Shown piece after piece: positions 1 through 64,000 of a stretch of 64,000 bases of DNA. The position numbers and the translations under genes are program-made. The notes beneath the pieces were generated by a model. That model was not told where the DNA came from. It worked only from the letters and a program-made list of their open reading frames with translations, and ran no database searches. This stretch comes from an uncultured Chloroflexia bacterium (GTDB lineage Bacteria; Chloroflexota; Limnocylindria; Limnocylindrales; CSP1-4). The DNA is taken from NCBI GenBank assembly GCA_963766735.1, contig CAVYBU010000007.1, positions 69,742 to 133,741 on the forward strand, in the 5' to 3' direction. Position 1 is the stretch's first letter. Each line of letters opens with the position of its first letter.

Positions 1-671
1 CAAACGGGGAGTCGGAGGCGCAGGCGACGTCCCTGGCCGCGCTCGAGGAGGGCGGACCCCCCGGCGAGGGTGTGACGCTGGAGGTGATCCGCACCAGCTC
101 GCGGCTCGGGTTCGCGACTGCGCTCAACGCGGGGATTCGAAGAGCCGAGGCTCCGGTTGTGGTGGTGGTGGACACCTCGGTTGAACCGCAGGGGAACCTC
201 ATCACGCCGCTGGTTGCCGCCCTCGGGGATCCCGGGGTCGCAGTCGCGGGGCCGTACGGGGTTGTGTCGGAGGACCTCCGCCGGTTCGCGGAGCCGGCGG
301 CCGGCATCGTGGACGTGGATGCGATCGAGGGGTACGCGATGGCGTTCCGCCGGGAGGACTACGCCGCACGCGGGCCGCTGGACGAGCACTTCGTGTTCTT
401 CCGGCACCTCGACCTGTGGTGGAGCCTCGTGCTCCGGGACCAGGGAGAGGACGATCCCGACGAAGCCGCCCCCCGGCGTGCCGTGCGGGTGGCCGGGATC
501 GCGATCCAGCGCCATCCACACCGGGAGTGGGCCCGCGTCGCGGACCAGGAGCGCGACCGGCTCTCGAAGAAGAACTTCTACCGTGTGCTCAAGAGGTTCG
601 CATCTCGCCGCGACCTGCTGGTGGGGCAGGGGGTGGGCGACCGGGGGACACAGGACAGAGGGCATCGATAG
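1..671 (+). CDS. glycosyltransferase family 2-like protein, C-terminal portion (5' end lies outside the window)
   Basis: The ORF is open from the window edge to a stop at 669-671. The translation resembles the C-terminal half of GT2 enzymes. Confidence 0.5.
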   Translation, partial: NGESEAQATSLAALEEGGPPGEGVTLEVIRTSSRLGFATALNAGIRRAEAPVVVVVDTSVEPQGNLITPLVAALGDPGVAVAGPYGVVSEDLRRFAEPAAGIVDVDAIEGYAMAFRREDYAARGPLDEHFVFFRHLDLWWSLVLRDQGEDDPDEAAPRRAVRVAGIAIQRHPHREWARVADQERDRLSKKNFYRVLKRFASRRDLLVGQGVGDRGTQDRGHR

Positions 672-913
672 CGCGAGCCGGGAGACGATCCAGCCGGAGC
701 CCTAACGAACCCAGCGGCGTCTCGTTCCCTTGGCAGAGGCCTCGCGGACAGCATCGTTCCCCCGGCGGTGTGGCACAGCGAGGCCTCATTTTCTTGTTGA
801 CCCTTGCCGGGACGGCGATGGGCGCCTGAGGGGGCGTTCCCGCCCTCGCCCGTATACTCCGCCCGTGTGTCGCTGGATCCGCGGCGACTCGACCCTGGAT
901 TGCCGGAGGGGGC

Positions 914-2569
914 GTGGCAGAGGCTGACCTGATCGACGAGGGCCCGCTGACTCCGCCGTCGCGCGGGCGTCGGTTGGCCGTCGCCGCGCTCGCGGTCGCG
1001 CTCGTGGGCGCGATGGTCGTCGGCCTATGGCCGGCCGCGCCCGTCACGGTCACGCCCTTCGTGGTCGCGGCCGAGCCCGCCGACACCGACGTCGTCACGA
1101 TCCTGGCCGGCTCGCCCGCCTCGATCGACCCGGCGTACCACGGGGACCTGGGCAGCGCGTCCTTCATCAGCCAGCTGTTCGAGACCCTCACGGCCGTCGA
1201 CCCCGGTCTGGAGGTCCGGCCTGCGCTCGCAGAATCGTGGACCGTGGAAGACGAGGGCAGGCGCGTGACGTTCACGCTCCGTCCCGGCTTGCAGTTCAGC
1301 GACGGGACGCCGCTCACCGCGACTGACGTCGTGCACAGCTGGCGCCGCCTGTTCAACCAGGGCAATCCTTCGCCTCTTGCCTCGCTGGTCGCGGACATCG
1401 TCGGGGCGCGGGCACTTCTGACGGGCCAGGCGACCGACATCTCGACGCTGGGGATCCGGGCGGAGGGCGACCGCACGGTGGTGGTGGATCTCGAGCGGGG
1501 AGGGGGAGACCTGCCCGCAATCGTCTCAGGCGCGCCGTTCGCGGTGGTGCCGCCGTCGACCACCGCAGACGAGATCGTGCCGGTGCCCGGCAGTTTCGTG
1601 GGCAGCGGCGGCTACGTCCTGGAGAGCGTCGGCCCGGATGCCTTCGTCCTGACCGCCAACCCTCGGTACTGGGCCGGCGAGCCTGCGATCCGCACTGTCC
1701 GAATGCTGGCGACCCTCAACGGGGGCAGCCCGCTCGATGCGTTTGTCGAGGGCACCGTGGACGTCACCCCGGTCAGCTACCTCGACGCGGGCTGGATCGC
1801 CTACGACCGGGAGCTCGGCTCGTCGCTCAGAAGCGACGCGGACCTGTCGGTGACCTACTACGGGTTCGACACCGTGCAAGCGCCTTTCGACGACGTCGGT
1901 GTGCGCCAGGCGTTTGCGCAGGCCGTGGACTGGCGCCGCCTCGCCCTCCTGGACAACCCCGGCTCGTCGGTCCCGGCCAGCGGCATGGTTCCTGCCGGCA
2001 TGCCGGGTGCGCCGGAGGGGGACTTCATGCCGCCGTACGATCCCGGTGCCGCCCGCCGCCTGCTCGCCGATTCCGGCTACCCCGGCGGTCAGGGTCTTGG
2101 TCCGATCTCCTTCATCGGCAGCGGCGGCGGCTACGACCAGGCCGTCGTGACGATGCTTGAGGAGAACCTGGGCGTCACCATCGACTACGCGACGATGGAC
2201 TTCGCCGCATACCAGCTTCGGCTGGCAACGGATCCCCCCCAGCTGTGGAGCCTGTCGTGGATCGCGGACTACCCGGGTCCGAACGACTTCCTGGGGGTCC
2301 TCCTGGGCACGGGATCGACATCCAACCAGGGGGGCTGGTCATCGGCTCCGTTCGACACCGCGATCACAGACGCCACCTCGGCCGCGGATCCCGCTGATGC
2401 AACCGCGGCGTACGCGCGCGCGATGATGATCGTCAAGGAGGACGTTCCGGTCGTGCCCGTTTCGTACGGCACTTCCTATTCGCTCGTCCGGGAGGGCCTC
2501 ACGGGGGCCAGCCAGACGGGGACCGGCATCCTCCGGCTCGCGGGCCTCGCGTGGGGAGACGTGCCGTGA
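914..2569 (+). CDS. ABC transporter substrate-binding protein, family 5 (peptide/nickel type), signal-anchored
   Basis: 551-aa ORF with GTG start and an N-terminal hydrophobic segment. It shows SBP_bac_5-like motifs (ALAESW.VEDEGRRVTFTLRPGLQFSDGTPLTA.DVV.SW). No cognate permease genes are adjacent. Confidence 0.8.
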   Translation: MAEADLIDEGPLTPPSRGRRLAVAALAVALVGAMVVGLWPAAPVTVTPFVVAAEPADTDVVTILAGSPASIDPAYHGDLGSASFISQLFETLTAVDPGLEVRPALAESWTVEDEGRRVTFTLRPGLQFSDGTPLTATDVVHSWRRLFNQGNPSPLASLVADIVGARALLTGQATDISTLGIRAEGDRTVVVDLERGGGDLPAIVSGAPFAVVPPSTTADEIVPVPGSFVGSGGYVLESVGPDAFVLTANPRYWAGEPAIRTVRMLATLNGGSPLDAFVEGTVDVTPVSYLDAGWIAYDRELGSSLRSDADLSVTYYGFDTVQAPFDDVGVRQAFAQAVDWRRLALLDNPGSSVPASGMVPAGMPGAPEGDFMPPYDPGAARRLLADSGYPGGQGLGPISFIGSGGGYDQAVVTMLEENLGVTIDYATMDFAAYQLRLATDPPQLWSLSWIADYPGPNDFLGVLLGTGSTSNQGGWSSAPFDTAITDATSAADPADATAAYARAMMIVKEDVPVVPVSYGTSYSLVREGLTGASQTGTGILRLAGLAWGDVP

Positions 2570-3933
2570 AGCGGGGCAGAGCGCGCATTGGCGTGATGGA
2601 GGGCCTGGCGACCCTGGCGACCGCCGCCGCCCTGCTGCTGCCGACCGGGGTGGTGCATGCCGCCGACGTCGCCTTCGGCACCCCGGACGCGACCGCGACC
2701 TTCGGCGAGAGCATCGAGTTCACGGTACCGATCACCGCTGGCGCTGCGCCTGAGCGGATCGAGCTGAGGCTCGGGTTCCCGGCCGCGCTCGGTCCCTACG
2801 TCATCGACATCCCGGCGCCCGGACCCGGTTCGCAGACGCTGCGCTACGTCCTGGATCTGACCGGCTCGGGCCACCTGGCGCCCAACACGCCGGTCGTCGC
2901 CACCTGGGCGGCCTTCACGTCCCTGGACGCGGCGCCGGTCCTGAGCTCGCCGGTCACCGTCCGCTATGAGGACACCGCTCATGAGTGGCGCGAGGTGAAG
3001 GGGGACCTCGTCACCGTCCACTGGTACGAGGGCAGCGAGTCCTTTGCCAAGAGGGCGCTGCGGATCGGGGAGGACGCGGTCCGCGAGACTGCCGCGCTCC
3101 TCGGGGTGACGGAATCCGAGCCGATCGACTTCTACATCTATGGTGACGATGCGTCGTTCCGCGCGGCCCTCGGCCCCGGTTCGCGCGAGAACATCGGCGG
3201 CACGTCGCACTCCGACATCCGCACCTTGTTCGCGCTGATCACGCCCGGGCAGATCGACGACACGTGGGTCGGCATCGTCGTGCCCCACGAGCTGGTCCAC
3301 CTTGTCTTCGCAACCGCCGTCGACAACCCGTATCGCCAGCCGCCGCTCTGGTTCAACGAAGGATTGGCCGTGTACCTGTCGGAGGGCTACGGGCCGGCTG
3401 ACCGGAAGCGGGTTGAGGATGCCGTGGCCACGCGGGACCTCTTCCCGCTCACCGCGCTCGACCAGTTCCCCAGGTATGGCGATCTCGTCAACCTCGCCTA
3501 TGCGGAGTCGGTGTCCGCCATCGACCACATCGTCCGCACCGACGGAGATGACGCCCTCCTGGCGGTGGTGGATGCCTACGGCAATGGCATGACCGACGAC
3601 GAGGCGTTCACGGCGGCGCTGGGGAGGGATTTCGAGGCCTTCGAGGCTGGCTGGCTGGCGGAGCTGGGGGCCGAGAAGCCCGAGAGGTATGGCCCGAAGC
3701 CCGCGCCGGCTGGCCCGTTGCCCCCGGGCTGGAGCGGTCCCAACGCCTCGCCGGGTCCCGGCGCTACGCCCGGTGCCCTCAATCCATCCGCTCCCGCGAC
3801 GGCTGCACCAACCGACGGCGGGGAATCGCGGAGCGGTCTCGAGACCGGGGCCGTCCTTGCGGCCATCCTCGCAGTCGTGGCGGTGGTGGTGATCGCACTC
3901 GTCGTGGCCCGGCGGCGCGCAGGTCCGGCGTGA
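2566..3933 (+). CDS. secreted peptidase MA-like zinc metalloprotease with Pro/Ala-rich linker and C-terminal TM anchor
   Basis: GTG at 2566 overlaps the upstream stop (GTGA). There is a signal peptide. An HELVH (HExxH) motif is followed by NEGLAVY, giving the third zinc ligand. The C-terminus has a P/A-rich region and then a hydrophobic helix. Confidence 0.6.
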   Translation: MKRGRARIGVMEGLATLATAAALLLPTGVVHAADVAFGTPDATATFGESIEFTVPITAGAAPERIELRLGFPAALGPYVIDIPAPGPGSQTLRYVLDLTGSGHLAPNTPVVATWAAFTSLDAAPVLSSPVTVRYEDTAHEWREVKGDLVTVHWYEGSESFAKRALRIGEDAVRETAALLGVTESEPIDFYIYGDDASFRAALGPGSRENIGGTSHSDIRTLFALITPGQIDDTWVGIVVPHELVHLVFATAVDNPYRQPPLWFNEGLAVYLSEGYGPADRKRVEDAVATRDLFPLTALDQFPRYGDLVNLAYAESVSAIDHIVRTDGDDALLAVVDAYGNGMTDDEAFTAALGRDFEAFEAGWLAELGAEKPERYGPKPAPAGPLPPGWSGPNASPGPGATPGALNPSAPATAAPTDGGESRSGLETGAVLAAILAVVAVVVIALVVARRRAGPA

Positions 3934-3937
3934 CATC

Positions 3938-4705
3938 GTGAACGCGATCAAGGAGCACCTGCGGGCGATCCCCAGCTGGCAGATCACCCTGGGTGCCGCA
4001 CTGCTCTTCCTGGGGTTCCTCGTCGCCGCCCAGCTCGCGTCCGAGGGACCCAGGGTCCGGATCACCAGCCTTGAGCGAACGCCGCTCGTGGAGACCGCGC
4101 TTGACCTTCAGGCGCAGCAGGAGGGGCTCAAGCAGCAGATCCTCGACCTCCGCTCGGCGATCCAGGACCTGGAGGAGACCGGGCAGGGCGGTGCGGCCAT
4201 CACGAAGGAGCTCAACGACCGGCTGGAGAACGCGAGGATCGCCGCTGGTCTCGTCCCGATGTCGGGACCCGGCATCGTGATCCAGCTGAGCGATGCGACC
4301 ACGGCCGTGCCACCGGACGGGAACGTCCGTGACTACCTCGCGTCGGGGCGTGACGTCCTGACGGTGGTCGAGGAGCTGTGGCTGGCCGGCGCGGAGGCCG
4401 TCGCGGTCAACGGCGAGCGGGTGACCGTGGCCACGGCGATCGTGGACATCGGCGGCTCGGTCCTCGTCAACTCGGCCTACGTGACCGCGCCCTACCAGGT
4501 GGCAGCGATCGGCCCGGCGGACATGTTCGAGCGCTTGACAGCAGCCGTTGGGTTCGTGGACTTCGTGCGGAGCCGGGCCGAGACATTCGGGATCGGGGTG
4601 GCATACGCGAGCCCGGAGTCGGTTGACCTGCCAGCCTACGCCGGCTCGATCAACCTCCGGTACGGGCGGGTGGAGCCCAGCGCCGCGCCGTCGGGGACAC
4701 CCTGA
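3938..4705 (+). CDS. DUF881 domain-containing membrane protein
   Basis: N-terminal TM helix, a coiled-coil, and the conserved GPGIVIQLSDA ... ELWLAGAEAV.VNGERV block typical of DUF881. Confidence 0.8.
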   Translation: MNAIKEHLRAIPSWQITLGAALLFLGFLVAAQLASEGPRVRITSLERTPLVETALDLQAQQEGLKQQILDLRSAIQDLEETGQGGAAITKELNDRLENARIAAGLVPMSGPGIVIQLSDATTAVPPDGNVRDYLASGRDVLTVVEELWLAGAEAVAVNGERVTVATAIVDIGGSVLVNSAYVTAPYQVAAIGPADMFERLTAAVGFVDFVRSRAETFGIGVAYASPESVDLPAYAGSINLRYGRVEPSAAPSGTP

Positions 4706-5379
4706 TGCAGCGCGGGTCTGGGCGGATTGCCATGACCGCCCTCCTCCTTCTCCTGGGCTTCCTCGTCGTGGTCCAGCTGCGCTCCCAGACCACGGATCAG
4801 GGCCTCGCGGAATTGTCCGTCCAGGAGCTCACCGAGCTGGTGGCCAACGTCACGACGCGCAACAACCAGCTCCGGCAGGAGATTGGGACCCTCGAACGAC
4901 AGCACTCGAGTGTCGCCGCGGCCGTGGATCGCGGCGACACGTCGGCCGTCCAGATGCGCTCGGACCTTGACCGGGTCCTCGGCTGGTCGGGGGTGCTCGG
5001 GGTCTCCGGCCCAGGCGTCCGTGTCGTGGTGGAGGGACCGGTACCGGGCGACGCCGTGGAGCTGTTGCTCAACGAGCTTCGCAACGCCGGGGCGGAGGCG
5101 ATCGCGATCGGCGACGTTCGCGTCGTTCCCGGCGTGGTCGTGTTCGGACCCGCTGACGCTCTCGTCGCCGCCGGGATCCCGCTTGCTGGGCCGCTCGAGA
5201 TCCTGGCGACCGGCCAGCCGGAATCCCTGGCAGGCTCGCTCGCTCGTACCGGCGGGCCCATCGCGCAACTTGCCGCGCGGTATCCGGACGTCAGGATCAC
5301 GGTCAACGATGCCGATCTCGTGGAGATCCCCCCGACGGATCGCGATCTGAACCCTGCGCTCGGCCAACCACGGCTCTGA
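4705..5379 (+). CDS. DUF881 domain-containing membrane protein (paralog of the preceding gene)
   Basis: Its ATG overlaps the upstream stop (TGATG). It has the same domain architecture and a [11 protein letters not shown] ... [18 protein letters not shown] block. Confidence 0.8.
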
Positions 5380-5410
5380 TCGCCGGACGCCCTCTGCTAC
5401 CCTCGCCCCA

Positions 5411-5650
5411 ATGACCGGCCACCCCGTGCTCGAGCTCTTCCTGGGCGATGTCGTCCGCCTCCGGAAACGCCACCCATGCGGCGGCGAGACCTGGCTGGTG
5501 GACCGCCTCGGCGCCGACATCGGCCTGCGCTGTGAGACCTGCGGCCGCCGCGTCCTGGTGACGCGGCCGGCCCTCGAGCGGCGCATCGCGGGCTTCAACC
5601 GGCGCGGCGATCCCGCCCTCAGCGCGGCTGTGGGTCCGGTGCGCGCGTGA
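5411..5650 (+). CDS. DUF951 family small protein (two CxxC pairs)
   Basis: 79 aa with a [14 protein letters not shown] ... [10 protein letters not shown] pattern characteristic of DUF951. It sits directly after the DUF881 pair, as in conserved envelope/division clusters. Confidence 0.7.
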
Positions 5651-7287
5651 CGCAGGAGCCGGCCGGCGTGCTGACGGAGGTCGACGGCCTCGACGAGCCG
5701 CTGGAGTCGGCGGGCGCCCTCGACGTCTTCCGGAACCGGCCGTTCCTGCTGCTCTGGCTCAGCCAGCTGTTCACGCAGATCGGCGGCAACATGGTCCTCT
5801 ACGGCCTGACCGTCATCGTCCTCGTGACCACGGGCTCCAATACTGTCGTGAGCCTGCTGATCCTCACGTTCCTGGTCCCGGCCGTGCTGTTCTCGGCCGT
5901 CGCCGGCGTCTACGTCGACCGCCTGGACAAGCGCCACGTGCTGGTGGGGACCAACGTGCTGCGCGCGGCGTTGTTCGGGATGCTGTGGTTGGCAGGTGAC
6001 TTCCTGCCCGTCCTCCTGCTGCTCAACGCGCTGATCTCGACGGTGACGGTCTTCTTCGCACCGGCCGAGGCATCGATGATCCCGCAGCTCGTGCCCCGCC
6101 GCCAGCTGGTCGCCGCGAACGGCATCTTCACCCTCACCCTGAACGCGGCCTTTGCCGTCGGCTACGCGCTGATGGGTTCGCTGGTGGTGACCCTGGTCGG
6201 CGCCCAGGGTCTCATCGTCGTGGTCGCGGTGTTCTACCTGGTGGCCGCCCTGTTCTGCTGGTGGCTGCCGCCGTCCCCGCCCGTGCGCTATGCCGGCGCG
6301 GAAGAGGACCAGGGTGTGATCGACCCGGACGCCGAGGAGGCGATGGGCTCGGTGGTCGGTCAGCTCCGCGAGGGCGTCGGCTTCATTCGCGAGAACCGGG
6401 CGATCAGCTGGTCTCTGCTGTACCTCGGGATCGCCGCCTCGCTCGTCGGGGTGCTGGGCGTCCTGGGACCGAAGTTCGCGACAGACTCGCTCGGCCTCGA
6501 GTACAAGGACTTCGTCGTCGTCGTCCTGCCGCTCGGGTTCGGCATCGTGACCGGGATCCTGCTGCTCAACTCCTTCGGCCACCTGTTTCCACGCCGCCGG
6601 ATCATCGAAGGCGGGCTGATCGCCCTGGGCATCTTCGTGCTGCTGATCGTGGCGGCCGGACCCATCTCGAGGGTCCTGCAGAACGCGGAGCGCGCGACCG
6701 GGCTCGCCACGGCACTCGCCGATTTCACGTCGCTCCTGTCAGTCGTCGTCTTCATCGCGCTGCTTGCCGGCATGGCCTACGCATGTGTCGCCATTCCTTC
6801 CCAGACCCAGTTGCAGGAGGACATCCCGGAGGACGCTCGAGGACGCGTGTTCGGCGTGTTGAACATGCTGGTCTCCGTGGCGAGCTTCCTTCCGATCATC
6901 ATCCTCGGATCGATGTCCGACGTGGTCGGGACGCCGAACGTCCTCATCGTCGTGGCGATCGCCATTACGACCGCCGGGATCGTCTCGATCGTCCGGCGTG
7001 GACCGCTCAGCGCGGCGGAGGCTCGCGCGACGGCACATGGCCCCGCATCACCTGCCGGCCTGGACCCGGTGGCCGTCGCGACCGCGTCGGAGCTGCTGGA
7101 CGCCGACGAGAGAAGGGACGCCGACGAGAGAAGGGCAGCCGATGCCCGGGCCCGCGCGGAGGTCGCCGAGGCCGCTGAGGCTGCGGACCCTGCTGGGCCT
7201 GCGGACCCGACCGAGCAAGATGAGCCTGGTGCCGGGGGCCGCGAGGAGCGCGAAGCTGCGGCAGGCGGTCCCGCGGAAGGCGAATGA
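5647..7287 (+). CDS. MFS transporter with acidic low-complexity C-terminal tail
   Basis: GTG start overlaps the DUF951 stop. There are ~12-14 hydrophobic helices. The C-terminal tail contains a DADERR x2 repeat (a 21-nt tandem repeat at ~7081-7140). Confidence 0.8.
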
Positions 7288-8942
7288 ACGTGGCGAGGGC
7301 CGATCTGCTCGTCACGGGGCGGATCGCGACCTTTGCGGGTGACGAGGGGCCTGGTTGGGCCGGGGCCGTGGCGATCGCCGGTGGACGGGTTGTCGCCGCG
7401 GGGTCCGGGGCTGACGTCGAAGGGCTGGTGGGCTCCCACACGCGGCGACTGGTGTTGGGGCCGGACGACGTGGCGGTTCCCGGGCTGACCGACGCACACA
7501 TCCACCTGGCGGAGGCGGCCCTGGCGCGGCTCCGCGTCAACCTGGACGACACCCGATCAATCGGCACGATCCTCGAGCGCGTTCACGAGGCCTCGGTCGG
7601 TTCGCCGGACCCGGCTGCCTGGATCGAGGGCGCGGGCTGGGATGCGGACCTGCTGGAGCGTTGGCCGACGGCAGCCGACCTCGAGCGTGCGGCTCCGGGG
7701 CGACTCGTCGTCCTCTGGGCCCACGACCACCACGCGCTGCTGGTCAGCGAGAGGGCTCTGACGGAGGCTGGGATCGACGGCGATCGTGGCGACCCCGACG
7801 GTGGCGTGATCAGGCGTGACGGCGACGGACATGCGACCGGGGTGCTGCACGAGACCGCGGCGAGGCTCGTCGCCGGACGGGTTCCCGCGCCATCGGGCGC
7901 CCGTGTCTCGGCGGCGCTGGTCCCGCTGATCCGGGAGCTCGTCGGGCTGGGCGTCGTGGCCGCACACGATCCTGGTGGGCTCGCCGAGCGGGACGATCTC
8001 CGGGGTCCCTTCGAGGCGTATCGAGGGCTGGCTGCGCTGGGCGAGCTCGGCATGCGCGTTCACCCGTGCCTGCGCCCGGAGCAACTGGACGCGGCCGAGG
8101 CCGAAGGCCTGCGGAGCGGACAACCGCTTGGCCCGGACCCCCTGGACCGCCTGCGGCTGGGATGGCTCAAGACCTTCGCAGACGGATCGCTCGGGTCACG
8201 GACGGCCGCGCTGCTGGAACCGTTGGAGCACCTGCCCGGGGAGCCGGAGCCCCCCAACGGTGGCTACGGTGTCTGGCTGGTCCCACCTGACGAGCTCCGG
8301 GTCCAGGCGGCGCGTGCCGCGGCGCTCGGGATCACCACCCAGATCCATGGGATCGGCGACGCGGCGGTCCGGGCCGCGCTGGACGCGCTTGCGCCGACGG
8401 TGGGCCGTACGGCCCTGGTGCCTCGGGTGGAGCACACGCAGCTGGTCGGCGACGCGGACATCCCGCGGTTCGTCGCCCTGGGAATCGCCGCGTCGATGCA
8501 GCCGGTCCACGTCCGGTCCGACGCGGAGAAGGCACGGCGTCTGTGGGGACCCCGCGCGGATGCCCGGGGATATGCCCTCAGGGCGCTCGCGGCCACTGGC
8601 GCGCTGATCCCGTTCGGAACCGATGCGCCCGTGGAGCCGGTTGACCCGTGGCCGGGGATCGCATGCGCGGTGACTCGATCCGCGCCGTCCTGGCCGGTGG
8701 GCACACTCCCCTTCGGCCCGGAGAACCGGCTGGACCTGTGGCGAGCCCTTCGTGCCGCATGCCTGGACCCGGCCCTCAGCGCGGGCGAGCGGGATCGCGG
8801 CCGGCTGGTGGCGGGGCATCGCGCGGACCTGGTGGTGCTGCCGGCGGCGGCGATTCGCGAGCCGGTCGAGGTGGATGGGGCGCTCTGGAACGCGAGGCCG
8901 CGGCTGGTGCTGATGGATGGCGAGGTCGTCTCCGGCGCCTGA
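7284..8942 (+). CDS. amidohydrolase family (amidohydrolase-3 type) metal-dependent hydrolase
   Basis: The ATG overlaps the MFS stop (ATGA). A DAHIHL metal-binding motif sits near the N-terminus. 552 aa with a TIM-barrel hydrolase signature. Confidence 0.8.
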   Translation: MNVARADLLVTGRIATFAGDEGPGWAGAVAIAGGRVVAAGSGADVEGLVGSHTRRLVLGPDDVAVPGLTDAHIHLAEAALARLRVNLDDTRSIGTILERVHEASVGSPDPAAWIEGAGWDADLLERWPTAADLERAAPGRLVVLWAHDHHALLVSERALTEAGIDGDRGDPDGGVIRRDGDGHATGVLHETAARLVAGRVPAPSGARVSAALVPLIRELVGLGVVAAHDPGGLAERDDLRGPFEAYRGLAALGELGMRVHPCLRPEQLDAAEAEGLRSGQPLGPDPLDRLRLGWLKTFADGSLGSRTAALLEPLEHLPGEPEPPNGGYGVWLVPPDELRVQAARAAALGITTQIHGIGDAAVRAALDALAPTVGRTALVPRVEHTQLVGDADIPRFVALGIAASMQPVHVRSDAEKARRLWGPRADARGYALRALAATGALIPFGTDAPVEPVDPWPGIACAVTRSAPSWPVGTLPFGPENRLDLWRALRAACLDPALSAGERDRGRLVAGHRADLVVLPAAAIREPVEVDGALWNARPRLVLMDGEVVSGA

Positions 8943-8964
8943 CGGACGACGCTGTCGATCCCTG

Positions 8965-9780
8965 TCAGCCGGCGGCGGCAGCCGCACCGCGTTGGCGGCG
9001 TGCCTCGTAGAGCAGGACCGCGGCGGTGATCGACACGTTCAGGCTGTCGGCCACGCCCAGCATCGGGAGGTTGACCGGGATGACCGAGGGGCCGGTCCAC
9101 ACCGTGCTGAGGCCATCCGCCTCGCTGCCCAGGACCAGCGCGAGCGGTCCCCGCAGGTCCACGTCGGTGTAGGGCGCGTCCGCGTCAACCCGGGCGACCA
9201 CCAGGTGGATGCCACGCGCGGCGAGGTGGTCGTGGACGGCGTTGCTCGATCCGGAGGCCATCGGGACCGCGAAGATCGTCCCGAGCGATGCGCGGATGGC
9301 GTTCGGGTTGAAGAGGTCGGTGCGAGGGTCCGCGGCGATGACGGCATCGGCACCCGCGGCATCGGCCGTCCGCAGCACCGCGCCCAGGTTTCCGGGCTTC
9401 TCGATGCCCTCGACGACCACGACCAGCGGTTCCGCCGGGAGGCCGAGGCCCGAGAGAAGCAGGTCCGGGACGCGGACGACGGCAACGAGTCCCTCGGCGC
9501 GATCGCCATAGGCCAGGCGGTCCAGCACGGTGTCGGAGACCGGCGTCACGATCGCACCACCGCGCCGCGCCTCGTCGACGGCAGACGCACCCTCGTACCC
9601 CAGCCGGTCTTCATTCACGAAGATCTCGGCCACGTCCGCGCCGCCCGCGAGAGCCCGGGCGAGCTCGCGAACCCCGTCCAGCAGCGTCAGGCCCGCCTGG
9701 TCACGCGCACGACGGTCGCGCAGGGCCGCGGCGGCCCGGATGCGAGGGTTCCTCGTGCTGGTGATCGCGGCGTCGGTCAT
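8965..9780 (-). CDS. TrmH/SpoU family RNA 2'-O-methyltransferase
   Basis: 271 aa with SPOUT motifs (GNLGAVLRTADAAGADAV ... LVLGSEADGLS ... IPM.G.ADSLNVS.A). Confidence 0.8.
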   Translation of the reverse strand: MTDAAITSTRNPRIRAAAALRDRRARDQAGLTLLDGVRELARALAGGADVAEIFVNEDRLGYEGASAVDEARRGGAIVTPVSDTVLDRLAYGDRAEGLVAVVRVPDLLLSGLGLPAEPLVVVVEGIEKPGNLGAVLRTADAAGADAVIAADPRTDLFNPNAIRASLGTIFAVPMASGSSNAVHDHLAARGIHLVVARVDADAPYTDVDLRGPLALVLGSEADGLSTVWTGPSVIPVNLPMLGVADSLNVSITAAVLLYEARRQRGAAAAAG

Positions 9781-9807
9781 CGCGGGATCCTCGCAGGCGT
9801 GGCCGCG

Positions 9808-10725
9808 TCAGCGGACCGGGCTGTGGGCCCAGGCCCCGAGCGGCAGGCGCGACCCGGCTCGGCTGTCGAGGGTCAGGGCCTCGCCGGTCGCCGGCACGCC
9901 GAAGTGCTCGCGGACGAGCGCCCCGAGTCGGTCCGCGTCGTAGCCTGGGGTGTGGGCGCTGAGCAGCACGAGCGAGGGGCGTGGCCCGACCAGGGCGGCC
10001 AGATCAGTCAGGAGCGGGCCCAGGTGGTCCTCGATCTGCCAGACACCCTCGCCGTGACCGTACGTGGGCGGATCCAGGACCACGCCGTCATACCGCCGGC
10101 CGCGGCGTCGTTCGCGCTTGACAAAGACCCGGGCATCGTCGATGAGCCAGCGGACCGGCTTGTCCGTCAGCCCGGACAGCTCCGCGTTGTGGCGGGCCCA
10201 CGCGACGGCGGGTCGCGACGAGTCCACGTGCGCGACGCGGGCACCCGCCCGGGCGCACGCCAGCGTGGCTCCACCCGTGTAGCCGAAGAGCGAGAGAACC
10301 TCCGGCGGGCGGCCGAGGCTCGCCAGCGCTGAACCCACGACCCGCTCAAGCCAGGTCCATGTGCCGGCATGCTCGGGGAAGACGCCCAGCTGGCCACCCG
10401 CCGCGGGACGGCACTCGAGGGTCAGCCCGCCGACCTGGACCGTCCATGGATCGAGGGCGGCACCGCGGACCCAGGCGCCCTTGCCCCACTTGAAGCTCGA
10501 GCGCTTCCACTCATCGGCAGGCAGCCGCTGGATCCAGTCTGCCGTCGGTGCGGGTCGGTCGACGATGGCCGCGCCGAATCGCTCCAGGCGCCGGCCGCCG
10601 CCACAGTCGAGAAGCTCGAGATCCGCCACGGCCCCATGGTCGCACGCATCGGCGATGGTTGGCACGAATTGCGGGTGCAACGGTGTCCACGACCGGGAGG
10701 TGGTGGCCGACACAGCGATCACCAC
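9808..10725 (-). CDS. class I SAM-dependent (rRNA) methyltransferase
   Basis: The track ORF 9808..11304 runs antisense through the tRNA-Val and the T-box. I trimmed it to the GTG at 10725, which is preceded by GGGAGA. A GYTGG ... VDSS ... DPP motif block is present. Confidence 0.65.
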   Translation of the reverse strand: MVIAVSATTSRSWTPLHPQFVPTIADACDHGAVADLELLDCGGGRRLERFGAAIVDRPAPTADWIQRLPADEWKRSSFKWGKGAWVRGAALDPWTVQVGGLTLECRPAAGGQLGVFPEHAGTWTWLERVVGSALASLGRPPEVLSLFGYTGGATLACARAGARVAHVDSSRPAVAWARHNAELSGLTDKPVRWLIDDARVFVKRERRRGRRYDGVVLDPPTYGHGEGVWQIEDHLGPLLTDLAALVGPRPSLVLLSAHTPGYDADRLGALVREHFGVPATGEALTLDSRAGSRLPLGAWAHSPVR

Positions 10726-10767
10726 CCGGGTCTCCCTCTCCGCGGTTCGTGGTATCTTCCCGGCCGA

Positions 10768-10844
10768 GGGCGATTGGCGCAGTTGGTTAGCGCGCATGCT
10801 TGACATGCATGAGGTCACTGGTTCGAATCCAGTATCGCCCACCA
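10768..10844 (+). tRNA. tRNA-Val (anticodon GAC)
   Basis: I folded a cloverleaf by hand. Acceptor stem GGGCGAT/ATCGCCC. D arm GCGC-AGTTGGTTA-GCGC. Anticodon stem CATGC/GCATG with loop TTGACAT (U33, anticodon GAC, A37). T arm ACTGG-TTCGAAT-CCAGT. Discriminator A and an encoded CCA. Confidence 0.9.
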
Positions 10845-10899
10845 TCCCCGGCCCTTGGGTCGAGGCATAGCGCGTCGAGCGGGACGCGCCCCACCGGGA

Positions 10900-11107
10900 C
10901 GTCGCCAGAGAGCGGGTGCCATCGGCTGCAAGCCCCGCAGACTCGACCGGTGGCGGCACCACCCGCGAGCGGCCGGTGAACCGGCCCGGGATCCGCCCGT
11001 TAGCGCGGCACGAGCGCACGTCGCCTGGCACCGGTGGCGTGAAGGCGGGTGGAACCGCGGGAGGTCGAACCTCTCGTCCTGTCAGGACGAGAGGTTCTGT
11101 GTTTCTC
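10900..11107 (+). promoter_or_regulatory. T-box riboswitch leader (probable Thr specifier) controlling thrS
   Basis: The conserved T-box elements occur in the canonical order. AGAGAG is at 10906-10911. The F box CCGTTA is at 10996-11001. The T box GGGTGGAACCGCGG is at 11047-11060. An intrinsic terminator follows at 11067-11107. ACC triplets at ~10957-10962 are candidate specifier codons. The element ends 14 nt before the thrS ATG. Confidence 0.8.
11067..11107 (+). terminator. intrinsic terminator of the T-box leader (GAACCTCTCGTCCTG-T-CAGGACGAGAGGTTC followed by TGTGTTTCTC)
   Basis: Perfect 15-nt inverted repeat followed by a T-rich tract. Its 5' arm can alternatively pair with the T-box sequence to form an antiterminator. 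Confidence 0.85.
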
Positions 11108-11120
11108 GGGAGCGTTGACG

Positions 11121-12975
11121 ATGGCTGAGGACAAGGCAGGAGCGGCGGTTGCCGCCGACGAGGATGAGATCGCGTTCGATGCCCCGGAGCGGGGCTCGGC
11201 GGACGAGCTGCTCGACGCGGGCGCCCACGCGCCCATCGACGCCATGCGGCACAGCACGGCGCACGTGATGGCCGAGGCCGTCCTGACGCTGTTCCCGGGC
11301 GCAAAGCTCGGGATCGGGCCGGCGATCGACAACGGCTTCTACTACGACTTCGAGCTGCCGCGCCCGCTCACGCCGGATGACCTCGCCGCCATCGAAGCCG
11401 GGATGCAGGGGAGCGTCGCCGCGGACCACGCCTTCGTGCGGCGCGAGGTCGCGTTCGACGAGGGCCGCGCCATCGAGGAGTCGGATGGCCAGGGCTTCAA
11501 GGTTGAGATCCTGGACGACCTCGCGAGCAAGGCGGCCGACGCGGCCGAGCCCCTGCCGCCGGTCACGTTCTACGAGCACGGCCCATTCCGCGACCTGTGC
11601 AAGGGCCCACACGTGGGGTCGACCGGCCACATCGGCCCGTTCAAGCTCCTGGCGGTCGCGGGTGCCTACTGGCGCGGGGACGAGAAGCGGCCGATGCTCC
11701 AGCGGATCTACGGCACCGTCTGGGAGACGCAGGACGAGCTGGACCTGTACCTGACCCGCCGCGAGGAGGCGAAGAAGCGCGACCACCGCAAGCTCGGCGC
11801 GCAGCTCGACCTGTACAGCTTCCACGACGTGTCGCCCGGGTCCGCGTTCTGGCATCCAAAGGGCCAGCGGATCTGGCGAACGCTGGAGACCGCGATGCGC
11901 GACCTGCAGGAACGCCGCGGATACGAGGAAGTGTCCACGCCGATCCTCGTCTCCGAGACGGCTGTGGCGCCAGTCCGGGCACTGGGACCACTACGCGGAC
12001 AACATGTTCATCGTCGAATCGGAGGGGCAGAAGTTCAGCCTCAAGCCGATGAACTGCCCTGAGTCCACGTATATCTACCGGAGCCACCTGCGCTCCTACC
12101 GCGACCTGCCGCTGCGTTTCAACGAGTACGGCCGGCTCCACCGCAACGAGCGCTCCGGCGCGCTCTCCGGCCTGACACGGGTGCGCCAGTTCATCCAGGA
12201 CGACGCCCACGTCTACGTGCGTCCGGACCAGCTGAGCGAGGAGATCGAGGCCCTGGTCGGTGAGGTCCGCGAGGCATTCGGATGGTTCGGGCTCAACCCG
12301 CGATTCGCGTTCGCCACGCGGCCCGACAAGGCGATCGGCGATCCTGCCCTGTGGGAGATGGCCGAGCGCCTGATCAAGGAGGCCCTCGACCGAACCGGCG
12401 GCGACTACGTCGTGAAGCCCAAGGACGGCACGTTCTACGCACCCAAGATCGACATCTACATCGACGACGCGCTCGGTCGGGAATGGCAGATGGCCACGAT
12501 CCAGGTTGACCTCACGATGCTGCCGGAGCGGTTCGACCTGACGTACATCGACGAGGACGGGCAGCCGAAGCGCCCGATGGCCATCCACCGGGCGATCTAC
12601 GGCTCGCTGGAGCGGTTCATCGGGATCCTGGTGGAGCACTTCGCCGGGGCGTTCCCGCTCTGGATCGCGCCCGTGCAGGCGGTGGTCATCCCGATCGCCG
12701 ATCGCCACGTGGACGCCGCGCGGGAGCTCGCCTCCGAGCTGCGCGCCGCGGGCGTGCGGTTCGTGGAGGTGGACGCATCCGACAACCGGATGCAGAACAA
12801 GATCCGTCTGGCCCAGGGTCAGAAGGTCCCGTACATGCTTATCCTCGGCGACCGCGAAGTGGAGGCCAGGACAGCGTCCATTCGCAGCCGCGACGGATCG
12901 CAGGAGCAGGGCGTTTCCTGGACGGACCTGGCCGTGCGCCTCGGTGACGAGATCCGGGAGCGGAGCCTGGGGTAG
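11121..12975 (+). pseudogene. thrS: threonine--tRNA ligase (TGS-less form) with reading frame broken by a single-base insertion near 11958-11962
   Basis: Track ORFs 11049..12062 (frame 0) and 12004..12975 (frame 1) together align colinearly with ThrRS. They cover the N2 domain (RHSTAHVMAEAV), the catalytic core (KPMNCPESTY ... RVRQFIQDDAHVY) and the anticodon-binding domain. The join reads ...[22 protein letters not shown] once one G is removed from ACGGCTG. Confidence 0.85.
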
Positions 12976-13165
12976 GGGAGGATGATCGCCGGAGCAGGCG
13001 TATCGGGGGGCTGACGGGCCCGACCGGGCGCCGGACGGGGAGGCCCCGTACCCCTCCCGTTCGTTGCGGGCGTTCGAACCCCTGTGCTATCCTCCCGCGG
13101 CGATTGCGCACGATATTTTGGTGTGCGCCGCAGTGCCCAAGTCATTCGAGCAGAGGGACCACGCC

Positions 13166-13843
13166 ATCAGTCGAGACCTGCGCATCAACCAGATGATCCG
13201 TGTCCCCCAGGTCCGGGTCCTCGACGAAGATGGCTCACAGCTCGGTGTCATGGCGACGCCGCAGGCCATGGAAATGGCACAGGAGCGGGGTCTCGATCTC
13301 GTCGAGGTCGCTCCCACGGCAGCCCCACCGGTTGTCAAGTTCCTCGACTATGGCCAGTACAAGTACGAGCTGACCAAGCGCGAGAAAGAGGCGAAGCGCA
13401 AGCAGCGCTCGGTGGAGTTCAAGGAAGTCCGCCTCTCGCCCAAGATCGGTATCGGCGATTTCGAGACCAAGGTTCATCGCGCAATCGAGTTCCTCGAGGA
13501 TGGCGACCGGATCAAGGTCACCGTCCGCTTCCGCGGCCGGGAGCTCACACATCCCGAAATCGGGAGGGCACTCCTTGCCAAGTTCGGCGAGGAGGTCAAG
13601 GAGCACGGGACCGTAGACCGGACGCCGGCACTCGAAGGCAAGTCCATGTTCATGACCCTGCTCTCGGTCCACAAGCCGAAGGTCCACGAGCACCGCAACC
13701 CGGCGACGACAGCCAAGGCGCCGACAGCCGAGGCGCGACAGCCGAGGCGCGACAGCGGACGCACCAACACCCGACGCACCAACACCCGACGCACCAACAC
13801 CGAAGGCCAACAAGCCGACGGTCAAGGCAGACACCGCACCTGA
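13166..13843 (+). CDS. infC: translation initiation factor IF-3 (non-canonical ATC start); 3' end uncertain
   Basis: The IF-3 core runs from ISRDLRINQMIRVPQVRVLDEDG to LSVHKPK. The ATC at 13166 sits 7 nt after AGAGGGA, consistent with the classic AUU/AUC autoregulatory IF-3 start. The 13064 track start lies upstream of the conserved N-terminus. A low-complexity tail may instead continue in another frame to 13930 (see findings). Confidence 0.8.
   Translation: MSRDLRINQMIRVPQVRVLDEDGSQLGVMATPQAMEMAQERGLDLVEVAPTAAPPVVKFLDYGQYKYELTKREKEAKRKQRSVEFKEVRLSPKIGIGDFETKVHRAIEFLEDGDRIKVTVRFRGRELTHPEIGRALLAKFGEEVKEHGTVDRTPALEGKSMFMTLLSVHKPKVHEHRNPATTAKAPTAEARQPRRDSGRTNTRRTNTRRTNTEGQQADGQGRHRT
13722..13802 (+). 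repeat. short tandem repeats in the infC 3' region: CGACAGCCGAGGCG x2 (13722-13749) and GACGCACCAACACCC x3 (13758-13802)
   Basis: Direct inspection of the sequence. The 15-nt unit preserves frame and encodes RTNTR x3 in the IF-3 frame or DAPTP x3 in frame 0. Confidence 0.8.
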
Positions 13844-13938
13844 TAGCCCGGCCGCCGTTCCGGCCGAAGCCCCGTCCAACCCGACGCCCACCGCCCCGCC
13901 GGCGGCCGAGGCGGCGCCAGCAGGAGAGTGAGGCCAGC

Positions 13939-14136
13939 GTGCCGAAGATGAAGACCCACAAGGGGACCCAGAAGCGAGTCGGGGTCACCGGCAGTGGGAA
14001 GTTCGTTCGCGTGAAGTCCTGGCGTGGACATCATCTCGAGCTCAAGTCGTCGCGCCGCACGCGTCGCTACGCGGGCAAGGCGGTCGTCGGCCCCGAGCAC
14101 CAGGAGCAGCTGCGCCGCCTGCTGCCGTACCTTTAG
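13939..14136 (+). CDS. rpmI: 50S ribosomal protein L35
   Basis: GTG start with GGAGAG 10 nt upstream. The translation MPKMKTHKGTQKRV ... LLPYL is typical of L35. It is hidden inside the long track ORF 13084..14136. Confidence 0.85.
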   Translation: MPKMKTHKGTQKRVGVTGSGKFVRVKSWRGHHLELKSSRRTRRYAGKAVVGPEHQEQLRRLLPYL

Positions 14137-14145
14137 GAGCAAGCG

Positions 14146-14496
14146 ATGGCACGCGTCAAGCGGGGCGTCACGTCCCACAAGCGCCACAAGCGCCTGCTCA
14201 ATGCCTCTGAAGGCCGGACCGGCACGAACCGCAAGCTGGTCAAGAGGGCGCACGAGGCCCAGCTGCATGCGCTCGCGTACGCAACCCGGGACCGCAAGCA
14301 GCGCAAGCGCGACATGCGCCGGCTGTGGATCATCCGGATCAACGCAGCTGCACGCATGAACGGCATCACCTACGGGCATTTCATCAACGGCCTCAGGAAG
14401 GCCCACGTCGAGATCGATCGGAAGATCCTGGCCGACCTCGCCGTGCGTGACGCCGCGACCTTCGGCAAGATCGCCGAGGTCGCCCGCGGCGCCTGA
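14146..14496 (+). CDS. rplT: 50S ribosomal protein L20
   Basis: [18 protein letters not shown] ... gives a full-length L20 match, in infC-rpmI-rplT synteny. Confidence 0.95.
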
Positions 14497-14606
14497 CCTT
14501 CTCGGTCGCCCCGCCCGGACCCTCGACGTCCTCGACGCTCGGGGGTTCGTGATTCACGGGGCCTGGGCAGCCCACTGGAACCCGCATCGGACCCGGAACC
14601 CTGCTG

Positions 14607-15647
14607 ATGGACCTCACCCAGCTCACCTCGGACCTCGACCTGCTCCGTGACCGAGCCGTCGGCGCGGCCGCGGCCGCCCCGGACACAGGCGCGCTCGACG
14701 CCCTCGAGGTCGAGGTGCTCGGCAAGAAGGGCGAACTGACCGCGGTTCTCCGCGGGATCGGCGGCCTGCCGGCGGAGGATCGTCCGAAGGTGGGTGCGGT
14801 AGCCAACCAGGTGCGGATGGGGATCGAGGCTGCTCTTGCGGAGGCCCGCAACCGGCTGGGTGGAGCCGAGCTGGCGGCCCGTCTCCGTGCGGAGGCGGTG
14901 GACGTCACGACACCGGGTCGTCCGGTCCGGAGGGGCAGCCTGCACCCGATCATGGAGACCACCCGCGAGATCGCGGAGGTCTTCGCCCAGTTTGGTTTCG
15001 TCGTCTACGAAGGCCCCGAGGTCGAGGATGACGTCACGAACTTCCAGATGCTCAACATCCCGCCGGACCATCCGGCGCGCGATCTGTGGGACACGCTCTA
15101 CCTGGACGTCGGGGGTCGCCTGCTGCGCACGCACACCAGCCCCGGGCAGATCAGGGTGATGCACCAGGAGCGGCCGCCGATCCGCGCCCTGTTGCCGGGA
15201 CGGTGCTTCCGGTACGAGGCCGTGGACGCCAGCCACGCCTCGGAGTTCTTCCAGGTCGAGGGCCTGATGATCGACGAGGGCACATCGATGGCGGACCTCA
15301 AGGGCCTGCTCGACCAGTTCGCCCACGCGATGTTCGGCGCCGACCGCGCCACGCGCTTCCGGCCGGGCTACTACCCGTTCACCGAACCATCCGTCGCGTT
15401 CGACATCCTGTGTGTCATCTGTGATGGGGAGAAGTGCCCCGCATGCTCGCGCACCGGCTGGATGACCATTCTCGGAGCCGGCATGGTTCACCCGGTGGTT
15501 CTCCGGTACGGCGGCATCGATCCGGAGCGGTACCAGGGCTTCGCGTTCGGCATGGGCGTCGAACGGATCGCAAACCTGCGCCACGCCGTGGCGGACCTCC
15601 GTCTCTACATGGAGGACGACCTGCGCTTCCTGGGAGCGTTCCGATGA
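14607..15647 (+). CDS. pheS: phenylalanine--tRNA ligase alpha subunit
   Basis: 346 aa carrying the class II aaRS motifs of PheS (FRPGYYPFTEPS ... GMGVERI). Confidence 0.95.
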   Translation: MDLTQLTSDLDLLRDRAVGAAAAAPDTGALDALEVEVLGKKGELTAVLRGIGGLPAEDRPKVGAVANQVRMGIEAALAEARNRLGGAELAARLRAEAVDVTTPGRPVRRGSLHPIMETTREIAEVFAQFGFVVYEGPEVEDDVTNFQMLNIPPDHPARDLWDTLYLDVGGRLLRTHTSPGQIRVMHQERPPIRALLPGRCFRYEAVDASHASEFFQVEGLMIDEGTSMADLKGLLDQFAHAMFGADRATRFRPGYYPFTEPSVAFDILCVICDGEKCPACSRTGWMTILGAGMVHPVVLRYGGIDPERYQGFAFGMGVERIANLRHAVADLRLYMEDDLRFLGAFR

Positions 15648-18148
15648 GGGTGCCCATCTCCTGGCTGCGCGAATTCGTGGATGTGCAGCTCACCCCGGAG
15701 CAGCTGGCCGAGCGGCTGACCCTCCTCGGCATGGAGGTCAAGACGATCGAGCGCTGGGGCGCCGACTGGCAGCACGTCGTCACGGGCGAGTTGCTCACGG
15801 TGGAGCGGCATCCCCGGGCGGACCGGCTCTCGCTCACCACGGTCACCCTCGGCGATGGTGGCGAGCCGATGTCCATCGTGTGCGGTGCGACGAACATCGC
15901 TCCCGGCCAGCGCGTCCCCGTGGCCGTCCCCGGGGCGGTGCTGCCCGGCGACCGCCGGATCGAGCGCGCCGAGAAGATGGGCGTGGTCTCCAACGGCATG
16001 CTCTGCTCGGGCGAGGAGCTTCGACTCACGGGCGACGGCGACGGCATTCTGATCCTGCCCGCCGACACGCCGCTCGGCGTCCCGCTGGCCGACCTCTACG
16101 GTGACGTGATCCTGGACGTGGACGTCAAGCCCAATCGCGGCGACGCGCTGTCCATCCTGGGTCTCGCCCGTGAGGTTGCGGCGGCCACGCGCCAGCAGGT
16201 CCGCCTGCCGGAGGTCGTCGTGGTGGAGGGCGGCGGCGCACACCTCTCGGAGCGTCTTGTCGTCGACGTCCGGGACCCGGATCTCTGCCCGCGGTTCGTC
16301 GGGCGGTGGGTCAGTGGCGTCACGGTGGGACCGTCACCGGACCACGTCCAGATGCGCCTGCTCGCGGCCGGCCAGCGGCCGATCTCGAACGTCGTGGACG
16401 CATCCAACTACGTCCTGCTCGAGATCGGCAAGCCTATCCACACCTTCGACGGAGCGGCCGTCACGGCCGGTCCAGACGGACGCGCCGCGATCGTCGTCCG
16501 GCGTGCAACGGCCGGGGAGCACCTCGAGACGCTGGATCATGTCGATCGCGAGTTGAGCCCGGACACCCTGCTCATCGCTGATGCCGCAGGGCCGCTCGCC
16601 ATCGCCGGCGTCATGGGCGGGGCGGCGTCGGAGGTCTCCGAGGCCACGTCCGAGGTCATGGTCGAGTCCGCCATCTTCGATGCTGTCAGCATCCGCCGGA
16701 CCGCGCAGCGCCTCGCGCTCCGTTCCGAGGCGTCGTCGCGCTTCGAGAAGGGCCAGGAGTTCCGCCTCGCTCGCACGGGGGCCGACCGCGCCGCGCAGCT
16801 CGTCCAAGCCTGGGCGGGAGGCGAGATCCTGCCCGGCATGGTGGACACGGCCCCGGTGGAGCCGGCGCCCACGAGGGTTGCCTTCAGGCCCGCCCGCGTG
16901 AACCGACTGCTCGGAACGGACCTCACTGCCGATGAGCAGCAAGACCTCCTGGGACGCATAGGCGTCGTCACCGAGCCGGTTGCCGCAGGGGAGGCCGTCG
17001 TGGTCGCGCTGCTGCCGGATCCGCTGTTCGTGACTCCCGGTGCGGGCGAGGCCCTGGCCGCTGTCGTCCCCACCTGGCGCCGGGACATCGCGATCGAAGC
17101 CGACGTTGCCGAGGAGATCGCCCGCGTCCGCGGTTACGAGCTCGTCCCATCCGTGACCCCGGATACGCTGATGCCCGGGTTCCGTCCCTCTCCCCTGGAG
17201 GTCCGGGAGCTGGTCCGTGAGACGCTCGCCGGCGCCGGCCTGACCGAGGTGGTCACCACCGCGCTTGTCTCGCCTCGTCACATCGAGACCTTCGCCCTGG
17301 CCCGCGAGGTGCCGTCGGTCGGCGATGAGGACCAGCCCGGTGGTGAGACGATCGGCGTCGGCAATCCACTCTCGCGGGACCACTCGCTGCTCCGGAGGAA
17401 CCTGTTCGGCAGCCTCCTGGACGTGGTGGGAGTCAATCTCCGACACGGAACCGAGGACGTCGCGGTCTTCGAGATCGGCAAGGGCTACGCGCGAACCGGC
17501 GAGGCACCGCGCGAGTGGTGGCGCCTGGGCTTCGCGCTCGTCGGTGCCGCCGAGCCCCGGGCCTGGAGTCGCGTCCACCGCGAATACGACCTCGATGACG
17601 CCAAGGGGATCCTGGAGCTGCTGGCGCACCGACTTGGCCTTGGGCCGATCACCTACACCCCAGAGCCAGGCGAGGCGGTCTTCCACCCGGGTCGCACCGC
17701 GCGCGCGAACGTCGGTGACACGCTGCACGCGGTCGTCGGCGAGTTGCACCCGGACGCCGTCGATGCCTGGGAGCTTCGGACGACGAACCGCGTCCTCGTC
17801 GCGGAGGTGGCGGTCGCCGGGCTTGCCGCCGGTCGCCTGGCCCCGGAACGGGCGCCCACCGTGGGTCGCTATCCAGAGGTCGATCGTGACCTCGCCATCG
17901 TGATCCCAGCTGCCACAGCAGCCGCCGACGTCGAGGCGCTCGTGCTCGCCCATGCCGGTGAGCTGCTCCGTGACGTCCGGCTGTTCGACATCTACCGCGG
18001 CGTTCCCCTGGCCGGCGACGAGAAGAGCCTCGCGTTCCGCCTGCGGTTCGCGGCTGCCGGACGCACCCTGACCGAGGGTGAGGTCGAGGCGGCCGTCGCC
18101 GCGGTCCTCGAGGCGCTCCCGGCCATCGGAGGCCGCCTCCGGGCCTGA
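15644..18148 (+). CDS. pheT: phenylalanine--tRNA ligase beta subunit
   Basis: The ATG overlaps the pheS stop (ATGA). The N-terminus MRVPISWLREFVD is typical of PheT. 834 aa. The track start at 15434 is an upstream extension in the overlapping frame. Confidence 0.9.
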   Translation: MRVPISWLREFVDVQLTPEQLAERLTLLGMEVKTIERWGADWQHVVTGELLTVERHPRADRLSLTTVTLGDGGEPMSIVCGATNIAPGQRVPVAVPGAVLPGDRRIERAEKMGVVSNGMLCSGEELRLTGDGDGILILPADTPLGVPLADLYGDVILDVDVKPNRGDALSILGLAREVAAATRQQVRLPEVVVVEGGGAHLSERLVVDVRDPDLCPRFVGRWVSGVTVGPSPDHVQMRLLAAGQRPISNVVDASNYVLLEIGKPIHTFDGAAVTAGPDGRAAIVVRRATAGEHLETLDHVDRELSPDTLLIADAAGPLAIAGVMGGAASEVSEATSEVMVESAIFDAVSIRRTAQRLALRSEASSRFEKGQEFRLARTGADRAAQLVQAWAGGEILPGMVDTAPVEPAPTRVAFRPARVNRLLGTDLTADEQQDLLGRIGVVTEPVAAGEAVVVALLPDPLFVTPGAGEALAAVVPTWRRDIAIEADVAEEIARVRGYELVPSVTPDTLMPGFRPSPLEVRELVRETLAGAGLTEVVTTALVSPRHIETFALAREVPSVGDEDQPGGETIGVGNPLSRDHSLLRRNLFGSLLDVVGVNLRHGTEDVAVFEIGKGYARTGEAPREWWRLGFALVGAAEPRAWSRVHREYDLDDAKGILELLAHRLGLGPITYTPEPGEAVFHPGRTARANVGDTLHAVVGELHPDAVDAWELRTTNRVLVAEVAVAGLAAGRLAPERAPTVGRYPEVDRDLAIVIPAATAAADVEALVLAHAGELLRDVRLFDIYRGVPLAGDEKSLAFRLRFAAAGRTLTEGEVEAAVAAVLEALPAIGGRLRA

Positions 18149-18275
18149 CGCCCCGTTTCGGTGTCGCTCGGGGGCACCACGCCCGTTGCGGTCGGCTTCC
18201 AGGCGCTGCTACCCTTCGGCGGGGCTTTCGCCCAGTTCCCGGGGTCGCCGGCGTCGCGAAGATGGGTGCGTGAAC

Positions 18276-18857
18276 ATGACGGAGTTCCTGAACACGATCA
18301 GCTTGGTCGACATCCTGATCCTCCTCGGCCTGTTCGCGTTCTTCATCCTGGGCTGGGCCCAAGGCACGATTCGCCGGCTGATCGGCATCGCGTCGATGAC
18401 GTTCTCGTTCTTCCTGGCCGCCGTGCTCCATGTCCCCCTGGGCAGGTTCCTCACGGAGAACTGGACCCAGTTCCCGCCGGAGTACAGCGTGATGATCGGG
18501 TTCCTCACGCTGTTCGTCGCGGGGGTCGTCGCGACCACGCTGGTGATCCAGGGCACCTACAGCAAGACCGAGATCTTCGCGGAGCACCCGATCGTCGACG
18601 AGGTCCTCGGTGGCGTGCTGGGCGTGGTGCAGGGGTTCCTGCTCCTGATGTTCGTGACGATCATCCTGGACCAGTTCTTCCTCTACACGAACATCCCACC
18701 CGATGCGGACGAGCTGCCGTTCCTGCGCGACATCTGGACGCAGATCGACGCCTCGGCCATCGGGCAGGCGCTGCACGAGTCGATCATCCCGGTGTTCCTC
18801 GGCATCTTCTCGTTCATCCTGCCGGAGAGCGTCACGGTCCTCTACGAGATCGGGTGA
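18276..18857 (+). CDS. CvpA family membrane protein
   Basis: Four TM helices and the CvpA-like pattern MTEFLNTISLVDILILLGLFAFFILGW.QG. Confidence 0.75.
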   Translation: MTEFLNTISLVDILILLGLFAFFILGWAQGTIRRLIGIASMTFSFFLAAVLHVPLGRFLTENWTQFPPEYSVMIGFLTLFVAGVVATTLVIQGTYSKTEIFAEHPIVDEVLGGVLGVVQGFLLLMFVTIILDQFFLYTNIPPDADELPFLRDIWTQIDASAIGQALHESIIPVFLGIFSFILPESVTVLYEIG

Positions 18858-19567
18858 CCGACGACGCTCCAGACGCTCGATCGGAGCCGGGAACCCAGAT
18901 CGTCCGGCGTCCTTTCCCGCGCGAGGTCCTGGCCGCGGATACCTTCATGGCCGCGCGTGCCCTGTTGGGTGCCCGACTGGTCCGTGATGCACTCCCCGGG
19001 CTGGCAGGGCGCCGGGTCGGGCGCATCGTTGAGGTGGAGGCGTACGTCGGCCTCGACGATCGAGCCTCCCATGCACGCATGGGCCCCACCAACCGGAACC
19101 GGGTCATGTTCGGGCCTCCCGGCATCGCCTACGTGTACCTTGTCTACGGCATGCACCACTGCCTCAACGTCGTCACCGACGCCTCCGGATCGCCAGCGGC
19201 ACTGCTCGTCCGTGCCGTGGAGCCCGTTGAGGGAATCGACGCCATGCGCGCCGCGCGCCATGCCGCCGCGGACCGGCCGCGATCCAGGAGCGTGCGCGAG
19301 CGTTCCCCCATGAGCATCCCGGACGTGCGTCTCGCGGCGGGTCCGGGCCTGGTGGCCGCCGCGTTCGGGATCGATCGCAGCCACACCGGGCTCGACCTGT
19401 GCGACCCGGAATCGCCGCTCCGCCTTGAGCTTCGCCAGGCCGATGAGCCGGCGCCCGACGTCGTGACGACACCCCGGATCGGGATCGCGTCTGCGGGCGA
19501 GCCGTGGCGGAGCGCCCCGTGGCGGTTCGTCGTGCCGGGCAGCCCGTCCCTCAGCCGGCGCTCCTGA
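18854..19567 (+). CDS. mpg: DNA-3-methyladenine glycosylase (Mpg/AAG family)
   Basis: GTG overlaps the cvpA stop. Conserved Mpg blocks FARPAL-like ARALLGARL, VEAYVGLDDRASHA and GPPGIAYVYLVYGMHHCLNVV are present. Confidence 0.8.
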   Translation: MTDDAPDARSEPGTQIVRRPFPREVLAADTFMAARALLGARLVRDALPGLAGRRVGRIVEVEAYVGLDDRASHARMGPTNRNRVMFGPPGIAYVYLVYGMHHCLNVVTDASGSPAALLVRAVEPVEGIDAMRAARHAAADRPRSRSVRERSPMSIPDVRLAAGPGLVAAAFGIDRSHTGLDLCDPESPLRLELRQADEPAPDVVTTPRIGIASAGEPWRSAPWRFVVPGSPSLSRRS

Positions 19568-19568
19568 G

Positions 19569-21974
19569 GTGGATCAGCGCTCGATAGCCCTGCTCGAGTT
19601 CCCCGTGGTCCGGGCGCGCCTCGCGGAGCACACCTCGTTCGATCCGTCTCGCAGGATGGCCGAGGATCTCCTGCCCTCAGCCGACCCCGTGATCGTGGCC
19701 CGCGGCCTGGACGAGACGGACCAGACGCGTGCGCTGCTGCAGGATCGGCCCGGCGTGGGTATCGGGTCTGCCCATGACATCGACCCGTGGGTGGGCCGAG
19801 CCATGCGTGGAGGCCGGCTGGACCCACACCAGTTCCTGGAGATCGTGGAGACCCTGGACGCCGCGTCGCGACTCGCCACATCACTTGCGGAGGAACGGCG
19901 ACCGCTGCTGCGCGACCTGGGTCGTCGGCTGCACCCGCTGCCGGCCCTTCGCAGCACCCTCGCCCGGAGCTTCGACCCCGTCGGCGAGCTGCTGGACACG
20001 GCCTCCCCGCGTCTCGGCGGGCTGCGGGGTGCCGTCCGCATCGCGTACGACCGGCTGCGCCGTCGCCTGGACAGCCTCGTGGGCTCCGAGCTCGGCGGGG
20101 CACTCCAGGAGCCCATCATCACGCTCCGCAACGGCCGGTACGTGGTCCCGATCCGCGCCGAGGCCCGCGCCAGGGTCAAGGGCATCGTCCACGATGCGTC
20201 TGGAAGCGGCCAGACGCTGTTCATCGAGCCGCTGGTGGTCGTCGAGCTGGGGAACGCCTGGCGCGAGGCCCAGGCCGCCGTGGACGAGGAGATCGGCCGC
20301 ATCCTCGACGAGCTCTCCGCGCTGGTCGCTGCCAACGGGATTCTCCTCCGGGAGACGCTGGACGCTCTGGCCCAGTTCGACTTCTGGGCTGCCAAGGCGC
20401 AGCTCGCGGCGGAGATGGACGGCGTGCGCCCTGCCCTCGCGGACCGCACGGAGGTCGTTCTCCTCTCGGCGCGCCACCCGGGGCTCACAGGTCGCGTGGT
20501 GCCGATCGACCTGCACCTGGGCGACGGCTACACGGCCCTTGTGATCACCGGGCCCAACACCGGCGGCAAGACCGTCGCGCTTCGGACGCTCGGGTTGCTG
20601 TCCCTGATGAACCAGGCGGGCCTCCACATCCCCGCGGAGTCGGGGTCCCGGCTGCCGGTGTTCCGTGACGTGTTCGCGGACATTGGCGACGAGCAGTCCA
20701 TCGCCCAGTCCCTGTCCACGTTCTCGGGCCACCTGCGGTCGATCATCCGGATCGTCGCCCACGCGGGGCCGGAGACGCTCGTCCTGCTGGATGAGCTAGG
20801 AGCCGGCACCGACCCCACCGAGGGGTCGGCCCTGGCCCAGGCGCTCCTGGACCACTTCATCCGCTCCGGGGCGCTGATCGCGGCCACCACCCACTACGCG
20901 GAGATCAAGGTCTACGCCCACGAGACACCGACCGCACGCAACGCATCCGTGGAGTTCGACCTCGAAACCCTGTCGCCAACCTTCCGCCTCACGATCGGCC
21001 TCCCTGGCGGGAGCCAGGCATTTGCGATTGCCGAGCGCCTCGGCCTGCCGGAGGGGATCGTTGCAGACGCGCGTGGACGCCTGTCCGAGAACGAGCGCGC
21101 GTTCGAGTCGACCCTCGCCTCGATCCGCCGCCAGGAGGTCGAGATCGCGGACGCGGTGGAGCGGGCACGTGTCGCCGAGAGCAGGGCCGCCGATGCGCTG
21201 AGGACCGCCGACGAAGAGCGCCGCCGCGCCCGCCGTGAGCGCGATGAGGTCGTGCGGGCCTCCCGGGTGGAGGCGGAGCGCCTTGTTGAAGGTCTCCGTG
21301 ACGATGTGGCAGGTGTGCGTCGGCAGCTGGACCGCGAGACCGTGACCGCTCCTGCGATTGACGCGGCTCTCGCACGGGCCGAGCGCACGCTGGATCGCCT
21401 GCCGGACCCCGGTCGGGAGCCGGAGAAGCCCGCCGAGCCCGTCGTCCCGCACGCGTGGCGCCTCGGTGAACGGGCGAAGAGTCGCAGCGGCAGTTGGGAG
21501 GGCCGCATCGCCGCGATCGAGAAGGGCGGTACCCGGGCGACGCTGGAGGCGGGCGGGATGAGGGTGTCGGTTTCCGTGGACGACCTCGATCCTGTCGTAT
21601 CCCCGCCCGCCGGCGATACCGGCGCAGGAAAGGGTACCGATGGCGGGTGGGCGCCGGGCACCGGGCCCACGACCGCGGCGCGTGGCGATGACGCTCCCGG
21701 GATCTCGACGCTCCGGCTGTCCCGGGCGCGGACGGTGGCCTCGTCGCTGGACCTGCGCGGCGCGCGGGTGGACGAGGCGCTGGATGCCCTGGGACGCTAC
21801 CTGGACGATGCCTCGCTGGCGGGGCTGGAGCAGGTACTGATCATCCACGGGCTCGGCACTGGGGCGCTCCGGGACGCCGTCCGGTCCCACGCCGGCGGTC
21901 ACCCCCTGGTGAAGAGCTTCCGGGCGGGGGAGCGGGGCGAGGGCGGCGACGGAGCCACGATCGTCAGGCTCTGA
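19569..21974 (+). CDS. mutS2: endonuclease MutS2 (MutS domain plus C-terminal Smr domain)
   Basis: 801 aa with a Walker A motif (GPNTGGKT) and a C-terminal Smr domain (LDLRG.RV.EAL..L..YLDDA ... HG.GTG.LR). Confidence 0.9.
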   Translation: MDQRSIALLEFPVVRARLAEHTSFDPSRRMAEDLLPSADPVIVARGLDETDQTRALLQDRPGVGIGSAHDIDPWVGRAMRGGRLDPHQFLEIVETLDAASRLATSLAEERRPLLRDLGRRLHPLPALRSTLARSFDPVGELLDTASPRLGGLRGAVRIAYDRLRRRLDSLVGSELGGALQEPIITLRNGRYVVPIRAEARARVKGIVHDASGSGQTLFIEPLVVVELGNAWREAQAAVDEEIGRILDELSALVAANGILLRETLDALAQFDFWAAKAQLAAEMDGVRPALADRTEVVLLSARHPGLTGRVVPIDLHLGDGYTALVITGPNTGGKTVALRTLGLLSLMNQAGLHIPAESGSRLPVFRDVFADIGDEQSIAQSLSTFSGHLRSIIRIVAHAGPETLVLLDELGAGTDPTEGSALAQALLDHFIRSGALIAATTHYAEIKVYAHETPTARNASVEFDLETLSPTFRLTIGLPGGSQAFAIAERLGLPEGIVADARGRLSENERAFESTLASIRRQEVEIADAVERARVAESRAADALRTADEERRRARRERDEVVRASRVEAERLVEGLRDDVAGVRRQLDRETVTAPAIDAALARAERTLDRLPDPGREPEKPAEPVVPHAWRLGERAKSRSGSWEGRIAAIEKGGTRATLEAGGMRVSVSVDDLDPVVSPPAGDTGAGKGTDGGWAPGTGPTTAARGDDAPGISTLRLSRARTVASSLDLRGARVDEALDALGRYLDDASLAGLEQVLIIHGLGTGALRDAVRSHAGGHPLVKSFRAGERGEGGDGATIVRL

Positions 21975-21987
21975 TCGCGAACCTGTG

Positions 21988-24760
21988 TCAGGGTTGCTTC
22001 GTCGGCTTCGGCTTCCCGTTCCCCGGGTTCACCACGACGGGCGGGGGCGCCGGCTCGATTGACGGGCACGGCAGGAGCGGGTCCAGCGAGATGCAGATCG
22101 ACGGCGGCGGCGGCGCCAGCGGGCACGTCTTGGTGGGAGCGAAGTTGCCGCCCCAGGATCGGCCAAACGGGTAGAAGCCGCCGCCGTAGAAGTAGGCGGT
22201 CCGGGTCCTCTTCGGCCCGCCGGCCCTGCCGGAGCCCTTGGCGGCCCGGGCCTGCCACCCCTGGTTTGCCTTCTGCCAGACCGGGTATCCAGCCTCATTG
22301 TTCCGCAGGTCGATGAAGTTCTCGGTCACCATCGGCCCCACGCACCCCTCCTGCCAGAGCAGGCCGCTGGCCTCATCGATGTCCACGGCCACCGCTATGT
22401 CGGCCGCCTGTGTCGGGGCGGTGCCGGGCAGGAAGAGCTCCTTCACGGTCTTGGTGGTGGTTGGCCCCGGCAGCATGCCCGTGAAGGCGTCCACCGTGGC
22501 CGTCACGAGGCCCTTCGGCCTGACGCGGGAGAAGCCCTCGATCTTCATGCCCTTGGAGACCTCGGACAGGATCGCGCTCCAGAGCGGCGCCGACGTGTCC
22601 AGCGACAGCTTTCCGTCGTTGGGCGAGTTGTCCGAGTTGCCCAGCCAGGCGCCGGCGACGAGGCCCGGCAGCGTCTTGTCGGACGGCGGCGCCAGGTAGC
22701 CGTATGCCAGCACGTCGCGGTTGTCGCTGGTGGTGCCGGTCTTGTAGGCGGCGGGGCGGACCTTGGAGCCGCTGATGCCGTCGGTCACGCGCCACTTGGC
22801 CCAGAACGGGTTGACCGACCTGATGGTGTTGCCCGCGAGGATGTCGGTGATGATGTAGGCGGCCTGGCGCGAGACGACCCGCTCGCCCTTCAGCTCGGCA
22901 TCGGCCTGCGGCCACACCTGCTGGCCATCCGCGTCGAGCACCCGCAGGATCGTGTGGCGGGGCATCAGCACGCCGCCGTTGGCGATCATGCCGTACGCGC
23001 CGATCTCGTCGATCGGGTGGACCTCGAGCGTGCCGATGCTCTCGGACGCGACGGGGGTGGCGGTGTTCGGATAGGTGAGCCCGAAGTCCTTGGTCCGCTC
23101 GAACTGGTGCTCGAGCCCGTTGAGGAAGCCCGCCTTGATGGCCGGGATGTTGAGCGAGAACTGGAGGGCGTTGCGGAGCCGCACGGGACCGCGCTCGAGG
23201 TTGTCGGCCTGGGTGGGGTACCAGGCCTTGGCGCCGGACGACGCGAAGTTGGTCACGACGTCCATGAACATCGTGGATGCGGTCAGCGTCTTGTCCTCGA
23301 TCCCGACCAGGTACACGAGCGGCTTGATCGAGGATCCCGGCTGGCGCCAGCCGTCGGCGAGGACGTCGAACTGGGGCTGGAGCTTCTTGCTGCCCTTGGC
23401 CGTGTACGAGGCGGAGCCCATGTAGCCCAGGACCTCGCCGGTCCGGTAGTCCATGACCCCGGCAGCGGCGTTGTGGACGTTGTGACCGCGCAGGGTCTTG
23501 ATCCAGGACCACTCGGACTTGGGCACGCCGAGGGCCTTGAGCAGGGAGTCGGGCTTCTTGGAGTTGGGGACGATGGCGGCGGCGTAGACCCACTTCTCCA
23601 CGATGCGCTGCATCTCGTAGTCGAGGGTCGTGATGACCCGGTAGCCGCCGCTGTCGATCTTCTCGCAGTCGTCCGCGCTGGTCCCGCACAGGATCTGGCC
23701 CAGCTCGTCCCGGACCTGCCACACGAAGTGCGGCGCGCGCCACTGGTCGGACGCCTGCGAGGCGAGGATCACCGGCTCGGTCTTGGCCGCCTCGAAGTCC
23801 GCGTCCGTGTAGCGATCGGCCGTGAGCGGCGCGCGCGTCTTCATCAGGTCCAGGATCAGATTCCGGCGGATCGACCACGGCGGAGTCGCGCGGGACCACA
23901 AGGCGGGTCTGCTCCTCGCCCTTGTCGTCCGTGTAGGTCTCTTCGACCGCGTTCTTCACCAGGTCGAAGCTGGTGGGCGACTTGGGGATGCCCGCCAGGA
24001 TCGCGTACTGGGCCAGCGTCAGGTCCTTGAGATCCTTGCGCCAGTAGGTCTGCGCGGCGGCAGCCACGCCATAGCTGCGGTTGCCGTAGTAGTTGTCGTT
24101 GAGGTAGGCCGCCATGATGGCCTCTTTCCCGCCGCGCCCCGGGTAGGCCTCGGTCAGGCGGATCGACTGGATGATCTCGCGCGCCTTCTTCCAGTAGCGA
24201 TCGACCCCGGCCTCGGTGTCGGCGGCAGGCAGCAACCGGTTCCGGACGAGCTGCTGGGTGATGGTCGAACCGCCGCGGTCATTGCCCTGGAGGGTGTCGA
24301 CGGCGGCAGATGCGAAGCCAAGCGGATCGAAGCCGGCGTTGTCCCAGAAGGTCTTGTCCTCGATCGCCGTCGTCGCGTCGATGAGGGTCGGAGGGATCGC
24401 CGCGTAGTCCACGACCACCCTGCGGTCGGTCCCCAGCTTGGCCAGCAGGACCCCACCGGTGCGGTCGTAGACTGTCGTCTGCTGTGCAAACTCGATGGTT
24501 TCGAGGGTCTGCTGTGGCTCGGGAAGATCCTTCGAGACGAACGAGTAGGCTGCCACCGACGCCGTGGCGCCGACAGCCCCGAGCAGGAGCAGGGTGGTGA
24601 TCAGGAGGAGGGGAAGCGCAATGACGGCCGCGCGAGCGGCGCCGCTTCCCCGCGGGCGACGTCGCTCAGCCGATCGGCGGCGACGCTGCCTCCGTGCGAG
24701 GCTGGTTGGCATGACGGGCGGAACGATACCATGCGGGTAATGGACACCCGAATTCCCCAA
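21988..24760 (-). pseudogene. class A penicillin-binding protein (transglycosylase + transpeptidase) with reading frame broken by a single-base indel near 23870-23880
   Basis: Track ORF 22373..24760 contains the GT51 transglycosylase domain (EDKTFWDNAGFD ... GGSTITQQLVRN). Track ORF 21988..23901 contains the transpeptidase domain (SSIKP, KTGTT). The minus-strand join reads ...RDSAVV|IRRNLILDLMKTRAPL if one base is removed. Confidence 0.8.
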
Positions 24761-24807
24761 TCGGGCCGGGATAGTGACGCTCCCGGCTCCGCGCTTGTGA
24801 CGGTCGC

Positions 24808-26118
24808 GTGAGCGCCGTCCCTGCCCACGACCACGCCCCCGCGCTCCGCGGGTTCCTCGAGGAGCTCGACTGGCGGGGCATCCTCCACGCCACCACGCCC
24901 GGCCTGCCCGAGCGGCTGGCCACCGGCCGGCGGATCTCCGCCTACATCGGGTTCGACCCGACGGCGGATTCCCTGCACGTCGGGCACCTGGTCCCGATCT
25001 TCGGGCTGCTCAGGCTCCAGGCGCACGGCGGCAGGCCGGTGGCGCTGGTCGGGGGCGGCACGGGGATGATCGGGGACCCGTCCGGGAGGTCGTCGGAACG
25101 GAACCTCCTCGACGTCCCGACGCTCGAGCACAACGTGGCCGCGATTGGCGCCCAGCTGGAGCGGTTCCTCGACTTCTCGCCGGGACCGTCCCAGGCCGTC
25201 ATGGCGAACAACCTTGACTGGCTGGGGAAGCTGTCGCTGATCGAGTACCTGCGGGATACGGGCAAGCACTTCACGGTGCCCTACATGCTGGCCAAGGATT
25301 CCGTCCAGCAGCGCCTGGAGCGGGGACTCTCGTTCACCGAGTTCAGCTACATGACCCTCCAGGCGTTCGACTTCGCAACCCTGTACCGGGAGCACGGCGT
25401 CGAGATGCAGATGGGCGGCGCAGACCAGTGGGGCAACATCACCGCCGGCCTCGAGCTGATCCGTCGGACCGGTGGCGGTGCCGACGAGCAGGTTGCACAC
25501 GGCATCGCCTACAAGTTGCTGCTATCGCCGTCCGGGGCCAAGTTCGGCAAGAGCGAAGGCGGCGAATCCGTGTGGCTCGATCCGGCCCGCACCACGCCGT
25601 ACGCCTTCTACCAGTACTGGGTCCAGGCCGACGATCGCGACGTGCCCACCTACATCCGATGGTTCACGCTCTGGGGACGCGAGGAGACCGAGGCGCTGGA
25701 CGTCGAGATTGCCGGGCGCCCGGAGGCCCGGGAGGCCCAGAAGCGCCTCGCGTTCGACGTGACGACGCGCGTGCACGGGAAGGCGGCCGCAACCGACGCG
25801 GTGGCTGTCTCGGCCGCCCTGTTCCAGCGGGAGGCGATCTCGGACCCTGCGCTTCTCGAGAGCGTGCACGCCGCCACGCGGGGTCCGTCGGTCGGAGCGG
25901 ACGTGATCGGCGAAGGCGTGATTGCCGTGCTGGCGGAAACGGGCCTGACGCCGTCCCGCGGGGAGGCCCGGCGCCTGATCCAGGGCGGGGCGATCACGGT
26001 CAACGGGGATCGTGTCACGGATCCCGCGGCGGCGATGCCGGAGCCGATTGCCGGAGAGTGGTACGAGGTCCGCGTCGGCAAGCGCAACCGGTCCGTGGTG
26101 AGGGTGACCCGGAGCTGA
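24808..26118 (+). CDS. tyrS: tyrosine--tRNA ligase
   Basis: GTG start. The class I HIGH-type motif (DSLHVGHL) and KFGKS are present, with an S4-like C-terminus. Confidence 0.95.
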   Translation: MSAVPAHDHAPALRGFLEELDWRGILHATTPGLPERLATGRRISAYIGFDPTADSLHVGHLVPIFGLLRLQAHGGRPVALVGGGTGMIGDPSGRSSERNLLDVPTLEHNVAAIGAQLERFLDFSPGPSQAVMANNLDWLGKLSLIEYLRDTGKHFTVPYMLAKDSVQQRLERGLSFTEFSYMTLQAFDFATLYREHGVEMQMGGADQWGNITAGLELIRRTGGGADEQVAHGIAYKLLLSPSGAKFGKSEGGESVWLDPARTTPYAFYQYWVQADDRDVPTYIRWFTLWGREETEALDVEIAGRPEAREAQKRLAFDVTTRVHGKAAATDAVAVSAALFQREAISDPALLESVHAATRGPSVGADVIGEGVIAVLAETGLTPSRGEARRLIQGGAITVNGDRVTDPAAAMPEPIAGEWYEVRVGKRNRSVVRVTRS

Positions 26119-26148
26119 CGACGACCAGCGGCCGCGGGGCGACACAGC

Positions 26149-26916
26149 TCAGGCGGAGCCGGAACGACCATGGCGGGCGCGGAGGACGTCCAGAACCGCC
26201 CGGGGCTCCAGGTCCCGCTCGGCCAGGAGCACGAGCGCGTGGTAGAGGAGATCGCCGGCCTCTCCGGCGAGCTGGTCCCGGGTCACGATGCGACCGTGAC
26301 CCGCCGCCTCCGCCGCCTGGTCGTTCTTCGCGGCCAGCAGGACCTCCGTCGCCTCCTCGGCGACCTTGCGCCCGGCGAGGTCCACGCCACCCTCGATCAG
26401 CTTCACCGTGTATGAGCCCGGGGTCCTGTGGGCCGATCGATCCGCGATCGTTGCCCAGAGGGACTCGAGCCAGGCAAAGCCCTGGGTGACATCGGGTTCC
26501 CGAGGCGTGGCACCGGCTTCCCGCGGGGTGGCTCCGCCTGCCCGTGACCCGTCAGCGTCGAAGCAGCTCCGCGTCTCCCGGTGACAGGTGGGGCCCGCGG
26601 GCTCCACGCCCAGCAGCAAGGCATCGCCGTCACAGTCGATCGCGAGGGACCTGAGCGCAAGCGTGTTGCCGGAGCTTTCGCCCTTGCGCCAGAGGCGGGC
26701 CCGGGAGCGGGAGTGGAAGTGCACCTCACCGGTCCCGAGCGTCGCGGCGAGGGCCTCCGTGTCGAGCCAGCCGACCATCAGCACCCGCCCGTCGGCGACA
26801 TCCTGCACGACGCCTGCCACCAGGCCTGCCGGATCCCAGGCGACGCTGGCCGGATCAAGACCCTCGCGGATCTCCACGGGTCCGGCCACGGACGCCTCAC
26901 CCTTCGACCTGGTCAT
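26149..26916 (-). CDS. hisIE: bifunctional phosphoribosyl-AMP cyclohydrolase / phosphoribosyl-ATP pyrophosphatase
   Basis: An N-terminal HisI domain (GL.A.VQD ... MVGWMD-like) is fused to a C-terminal HisE domain (L..L...I..R). It is the last gene of the minus-strand his operon. Confidence 0.85.
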
Positions 26917-27710
26917 GCCGCAACCTCCGAATCGATCGCGCGGACGCGATACCCCGCGGCCGCCATCGCCGTCTTGGCCGCCGCGATCGTGACCTCGCGC
27001 CGGTGGAAGATGCCGGCCGCCAGAACGGCGTCCGCGCCACCATCACGGATCGCCGCCACGAAGTCGTCGGGCCCGGCGGCACCCCCGGAGGCGATGACCG
27101 GGACCTGCACCCGTGACGAGATCGCTCGCAGCAGCTCCGTGTCGAATCCCGACTTCGTGCCGTCCCGATCGATGCTGGTGACCAGGAGCTCGCCGGCCCC
27201 CAGCTCCACCGCCCGAACTGCCCATGCGACCGCGTCCAGGGTCACGGGCTGGCGCCCACCCTGGACGACCACCTGGAATCCGGACGGAAGGACCTCGGTG
27301 CCCGATGCCACGCGGCGCGCATCGATGGCCACCACCACGGCCTGACTGCCGAACCGCGCCGCGCAGCGGGTGACGAGATCGGGGTCGGCCACCGCGCGTG
27401 TATTGAGGCCGACCTTGTCCGCCCCCGCCCGGAGCACGTCCCGCATGTCCTCCACGCTGCGGACGCCCCCTCCGACGGTGAGCGGGATGAACGCGCGTCG
27501 GGCAGTCCGCTCCACGATGTCCAGGAGCGTGCCGCGGCCCTCTGGGGCGGCCGAGATATCCAGGAAGACGAGCTCGTCCGCACCCTCGCGGGCATAACGC
27601 TCCGCGAGCTCCGGCGGATCGCCCTCGTCGCGGAGGTCCACGAACCGGGTGCCCTTGACGACACGTCCATCGGCGACGTCGAGGCACGGGATCACACGGC
27701 GGCACAGCAT
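26913..27710 (-). CDS. hisF: imidazole glycerol phosphate synthase cyclase subunit
   Basis: Full-length HisF (RVIPCLDV ... GADKV). Its ATG overlaps the hisH stop (TGATG). Confidence 0.95.
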
Positions 27711-28345
27711 CAGGCTGCACGCGCCGAGTCGACGACGTTGGCGATCAGGCGCAGGCCGTTGTCGCCGGATCGCTCGGGGTGAAACTGGACGCCCAGCAGC
27801 CGCCCCAGCGAGATCGCCGACACGAAGGACCGGCCGTGCTCGGTCTCGGCGAGGATCGCCGCATCGCCGGTCTCGCCCGATGGGGCACCCACGTAGGTGT
27901 GGACGAAGTAGAACTCCGCGCCGGGGGCGATGCCGGCGAAGGCAGGGTGGTCCCGTCGCCGGTCCACCTGGTTCCAGCCGATGTGCGGCAGGGTCGGGGC
28001 ATCCGCGAGCCGCACCGTCCGCCCCGGCAGAACCCCGAGAGTCTCGGCACCGTCCTCGTCGCTGCCGTCGAAGAGCAGCTGGAGGCCAAGACAGATCCCC
28101 AGGAAGGGGCGGTCCGCCGCGATCCACGCCTTGATCGGCTCGAGGAACCGGCCCTCCCGGAGCCGCTCCATCGCGGGCGCGGCCGCGCCCACACCCGGCA
28201 CCACGAGCAGGTCTGCCGAGCCGATCTCGTCTGATGTGACCGCCCGGCGGACGTGTGCGCCGGCGGCGGTGAGCGCCTGTTCGATCGACACGAGATTGCC
28301 CGCGCCGTAGTCCACGACCACGACGTGGGTGCCGGCCGTGGTCAC
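27710..28345 (-). CDS. hisH: imidazole glycerol phosphate synthase glutamine amidotransferase subunit
   Basis: Class I glutamine amidotransferase with a GICLGLQLL catalytic Cys motif. Confidence 0.95.
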
Positions 28346-28968
28346 CCGAGCGAACCCTTGGTGGACGCGACACCCTCGCGCCGGGGATCTGGCTCGCAGG
28401 CGACGCGCAGGGCCCTGCCGAGCGCCTTGAAGGCGGCTTCGGCCAGGTGATGGTCGTTGCGCCCCGAGCCACTCACGTGGAGCGTGCCACCCGCGGTCCG
28501 GGCGAAGGACTCGAGGGCGTGGTCCACGAGCTGGAGGGGCAGCGCGCCGGCGCGCTCGCCACGGAACGGGAGGTCGATGACCGCGTATGGCCGCCCTCCG
28601 ATGTCGATGACGGCGGTCGCGACCGATTCGTCCATGGGGACCGTGCTGTCCCCGAAGCGGCGGATGCCGGCGCGGTCGCCGAGCGCCTCGGAGAAGGCCG
28701 CACCAAGGACAAGGGCCACGTCCTCCACCGTGTGGTGCTCGTCAACGTCGAGGTCGCCCTTCGCCCGGACCTCCAGGTCGAACAGCCCGTGGTGGGCGAG
28801 GGACCCCAGCAGGTGATCGTAGAAGCCGATGCCCGTACCGATGTCGACGAGACCTGTGCCATCAAGGCCGAGCTCGATCGTGATGTCCGTCTCGCGCGTG
28901 GACCGGGTCACCCGGACGTGTCGTGCGCCGATGGCGGTGACGGCGAGGGAGCCGAGCGGCGTGGTCAT
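28342..28968 (-). CDS. hisB: imidazoleglycerol-phosphate dehydratase
   Basis: Conserved blocks TRETDI ... GIGFYDH ... DEHHTVED. Confidence 0.95.
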
Positions 28969-30110
28969 GCGGGTACCTCCACGGCCAGCTCGCGCGCAGC
29001 GGCGAGCAGCCGGTCGTTCTCGTGGGCGTCACGGACGGTGATCCGGAGACAGTGGGCGAGGGGATGGCCGACACCGAACGTACGCGGGACGAGGCCGCGG
29101 CGCATCAGGCCCTCTGCGGTGGCTGCTGCCCGTTCTGCGGTCCCGAGCTCCGCCAGGAGGAAGTTCGTCAACGACGGGTGCACCAGCCAGCCGGCGGACC
29201 CCAGGCCATCAGCCAGACGGGCGCGCTCCCGCTCCACCCGGGCGACGTTCTCGCGCATCTCCTCACCATCCCGGAGAGCGTGGGTGACCAGCGTCACCGA
29301 GATCGTGCCGATGGACCCCGGAGGCCGGTAGAGCGCGATCCGCTCAGCCGTCGCCGGGGCAGCGATCGCGAACCCCACCCGGAGCCCGGCGAGGGCGTAG
29401 GCCTTGGACGCCGTCCGGACGACCACCAGGTTCGGGTAGCGCGCCCGCAGTGGGATGGCGCTGTAGCCCGAGAACTCGGCGTAGGCCTCGTCGACGATGA
29501 CGGTGGCCGGCCGACGACCCGCTCTCCGGGCGTCCTGCTCGATGCCGTCGAGAAGGGCCTCGATCGCGCCCTCGGGTTCGAGCAGGCCCGTTGGGTTGTT
29601 GGGGTTGCACAGCCAGACCATCCCGGCGGCACGGGCAGCGGCCCGAACCGCGGGGAGGTCCATGGTGAACCCGTGGTCGGGCCCGAGGCGCGCGACCGGG
29701 ATCACCCTGCCGTCCCGCTGCTCGGTGACGACCCGGTACATCGCGTAGCTGGGGACGGGCACCACCGCTGCCTCTCCGGCCGCGAGGAAGGCCTTGACGC
29801 ACATCTCCAGCACCTCATCGGCGCCGGCGCCCGGCACGACCTCATCGGTCCCGACCCCATACCGTGTGGCTGCTGCCTGGACCAGCCTCCTGTAGTCGCC
29901 GGGCGGGTACTCCGAGAGCGACGTCTCGAACACGCCCGCGGCGAGCAGCTCTGTCGCGAGGCGCGGGGGCGTCGGCGAGGTGTTGAGGTCGAAGCGAACC
30001 ACCTGGTCTATGGGCACGCCAAACCGCTCAGCGACGGCCTCGTCGGTTGCCTCCCAGCTGTAGGAGGCCGGCTGGGTCGGCGATGAAGACGTCACGGGGC
30101 TGGGGCTCAT
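28965..30110 (-). CDS. hisC: histidinol-phosphate aminotransferase
   Basis: Class II PLP aminotransferase fold carrying the PLP lysine motif (RTASKA) in his-operon context. Confidence 0.9.
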   Translation of the reverse strand: MSPSPVTSSSPTQPASYSWEATDEAVAERFGVPIDQVVRFDLNTSPTPPRLATELLAAGVFETSLSEYPPGDYRRLVQAAATRYGVGTDEVVPGAGADEVLEMCVKAFLAAGEAAVVPVPSYAMYRVVTEQRDGRVIPVARLGPDHGFTMDLPAVRAAARAAGMVWLCNPNNPTGLLEPEGAIEALLDGIEQDARRAGRRPATVIVDEAYAEFSGYSAIPLRARYPNLVVVRTASKAYALAGLRVGFAIAAPATAERIALYRPPGSIGTISVTLVTHALRDGEEMRENVARVERERARLADGLGSAGWLVHPSLTNFLLAELGTAERAAATAEGLMRRGLVPRTFGVGHPLAHCLRITVRDAHENDRLLAAARELAVEVPA

Positions 30111-31450
30111 CGGTCCTCCTCCACGACGCCAAGGCCTTCGAAACGCACCTCGACCGCATCACGGTGGGCCAGCAGGCCCTCTGCCTCGGCCAGGGTCCGG
30201 ATCGCCGGCCGCAACGCTGCCAGGCCTTCGCGGGTGATCCGCTGGACCTGGTTGAACTTGCCGAATGTCTCCACGGCCAGGGGACCGCAGCTCCGGGCGA
30301 GGCCTCCGGTCGGCAGGACGTGGTTCGCACCCGAGGCGTAGTCTCCGGCGCTCTCCGGGGACCAGCGACCGACGAAGATGGAACCCGCGTTTCGGATCGC
30401 CGCGACGGCGGCCTCGAGGTCCTCCACCTCGACCGACAGGTGCTCCGGCCCGTAGCCGTTGACGAACTCGATGCCGGCCGCCGTGTCCGGGACCAGGACG
30501 ATCCGGCCGTGCTCGGCGAGTGCCCGACCGAGGATCTCCCGGCGGGCGGCGACCGCGAGACGACGTCGCACCTCGGCCTCCACGGCATCGGCGAGCGCCT
30601 CGTCCGCGGTCACGAGCAGGGCAGGGGAGTCAACGCCGTGCTCTGCCTGCGTGATGAGGTCGGCGGCGATCGTCACGACGTCGGCCGTTCCGTCGGCGAG
30701 GACGAGACCCTCCGACGGCCCAGCCGGCAGGTCGATCCCCACCTCGCCCGCGACCTCGATCTTGGCCGCCGTGACCCAGGCATTCCCGGGGCCGACGATG
30801 CGGTCCACTGGTTCCAGCCCCTCGTCCGCGAGCCCGTACGCGAGAGCCCCCACCGCCTGGGCTCCGCCGGCGACCAGCAGGGCATCGACGCCCAGCAGGC
30901 CGGCTGCACCCATGAGGACCGGGTGGACCTCCCCGCCGCGGTCGGCCGGCGAGGCGACGACGACGACGCCGACCCCAGCGACACGGGCGGGCGCGACCGT
31001 CATGACGAGGGACGAGGGGTACGGGGCAGAGCCTCCCGGCACATAGGCACCCACGCGGGATACGGGCAGCCAGCGGCGTTCCAGCTCGACGCCCGGGATG
31101 ATGGTCGTCCGCGTCGACGCGGGGCGCTGGGTCTCCGCGAAGCGCCGGACGTTGGTGATGGCCGTCTCGAGCGCGTCCCGCTCCGCGGCAGGGAGGGCAT
31201 CGGCGGCCACCAGGAGCTCCTCGCGCCCCAGGATCAGCCGGCCGTCGGGCCGTCCACCACCGAATCGGGCGGATGCCTCGCGCACCGCGGTCGCGCCGCG
31301 GGCACGCACGTCGGCGAGGATCGTGCGTGCGGCCTCGCGTACTGCATGGTCGGGCACGGCGCCCCGGCGGAACAGCGCGTCCCGATCCGCCAGGGCAGCG
31401 GCATCCGGGTTCCTCAGGTCAAGACGTCGGAGGGTCAGCATGTCCTTCAC
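30107..31450 (-). CDS. hisD: histidinol dehydrogenase
   Basis: 447 aa with HisD blocks (GPGNAWV ... QAEHG). Confidence 0.95.
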   Translation of the reverse strand: MKDMLTLRRLDLRNPDAAALADRDALFRRGAVPDHAVREAARTILADVRARGATAVREASARFGGGRPDGRLILGREELLVAADALPAAERDALETAITNVRRFAETQRPASTRTTIIPGVELERRWLPVSRVGAYVPGGSAPYPSSLVMTVAPARVAGVGVVVVASPADRGGEVHPVLMGAAGLLGVDALLVAGGAQAVGALAYGLADEGLEPVDRIVGPGNAWVTAAKIEVAGEVGIDLPAGPSEGLVLADGTADVVTIAADLITQAEHGVDSPALLVTADEALADAVEAEVRRRLAVAARREILGRALAEHGRIVLVPDTAAGIEFVNGYGPEHLSVEVEDLEAAVAAIRNAGSIFVGRWSPESAGDYASGANHVLPTGGLARSCGPLAVETFGKFNQVQRITREGLAALRPAIRTLAEAEGLLAHRDAVEVRFEGLGVVEEDR

Positions 31451-32307
31451 GGGAGGATCTTCTCAATCGGGAGGACCAGGATCCCGGAGGCCCCGGCCGC
31501 CTTGAGGCGAGGCAGCAGGCCCCAGACTTCATCGGCGCCAACGACGGAGTGGATCGCGATCATCCCTGCGTGTGCCAGGGGGATCACGGACGGCGACTCC
31601 AGCCCCGGCAGGAGCGCCTCGAGCTCTTCGAGCTTCGCCGCGGGCGCGTTCATCATCAGGTACTTCCGGCCGCGGGCGGCGATAACCGAGCCCAGCATCG
31701 TGACGATGCCCTCGATCTCCCCGGAGCGCTGGCGGATGGCTGCGGGGCTGCCCACGAGGACCGCCTCCGACGCGAGGATGTCGCCGATCGCACGGAGGCC
31801 GTTCATCGCCAGGGTCGAGCCGGTCGAGACGAGGTCCACGATCGCGTCCGCGAGGCCGAGGCGCGGCGCGACCTCCACGGCACCCGAGAGGGAGATGACG
31901 TCCACCGCGATCCCCTGGTCGGCGAAGAAGCTGCGCGTGATGTTGGGATGCGAGGTGGCGATCCGGACGCCGCCGAGGTCGGTGATCGCCTCGTAGGGGG
32001 AGTCGGCCGACACCGCAGCAGCGAGCCGACAGCGCCCGTAGCCCAGGTTTCGCAGGACCTGCAGGTCGACACCGGACTCCGCGAGGATGTCGCCGCCGGT
32101 GATGCCGGCGTCGGCCACGCCGTCGTTCACGAATTCGATGACGTCCCCGGTTCGGACGAACAGGATATCCAGCGGGTGGTTCTGGACACGGGCAACGAGG
32201 CTTCGGTCATGCTCCTCGAACATCAGGCCGGAGGCGTGGAGCAGGCTCATGGTGGGCTCGACGAGTCGGCCCTTGTTCGGGACTGCGAGACGCAGGCGCT
32301 CTCTCAC
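31447..32307 (-). CDS. hisG: ATP phosphoribosyltransferase (long form with C-terminal regulatory domain)
   Basis: 286 aa with the HisG catalytic domain plus a C-terminal regulatory region. Confidence 0.9.
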   Translation of the reverse strand: MRERLRLAVPNKGRLVEPTMSLLHASGLMFEEHDRSLVARVQNHPLDILFVRTGDVIEFVNDGVADAGITGGDILAESGVDLQVLRNLGYGRCRLAAAVSADSPYEAITDLGGVRIATSHPNITRSFFADQGIAVDVISLSGAVEVAPRLGLADAIVDLVSTGSTLAMNGLRAIGDILASEAVLVGSPAAIRQRSGEIEGIVTMLGSVIAARGRKYLMMNAPAAKLEELEALLPGLESPSVIPLAHAGMIAIHSVVGADEVWGLLPRLKAAGASGILVLPIEKILP

Positions 32308-32630
32308 CGCTCGGCTCCCGTGGGGTAGGGGGTGGTGCCGTCCGAGACTTCAAGGCGGTCCAGCATGCGGCGGTAGCCGCCCTCGCCGTGGTTGAGCCAT
32401 GACGCGATGCGGGTGATGGTCGCGGTGCTCGCGCCCGTGCGCCGGGAGATCTCGGCGTAGTGCATGCCGGAGTTGAGGAGTCGAACCACGGCCCATCGCT
32501 GGGCCAGGTCGTGAAGCTCACCGAGGGTGCAGAGGTCACGCAGGAACCGGGTGGCATCGTCACGATCGTCGAGGCGCAGGATGGCATCGACGAGCGCTTC
32601 GGTCTCCGGGGTCCGCCAGTCGTCGGCCAT
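32304..32630 (-). CDS. YerC/YecD family TrpR-related DNA-binding protein
   Basis: 108 aa carrying a TrpR-like helix-turn-helix. It overlaps the hisG start and is first in the minus-strand his transcription unit. Confidence 0.65.
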   Translation of the reverse strand: MADDWRTPETEALVDAILRLDDRDDATRFLRDLCTLGELHDLAQRWAVVRLLNSGMHYAEISRRTGASTATITRIASWLNHGEGGYRRMLDRLEVSDGTTPYPTGAER

Positions 32631-32698
32631 GGGTCGGCTGTCCTTCCTGAAGCTGCGAGCCGCGCGTCATGTGCTCGCTTGCCGCCATGCTATCGTAT

Positions 32699-32716
32699 TA
32701 GCGTGCTACTACGCTA
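32699..32716. promoter_or_regulatory. inverted repeat TAGCGT-gctact-ACGCTA in the divergent yerC/hisG - hisA promoter region (candidate operator)
   Basis: Arms of 6-7 bp in a locally AT-richer segment (CCATGCTATCGTATTAGCGTGCTACTACGCTAG), immediately upstream of the hisA SD AGGAGAG. Confidence 0.35.
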
Positions 32717-32730
32717 GTCGAGGAGAGGCT

Positions 32731-33483
32731 GTGACCTCGTTCGAGCTCCTGCCGGCCATCGACCTCCGTGAGGGCCGCGTCGTCCGTCTCAGTCAGGGTG
32801 ACTTCACTCGTGAGACAGCCTATGCGGACGACGCCGTCCTGGTGGCGCGCTCCTTCGTGGACGCCGGGGCGACATGGCTCCACGTCGTGGATCTCGATGG
32901 CGCGAGGCTGGGTGAGCCGGCACAGCTGGACCTCGTTGCCACCATTGTCGCGGAGGTCGGGGAACGGGCGCAGGTCGAGGTTGGTGGCGGGCTCCGCACG
33001 CCCGAGGCCGTCGCCGAGGCGCTGGAGGCCGGCTGCACCCGGGTTGCGGTCGGGACCGCGGCACTCCGCGACCCGGCGTTCGCCTCATCGATCGTCGCCC
33101 GCCACGGCGCCTCACGGATCGTCGCCTCGATCGATGTGCGTGACGGTCTTGCCCTCGGCGAGGGCTGGAGGGAGGGCTCCGGGGGCGTTGTCGCAGCGGA
33201 CGCCGTCGCGATGCTCTCGGCGGCCGGCATCAGGACCTTCGAGGTCACCGCGATCGACCGGGATGGACTCCTCGGCGGGCCGGACCTCGCCTTGCTGCGC
33301 TCGCTCGTGGCCCTCGGTCAGGGTCGGATCATCGCGTCCGGTGGCGTGTCCTCGCTCGACGACGTCCTCGCCGCCCGGGCCGCTGGTTGCGCGGGCGCGA
33401 TCGTCGGCCGGGCCATCTACGAAGGGCTCGTCGACCTCGCCGAGCTCATGCGCACGCTGGGGGACACGCCTGGCAGTGAGTGA
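32731..33483 (+). CDS. hisA: ProFAR isomerase HisA (possibly a PriA-type HisA/TrpF)
   Basis: GTG start preceded by AGGAGAG. The (beta/alpha)8 HisA signature is present (LLPAIDLREGRVVRL ... GGGLRT ... SGGVSSLDD). It is divergent from the rest of the his operon. Confidence 0.85.
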   Translation: MTSFELLPAIDLREGRVVRLSQGDFTRETAYADDAVLVARSFVDAGATWLHVVDLDGARLGEPAQLDLVATIVAEVGERAQVEVGGGLRTPEAVAEALEAGCTRVAVGTAALRDPAFASSIVARHGASRIVASIDVRDGLALGEGWREGSGGVVAADAVAMLSAAGIRTFEVTAIDRDGLLGGPDLALLRSLVALGQGRIIASGGVSSLDDVLAARAAGCAGAIVGRAIYEGLVDLAELMRTLGDTPGSE

Positions 33484-33523
33484 GCGAGGTCACCGCCCCT
33501 GGGGACGGTGGAACCGCCCGGGG

Positions 33524-35602
33524 TCAGTGGCCCTCAGCCTGCACCTTCTTGTGGGTCTCGATGATCTTCTCCGCGAGGTGGGCCGGCACGTCCTCGTAGT
33601 GGTCCAGCTCCGCGCTGAAGGTTCCCCGGCCCGCGGTGAGCGACCGGAGCTCCGTGGCATACGAGAACAGCTCGGCCTGCGGAACGTGCGCGGAGATGAC
33701 CTGCATGCCGTCGGCGGTGTCCATCCCCATGACCCGACCGCGTCGGCCGTTGAGGTCACGGTTGACCTCTCCCATGTACTGCTCCGGGATGTTCACGTGG
33801 ACGGTCATGATCGGCTCGAGGAGGACCGGCCGCGCCTGGAGAACCCCCTCCTTGAGGGCCATCGAAGCGGCGATCTTGAACGAGAGCTCGTTGCTGTCCA
33901 CCGGGTGGAACGAGCCGTCGTAGAGCGTCGCCGTGAAGTCGATCAGCGGGAAGCCCGCCAGCACGCCTTCGGCGGCCGTCTCGCGGACTCCCTTCTCGAT
34001 ACCGGTGAAGAAGCCCCTGGGTACTGAGCCGCCCACCACCTTCTCGGCGAACTCGACGCCCGCCGCCGGGTTCGGCGCAAGCTCGATCCAGACATCGCCG
34101 AACATGCCGTGACCGCCGGTCTGCTTCTTGTAGCGGCCGTGGGCCTTGGTCGTGCCGCGGATCGTCTCGCGGTAGGGGACCGTGGGCGTCCTGGTGACGA
34201 TCGCGGCGCCGAACTTGCGCTTCAGCCGCTCACAGATGACCGAGACGTGGGCCTCGCCGATCGCCCGCAGGATCTGCTCGCCGGTCTCGCTGCGTTCCAC
34301 GCGCGCGGTCGGCTCCTCCTCGAGCATCCGCTGGAGAGCAGGGCCCATCTTGTCCAGGTCGCCCTTGGACAGGGGATCGATGGCGACCTGGAGCATCGGG
34401 TTCGGGAAGGCGATCTCGGGCAGCCGCAGGGCGTGGTCACGAGACCCCAGCGTGTCGCCCGTCGCCGTGACGCTGAGCTTGGCAACCGCGCCGATCTCGC
34501 CAGCCCGGAGCTCCGCCGAGGGCTCCTGCTCCTTGCCGTGGAGGAAGAGGAGCTGGCCGATGCGCTCGTCCTCGCCCTTGCTGACGTTGAACACGCCACC
34601 CTGGCTCTTGAGCGTGCCCGACAGGACCCGCAGGTAGGTCAGGCGCCCGACGTACGGGTCCGCGGCCGTCTTGAACACGCGAACCAGGAGCGGACCTTCG
34701 GCTGACGCTTCGATCGCGACGTCCTTGCCGGCCTTGTCCTGGGCGCCGTACGGGCCCTCCTCCTCGGGCGACGGGAGGTAGCGGACGATGGCGTCCAGCA
34801 GGGCGGCGAGGCCGATCCCTTTCGATGCAGATGCGACGAGAACCGGCGCCAGCACCGACTCCCGGACGCCTTTGTGGAGGCACGCGTCCAGCTCGGCGTC
34901 GGAGATCTCCTCCTCGCCCAGGTACTTCTCGAAGACCGCGTCGTCCGCCTCTGCCGCTGCCTCGAGCAGCTGGTCCCGGCGCATGGCCACCTCGGCGGCC
35001 ATCTCGTCGGGGACGGGGATCTCGACCTCGGTGCCGCCCTCGAACCGCCACGCCTTTCGATGGACGAGGTCCACGTAGCCGGAGAAGGTGTCCGCCGCCC
35101 CGATGGCGAGGTGCAGCGGGGCCACCTTGTTGCCAAACTCGCGGCGGAGCTCGTCGAGGACGCGCCCGGGATCGGCATTCTCGCGGTCGCACTTGTTGAT
35201 CACGAAGCAGGCGGCCGTGTTCGTGGCTCGCCCGACCTTGACCGACTCCTCGAGGCCGGAGTCCACGCCGCCGGACGCGTCCACCACGTAGAGCGCCGCG
35301 TCGGCCGCGTGGAAGCCCTGGATCATCTCCGCCACGAAGTCCGGGTAGCCGGGGGTGTCCACGACCGTGATCTCGTGCTCGCCATGCTCGAACGTCCCGA
35401 CCGCCAGGCTGAGCGAGCGGTGCTGCTTCTGCTCCTCGGGCTCGAAGTCGAGGTGTGCAGTCCCGTCATCGACCCTCCCCATCCGCGGGATCGCCCCGGC
35501 GCGGAAGAGCACCTGCTCGGCCAGCGTCGTCTTCCCGCTCCCGGCATGGCCGGCGAGCACGACGCTTCGGATGTGGGTGAGATCGTGACTCTTCAACGTC
35601 AT
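33524..35602 (-). CDS. elongation factor G-like GTPase (EF-G paralog)
   Basis: 692 aa with the G domain (AGHAGSGKTTL ... DTPGYPDF ... NKCD) and EF-G domains II-V. Confidence 0.85.
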   Translation of the reverse strand: MTLKSHDLTHIRSVVLAGHAGSGKTTLAEQVLFRAGAIPRMGRVDDGTAHLDFEPEEQKQHRSLSLAVGTFEHGEHEITVVDTPGYPDFVAEMIQGFHAADAALYVVDASGGVDSGLEESVKVGRATNTAACFVINKCDRENADPGRVLDELRREFGNKVAPLHLAIGAADTFSGYVDLVHRKAWRFEGGTEVEIPVPDEMAAEVAMRRDQLLEAAAEADDAVFEKYLGEEEISDAELDACLHKGVRESVLAPVLVASASKGIGLAALLDAIVRYLPSPEEEGPYGAQDKAGKDVAIEASAEGPLLVRVFKTAADPYVGRLTYLRVLSGTLKSQGGVFNVSKGEDERIGQLLFLHGKEQEPSAELRAGEIGAVAKLSVTATGDTLGSRDHALRLPEIAFPNPMLQVAIDPLSKGDLDKMGPALQRMLEEEPTARVERSETGEQILRAIGEAHVSVICERLKRKFGAAIVTRTPTVPYRETIRGTTKAHGRYKKQTGGHGMFGDVWIELAPNPAAGVEFAEKVVGGSVPRGFFTGIEKGVRETAAEGVLAGFPLIDFTATLYDGSFHPVDSNELSFKIAASMALKEGVLQARPVLLEPIMTVHVNIPEQYMGEVNRDLNGRRGRVMGMDTADGMQVISAHVPQAELFSYATELRSLTAGRGTFSAELDHYEDVPAHLAEKIIETHKKVQAEGH

Positions 35603-35775
35603 CGCGCGCGGTTCCTCTCGGTATGCGGCCGCCCGGCCGGGTCCCCGGCTGCGGGCGGAACGGTGGCGCAGGGTGGGCGGCTGGCGATGCGGACACCACC
35701 CGCGGGACGGCGGGAGGGCCTGGACGCCAGGGGACGGATCCGTTGTCCCGATGATAGTCGGTATACTCCCGACCG

Positions 35776-36525
35776 ATGTCAGGACATTCCAAATGGTCCA
35801 CGATCAAGCGCCAGAAGGGCGTCAACGACTCGAAGCGCAGCGCCATGTTCACGAAGGTCGCGCGCGAGATCGCGGTCGCCGCGCGCGTCGGGGGCGGTGA
35901 TCCCGACGCCAACTACCGCCTCCGCCTTGCGATGGACAAGGCCCGCTCGATCAACATGCCGGCCGACAACATCAAGCGGGCGATCGAGAAGGCAACGGGC
36001 GGCGGGGACGAGGTCGAGTACGAGGAGATCATCTACGAGGGCTACGGCCCGGGTGGCGTGGCGGTCCTCGTCGAGGCGGCGACCGACAATCGGAACCGCA
36101 CCGCAGCCGAGGTCCGGTCCATCTTCGCGAAGACCGGCGGCCAGCTCGCCGGCAGCGGCGCCGTCGCCTGGCAGTTCGAGCCGCGGGGCCTCATCACCGT
36201 CGCGCGCGAGGGCGCGGACCCGGACGAAGTGGCCCTGGCTGCCATCGATGCAGGGGCCGCGGACGTGGACGCGGATGTGGACCCGATCGAGATCTACACC
36301 GAGCCCGGCGATCTCGAGGCGGTGCGCAAGGCGCTGGATGCCGCCGGCGTGAGCGTGGAGTCCGCAGAGCAGGCGATGCTCGCCAAGCAGACCGTGAGCC
36401 TGGACGCCGATCACGTGCGCAAGGCGATGCGGCTGGTGGAGCTGCTCGAGGACCTGGACGACGTGCAGCGCGTGACGGCGAACGTGGACATCCCCGAGGA
36501 GCTCCTGGCCGAGATGGCCGGATGA
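35776..36525 (+). CDS. yebC: YebC/PmpR family DNA-binding transcriptional regulator
   Basis: MSGHSKWSTIKRQKG ... gives a full-length YebC match, positioned upstream of ruvC as usual. Confidence 0.9.
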   Translation: MSGHSKWSTIKRQKGVNDSKRSAMFTKVAREIAVAARVGGGDPDANYRLRLAMDKARSINMPADNIKRAIEKATGGGDEVEYEEIIYEGYGPGGVAVLVEAATDNRNRTAAEVRSIFAKTGGQLAGSGAVAWQFEPRGLITVAREGADPDEVALAAIDAGAADVDADVDPIEIYTEPGDLEAVRKALDAAGVSVESAEQAMLAKQTVSLDADHVRKAMRLVELLEDLDDVQRVTANVDIPEELLAEMAG

Positions 36526-37172
36526 TCGTCCTGGGGATAGACCCGGGAACGGCAGCCCTCGGCTACGGGATCCTCGAACGGACCGGTGGGGTCCTGCGGG
36601 CGATCGACTACGGGTGCCTGACCACCACCGCGGACTGGTCGCTCCCGGATCGTCTGAATGCCATCCACGCTCATGTCTCGGAGCTGATCGAGACCCACGC
36701 GCCCGACCTGGTGGCGGTGGAGCGGCTGTTCTTCAGCAAGAATGCCCAGACCGCGTTCGCGGTGGGCCAGGCCCGCGGCGTGGTCCTGCTCGCCGCTGCC
36801 CAGGCGGGCGTTCCCGTGCGCGAGGCCACGCCCAACGAGGTCAAGATGGCCGTCACGGGCTACGGCGCTGCCGACAAGGCGCAGGTGGGCCGGATGGTCG
36901 CCGTGATCCTCCAGCTGGCCGAGGTTCCGACACCGGACGACACGTCGGACGCGCTCGCGATCGCGGTGTGCATCGCCAACGCGGAACGCACAGCCGACAG
37001 GCTCAACGGCGGCACGGGCGCCGGCAAGGCGTCGCTCCTGGACCGGTCGTCCGTCAACCCGATCGTGCGCGGCGAAACGCCGTACGAGCGTTCCGTACGC
37101 GAGGCGCTCGCCCGCGAGTCGGCGACCGCCGGCGCGTCCGCCGGCTCGTCCGCCACGCGCCGGAAGTCATGA
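36522..37172 (+). CDS. ruvC: crossover junction endodeoxyribonuclease RuvC (with ~50-aa Ala/Ser-rich C-terminal extension)
   Basis: MIVLGIDPGTAALGYG ... shows the RuvC catalytic acidic residues. Confidence 0.9.
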   Translation: MIVLGIDPGTAALGYGILERTGGVLRAIDYGCLTTTADWSLPDRLNAIHAHVSELIETHAPDLVAVERLFFSKNAQTAFAVGQARGVVLLAAAQAGVPVREATPNEVKMAVTGYGAADKAQVGRMVAVILQLAEVPTPDDTSDALAIAVCIANAERTADRLNGGTGAGKASLLDRSSVNPIVRGETPYERSVREALARESATAGASAGSSATRRKS

Positions 37173-37188
37173 CGCGGGGCGGCCGAGG

Positions 37189-37782
37189 GTGATCGCCTCC
37201 GTCGAGGGCACGGTCGGTGCCATCACTGCAGACTCGCTCGTCCTCGAGGTCGGCGGGATCGGCTACCAGGTGTATGCGGCCCCTGCGGTCCTGGCCACCG
37301 CCACCGCCGGCGGCAGGCTCAAGCTCCACACGTACCATCTCGTCCGCGAGGACCAGCAATCGCTGTTCGGGTTCCGGAACGCAGAGGAGCTCGGGTTCTT
37401 CAACCTGCTGCTGACGGTGACCGGCGTCGGGCCGAAGGTGGCCCTGGCCATCGTCGGCTCCCGGCCCACCGCGGACCTCCAGCTTGCGATCCTCCAGCAG
37501 GACCAGGCGGTGCTGGTCTCGATCCCCGGGATCGGCAGGAAGCTCGCCGAGCGGATCATCTTCGAGCTCAAGGAGAAGGTCTCCGCCGCGGGCGTGGCGG
37601 CCGGCTCCTCGGCGGCGTTCTCCTCGGCCTCCGAGGGTGAGGTCGTAGCCGCGCTGCAGGCCCTGGGCTACTCGCTGGGCGAGGCACGCGAGGCATCCCG
37701 GCTGGCCGTCAACGACCCGGCCGTGGGCGCGGGTCTCGAGGACCGCGTGAAGGCGGCGCTCCGGACGCTGCTCCGGGACTGA
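37189..37782 (+). CDS. ruvA: Holliday junction branch migration protein RuvA
   Basis: GTG start. RuvA domains I-III with the helix-hairpin-helix motif ([13 protein letters not shown]). Confidence 0.9.
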
Positions 37783-37969
37783 GCCGGGCAAAACGGGTCC
37801 ACATGCCGCCTGCGCATCCTCATGGCGTCCCGATCCCAGGGTCGCTAGAGTCGGCCAATGCGGATCGTCCCTGCGATCAATCCCGGGCGCGGGGGCGGCC
37901 GAGGAAGAACACCCTGATCAGACAGAACATCCGTACCATTTGCGCACGAAACCTGCTAGACTGCCGCCG

Positions 37970-39043
37970 ATGACGGACGATCCCATGAGCCTGCTCGCGG
38001 CCGGCGCCGCTGACCCCGAGGACCTGGTGGTCGAGGGGTCGCTGCGCCCACGAACCCTGGACGAGTACATCGGCCAGCGAGAGGTCAAGGCCAGCCTGTC
38101 GGTCCTTCTGCAGGCGGCGAAGGGACGCGGCGAGGCGGCGGACCACGTGCTGCTCTATGGCCCTCCCGGCCTGGGCAAGACCACGCTCGCCACGATCATT
38201 GCCCGTGAGCTGGGGGTCAACGTCCGCTACACGAGCGGGCCGGCAGTGGAACGGGCGGGGGACCTGGCAGCGATCCTGACGTCGCTGGACGAGAGGGACG
38301 TCCTGTTCATCGACGAGATCCATCGCCTCAATCGCGCGGTGGAGGAGATCCTCTACCCGGCGATGGAGGATTTCGCGCTCGACGTGATGATCGGCAAGGG
38401 TCCCAGCGCACGCAGCCTGCGGCTGAGCCTCAAGCCGTTCACGGTCGTCGGCGCCACCACGCGCGCCGGGCGCATCAGCGGGCCGTTGCGGGACCGGTTC
38501 GGCATGACCTACCGCCTCGATTTCTACGGCGAGGACGACCTGACGGCGATCGTGCGCAGATCCGCCGGGATCCTGGGCGTGGAGGTGGACGCGGACGCCG
38601 CGCGCCTCATCGCGATGCGCGGGCGGGGCACCCCGCGGATCGTCAACCGGTTGCTGCGTCGCGTCCGTGATCACGCGGAGGTCTTCGGGGACGGGACGGT
38701 CCACGTCGGGCAGGTTGCCGAGGCGATGACGATCCTGGACATCGACGACCTCGGGCTGGACACGACGGATCGGAAGCTGCTGGCGGCGATCGTCCAGAAG
38801 TTCCAGTCCGGTCCCGTGGGCGTCCAGGCGCTGGCCGCCGTCCTGGCGGAGGAGCCGGAGACCATCGAGGACGTCTACGAGCCGTTCCTCCTGCGCCTCG
38901 GCTTCCTTGACCGCACCCCGCAGGGACGGATCGCCACCGAGGCCGCCCGCTCCCATCTCGCGTCCCTGGGTTTCGATGTCCCCGTGCCTCGGCGCGCGGA
39001 ACCGGACATGCCGGCCCTGTGGGACGACCTGACGCCGCGCTGA
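37970..39043 (+). CDS. ruvB: Holliday junction branch migration DNA helicase RuvB
   Basis: An AAA+ Walker A motif ([11 protein letters not shown]) and a winged-helix C-terminus are present. I prefer the ATG at 37970 over the track start at 37940. Confidence 0.9.
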
Positions 39044-39057
39044 GCGGGGGACCCACC

Positions 39058-40219
39058 ATGCCCGGCGCCGCCAGCTTCGAGGTGCTCGTCCCGCCGCCCG
39101 GGGACGGCTCCACCCGCGCCCGCCTCGGCCGGTTGACGCTGCCCCACGGTGTCGTGGAGACGCCGCAGTTCATGCCCGTCGGTACCAACGCCACGGTGAA
39201 GGCGCTCCATCCGGACGAGGTGGAGGCCGCGGGCGCGAGCATCCTCCTCGCCAATACCTACCACCTGTACCTGCGGCCCGGCCATGAGCGCATCGAGCGC
39301 CTGGGCGGACTCCATCGGTTCATGGGCTGGGACAAGCCCATCCTCACGGACTCGGGCGGCTACCAGGTGGTCTCGCTCGGCGAGCTGCGATCGATCGACG
39401 ATGGCGGGGCCACCTTCAAGAGCCACCTCGACGGGTCGACGCACCGGTTCACGCCGGAGCACTCGATCGCGGTCCAGCAGGCGCTCGGGACCGGACGTCG
39501 CCGTGGTCCTGGACCAGCCCGTGTTTCCCAGCGAGCCGCGGGCCGTCGTGGAGGACGCGATGCACCGCACCCATCGCTGGGCCGTTCGATCGCTCGACGC
39601 GCATACCCGGACGGACCAGGCGCTGTTCGGCATCGTCCAGGGTGGGCTGGACCCGGAGCTGCGGGAGGAGTCGGCCAAGTTCGTCAGAGCGCTCCCGTTC
39701 GACGGCATCAACATCGGTGGTCTTGCCGGCGACGAGACGCCCGACCAGCGCAACGAGGCGCTGGACGCCACGGTCCGGCACCTGGATGGTGATCCGAGGC
39801 CGCGGTACCTGATGGGCCTCGGGTCCCCGCTGGACCTGCTCGAAGCGGTTCACCGCGGCATGGACCTGTTCGACTCGGTGCTGCCGGCGCGCGTCGCGCG
39901 CAACGGCCAGCTGTGGATCCCTGGCGGACGCCTGAACCTGCGCAACGAGCAGTTCCGGGACGATCCGGAACCCGTCCAGGACGGATGCCCGTGTCCGCTC
40001 TGCACCCGGTTCTCCAGGGCGTATCTCGCCCACCTGTTCCGGGCCAAGGAGATGCTGGCGTACCGGCTCGCGACTTGTCACAACCTCACCTTCACCCTAG
40101 ACTTCATGGACAGGATCCGGTGCGCGCTGCGTGCCGGAACCTTCCCCGTCGAACTGCCGGAGTTGCGCCGTCGCGCGGTCCGGATGAGTGGCGGTGAAGC
40201 CGCCGCAAAGCCGGCGTGA
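39058..40219 (+). pseudogene. tgt: queuine tRNA-ribosyltransferase with reading frame broken by a single-base insertion near 39490-39495
   Basis: Track ORF 39019..39792 (frame 1) carries the Tgt N-terminus up to ...[12 protein letters not shown]. Track ORF 39284..40219 (frame 2) carries ...DVAVVLDQ onward, including the zinc site CPCPLC. Removing one G from CCGGAC restores ...[14 protein letters not shown]... Confidence 0.85.
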
Positions 40220-40258
40220 AGTCCGTGGCAGTAGCGTCTGTGCACGTGGAGGCGAGCG

Positions 40259-40417
40259 ATGGGTTCACGAGACCGCCCCTCGAAGGAAGTCAAGAAGAAG
40301 CCCAAGGACAAGTCGACCCAGGCGAAGCTGGCGCCGCTTTCCGAGGCTCCGCAGCAGGCGGAGCTCATCCGGAAGGAACGCAAGCCTCGGCGGGAGACAT
40401 CGTCCGACGAGAGCTGA
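40259..40417 (+). CDS. small lysine-rich basic protein (52 aa), not in the ORF track
   Basis: Translation MGSRDRPSKEVKKKPKDKSTQAKLAPLSEAPQQAELIRKERKPRRETSSDES. Codon third positions are strongly GC-biased in this frame, whereas the listed 81-aa ORF 40216..40461 in another frame is A/T-rich at third positions. My character counting near 40201-40380 is off by about 1 nt relative to the track, so the coordinates are approximate. Confidence 0.45.
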   Translation: MGSRDRPSKEVKKKPKDKSTQAKLAPLSEAPQQAELIRKERKPRRETSSDES

Positions 40418-40483
40418 CACCGCCGATCCGGGACCGGGTCCCGCTCCGTCGGGTTGGCTGAAGCCGGCAGGAGCGAGGACACG

Positions 40484-41551
40484 ATGGCCAACAACGGCAG
40501 GGACGCTGTCCCGCAGGTGACAGAGAAGGCGCTGGCCGAGCGTGGGCGCGCGGTCGATGCCGCGATCCTGACGATCGAGAAGCAGTTCGGTCGCGGATCG
40601 ATCATGAAGCTCGGTTCGCGCGAACGGCAGGCCGTGGACTCGATCCCCACGGGATCCATCGCGCTGGACCTCGCGCTGGGCGTCGGGGGCATTCCGCGCG
40701 GTCGCATCACAGAGATCTTCGGACCGGAGTCGTCGGGCAAGACGACCGTCTGCCAGCACGTCATCGCGGAGGCGCAGCGCAGGGGCGGGATCGCCGCGTT
40801 CATCGACGTCGAGCACGCGCTGGACCCTGCCTACGCACGCGCCTGCGGCGTCAACGTGGATGAGCTCCTCGTCTCGCAGCCGGACACCGGGGAGCAGGCG
40901 CTCGAGATCACCGAGACCCTCATCCGCTCCGGCGGCGTGGATATCGTCGTCGTGGACTCCGTTGCGGCGCTCGTGCCGCGGGCGGAGATCGAGGGCGAGA
41001 TGGGCGACAGCTTCGTGGGCATCCAGGCGCGGCTGATGAGCCAGGCTCTGCGGAAGCTGACGGGCGCGGTCAGCCGCTCCAACACCTCGCTGGTCTTCAC
41101 CAACCAGCTGCGCGAGAAGATCGGCGTCATGTTCGGCAATCCTGAGACGACGCCCGGCGGCCGGGCACTGAAGTTCTACGCCTCGGTCCGCCTGGACATC
41201 CGCCGCATCGAGACCATCAAGACCGGCACCGATTCCGTTGGCAACCGGGTCCGCGTCAAGGTCGTCAAGAACAAGGTCTCGCCGCCGTTCCGCGTTGCCG
41301 AGTTCGACGTGATGTATGGCGAGGGCATCTCCAAGGAGGGTGGGCTTCTGGACGTCGGCGTGGCGATGGACGTCGTCACGAAGACGGGCGCCTGGTTCAC
41401 GTTCGGCGATACGCGCCTGGGCCAGGGCCGTGAGGCCTCCAAGGAGTTCCTCAAGGGGAATGCGGACCTCTCTGCCGAGATCGACCGGCGCATCCGGGCC
41501 AAGATGGCCGACGTGGATCTCCCGGTCGAGGGCATCGAAGAGGCCGAGTAG
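40484..41551 (+). CDS. recA: recombinase RecA
   Basis: ATG at 40484 preceded by AGGAGCGAGGA. Walker A (GPESSGKTT) plus the L1 and L2 loops are present. 355 aa. Confidence 0.95.
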
Positions 41552-41558
41552 GTCGTCG

Positions 41559-42170
41559 GTGGAGGCGGACCAGCCCGCGCGGAGGCGCAAGGCGACGTTC
41601 GCGGAACGTCGTGATCGTCGCGCCGCCGTCGAAGACGTCGGCGAGGTGCTGGACGCGGCTGCGCGGTATCTCGAGGCCCGACCGCGGTCCGTCGCCGAGG
41701 TCCGCCGGAGACTGACCACGGCCGGGTACCGCCCTGACCTGGTCGAGGCGGCCGTCGAGCGGCTGGTCGACCTGCAGTACCTCGATGACGACGCTTTCGC
41801 GCGCGCGTGGGTCGAATCCCGCGATCGGGCACGGCCACGCGGCGAGCATGCGCTGCGGCGAGAGCTGCAGTTGAAGGGCGTGGAGCGCTCGCTGATTGAC
41901 ACGGTTCTCGAGGAGCGCCGCGACCTGGGGCTCGTTGATCGGGCGGTGGCGGGTGACGGCTTCGCTGATCGAACGACCGAGGGCGTCGACGACGCGGCAG
42001 CTGCGAGGCTCCTCCGCCGCCGGGGCCCTTCGCTGTTGCGCGAAGCGGACCCGCGTCGGCGTCGGGCGAAGGCGTACGCGCTCCTGGCACGAAACGGGTT
42101 CACCCCGGACGTGTGTGCCGCCGCGGCGACGGCCTGGCTCGCCGGCGACGATCCCGGCGAAGGGTCCTAG
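41559..42170 (+). CDS. recX: recombination regulator RecX
   Basis: GTG lies 8 nt after the recA stop. Three-helix repeat units (ARYLEARPRSVAEVRRRL ... AWVESR ...). The track start at 41316 overlaps recA in another frame. Confidence 0.8.
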   Translation: MEADQPARRRKATFAERRDRRAAVEDVGEVLDAAARYLEARPRSVAEVRRRLTTAGYRPDLVEAAVERLVDLQYLDDDAFARAWVESRDRARPRGEHALRRELQLKGVERSLIDTVLEERRDLGLVDRAVAGDGFADRTTEGVDDAAAARLLRRRGPSLLREADPRRRRAKAYALLARNGFTPDVCAAAATAWLAGDDPGEGS

Positions 42171-42224
42171 CCCGATCCCAGGTGCGGATCCGAGGTCCGG
42201 ATGGGCATCGTCGGTCCCGGCATC

Positions 42225-42309
42225 ATTGAAGGGTTCCGCGTCCACGGAGACCCAATAGGAGTGAGCGTCCCGCAGATGAAGCCGGCGCACGTCGCCGGAG
42301 GAGGTCGAG
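42225..42309 (+). promoter_or_regulatory. conserved leader/promoter copy 1 (ATTGAAGGG-N31-GCGTCCCGCA ... hairpin CCGGCG-cacgt-CGCCGG ... GGAGGAGGTCGAGATG)
   Basis: The same bipartite motif, with identical 31-nt spacing, recurs upstream of the paralog at 42970. Confidence 0.6.
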
Positions 42310-42795
42310 ATGCGGACGTTCATCACGCTCGTGGCGGCTGCGGCCGTCCTCACCCTGGCGCTCGCGCCAGTTGCAGCGGCCAAGACGACTCGGGTGCAAG
42401 TCGAGGGCTATGAGACGCTGTCCGAGGTCGTGTCCGAGGGCTCGATGTCCATGGCCGGCAGCGTGGTCTCGGTCCGCGGCATTGTCTGGATCTACACGCA
42501 GACCGGACACCAGATGCTCTCCGGAACGGACAGGGTCGTGATCAACTACGACCTCGACCTCGCCACGGGATCCGGCGAGCTGTGGGGCAAGAACCGCATC
42601 GACCCCACCGCATACCCGGGCGGCCACTTCGATTGCTCGTGGCACGGGACGTTCGTCGACTACGCGTGGACGGGCAAGGTCGTCTGCCACGGGGACGGGT
42701 CGCTGAGGGGCTGGCAGCTGCGCCTGGCTCTCCTGCCGGAACCCGGCGGCGAAGCCGATACCACCGTTGGCTTCGCATTCCTGCCGGGCCACTGA
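42310..42795 (+). CDS. secreted protein with one copy of an uncharacterised Cys-containing ~110-aa repeat domain (paralog A)
   Basis: Signal peptide (MRTFITLVAAAAVLTLALAPVAAAK). The domain carries a GELWG ... CSWHGTF ... VVCHGDG ... GWQLRLA pattern related to paralogs B and C. Confidence 0.7.
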   Translation: MRTFITLVAAAAVLTLALAPVAAAKTTRVQVEGYETLSEVVSEGSMSMAGSVVSVRGIVWIYTQTGHQMLSGTDRVVINYDLDLATGSGELWGKNRIDPTAYPGGHFDCSWHGTFVDYAWTGKVVCHGDGSLRGWQLRLALLPEPGGEADTTVGFAFLPGH

Positions 42796-42823
42796 TCACT
42801 CGTCCCTGGCCAACCGCACGCAG

Positions 42824-42856
42824 ACGGTCCCGGTCGGTCCGGGGCCGTCTTCGTGA
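42824..42856 (+). terminator. intrinsic terminator after paralog A (GACGGTCCCGG-tcggt-CCGGGGCCGTC then TTCGTG)
   Basis: 11-bp stem including one G-U pair, followed by a short T-rich tract. Confidence 0.5.
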
Positions 42857-42883
42857 CGCCAGGTTCCGATTGTGAGCTCCGGA

Positions 42884-42969
42884 ATTGAAGGGATCAGGCC
42901 CCGCTGTGACCCGTCAAGGGTGGGCGTCCCGCAAAGCGAGCTGGCGCGCGATCGCCGAGGGAGGTTGAG
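42884..42969 (+). promoter_or_regulatory. conserved leader/promoter copy 2 (ATTGAAGGG-N31-GCGTCCCGCA ... GGCG-cgcgat-CGCC ... GGGAGGTTGAGATG)
   Basis: Aligns with the 42225-42309 element, including a conserved GACCC at +16..+20 and a small hairpin abutting the SD. Confidence 0.6.
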
Positions 42970-43482
42970 ATGCAGAGGCGCATCACACTGGCTGCGGCGC
43001 TTGCCGCACTCGTGGCGGCGCTGGCCGGGTGTGCCGGAGCCGCTGTCCCGACCACGGTCCTGACTCCGGCGCCGAGCCTCGAGGCAACACCAGTCCCCAC
43101 CGTGCCTGCGGTCGTGGAGGTGACCGGCAGCACCGGCACGTGTGGCCAGGACGGCGACTACACCGTCTGTGACAACGTGACATCCTCCGACGAGCGGCTG
43201 GTCGGGACGTCCAGGTACGTCACCGACTGTCCGGAGACGGTGGACGGGGACACCACGGTCGCGGTCTGCTCGTTCCCCATCACCCTCACCAACGGGGACG
43301 GCACGTGGGAAGGGACGGTGGAGGGCACGTCCACGTGGAGCGTCGCCTCGCCTGCCCACGTCCACGTGATGGACGCCACGTACCTGGGCACCGGAGCGTA
43401 CGAAGGCCTCCGCTTCGTCCAGCACATCGAAGGCCTGGATTACCCCATGTCGTACACCGGACGCATCGAACCGGCGGGCTGA
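42970..43482 (+). CDS. lipoprotein with one copy of the same uncharacterised repeat domain (paralog B)
   Basis: Lipobox LAGC. Domain pattern YTVCDNVTSSDERLVG ... DGTWEGTVEGT ... HVHVMDATYLGTGAYEGLRF. Confidence 0.7.
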   Translation: MQRRITLAAALAALVAALAGCAGAAVPTTVLTPAPSLEATPVPTVPAVVEVTGSTGTCGQDGDYTVCDNVTSSDERLVGTSRYVTDCPETVDGDTTVAVCSFPITLTNGDGTWEGTVEGTSTWSVASPAHVHVMDATYLGTGAYEGLRFVQHIEGLDYPMSYTGRIEPAG

Positions 43483-43587
43483 GCACCTGGTGCGTTCCGG
43501 GCGCGTCAACGGGCGCGCCGGTCGCTTCCAACGGCACTGGACGCCGTGAGATTCGGCGTTTGAATAGAACGCGAGGGTCCGGGTCCC

Positions 43588-44181
43588 ATGAGGAGTGAGC
43601 ACCCGAGGGGGCGCTCGCACGGAGCAGGCAGGGTGGAGCACGACCTCGTCGAGCGAGCCAAGGGTGGCGACATGGAGGCATTCCAGGCCCTGGTGTACGA
43701 GTGCTCGGACCGGCTCTACGCGATCGCCCACCGGATCCTTCGCGACCCGGACCTCGCACAGGATGCCCTGCAGCAGGCGCTCATCCGGCTGTGGGAGGAT
43801 CTACCGAGCCTTCGAGATCCGTCCCGGTTCGACGCCTGGTCCTACCGGCTCGTCGTGCACGCAACCTACCGGGAGGCCAAGCGCGAGCGGCGTTGGACGT
43901 CGCGGATCCGGGAGATCCGGGTCGAGCCACCGGCGGTCGACCGCGTCATGGACGTGGTCGACCGCGATGAGATCGAGCGACTCTTCAGGCGGCTGACACC
44001 CGAGCACCGGGCCGTTCTCGTGCTGCACTTCTTCGTCGGGCAGCCGATCTCGGAGGTCGCCGAGACGCTGGGTATCCCGGTGGGCACGGCCGGATCCCGG
44101 CTGCACTACGCGACGCGAAGTCTCCGTGCAGCATTCGAGGCCGACGTCCGGGCGGCCGTCGCCTGGAGGACCACGGCGTGA
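43588..44181 (+). CDS. RNA polymerase sigma-70 family ECF sigma factor
   Basis: Region 2 (FQALVYECSDRLYAIAHRIL ... DALQQALIRLWE) and region 4 (LTPEHRAVLVLHFFVGQPISEVAETLGIPVGTAGSRL). Confidence 0.85.
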   Translation: MRSEHPRGRSHGAGRVEHDLVERAKGGDMEAFQALVYECSDRLYAIAHRILRDPDLAQDALQQALIRLWEDLPSLRDPSRFDAWSYRLVVHATYREAKRERRWTSRIREIRVEPPAVDRVMDVVDRDEIERLFRRLTPEHRAVLVLHFFVGQPISEVAETLGIPVGTAGSRLHYATRSLRAAFEADVRAAVAWRTTA

Positions 44182-45352
44182 CGCGCGAGGAGCGGTTCGA
44201 GCAGCGGCTTGCCGACTGGCTGGAGGACGGGCCGTACGACACGCCGAAGGCCGTCATCGACGCTGTGTTCGAACACGCACGCACGCATCCCCGTCGCCGC
44301 ATCGGCCCCAGCCGCCTCTGGAAGGCCGTCAAAGCGCCGCGTGCACCCGGCCGAACGCGGTGCCGGGCGAACCGCACCCAGGCCTGATCTGGACGTTCGC
44401 GGCCGTCGGGATCACGGCTGTCCTCGCCGTTGCGACCCTCGGCGGCGTCGCCGCCCTGCTCAGCGGCAACCCGAGCGGGCTGCCGGTCGCCGGGACCGGC
44501 GCGACGCCAGGCCCGACCCCACTGTCGACGCCGACACCCGCACCGCTCGCCACGCCGCCGGTCTGGGTGACCGCGAGCACAACCTGCCCGGAGTCCGCTC
44601 CCGGCAGCGAATGGCGCGTCGGAGACGTCACCCACCTCCGTGGGATCCTGATCACCTGCACGAACACTTCCTCAGACGCCCGCCTGGATGGGGTGGCGAC
44701 CGTCGACCTCAACCTTGATCTTCGGGAGGACGAGAGCGCCGACATGTGGGGATCCGCCACCATCGAGACCGACGGCGGCACCTGGCGGGGGTACTGGCTC
44801 GGGACCGTGGACGAGGGCTACACCACGCACCACATGGAGGGTGTCTACCTGGGCTCTGGAGGATACGAGGGCCTCCGCCTCCGGACCAGCCAGACGAGCG
44901 ACGGGTCGGACGGTGTCATCACCGGCACGATCGAGGCCGTCGCCGCCCTGCCGACGGCGGGACCCACCGTCATCACCGGAGCGGGCTGCTCGACCGCGGA
45001 CCCGGGGACGACGACCCAGGTCGGCGAGATGACCCGCTATCGCGGCGTCGTCCTGGAGTGCGGACCGAGCGTGCCGTCCGACCCACGTGTCGCCTCTGAG
45101 CTGGAGCGGATCGTGTTCGACATGGACGAGCAGGCCGACGGCAGCGCAACGATGACCGGGACCGGGACGCTCGCCAACGAGGGCGGGACCTGGTCGGGGT
45201 CGTGGACGGGGACGATCGCGGTTGGGTCCAGGACTCACCGGATGGAGGGCGTCTACACGGGTACCGGCGACTATGCCGGCCTCCAGTTCCGGTGGTCCCA
45301 GATCGGCGAAGGCCCCTACATCAGGTCCGGCGCCATCGTTCCGGCAGAGTAG
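44178..45352 (+). CDS. membrane-anchored ECF-sigma partner (candidate non-canonical anti-sigma) with two tandem copies of the repeat domain (paralog C); frame break near 44346-44350
   Basis: GTG overlaps the sigma-factor stop (GTGA). The cytoplasmic N-terminus (MTREERFEQRLADWLEDGP ... HARTHPRRR) is in frame 0 and stops at 44387. A TM helix (GLIWTFAAVGITAVLAVATLGGVAALL), a P/T-rich linker and two repeat domains follow in frame 2 (track ORF 44126..45352). Restoring one C in the CCC run at 44346-48 joins them. The alternative reading is two genes, with a GTG at 44360. Confidence 0.6.
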
Positions 45353-45604
45353 ACGCCATCGGGGCTCGACACCGCGCCGCAATCTCGTCAGCCTGTTCCG
45401 GTCGAACGATGTAGGCTAGGCCGTCAACCGGACGCGGACCCAAGGCCGCTTCCGGGCGAGCCGCGGCTATCGGCCGGAATCAAGCGGAGCCCTCGTGGGC
45501 CCGCGCGACTCCAAGCCCAAGCGAACGTCGGTACCGCGTAGCCCGATCCTGTTTCTTGACAACGCCACCGGCCCATTCACCCGGCCGGTGGGGAGGAATC
45601 GAAG

Positions 45605-47131
45605 ATGGACGTAGTCGCTGTAGGCGCGGCTCTGATTGCCGTTGTCGTCGGCGTGGTCGCGGGATTCTTCGGCCGCGGCATGTGGGCGAGCCAGACCGTG
45701 AAGTCCGCCCAGGACAAGGCGGCGCGCATCGTGGCCGAGGCCCGCGCGCAGCAGAAGGACATGATCCTCGAGGCGAAGGACGAGAAGCTGCGCGGGCAGC
45801 GCGAGGCCGAGGAAGAGGCTCGCCAGAAGCGAGCGGAGATCGGGAACCTCGAGCGGCGCCTCCTCGCGCGGGACGAGCAGCTCGACCAGCGGGCTGATCT
45901 GCTCGAGGAGAAGAGCCGCAAGATCAACGACCGCGAGCGTGAGATCGAGCACCAGCGCGAGGATCTCGGGCGGCTTGGCCAGGAGCGGATCGCGGCCCTG
46001 GAGCAGGTGTCGGGCATGTCGGTTGAGGACGCCAAGGGCAGCCTGCTCGAAGCCATCCGCGAAGAGGCCGAGCACGACGCGGTCAAGCTTGCCCGGTCCA
46101 TCGAACGTCAGGCCCGCGACGAGGCCCAGGACAAGGCACGCGAGATCATCGTCACCGCGATGCAGCGGGTGGCCGCGGACCACACGGCCGAGCACACGGT
46201 CTCGTCGGTGCACCTGCCGAGCGACGAGATGAAGGGCCGAATCATCGGCCGCGAGGGGCGCAACATTCGCGCCCTGGAGCAGGCCACGGGCGTGGACCTG
46301 ATCATCGACGACACCCCCGAGACCGTGATCGTCTCCGGTTTCGATCCCGTGCGCAGGGAGGTCGCCCGCCTCGCCCTCACCAAGCTCATCGCCGACGGCC
46401 GGATCCACCCCGGGCGCATCGAGGAGGTCGTCGCCAAGGCTCGAGCCGAGGTGGACGTCGTGATCCGCGAGACGGGCGAGCAGGCCGCCTACGATGCGGG
46501 CGTTCCAGGGCTCCCGGCGGAGCTCACCAAGCTCCTCGGCCGTCTCAAGTACCGCACCTCCTACGGCCAGAGCGTGCTCGTTCACAGCGTTGAGACCAGC
46601 CGCGTCGCGGCGATCATCGCAGCGGAGCTGGGGGCAGACGTCCAGGCGGCCAAGATCGGAGGCCTGCTGCACGATATCGGGAAGGCCGTGGATCACGAGG
46701 TCGAAGGCCCGCACGCGGCCATCGGCGCCGCCATCGCCCAGAAGAACGGCCTGCCGTTCAAGGTCGTCAACGGCATCGCCGCGCATCACCAGGAGGTCGA
46801 GTACGCCTGCCTGGAGGCACCGATCGTCCAGGTCGCTGACGCGATATCCGCCTCCCGCCCCGGCGCTCGCGGGGAGACCATGCAGACGTACGTCAAGCGC
46901 CTCGAGGAGCTCCAGGAGGTGGCCGAGAGCTTCCCCGGCGTCGAGCGCTCATTCGCGGTCCAGGCCGGCCGAGAGGTCCGGATCCTCGTCCGTCCGGAGG
47001 AGATCGACGACCTGACCGCGAGCAGACTGGCGCGTGACATCGTCAAGAAGATCGAGGACAACCTCACGTATCCGGGCCAGATCAAGGTGACGGTCATCCG
47101 CGAGACGCGGGCCGTCGAGTACGCGAAGTAG
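45605..47131 (+). CDS. rny: ribonuclease Y
   Basis: N-terminal TM anchor, coiled-coil, KH domain ([15 protein letters not shown]) and HD domain (LLHDIGKA ... HH). Confidence 0.95.
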
Positions 47132-47229
47132 GGGAGCGATCGCAGTGATCGGCCGAAGCCTCCAGGCCGGCCTCGGCAACCCCCCGAACGGCAACGCGCC
47201 ACGTCCCGCCGGGAGCCTGCCGGATCCTG

Positions 47230-48009
47230 ATGATCGGCGACATCATCGGCAAGCCCGGCCGCGTCACCATCGAGCAGGTGCTGCCCGGCCTGCGCGACGA
47301 ACGCGGGATCGACTTCGTCACCGCGAACGGCGAGAACGTTGCCGGCGGGATGGGCCTCACGCCCTCCACGGCCGAGGCGCTCCTCGCCGCCGGCGTCGAC
47401 GTGATCACGAGCGGCAACCACATCTGGGACAAGCGCGAGATCTACCCGTTCCTCGAGACGAGCGATCGCGTGCTGCGCCCGCTCAACTACGGCACCCACG
47501 GCGTGCCCGGGCGAGGCTGGGGCACGTACCACGCACTTGACGGCAGCGAGATCGCGGTGATCAACCTCCAGGGCCGCACCCACATGCAGCCGATCGACAA
47601 CCCGTTCACGGACGCGGATCGCCTGATGGACGAGGCCTCCGAACCGCTGCCGCCCATCCGCCTCGTCGACTTCCACTGCGAGATCACGTCCGAGAAGACC
47701 GCGATGGGCCTCTATCTCGACGGACGCGTCTCGGCCGTGGTCGGGACCCACACGCACGTCGTCACCGGCGACGAGCGGATCCTCCCGAAGGGGACGGCCT
47801 TCCTGACGGATCTCGGGATGACCGGGCCGCTCTGGAGCGTGATCGGTTTCGACCCGGCAACCGTGCTCCCGCGGTTCATCAACGCCCTGCCAACGCGGTT
47901 CGAGGTGGGCGACGGACCCGTCGTCCTCAACGCCTGCCAGGTGGACGTGGATCCCGCCACGGGTCGCGCCCTGCAGATCGAGCGTATCCAGCGCCTCGTC
48001 GAGATCTAG
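47230..48009 (+). CDS. ymdB: YmdB-like TIGR00282 family metallophosphoesterase
   Basis: Motifs MIGDIIGKPGR ... GNHIWDK ... GTHTHV. Conserved rny-ymdB synteny. Confidence 0.9.
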   Translation: MIGDIIGKPGRVTIEQVLPGLRDERGIDFVTANGENVAGGMGLTPSTAEALLAAGVDVITSGNHIWDKREIYPFLETSDRVLRPLNYGTHGVPGRGWGTYHALDGSEIAVINLQGRTHMQPIDNPFTDADRLMDEASEPLPPIRLVDFHCEITSEKTAMGLYLDGRVSAVVGTHTHVVTGDERILPKGTAFLTDLGMTGPLWSVIGFDPATVLPRFINALPTRFEVGDGPVVLNACQVDVDPATGRALQIERIQRLVEI

Positions 48010-48011
48010 GC

Positions 48012-48938
48012 ATGAGCTCTCGCCATGCGACTGGATCCGAGAAGCCGCGCGTTCCGGGCACGGCCACCGCCGACGTCCACGCGCACACCCGGCGATCGGA
48101 CGGCGTCCTGGAGCCCGCGGACCTCGTCCGTCAGGCGTATGCGGCCGGCATCCGGCTGTTCGCCATCGCCGACCACGACAACCTCGCCGCATACCGCGAG
48201 CTGACCGGCTCCGACGCCGAGCCGCTGCCGGCCGGGATGGAGCTTCTCCCCGCCGTCGAGATCAACGCGATCGCACGCGGGTTCCGGATGGACCTGCCAG
48301 AAGGCGAATTGCACGTCCTGGGCATCGGCGTGGATCCGGACGACGACGCCTTCGAGGCCGCCCTCGCGGCACAGCGCGACGCCCGCCGGTCGAGGTTCGC
48401 GGCCATCGTCGAGCGTCTCCGTGAGCTCGGGCTGCCGGTCGAGTCGCACCTCGACGAGGCGATCCTCTCAAGCGACGGTGCACTCGGTCGCCCGACGCTC
48501 GCTCGGGCCCTCGTCGCAGCGGGGTTCGCGAAGAGCGTGGAGGATGCCTTCCAGAACATCCTGGCCCACGGGCAGCCCGCCTATATGCCCCTGACCGGCA
48601 TGGGCCCGATCGAGGCGATCCGGGCGATCCGGGCTGCCGGGGGCCTCGCGTCGCTGGCGCACTTCCCGACGGCCCCTGAGCGCGTGCCCCTGATGCGGGA
48701 GCTGATGACGGAGGGTCTGGACGGCCTTGAGACCCACCACCGGTCATTCGATGCCGAGACCCGAGCCGCGATGTCGGCGACGGCCGTCCACCTGGGCCTC
48801 CTCGAGACCGGAGGCTCCGACTACCACGGAGACCTGGGACCGTACGCCGAGACGCACGCGCTCCTGGTGATGCCCGACTCGCTGATCTCGGACCTTCGCG
48901 AAGCCCTCAGGACTCGTCGGGCGCCGGCTCGTCCTTGA
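48012..48938 (+). CDS. PHP domain-containing metal-dependent phosphoesterase
   Basis: DVHAHTRRSDG and later His/Asp clusters are typical of the PHP fold. Confidence 0.8.
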   Translation: MSSRHATGSEKPRVPGTATADVHAHTRRSDGVLEPADLVRQAYAAGIRLFAIADHDNLAAYRELTGSDAEPLPAGMELLPAVEINAIARGFRMDLPEGELHVLGIGVDPDDDAFEAALAAQRDARRSRFAAIVERLRELGLPVESHLDEAILSSDGALGRPTLARALVAAGFAKSVEDAFQNILAHGQPAYMPLTGMGPIEAIRAIRAAGGLASLAHFPTAPERVPLMRELMTEGLDGLETHHRSFDAETRAAMSATAVHLGLLETGGSDYHGDLGPYAETHALLVMPDSLISDLREALRTRRAPARP

Positions 48939-49674
48939 CGAATGTCGGGTGCAGGTCGACCGCGGCTCCCCTGCGACGCCTGCGGGCGGTCAGGTTGAGC
49001 ATCTCGACGAACACCGAGAAGCCCATCGCCACGTAGATGTAGCCCTTGGGGATGTGGAACCCGATACCGTCCCCGATCAGCGTGATGCCGATCAGCAGGA
49101 GGAACGAGAGCGCGAGCATCTTGACCGTGGGATGCTCGTGGACGAAGCGTGAGATCGGCCCCGACGCGAACAGCATGACTCCGACCGCGATCACCACCGC
49201 GACGATCATGATGACCACGTCGTCGGCCATGCCCACTGCGGTGAGCACCGAGTCGAGCGAGAAGACGATATCCAGCAGCACGATAGTGACCAGGACCGAG
49301 CGCATCGAGGCGGCGGGTCCGGCGACCGCGTGACCCTCGTCCCCCTCGAGTGCCTCGTGAATCTCCGTCGTGGCCTTCCAGATAAGGAACAGGCCGCCGC
49401 CGATGAGGATCAGGTCGCGGACGGACACGGGATGATCACCGATGGTGACCACCGGCTGCGTCAGCCCGATGATCCAGGTGATCGAGAGCAGGAGCAGGAT
49501 CCGCATCCCCATCGCCAGACCAAGCCCGATCCTGCGGCCGCGATCCCTCTGGGACTCCGGCAGGCGCTGAACGAGCACGGAGATGAAGACGACGTTGTCG
49601 ATACCCAGGACGATCTCCATGACCGTCAGGGTGAGCAGGGCGATCCAGCCTTCAGGACTCGTTATCCATTCCAT
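48907..49674 (-). CDS. TerC family membrane protein
   Basis: Multi-pass membrane protein with the TerC signature (GIDNVVFISVL ... LDIVFSLDSV). Confidence 0.85.
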   Translation of the reverse strand: MEWITSPEGWIALLTLTVMEIVLGIDNVVFISVLVQRLPESQRDRGRRIGLGLAMGMRILLLLSITWIIGLTQPVVTIGDHPVSVRDLILIGGGLFLIWKATTEIHEALEGDEGHAVAGPAASMRSVLVTIVLLDIVFSLDSVLTAVGMADDVVIMIVAVVIAVGVMLFASGPISRFVHEHPTVKMLALSFLLLIGITLIGDGIGFHIPKGYIYVAMGFSVFVEMLNLTARRRRRGAAVDLHPTFVKDEPAPDES

Positions 49675-49867
49675 GGCTCAGATCGTACGGTGTGGGGCCG
49701 GTTGCCGCTGGCGATCCCGCCGAAGGCACTACCATCTCCCCGAGATGCCGCCCCGATCACTCCCCGTCCTGGACCTGGTCCCGCCTGCCCTCCCTGCCGC
49801 CGGGCCCCGGGTTCCCGTCACGCCCGATGACGAGCGCCTGACCGAGTTCCGGCCCGAGACGAGGGCC

Positions 49868-51421
49868 ATGCCGTCATTCCTCGTCTGGACGCTGGGCTGC
49901 CAGATGAACAAGAGCGATTCGGAGGAGATGGCCGGCCGGCTCCTGGCCGCAGGCTGTCCCGAGGCGGCATCGATGGACACGGCCGACCTGGTGATCATCA
50001 ACACCTGCGCCATTCGCGAGGCCGCGGAGGCGAAGGTCATCGGCCGCCAGGGTCACCTGCGCACCCTGAAGATGGCCAATCCGGGGATGCGCGTGGTGAT
50101 GACCGGGTGCTCTGTCCGGGAGACGAACCGGTCCGGCCTCAAGCGGCGCTACCCTGCCGTGGACCTGTTTCTGCGGCCCGACGAGGAGCCCGAGCTTGTC
50201 GATCGGCTGGGGCTGGCGTCCGCCCAGGCGCCGGTTGGCGCGCTGGCTCAGGTTGGAGCGTTTCCGGCAACCGCAGCGACAACCCTGGTCAAGGGCTCGC
50301 CCGTCTCGGACGCGACACACCTGGTCCGGGCACGGGCCGATGCGGTGGCCGGAGGTGCCGTGAGCAGGGTCTCGGCGATCAGCGCCTGGCTGCCGATCAT
50401 CTACGGCTGCGACAAGACCTGCACCTACTGCATCGTGCCGTTCAGCCGGGGTCCCGAGCGGAGCCGGCCGTTCGACGAGATCGTGGACGAGGCGCGCGCG
50501 CTGGCCGCGGCGGGCTACCGGGAGGTCACGCTCCTGGGCCAGAACGTCAACAGCTACGGCCACGACCTGCCGGCGGAGGAGCGGTTCGGGCACGTCAACA
50601 GCACGCGGACCGTGGGCCGGCCCCAGGACCGAGCGGCGAGACCCGACCTCGCGGAGCTGATCCGCGCCGTGGATGCCCTGCGCACGGCCGATGACGGGGA
50701 CGACGTGCCGGCCATCCCGCGACTGCGCTTCGTGACCTCACATCCGTGGGACCTGTCGGACCGGCTCATCGAGGTCATGCAGGACTCCCGATCCGTCTGC
50801 GAGTCCCTGCACCTGCCCGTCCAGTCGGGCAGCGACTCCATGCTCCGTCGCATGGGCCGCCAGTACACCATCGAGCACTACCGGGAGCGGCTGACGCGGA
50901 TCCGCGAGGCCGTCCCCGGGATCGCGCTGTCCACCGACGTGATCGTCGGGTTCTGCGGCGAGACGGAGGCCGAGTACGAGGACACGCTGCGCCTGCTCGA
51001 GGACATCCGGTATGACCAGGTCTTCGCGGCGGCGTACAGCGAGCGGCCCGGAACACCGGCCACCAGGCTGGCCGATGACGTGCCCGTTGCCGAGAAGCGC
51101 CGGCGCCTCGTCGGACTTCTGGACGTACAAGAGGGGATCGGGCTCGAGCGGAACCGGGCCTGGCTCGGTCGCACCGCGGACGTCCTGGTTGACTCGGTGG
51201 TCCCGCCACGCACGCACGACCACGGTGACGATGACGATGCCGGAGCCTCCGTGTCCCAGGACGCCTTTGCGCTGTTGCCCGAAGGCGTGGCCCACCTCCT
51301 CGGGCGCTCGCGCGAGAGCAAGCTCGTCCACGTGGCCGGCTCGCCTGACCTGCTGGGGCGCGAGGTCCGCGTGGTGATCGATCACGCGGGACCGTACGCG
51401 CTCCGGGGGACGCTGGCCTGA
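49868..51421 (+). CDS. miaB: tRNA (N6-isopentenyl adenosine(37)-C2)-methylthiotransferase
   Basis: UPF0004 N-terminal Cys triad, the radical-SAM motif CDKTCTYC and a TRAM C-terminus. I prefer the ATG at 49868 over the track start at 49583. Confidence 0.9.
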   Translation: MPSFLVWTLGCQMNKSDSEEMAGRLLAAGCPEAASMDTADLVIINTCAIREAAEAKVIGRQGHLRTLKMANPGMRVVMTGCSVRETNRSGLKRRYPAVDLFLRPDEEPELVDRLGLASAQAPVGALAQVGAFPATAATTLVKGSPVSDATHLVRARADAVAGGAVSRVSAISAWLPIIYGCDKTCTYCIVPFSRGPERSRPFDEIVDEARALAAAGYREVTLLGQNVNSYGHDLPAEERFGHVNSTRTVGRPQDRAARPDLAELIRAVDALRTADDGDDVPAIPRLRFVTSHPWDLSDRLIEVMQDSRSVCESLHLPVQSGSDSMLRRMGRQYTIEHYRERLTRIREAVPGIALSTDVIVGFCGETEAEYEDTLRLLEDIRYDQVFAAAYSERPGTPATRLADDVPVAEKRRRLVGLLDVQEGIGLERNRAWLGRTADVLVDSVVPPRTHDHGDDDDAGASVSQDAFALLPEGVAHLLGRSRESKLVHVAGSPDLLGREVRVVIDHAGPYALRGTLA

Positions 51422-51448
51422 GCGACCCAGCCGCGGCTGGCGGCCGGG

Positions 51449-52386
51449 ATGGACCGCTGGCGCCCCTCGTCGTCATCGGCGGGCCCACCGCCACGGGCAA
51501 GACCGGGCTGGCCATCGCACTTGCCGAGAGGCTCCTGGCGCGAGGAATCCCGGCGGAGGTGGTCTCGGCGGACTCGCGCCAGGTGTACCGGGGCCTGGAC
51601 ATCGGCACGGCCAAGGCAACGGCCGAGGAGCGGGCGCTGGTCGTCCACCACGGGATCGACCTCGTGGAGCCCGATCAGCCCTTCTCGGTGGCCGAGTTCA
51701 GGGCGCATGCCCTGAGTGCGCTCGAGGCGCTGGGGTCGCGCGGCGGGATCGGGATCCTGGCCGGCGGGACGGGGTTCTGGCTGCGGACGGTGTTCGCGGG
51801 CATCGACACCGATGCGCTGCCCTCCGACGGGGAAGTTCGCGGCCGGCTGGAGGCCGAGCTGACGCGTGACGGGGTGGCGTCGCTGGCCGATCGGCTGACG
51901 GCGCTGGCGCCAACCCTGGCGTCGCGCACGGACCTGCACAACCCGCGCCGCGTGGTGCGAGCGCTGGAGATCGCCTCGCTCCAGGGCGATGCGCCGCTAC
52001 CCGAGCCCGTGGGCTACCCAGGGCCGGTCCTGGGCCTGCAGCTGGTGGTGGATGCTCCCGAGCACCTCCGTCGCATCAGCGAGCGAGCGCGTGCCCAGTT
52101 CGACGCCGGCCTGGTGGGCGAGGCCCAAGCCTTGCGCGAGCGATTCGACCCGGCGTTGCCGGCCTTCTCCGCCATCGGCTACCGCGAGAGCTGGTCGTAC
52201 CTCGACGGCGAGCTCACGCTCGAGCAGGCCATCGAGCTGGACGCGCGCCGCAACGTCCTCTTCGCCAAGCGCCAGCGCACCTGGTTCCGGTCGGAACGGA
52301 CGCTCGCGATCCTCGATGCCACCGAGGACCCCGCCCAGTCGGTGGCGCCGCGGTTCGATGCCTTCGTCGACTCGACGCTGACCTAG
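51449..52386 (+). CDS. miaA: tRNA dimethylallyltransferase; 5' end appears frame-shifted at codon ~4
   Basis: The P-loop LAPLVVIGGPTATGKT and the rest of MiaA lie in frame 1 (track ORF 51559..52386). The only plausible start, ATG 51449, is in frame 2. Restoring one C in CGCTGG gives MDRLAPLVVIGGPTATGKT. Confidence 0.7.
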
Positions 52387-54356
52387 GCGGCTGCCGGAAC
52401 GACGGTGGGCACCGGGAGCGAGGTGGGCTGCCGATCGACACGCAGGTTGGGCCCATGCCTGAAGAGGAACAGGGTCAATTGCGCGCGCTCTGAATGCTGA
52501 CCGGGCAGGAACTCGAGGCCGTGCTGGTATCCACCGCCCTGCTCGTGATGAACCGAGCGAACAATCGCCCTGAGCATGATCGACACCCCGTCGGGATCGA
52601 CGGTGAGGTTGATCAACGAGCCTGCCGCGCTCTCGATCGCGGCGACCACCTTCGCCCCGGCCACGGACACGTCGCGTGTTTCGGCCACCAGGCTGTCGAG
52701 GAGAGCCGGGTGCTCGACGTCAAACCTGACGCTTGCTCGACGCTCCGGCGCGTAACGCAGGGAACGGATGCGATCGATGGCCAGCCAGGTGAGGACGACG
52801 TTGAACAGCATCCACCCGAACGCGGCGACCACCGCGCCCTGTTCCGCGTAGGTGACGGGTGTCCGACCGAGGAGGGTCAGCGCGAACCACGCCCCGGCAA
52901 GGACGGATCCGACCAGTAGCCCTGAGAGGATCGCCGGCACCCGGACGCGCCGCCGCTCTTCGCCCTGTCGCCCCTTCGGGGTCACGACGAACGTCGGTCG
53001 CCTGCGGGTGACCAGGGTCAGGGTCGCTCGCAGGTTCGAGGTCATGCGCACCAGCTCGAACACGATGGACAGGACGGTGCGATGGCAACCCCGGCTCAGG
53101 GCCTTGAGAGCCACCTGCTGCAAGAGGAACGTCACCAGGAACGCCGCCGCGAACGTGAGGAGGTCAGCCCGGATCGGAACCACGCCGGTGATCACGACCG
53201 CGATCGGCAACAGCGCGAACCCCAGGGTTCGCCAGGCGTCGAACCAGCCCAGGAGCGTTGAGGCGTAGGCCAGGCGCTGCGGGATCGTCAGTCCCCCGAC
53301 CCAGAGTGGGTCTTCGCCGCGGAGCACCTGCATTGCGCCCGTGCCCCAGCGAAGACGCTGGAGCTGGTAGGTGTCGGCGTCCCCGGCCGCGAGCCCGCGC
53401 GCGAGAACCTCGTTGTGGTACACGGTGCGCCAACCCCGGCGGTGGAGCCGAATCGTCGTGTGAATGTCCTCGGTGATCGTGTCCGTTGCCACGCCGCCCA
53501 CGTCGCGCAGGGCGGCGACGCGGACAACGGCCCCGGTCCCGCACCAGAACGCGCCGCCCCAGCGGTTCTTGCCCGGCTGCAGCATGCGGTAGAACAGGGT
53601 CTGTTCGTGGAACCGCTCGCCGTCGCCGGTGACCGCTTCGTGCTCGAAGGAGTCGTGGTTGTAGAACTCCTGCGGCGTCTGGACCAGGGCGAGCCCCGGG
53701 TCGTCGAAGTAGCCAACGGTGCGGACGAGGAAGTCGGCATCGGCCACATGGTCGGCGTCGAGGACGGCAATGAGGTCTGCCTCCACGACCGTCAGGGCGT
53801 TGTTGAGGTTGCCGGCCTTTGCATGCAGGTGCTCGGTCCGAGCCAGGTAGCGCACGCCGAGGTCCCGGGCAAGCTGTTCGACCTCGGGACGTGCCCCGTC
53901 GTCCAGAACCCACGTTTCATGAGTGAGCCGCATGGCTGCCGCCGCCGCGACCGTGGGCAGCAGGATCTCGATGCTCTCGTTGTAGGTGGGCACCAGGACC
54001 GCGATCCGCCATCCGGACTCGTGAACGTCGCGATGCGGAGGCCGGGAGTCGATGTTCCACAGGGAGAACGTGAACAGGGCCAGGCCGATCGTGGCGTGGA
54101 TCTCAAGCACAACCAGCGGGATCGATGCCCACAGCGCGTCGGGGTTCAGCGTTGAGCTGATGCGCCAGGTCAGGTACGCGACGCTGACGAAGAGCGCTGT
54201 AACGGCTGTGACCCGGATCGAAACGCGCCGGACCAGCGACTCCGGCTCCGGCAGCGATGGGGCAGGAACAGGGGCACGCATCCAGCCGAAGGCTTCAGCG
54301 AAGAGCCGGGTGGTAGACATGACACGACTCTCCGGTGCGGTGCGTCCGCGCGCCAC
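52383..54356 (-). CDS. processive GT2 beta-glycosyltransferase of the cellulose-synthase (BcsA-like) family with C-terminal PilZ domain
   Basis: Motifs VLDDG, DADH, TITEDIHT (TED) and QLQRLRW (QxxRW) are present. There are multiple TM helices. The C-terminal PilZ signatures are RRASVRF and DVSVAG. The true start may be the ATG at 54320. Confidence 0.8.
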   Translation of the reverse strand: MARGRTAPESRVMSTTRLFAEAFGWMRAPVPAPSLPEPESLVRRVSIRVTAVTALFVSVAYLTWRISSTLNPDALWASIPLVVLEIHATIGLALFTFSLWNIDSRPPHRDVHESGWRIAVLVPTYNESIEILLPTVAAAAAMRLTHETWVLDDGARPEVEQLARDLGVRYLARTEHLHAKAGNLNNALTVVEADLIAVLDADHVADADFLVRTVGYFDDPGLALVQTPQEFYNHDSFEHEAVTGDGERFHEQTLFYRMLQPGKNRWGGAFWCGTGAVVRVAALRDVGGVATDTITEDIHTTIRLHRRGWRTVYHNEVLARGLAAGDADTYQLQRLRWGTGAMQVLRGEDPLWVGGLTIPQRLAYASTLLGWFDAWRTLGFALLPIAVVITGVVPIRADLLTFAAAFLVTFLLQQVALKALSRGCHRTVLSIVFELVRMTSNLRATLTLVTRRRPTFVVTPKGRQGEERRRVRVPAILSGLLVGSVLAGAWFALTLLGRTPVTYAEQGAVVAAFGWMLFNVVLTWLAIDRIRSLRYAPERRASVRFDVEHPALLDSLVAETRDVSVAGAKVVAAIESAAGSLINLTVDPDGVSIMLRAIVRSVHHEQGGGYQHGLEFLPGQHSERAQLTLFLFRHGPNLRVDRQPTSLPVPTVVPAAA

Positions 54357-54469
54357 GAACCGGAAGGACTACTGGCAGCCGCCGAATGGCGGATGGGCGC
54401 CAGGCCCGGCGGGTGCCCGGTGCCGTGTCAGGCGGCCGTGATCAGGTCAGCCGGTATGCTGGCCCAACC

Positions 54470-55788
<1,319 letters not shown>

Positions 55789-55792
<4 letters not shown>

Positions 55793-56394
55793 CGTCGCGT
55801 TCCTCCCAGGCGGGTCCGTTCGTGCGCCGGGCCGGAACGGGCCGTCTCCCCGATGGGCGTCGCGTGACGTGGACGGTGGCCGATGGGCGTCGCGGGCGTC
55901 GCTGGCGGGCAATCACCACCTCCGGGGACCGGCTGCTGCACGCCGTGCTCGTGGAGGTCTCGCCCGACGGGACCCTGGCCAGGGTCGAGGTGGCGGCGCC
56001 CGGCGGGCTGCTGACGCTTCATCCGGAGGCAGACGCGTCGATGCTGCACGGGAACGTGGTCCGCGCGGAGGGGATCGAGCACGTCGCGCTCCCGTGGACG
56101 CCTGGCCACGTTCTGATGGTCGGTGCATCGCCGGTGACCGCCGCGGTCGCCGCGGTGCAGCTCGCGGCACGGGTCGGGGTGGGGGAGGGGGTATCCGTCC
56201 CGGCGGTCGAGGTGAATGACGCATTGACGATCCGGCAGGCGACCTGGCGCGCGGCGAGGACCGGGGCACATCGATGGCGATTGCTTGCGGCGGACGGGGG
56301 ACCGTCTGTCCTGCTGGTGCTGGGCGAGGACGGCATGCCCGCAGGCCTTGAGCAGGGCGGAGACTGGCCGCTGGAGCTCACGCCGGACCAGTAG
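55789..56394 (+). CDS. hypothetical protein translationally coupled to hflX
   Basis: The ATG overlaps the hflX stop (ATGA). The 201-aa protein has no motif I can assign. The track ORF 55591..56394 is a longer in-frame extension. Confidence 0.5.
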
Positions 56395-56582
56395 GGGAGC
56401 CCGTCGTGGACGGAGTGTGGACAAGCGCGCCACAAATGCCGTCACGCAGGAATCCTCGTGGATAACGCCGTTGTAGCGGCCGTCGGTCGCAACGTAGTAT
56501 TCGTCTTGCCCGAAGGGGCGGACGAACTGGCGACGGACCCGCGAGTGCTTGCACAAGTGGGGACGAACGGAGCCGCAGATGC

Positions 56583-56900
56583 TTGCATCAGCGGTACCGG
56601 CGCCGGGGAGGAAGTTCCTTCGGGCATTTCGTTGTCCCCAACTCGACCTTTTCCGTCGAGGAGCTGGACCTCGCGTTACAGCCGCAGCTGGTCGAACGCG
56701 AGGGACTGCCATACGCAGCCGCGCTTCTGGCAGGTCGAGCTTTCCTCGAGTACAGGAGGAGGGGCGGAACCCGGACGACCCCGATGCCCGACTTCTTCAT
56801 CGGCGGCCACGCGTCCGTGGCCGGGTACCGGCTGCTCACGCGCGACGCATCGCGCTATCGCAGGTACTTCCCGACGCTCGAGCTGATCGCGCCTGAGTAG
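56583..56900 (+). pseudogene. VapC/PIN-domain toxin, C-terminal fragment only
   Basis: ...PDFFIGGHASVAGYRLLTRDASRYRRYFPTLELIAP matches the C-terminal third of VapC toxins. No N-terminal PIN half (with the first catalytic Asp) is found in any frame upstream. Confidence 0.5.
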
Positions 56901-57009
56901 AGGGGCCGGCTCAGAAGGTGCTGCACAGCTGCCTGACGGACCCGCCAGACCCGCTCACCCCCACTCCCGGGCGTGGATTGGCACTACCGATAATGTGAGT
57001 TATGTCCGC

Positions 57010-57240
57010 CTAGAGGCGCGCACCTGGTACGAAGTCGCCCGCGAGCCACCGAACGAAGAGCATTGCGTGGCGGTGGTAGGTCTCGACGGTAGCGTCGCTC
57101 AGACCCGCTGATGCGATCGTCTTTCGATACATTGAGGTCTGGGCAACGAGGTCCGGGACCGTCACGGGGCGGATCGGCACGGGGCGTCCGACTGCGATCA
57201 TGGCGCGAGGCCGATATGCGCCCTCACGCCACCCGAGCAT
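57010..57240 (-). pseudogene. tyrosine recombinase/phage integrase N-terminal (SAM-like core-binding) fragment
   Basis: ...LSDATVETYHRHAMLFVRWLAGDF resembles the integrase N-terminal core-binding domain. No catalytic domain follows. Confidence 0.4.
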
Positions 57241-57586
57241 GCCGGCTGCGATGGCCGCCGGTGCCCGGCCGATGGGCGCCGGCGTGACCTACCACGACAC
57301 GGAGTACCGCGAGTCGGACTGCGACGTCGAGATCTGGCTCGAGGTCGCCACGCCCGTTGCCGTGCCGGAGCCCCTCACGTGCCGTGGGGTCCCCGAACAG
57401 GAGGTGGCGCTGACGACGCTCCGCGGCGACTACGCGGGCTTCTCGGAGGCAGCCATGTCGCTCGCGGAGGCGATGGTGGCGGAGCGCCTGACGGAGGCCG
57501 GCCCGATGTCCAGCCTCTACCTGGTTGGTCCGGCCCAGGTGGCGAACCCGGCAGACTACGTGACCGAGATCTGCATCCCGATCTGA
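57200..57586 (+). pseudogene. GyrI-like effector-binding domain protein, probable C-terminal fragment
   Basis: ...LYLVGPAQVANPADYVTEICIPI is a typical GyrI-like C-terminus. The first half of the domain appears to be missing. Confidence 0.35.
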
Positions 57587-59018
57587 GTCACCCTTGATCC
57601 GTCACGACCCGGTAGTGTGCTGTCAGAGCGCGCCTCGTAGACCACCCGGGCAAACGGCCAGTCGCGGTCGAGCCAGTCCGAGACCACGCGGTAGAGGGTC
57701 GCGTCGAGATCGGCGTCCGCCGCGCGCACCCAGGACCGAACCGCGGCGCCGGGGCCGTCTTTCGCGGGGTAGATGTAGAGGCAGCCGATCACCTCGTCGA
57801 CGTCCGGGGCAAGCACCGTGAAGGTGAAGCCGACGCGGGCGACGAAGTCGGCGGCGTGGCGTTCGAGGTCGCCCAGGTTCGCCTCGAGCGTCATCGCCAT
57901 CGGCCAGTCCCTCCCCTCCCAGCCCGGCGTCGCGTGGATGTGCTCGATGCTCGACGACCAGGCAGCGAAATCGGACACGTTGTGCTCCGGGCCGAGCGGA
58001 CGGAGCCGGAACTCGGGCGCGTCGAGTCCGGTAGGCGGGACGAACGACGGAACGACGAAGAGCTCGGCACTCACCTCGGCACCGCGTGGCCCCGGGCGAA
58101 CCAGTCGAGGACGCGCATCGCGCGGAGCGTGTTCCAGCGGCTCGGCTTGCCCACGCCGACCTCCATCTCGAAGTGGACCTCGCCCTCGCAGGACGTTCTG
58201 GAGCGGCCACCGGCCGTCGGCATCCCGGGCCGCTGCGACGATCCCGATCGCCTCGGCGACGCGCTCGTCCGGCCTGACGCCGGCGTCGCGGAGGTAGTCG
58301 AGGGCGCGCAGGACGTCGTAGTGGTACCAGTGCGGGAACGAGAACTGGAGCCAGGTGGGGTCGATCACCTCGCCGGTCGACTTCCGGCGGAACAACCGGC
58401 GCTCGAGCAGGTAGGCCTCGCCGCGGCGGCGGGCCTCCCCTACCCTGGCCGAGCCGCCGATCGCCCGCTCGTACTGGAGCAGGCCCTCGAGGACGTTGAT
58501 CGTCGTCTCCAACGACGACACCGTCGCGCCGCGCTCGACCTCGCAGTTCCAGCCGCCGTCGGGAGCTGCTCGCCGAGGAGCCGGTCCACGAGCGGCGTCA
58601 TGTCCACGCCGAAGTACGAGCCGGTCGAGACGACGTTGCCGTTGATGCACGGCTCGACCTCGCCCTCGAAGAGCCTGTTGTCGGCCCAGGGGGCGTCCGC
58701 CCAAGGGGAGCCGTCCCGCCAGATCACGTGCTCGAGGACGAGGCCGACGGCCCGCCGGGCCTGCTCGCTCTCGGGAGGCAGTCCCAGCAGCCGCAGCAGC
58801 TCCAGGACGTGGAATGTGTCGGTCAAGTCGTGCGACCAGGCCTTGCCACCCCACAAGCCGTCCGGCGCCTGGAGCGCGAGCAGCCGGGCGCCCCAGCCCT
58901 CGGTCGCGACCCGCGACCGCTCGGCGGCGATGACGTCCGCGGGCTCGTGCGGAAGGTCCCGCATCACCTGCCAGCGGATGGAGGGATCGGATTCGAGCAG
59001 CCAGTCGATGACGGTCAT
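57556..59018 (-). CDS. prenyltransferase/squalene-cyclase-like (alpha-alpha toroid repeat) protein with GNAT-like C-terminal region; frame broken by a single-base deletion near 58561
   Basis: Track ORF 58440..59018 reads up to ...DRLLGEQLP. Track ORF 57556..58854 resumes with DGGWNCEVERG ... DADGRWP (QW-like repeats) and ends with a GNAT-like block (VIGCLYIYP). Restoring one C in the CCC(C) run joins them. The Arg-rich segment at 58075-58200 may hide a further break, or a GNAT gene may start at the GTG at 58074. Confidence 0.45.
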
Positions 59019-59188
59019 GTCCTACCTCGCTCCAGCTCCCCCGATTGGCCCCGGTTTCGAGGCCGACAGGCTAGCTGAGCGCCGCCCGGATGTCTGTTGG
59101 CGGGCGCGGCCCCCGTGAGTAGGCTGTCTCGTACACCTACGAACCTGGTGATGCGACTCCCCGAAGCATCCCCGCATGGAGGCGCGCC

Positions 59189-59770
59189 GTGGCCGAGGTC
59201 CTTCTGTTCCACCACGCTCAGGGGCTGACCCCCGGCGTCCGCGCGTTTGCCGACGAGCTGCGGGCCGCCGGGCACACGGTGCACGCGCCCGACCTGTTCG
59301 ACGGACGCACCTTTCCGTCGATCGACGAGGGCATGACCTTCATCGAAGCGGCCGGGTTCGACGACCTCCGGGCGCGCGGCATCCGCATGGCCGACGACCT
59401 GCCCGAGGATCTCGTGTATGCCGGGTTCTCCTTCGGCGTGACGATCGCCCAGCAGCTGGCCCAGACGCGACCCGGAGCCCGCGGAGCGCTGCTCTTCTAC
59501 TCCTGCGTCCCGATCAGCGGTGAGTGGGCCTTCGGACCCTGGCCCGACGGAGTCGCGGTCCAGATCCACGGCATGGACAACGACCCATTCTTCGTCGGCG
59601 AGGGCGACATCGACGCAGCGCGGGAGATCGTCGAGAAGGCCGAGGACGCGGAGCTCTTCCTCTACCCCGGCGACCAGCACTATTTCGCCGACAGCTCGCT
59701 CCCGTCGTACGACGCTGGGGCCACCGCGCTGCTCACCCGCCGGGTGCTGGAGTTCCTGGACCGAGTCTGA
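59189..59770 (+). CDS. dienelactone hydrolase family protein
   Basis: 193 aa with an alpha/beta hydrolase pattern and an HHAQG N-terminus typical of the DLH family. Confidence 0.75.
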   Translation: MAEVLLFHHAQGLTPGVRAFADELRAAGHTVHAPDLFDGRTFPSIDEGMTFIEAAGFDDLRARGIRMADDLPEDLVYAGFSFGVTIAQQLAQTRPGARGALLFYSCVPISGEWAFGPWPDGVAVQIHGMDNDPFFVGEGDIDAAREIVEKAEDAELFLYPGDQHYFADSSLPSYDAGATALLTRRVLEFLDRV

Positions 59771-59843
59771 TCCGACCGACCGCCGTCGATCGCGTGTACC
59801 CTCGGTGTCCAGGCGGGGAGCCGCGCATGCGACGATCAGCACC

Positions 59844-60722
59844 GTGAACCGTCTCCTCGTCGTCGACTTCGCCAACATCGCCCACCGCGCCTACTTCGCG
59901 GGACGCGGCAATCCTCTGTTCGCGCCGGACGGGCGGCCGGTGTTCCTGGTCAGCACGTTCCTGCGCTTCGTGCTCGCGCGGATCCGCGAGGAGAAGGTCA
60001 CCCACGTCGCGCTGGCGTTCGAGAGCACGACCGGCTCGAGACGCCGCGAGCTGCATCCCGACTACAAGCCGCGCAAGGCGCCGGAGCCCGATGACCTCGT
60101 GGTGCAGCTGCGTGACGCCAACATCACCGCGGGCCGCATGGGCTGGGCCCGGTATCGCGCGGAGGGTTGGGAGGCAGACGACGCGATGGCCGGGATCGCG
60201 GACGCTGCCCTCGCGGCGGGCTTCGACGAGGTCCTGCTCCACACCGGCGACCACGATCTGCTGGGCATGGTCAGCGCCCGGGTGGCGGTGCTGATGCCGC
60301 GTACCGGTGGAGGCGTCGACCGGTACGGGCCCGCCGAAGTCGAGGAGCGGAGCCCCTACCGCGTGCCGCCGGCACTCGTTGCGGACGTGAAGGCCCTGAT
60401 GGGCGACGCGACCGACGGCTACGGCGGGGTTCGGGGCATCGGGCCGTCGGTGGGGCCGGAGCTGGTGCGACGTTTCGGGTCGCTGGCGGCCCTGTACGAC
60501 CGGATCGAGGAGGTCGAGGCCGTGGGCGTGCGCAACCGTCTGCTCGCCGGGCGCGCAGACGCCTTCCGCTGCCTCGATCTCGCCACGCTGCGTCGCGGCG
60601 CTCCCCTCTCCCCTGCCTACGATCCCGAAGCGGGGCGTGTCGGTACGCACGATCCGGATCGTGCCTCCGCATGGCTCACCCGCATGGGCCTGGAACATCT
60701 GATCCGCGCCCTGGGCCCGTAG
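59844..60722 (+). CDS. 5'-3' exonuclease (Pol I N-terminal/FEN-like)
   Basis: GTG start. VVDFANIAHRAYFA ... EADDAMAG ... TGDHDLL ... DGYGGVRGIG (helix-3-turn-helix) motifs. The track start at 59520 is an upstream extension. Confidence 0.8.
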   Translation: MNRLLVVDFANIAHRAYFAGRGNPLFAPDGRPVFLVSTFLRFVLARIREEKVTHVALAFESTTGSRRRELHPDYKPRKAPEPDDLVVQLRDANITAGRMGWARYRAEGWEADDAMAGIADAALAAGFDEVLLHTGDHDLLGMVSARVAVLMPRTGGGVDRYGPAEVEERSPYRVPPALVADVKALMGDATDGYGGVRGIGPSVGPELVRRFGSLAALYDRIEEVEAVGVRNRLLAGRADAFRCLDLATLRRGAPLSPAYDPEAGRVGTHDPDRASAWLTRMGLEHLIRALGP

Positions 60723-60856
60723 GCCGGCGAGGTCGCCAAGGAGGCGAGCTTCAACGGCCTGAGGCGCCCTCCCCTACCCTGCCTGGGCGCTGACGACACC
60801 GTCAGCGCGAAGCCGGCCGTGCCTGATCCCGGTGGATCGGACGGTATCCTCCGGGG

Positions 60857-61399
60857 ATGTGGGAGGACATCGCGATCGAACGAGGTCCCGAGGGCACCAT
60901 CTCGGACGCCGCGCGGGCGGATCTCGTCGCGCGCAGCGCCGCGGAGGTCGCCGCGGCCATCGCGTGGGTCGAGGCCCACGAGGACCGCGTGGCTTCGCTT
61001 GCCAGCGACCAGAGCCGGGACGACGAGGCCCGGGCGAGCTTCCGGGAGGCCCAGCGCGTCCGTGAGCTGCTCCGGGTCAGGGCCTACTCGATCGAGGCCG
61101 CCAGGACATGGGCGGAGCTCACCGCAGCCGAGCAGGGAGCTCTGCTCGCTCGCGCCGAGCGCGCGGGGCTCGACACCTCCGAGAAGACCGCGACCGCGGC
61201 CATCGGGATCATCCTCAACCAGCTCGTCGTCGCTCGACTGGTCGCGCTCGCGACGGCTACCAAGAACGGCGAGGCGTCCGTCGGCGAGGCGATGATCGCG
61301 CTTCCGATCCGCTTCCAGCTGGAGGTCATCGCCGAGACGGGCGGCGATCTCCGCGTGCCGGGTGAGGTCCTCCGGATCATCGACGCCTCAGCCGGCTGA
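60857..61399 (+). CDS. hypothetical protein (predicted all-alpha)
   Basis: 180-aa ORF with GC-biased codon third positions. I recognise no motif. Confidence 0.5.
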   Translation: MWEDIAIERGPEGTISDAARADLVARSAAEVAAAIAWVEAHEDRVASLASDQSRDDEARASFREAQRVRELLRVRAYSIEAARTWAELTAAEQGALLARAERAGLDTSEKTATAAIGIILNQLVVARLVALATATKNGEASVGEAMIALPIRFQLEVIAETGGDLRVPGEVLRIIDASAG

Positions 61400-61437
61400 C
61401 GTCGAGGAACTGCGCCGTACGGAAACCGGGATCCCGG

Positions 61438-62583
61438 TCAATCGGCCGGGTGCTCCTCCACCCAATGCCGCAGGCTGCCGCGCCAAAGCGCCCGCCCGTG
61501 GAACGAGACGTCCGGGCCGATCGCCCGCAGCCCGCCGTACCACTGGAGCGTCTTGAGCAGCGGGGTCACCTGGGAGCCATAGGCCTCCATGCAGGCCTTG
61601 GGCTGGACGCCAGGCCACGAGTAGCACGAGACCACCGTGCGCCGCTCAGCGGTGGGTATCCCGGGAGGCAGGCGGTCCCAGGCCGGGTCCTCCGGTCCGA
61701 ACTCCCACTGGTCCAGGTTGCCCTGCGGGATGCCCTCGATCCCGCGCACCACCGGCGGATCGTCATCGAGGAGATACGGATCGACCGCAAGGTCACAGAC
61801 GATCGCATGAGCGGGCAGCAGGCCGAGCCAGGCATTGGGGAACAGGGGCCGCGAAGTATCGCGGCGAGCCGTCGCGTCGACGAGGATGTCCGTCAGTGGC
61901 AGGCGGTGCCGGAAGTAGGCCTCGTTGCCGGCCAGGCTCTGCTCGGCGACCACCACCTCAACCCCGGGCAGGCCCTCGCGGATGAACCGCTCGCTGCGCG
62001 TCTCGTCACCGCACCTGGCGGCCCATTCGATTGCGTGCTTGCCAACCCCGCCCGCACCCAGGATCGTGACGCTGATTGCCGGGCGCGACCGCGAAAGCAG
62101 CGGCGGCCACCGCCGCTCGAGGGCGTCGAACGCGGCCGCCAGGCCGTTGCGGGCAACGTCGCGCAGATTCTGGACCAGGCGCCGCCCGTCGTCACCGGTG
62201 ACCATGTCCAGGGCGATGGCCTCGATGCGCAGGTCGCGCAGCAGATCGACGCGTTCGGGCCGAGTGGCGAAGTGGAGCATCGAGAGCAGGATCGCGCCGG
62301 GCCGGATCAGCTCGTAGCGGCCTTCAGGGGCCCGGAGCACCACCACGATGTCCTGGCGGTATGCCGTGGCCTCGTCGACGATGTGAACGCGTGGTGAGCC
62401 GGCGACATAGTCGTCATCGGAGATGCCCATGCCCTCCCCGCTCCCGGCCTCGACGTACACATCGATTCCCAGGTTCGCGAGCAGGCCTGTCAGCGGTGGC
62501 AGAAACGCGCGGCGCTCTCCGGGCTCGTTGTACATCCGCGGGAAGCCAATCGTGAGTCGGCGGTCGTTCGCCATCCCCTGCAT
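61438..62583 (-). CDS. AlaDH/PNT-family NAD(P)-dependent enzyme, N5-(carboxyethyl)ornithine synthase-like
   Basis: An N-terminal IGFPRMYNEPGERRAFLPP block is similar to CEOS/AlaDH N-domains. A Rossmann motif ILGAGGVG is present. Confidence 0.65.
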   Translation of the reverse strand: MQGMANDRRLTIGFPRMYNEPGERRAFLPPLTGLLANLGIDVYVEAGSGEGMGISDDDYVAGSPRVHIVDEATAYRQDIVVVLRAPEGRYELIRPGAILLSMLHFATRPERVDLLRDLRIEAIALDMVTGDDGRRLVQNLRDVARNGLAAAFDALERRWPPLLSRSRPAISVTILGAGGVGKHAIEWAARCGDETRSERFIREGLPGVEVVVAEQSLAGNEAYFRHRLPLTDILVDATARRDTSRPLFPNAWLGLLPAHAIVCDLAVDPYLLDDDPPVVRGIEGIPQGNLDQWEFGPEDPAWDRLPPGIPTAERRTVVSCYSWPGVQPKACMEAYGSQVTPLLKTLQWYGGLRAIGPDVSFHGRALWRGSLRHWVEEHPAD

Positions 62584-62619
62584 CTGTCGTCCTTCCTCTG
62601 GGGGACGCCTCTCCCTCGC

Positions 62620-63030
62620 CTACGCTCGCGCTCCCGACGTGCCCGGAGCCGGGCCTGCCGCGGCGGCCCTGGATCGGACCCGGGCGCTCAGGATGCCAAA
62701 CAGGAGGCCGAGGGCAAGGCGTCGGAGCATCTCGGACCTGCGGACCTGCCAGCCCTCCGCCAGCGCCGATTCGACCCCGGGGTCGAGGAGGAGCCGTGCC
62801 CCGGCGACCGTCGCTGCACCCGCGGTCGCGGCCTCAAGCCGGACGAGGCGGCGGATGGTCCCAGTGCTGCTGTTCGTCGCCAGGTTCGCGAGGTCGGCCA
62901 CGAGGATCCCGGCGGTCACAGCGGTCACGACGGCCGCACCAGGCCACCGGAGACGCTTGATCGCAAGCTGCGAGATCGGCAGGCCTGCGCCGACGACAAT
63001 GGTGACTGCCAGATCGATCTGACGGCGCAT
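62620..63030 (-). CDS. hypothetical membrane protein
   Basis: 136-aa ORF with two or three hydrophobic segments. Weak support. Confidence 0.35.
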   Translation of the reverse strand: MRRQIDLAVTIVVGAGLPISQLAIKRLRWPGAAVVTAVTAGILVADLANLATNSSTGTIRRLVRLEAATAGAATVAGARLLLDPGVESALAEGWQVRRSEMLRRLALGLLFGILSARVRSRAAAAGPAPGTSGARA

Positions 63031-63232
63031 GGGGACCTCCGACGTGACAGGACAGCGGGGCTGCCCGGTGCCAGGATCTGTTCGGGCGAGGCCAGTGCGA
63101 GCACCCGTTGGCGATCATCCTACCCGCCCCCGACGTATCGCTGGTCGCCTCCGTCGTGGTGCCCAGCCGCACCACTCCCGGGGCGGTGATGTCCGGGCGA
63201 ACGCCCCAACGACGCTACCCCGTCCAGCAACG

Positions 63233-63628
63233 CTACTGCTGCTCACGCGACGAGTTGCCCCCGTCCTCCTCGCTCCCCTGCCGGCCCCGGTATGCGGCCA
63301 GGTCCTGCTTCGCCTTGCGGTCGATGAACGGCACCAGGAACGGGAGCATGAACAGACCGGCGACCAGGAGTGGCACGAATAGCATCACGATCCCAAGCGC
63401 CATGTCGGGCAGCACCGCGGACACCACCTGCACCCCCACCCAGTAGCCAACCATCCCGGCCGGCAGGGAGAGGATGAGCAGGATGTTGGGCATGAAGCGC
63501 ATCGACCGATCGTACCCCTCATCGCCGAGGACTTCGTGCAACCATGGGGATGCACGAGTCCAGGCAAGGATGAGGGCTGAGGTCATGGCGTCAGAGAAGC
63601 ATCGGGTTGTCGTGCCTGGCGAGGCCAC
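63233..63628 (-). CDS. small hypothetical membrane protein (start possibly at 63586)
   Basis: Two clear TM helices ([18 protein letters not shown] ... [20 protein letters not shown]). Its second Met codon overlaps the rocD ATG on the opposite strand (CATG). Confidence 0.4.
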
Positions 63629-64000
63629 GCCCCTGGGCGGTCAGGCGATCGCCGACGTCGAGGCGCATGCGGCGCACAACTACCATCCGCTGCCGGTCGT
63701 GCTCGCCTGGGGCGAGGGCGCCTGGGTCCACGATGTCGATGGACGCCGGTACCTCGACATGCTCGCCGGCTACAGCGCCCTCAACTTCGGGCACCGCAAT
63801 CCACGTCTCGTCGCGGCGGCCGAACGCCAGCTCGGGCGGCTCACGCTCACGGGCCGGGCGTTCCACAACGATCTGCTGGGGACCTTCGCGTCGGAGCTGG
63901 CGGCACTGTGCGGGATGGACATGATCCTGCCCATGAACACGGGTGCCGAGGCCGTGGAGACGGCGCTCAAGATGGCTCGCAAGTGGGGCTACCAGGCGAA
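63585..64000 (+). CDS. rocD: ornithine--oxo-acid aminotransferase (class III PLP aminotransferase), 3' end outside the window
   Basis: [46 protein letters not shown] ... [20 protein letters not shown] is a close match to ornithine aminotransferase N-terminal blocks. The ORF is open to the window end. Confidence 0.8.

Follow-up and report, generated by a model that had tools for sequence, protein, structure and literature searches.

The DNA between the end of a tRNA-Val(GAC) gene at position 10844 and the thrS start codon at 11121 carries, at 10866-11107 on the forward strand, what we take, with a probability of about 90%, to be a complete class I (transcription-attenuating) T-box leader that is specific for tRNA-Thr(GGU) and governs thrS and probably the downstream genes infC and rpmI. 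All positions refer to the window, the whole stretch of 64,000 nucleotides that was analysed. From 5' to 3', the leader, which lies in a region of about 72% GC, consists of Stem I closed by a K-turn, the specifier ACC followed by an A, with the AGAGA bulge and distal loop present, a short Stem II, a IIA/B pseudoknot with the F-box, Stem III, the T-box sequence, the antiterminator and the terminator. An earlier reading of this DNA from its letters alone (the sequence-only reading) had proposed a complete T-box with canonical element order in front of thrS, and this proposal is upheld: all elements were located in the sequence and aligned end to end to the Rfam model RF00230, and the interpretation as a threonine-specific, transcription-terminating T-box is supported by independent profiles, by covariation and by an ACC specifier matched to a threonyl-tRNA synthetase (ThrRS) gene.

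Detection and conservation of the leader

A search of the window at the Rfam gathering score, which for RF00230 is 93 bits and is an operational detection criterion rather than a structural feature, returned tRNA only and no T-box. Below that score, RF00230 aligns over the whole model (1-219) to 10866-11084 with 27.3 bits. The E-value is 3.8e-4 when 601 nt are searched and 0.04 for the window as a whole, in which there is no other sub-threshold match; the composition bias term is large (23.5). The RF00230 check suggested along with the sequence-only reading therefore gave no match at the gathering score and a full-length one beneath it, and the expectation that automated annotation would miss the leader was borne out, since 27.3 bits stand against the 93 required. 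We attribute the low score to the S-turn and Stem II deletions described below, to the 72% GC and to the bias term of 23.5.

Two reciprocal profiles were then used in nhmmer searches. The profile of six thrS leaders that pass Rfam, built from a MAFFT alignment alone and with the window sequence left out, matched the window at 10904-11104 (E=4.2e-9), and this was the sole match in the 128 kb searched (both strands of the 64 kb). A profile of 13 leaders, also built without the window, matched at 10906-11106 with E=6.1e-28. A covariance model built from five Limnocylindria-type leaders (the window's and those of loci L001, L003, L004 and L005, numbered as explained below) found 27 loci with a full-length leader ahead of thrS, the six Rfam-passing ones included. 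Within the window, no further T-box was found with this custom covariance model, a motif search or a sub-threshold RF00230 scan.

The loci used for comparison were collected with the repaired ThrRS as query, which gave 80 thrS loci (L-numbered). The nearest, L001-L005, have 75-78% amino-acid identity and belong to Chloroflexota MAGs labelled Ca. Limnocylindria or Limnocylindrales, in agreement with the lineage clue that had been drawn from the presence of a T-box before thrS. A T-box motif stands upstream of thrS in all five of them. The Limnocylindria leaders share a mean column identity of 78% with that of the window, and three of these orthologous leaders score 55.2, 42.9 and 27 bits with RF00230; six more distant thrS leaders, among them that of the cultured Chloroflexota Leptolinea tardivitalis, pass the gathering score with 93-119 bits.

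Covariation was assessed in a close-relative set made up of the window, L001, L003, L004 and L005. In this set 89.9% of the cells are paired, compared with 35-44% in slid controls, and double-sided changes occur at 13 of 57 pairs, distributed over the Stem I distal helix, Stem II, the IIB pseudoknot, Stem III and the terminator. A 35-row alignment of thrS leaders gave 95.2% paired cells (41-45% when slid) and compensatory changes at 41 of 43 modelled pairs, figures that lean towards the model, to which this alignment was fitted. Constrained folds of five orthologues have the same canonical layout, formed from different sequences.

Structure of the leader

Stem I spans 10872-10970 (99 nt) on the forward strand. 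That it folds with a Specifier loop, a point on which the sequence-only reading depended, was seen both in the RF00230 cmscan alignment and in the constrained folds of the five orthologues, and its base and distal helices covary. It is closed by a K-turn (GA motif) of the form GC / GUC / GA ... GA / GC at 10872-79 and 10966-70, in which GC 10872-73 faces GC 10969-70 and the tandem GA steps lie at 10877-78 and 10967-68; the K-turn is kept in five relatives, and the helices that flank it covary. The stem continues with the helices CGGG 10880-83 / CCCG 10962-65 and CCACCG 10891-96 / CGGUGG 10948-53, the AG bulge AGAGA at 10907-11, the distal helix 10912-17 / 10933-38 and the distal loop 10918-32. 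AGAGA and the distal loop, which contains GGCUGCAAG, correspond in the alignment to the AGAGA and GGUGaaA blocks of the model, and the helix that closes them covaries; by this sequence match, the two together are the predicted platform for the tRNA elbow. The AGAGAG motif reported earlier is thus present, at 10907-10912 and not at 10906-11.

In the middle of Stem I the MAFFT alignment is in error (43% paired), so the exact register there is uncertain, and constrained folds made for each orthologue give the same layout. A pairing of CGUCGCC (10900-06) with GGUGGCG (10949-55), which appears in the minimum free energy (MFE) fold of the window only, was not adopted, the constrained folds of the orthologues all being canonical with differing sequences.

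ACC triplets near 10957-62 had been put forward as specifier candidates, and the RF00230 alignment singles out 10958-10960 as the triplet in specifier position. This threonine codon, followed by the conserved purine A10961, lies at the 3' end of the Specifier loop, just before the CCCG strand of the CGGG/CCCG helix, a placement that agrees with the '+0' rule and frame of TBDB (PMC7778990). In each of the 26 thrS leaders that align in that region the specifier column reads ACC, and this codon stays fixed while the adjoining helix covaries (CGGG/CCCG, GGAG/CUCC, CAGG/CCUG, AAGG/CCUU, GAAG/CUUC, GCAG/CUGC). Codon and gene match, as ACC encodes threonine and the downstream gene encodes ThrRS.

The Specifier-loop S-turn (loop E, AGUA/GAA) is absent from the window leader, which has ACGCGCC on the 5' side and CGGCACCA on the 3' side in place of A(G)AGUA and GAA. 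At the S-turn sites, the Limnocylindria leaders have Watson-Crick CC/GG pairs, so that each side of the loop retains about 5 nt. The S-turn is likewise missing in L001 and L003-L005 and partly so in L019, L053, L063, L064 and L079, and it is present in most other thrS leaders. This element is common but not universal in T-boxes, and L019 passes Rfam nonetheless.

Stem I is followed by Stem II, a tetraloop hairpin of 16 nt, GGCCGG-UGAA-CCGGCC (10971-10986), with one compensatory change from G-C to A-U among close relatives and with neither S-turn nor purine string, although a review names the S-turn as the chief functional element of the Stem II domain (PMC7583486). Two thrS leaders that pass Rfam, L019 and L025, also have a short Stem II, and for this reason we regard the S-turn and Stem II differences of the Limnocylindria leaders as variants within the family and not as a new class. 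Stem IIA pairs CGG 10987-89 with CCG 10997-99, and the F-box CCGUUA occupies 10997-11002, one position downstream of where it had been placed before (10996-11001) and with the same letters, given then as CCGTTA. In the pseudoknot IIB, CCGC 10993-96 pairs with GCGG 11005-08, with a compensatory change from C-G to U-A in L005; as judged by eye, in most other thrS leaders the IIA loop remains complementary to the stretch that follows the F-box, with differing sequences. Stem III (11017-11041) is a 9-bp helix of CACGUCGCC and GGUGGCGUG around the loop UGGCACC, with compensatory changes at four of its nine pairs among 5 sequences and at all nine across the 35 rows.

Control of thrS and alternative readings

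The T-box sequence and antiterminator extend from 11046 to 11081 on the forward strand, with an evaluated energy of -15.4 kcal/mol. The T box GGGTGGAACCGCGG was found at 11047-11060 exactly as given earlier, and GGGUGGAACCGCG at 11047-59 is the sole exact match in the window to GGTGGNACCRCG. Helix A1 joins CGGG 11046-49 to CCUG 11078-81 and helix A2 joins 11057-65 to 11069-77; between them lies the 7-nt bulge UGGAACC (11050-56), of which UGGA (11050-53) is the predicted binding site of the tRNA acceptor end. The two helices are 100% and 93% paired in five relatives, but they are invariant.

The T-box sequence can also fold on itself at 11045-11058 (GCGG / CCGC around GUGGAA), and it does so in the window, L001, L003, L004 and L005; in thermodynamic predictions this hairpin rivals the antiterminator. 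An unconstrained RNAalifold run on the five close leaders proposed a long-range helix between CACCACCCGC in the specifier region and GCGGGUGG in the T-box. Its columns are almost invariant, and it was rejected because it is unsupported (a C-G/U-G change in one pair) and clashes with helices that covary.

The earlier claim that the acceptor end would meet a U discriminator 'as in tRNA-Thr' assumes what is an organism-specific trait and no general property. Neither the window nor any of the 80 thrS loci yielded a tRNA-Thr gene in ARAGORN scans. The UGGN bulge is UGGA in 23 of 27 thrS leaders, UGGU in 2 and UGGG in 2, and two of the five closest relatives, L002 (5-17) and L005 (2905-2917), have UGGG instead of UGGA, which needs a G-U wobble with a U discriminator. 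A bulge A and a bulge G can both pair only with U (A-U, G-U). The occurrence of UGGA and UGGG among close relatives would thus be consistent with U73, if these relatives share their discriminator.

The intrinsic terminator consists of a hairpin at 11067-11097 followed by the tail UGUGUUUCUC, which ends at 11107; it is evaluated at -25.7 kcal/mol and is kept in relatives. The sequence-only reading had described a 15-bp stem with a U-tract ending at 11107, and the end point holds, but the stem has 14 bp, formed by the arms 11067-11080 and 11084-11097 around a 3-nt GUC loop. The leader end at 11107 does lie 14 nt ahead of the thrS ATG at 11121, as had been stated. A terminator scan made two overlapping calls here, against 0.3 expected, and this is the sole such site in 10300-11500. 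Since the 5' arm of the terminator is the 3' strand of the antiterminator (11069-81 being common to both), the two structures are mutually exclusive. By the computed energies, the terminator (-25.7 kcal/mol) is predicted to be stronger than the antiterminator (-15.4 kcal/mol), which is the usual asymmetry that would tie read-through to tRNA.

Taken with established T-box biology (PMC7583486), from which we infer tRNA binding, the sensing of charging and termination, this arrangement suggests the following sequence of events. The nascent leader would fold Stem I, and ACC (10958-60) in the Specifier loop would pair with the GGU anticodon of tRNA-Thr, while the tRNA elbow would stack on the platform that the AGAGA bulge and the distal loop form in Stem I. 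Stem III, together with the short Stem II and the IIA/B pseudoknot, would place the 3' domain in position. With uncharged tRNA-Thr, the free NCCA end would pair with UGGA (11050-53) and stabilise the weaker antiterminator (11046-81), and RNA polymerase, with the antiterminator locked, would read through into thrS. With charged tRNA-Thr, the stronger terminator (11067-97 and the U-rich tail) would form, and transcription would halt 14 nt ahead of the ATG.

Other readings of the site have to be weighed against transcription attenuation. In a translational (class II-like) T-box, the 3' hairpin would be a sequestrator that hides the ribosome-binding site, an arrangement that one might expect at 72% GC and with a poor U-tract. 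The U-tract of the leader, UGUGUUUCUC, is indeed interrupted, the MFE fold lengthens the base of the hairpin by pairing GGGAG 11059-63 with UUCUC 11103-07, so that it ends beside the Shine-Dalgarno (SD) sequence, and high-GC Actinobacteria do have translational T-boxes (PMC7778990). However, neither of the two alternative hairpins includes the SD-like GGGAG (11108-12) or the ATG start codon of thrS (11121-23), and on this ground we consider a translational mode improbable. The class II features, an SD within the sequestrator and a truncated Stem I, are not those of the window: GGGAG stands 3' of the hairpin, in a GGGAG-N-ATG arrangement conserved in L003, L004 and L005, and Stem I, with its 99 nt, AG bulge and distal loop, is long as in transcriptional T-boxes. 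In addition, all five relatives have retained a U-rich tail although their GC content is about 70%, and the site passes the terminator scan. It could also be argued that this GC-rich DNA resembles a T-box by chance alone and that the hairpin at 11067-11107 does no more than terminate tRNA-Val, given that the Rfam match is sub-threshold, with E=0.04 at the scale of the window, and that the hairpin does stand downstream of a tRNA gene. We give this reading a negligible probability: chance resemblance is excluded by the recovery of the site with two profiles built without the window (E=4.2e-9 and 6.1e-28), and against it also speak the retention of the leader at the orthologous position in five genomes, the compensatory changes in nearly every helix and the fit of the ACC specifier to the downstream gene.

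There is also the state of the regulated gene to consider. The thrS gene (11121-12975, forward strand) encodes the Pfam tRNA_SAD, class II core and anticodon-binding domains, and its frame is broken: relative to L001, L002, L003 and L005, an extra 'a' at 11958, after GAG, shifts it from frame 0 (11121-11957) to +1 (11959-12975). Either the assembly is wrong here or the gene has very recently become a pseudogene, and if the extra base is real the regulated thrS may be non-functional. The T-box could then stand idle ahead of a decaying pseudogene while another ThrRS in the genome does the work, a reading for which one may cite, besides the insertion that splits thrS into two frames, the second ThrRS type (55% identity, without T-box motif) of the Limnocylindria assemblies L006 and L007. 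We think this quite unlikely, as all T-box elements are intact and near-identical to those of relatives with an unbroken thrS, the two halves of the gene, the extra base aside, show good conservation and give clean Pfam domains, single indels are frequent errors of assembly, and there is no second thrS in the window. Attenuation of thrS transcription in response to tRNA-Thr remains the preferred reading.

Gene context and place among known T-boxes

Downstream of thrS, and on the same strand, lie infC (about 13163-13843; Pfam IF3_N and IF3_C) and rpmI (13948-14136; Pfam Ribosomal_L35p), which were identified by Pfam and from their translations and form the usual thrS-infC-rpmI cluster. Pfam finds no TGS (N1) domain in the ThrRS; its HxxxH editing motif (HSTAH) comes as early as residues 44-48, and most homologues align only from about residue 40. 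In L006 and L007 (Limnocylindria/Chloroflexia), where the ThrRS is 55% identical to that of the window, no T-box motif was seen upstream, and the class may hold two ThrRS types.

An open reading frame on the minus strand (9808-11304) does run across the leader, as had been noted. Its matches to methyltransferase families (SAM-dependent methyltransferase-like) are confined to the 3' part, at about 9808-10728, and a likely start is a GTG near 10728, with GGAGAGGGAG upstream of it. Because of this distal position of the matches and of the GTG near 10728, we regard the 190 codons over tRNA-Val, the leader and the start of thrS as a spurious, high-GC artefact.

The tRNA-Val directly upstream of the leader, also noted before, was recovered both as an Rfam tRNA match (72.2 bits) and by ARAGORN; it is a tRNA-Val(GAC) with encoded CCA at 10768-10844 on the forward strand. 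The gap between its end and the T-box is 21 nt in the window, 6 nt in L005 and 13 nt in L035, and ranges from 6 to 61 nt in T-box-bearing Chloroflexota. The same order of tRNA-Val and leader is found in L001, L004, L005, L016 and L035, and tRNA-Val(GAC) lies directly upstream of thrS on the same strand in 22 of the 80 loci, from many phyla. In the lower-GC relatives L016 (2434-2463) and L035 (2547-2574), sigma-70-like promoters that match at 10/12 positions stand 10-12 nt upstream of tRNA-Val; they are the only sigma-70-like promoters found there, with none between the tRNA and the leader, and no terminator-like site lies between the two in the five cases examined.

Co-transcription of tRNA-Val, leader and thrS is the simplest reading that we infer from this arrangement. 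We see about even odds for a fuller version of it, in which the leader would have no promoter of its own and would make up the 3' trailer of the tRNA-Val(GAC) precursor transcript, the riboswitch terminator would double as the terminator of the tRNA gene, the 5' end of the leader would arise from tRNA 3' processing, and thrS-infC-rpmI would be driven by the tRNA promoter and then gated by the charging of tRNA-Thr. A candidate promoter within tRNA-Val itself, in which TTGACA of the anticodon loop is followed after 17 nt by TCGAAT of the T-loop, was rejected: the second position of its -10 element is not an A, and the sequence in relatives is TCGAGT. In the gap between tRNA-Val and leader, nucleotides 10849-10862 form a 5-bp hairpin with a CUUG loop (CGGCC-CUUG-GGUCG), whose counterpart in L004 is GGCC-UUCG-GGCC; having no U-tract, it is no terminator, and it could be a processing or 5'-end-protecting element. 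In L003, the region upstream of the T-box (about 500-590) has kept no more of a tRNA than its 3' half, with T-arm, 3' acceptor strand and CCA; neither ARAGORN nor Rfam calls a tRNA there, and this half may be a remnant of the tRNA-Val gene or of an integration event. A tRNA gene immediately upstream of a gene of the translation apparatus, with no promoter or terminator between them, is known from the E. coli thrU-tyrU-glyT-thrT-tufB co-transcript; in the window, by contrast, a riboswitch leader lies between tRNA and mRNA, and co-transcription is likely rather than established.

The window leader resembles the RF00230 class I T-boxes, such as the Bacillus subtilis thrS/thrZ and tyrS leaders, in (i) the order of elements from the K-turn to the 14-nt T-box sequence with its UGGN bulge, (ii) the competition between the antiterminator and a downstream terminator and (iii) a specifier, ACC plus purine, that fits the regulated aminoacyl-tRNA synthetase gene; it differs from them in its score (27.3 bits against 93), its GC content of about 72%, its Specifier loop without an S-turn and its 16-nt Stem II. 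The translational ileS T-boxes of Actinobacteria (Mycobacterium tuberculosis, Nocardia farcinica) share with it a high-GC host, a tRNA-sensing leader and the IIA/B pseudoknot; they have a truncated Stem I, a Stem II with an S-turn and a sequestrator that covers the SD (PMC7583486; PMC7778990), whereas the window leader has a long Stem I, a minimal Stem II and its SD outside the hairpin.

T-boxes are documented in Firmicutes, Actinobacteria, Chloroflexi, Deinococcus-Thermus and Geobacter (PMC3766115; PMC2494555), and Additional file 2 of Sun et al. 2013 (PMC3766115) lists threonine T-boxes on thrS for Herpetosiphon, Chloroflexus sp. Y-400-fl and Roseiflexus. The view that T-box control of thrS is typical of Firmicutes, Chloroflexi and Deinococcus is borne out in that listing for the first two, while a Deinococcus row in it shows glyQS and ileS only (PMC3766115). 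As described there, the Chloroflexi Thr regulon agrees with the window in phylum, amino-acid specificity and thrS target, and has a small gene (the Cagg_2512 orthologue) between T-box and thrS, where the window leader ends 14 nt before the ATG (PMC3766115). The host of the window differs in belonging to the class Ca. Limnocylindria, and its leader comes directly after tRNA-Val. Given the threonine T-boxes already recorded on thrS in the Chloroflexi entries of that study (PMC3766115), the window leader is an addition to a known family and not a new kind of T-box, and the understanding of the T-box mechanism is unchanged by it.

The value of the finding lies in annotation. Limnocylindria is an abundant, uncultured class of soil and freshwater Chloroflexota whose T-boxes fall under Rfam's threshold; because its five leaders score 27-55 bits or nothing against the 93 required, T-box regulation in this class is invisible to threshold-based pipelines, and a spurious antisense reading frame is liable to be called over leader and tRNA. 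The window also flags a probable tRNA-riboswitch-mRNA co-transcript, and the new sequences show that a threonine T-box is able to lack the S-turn in both the Specifier loop and Stem II.
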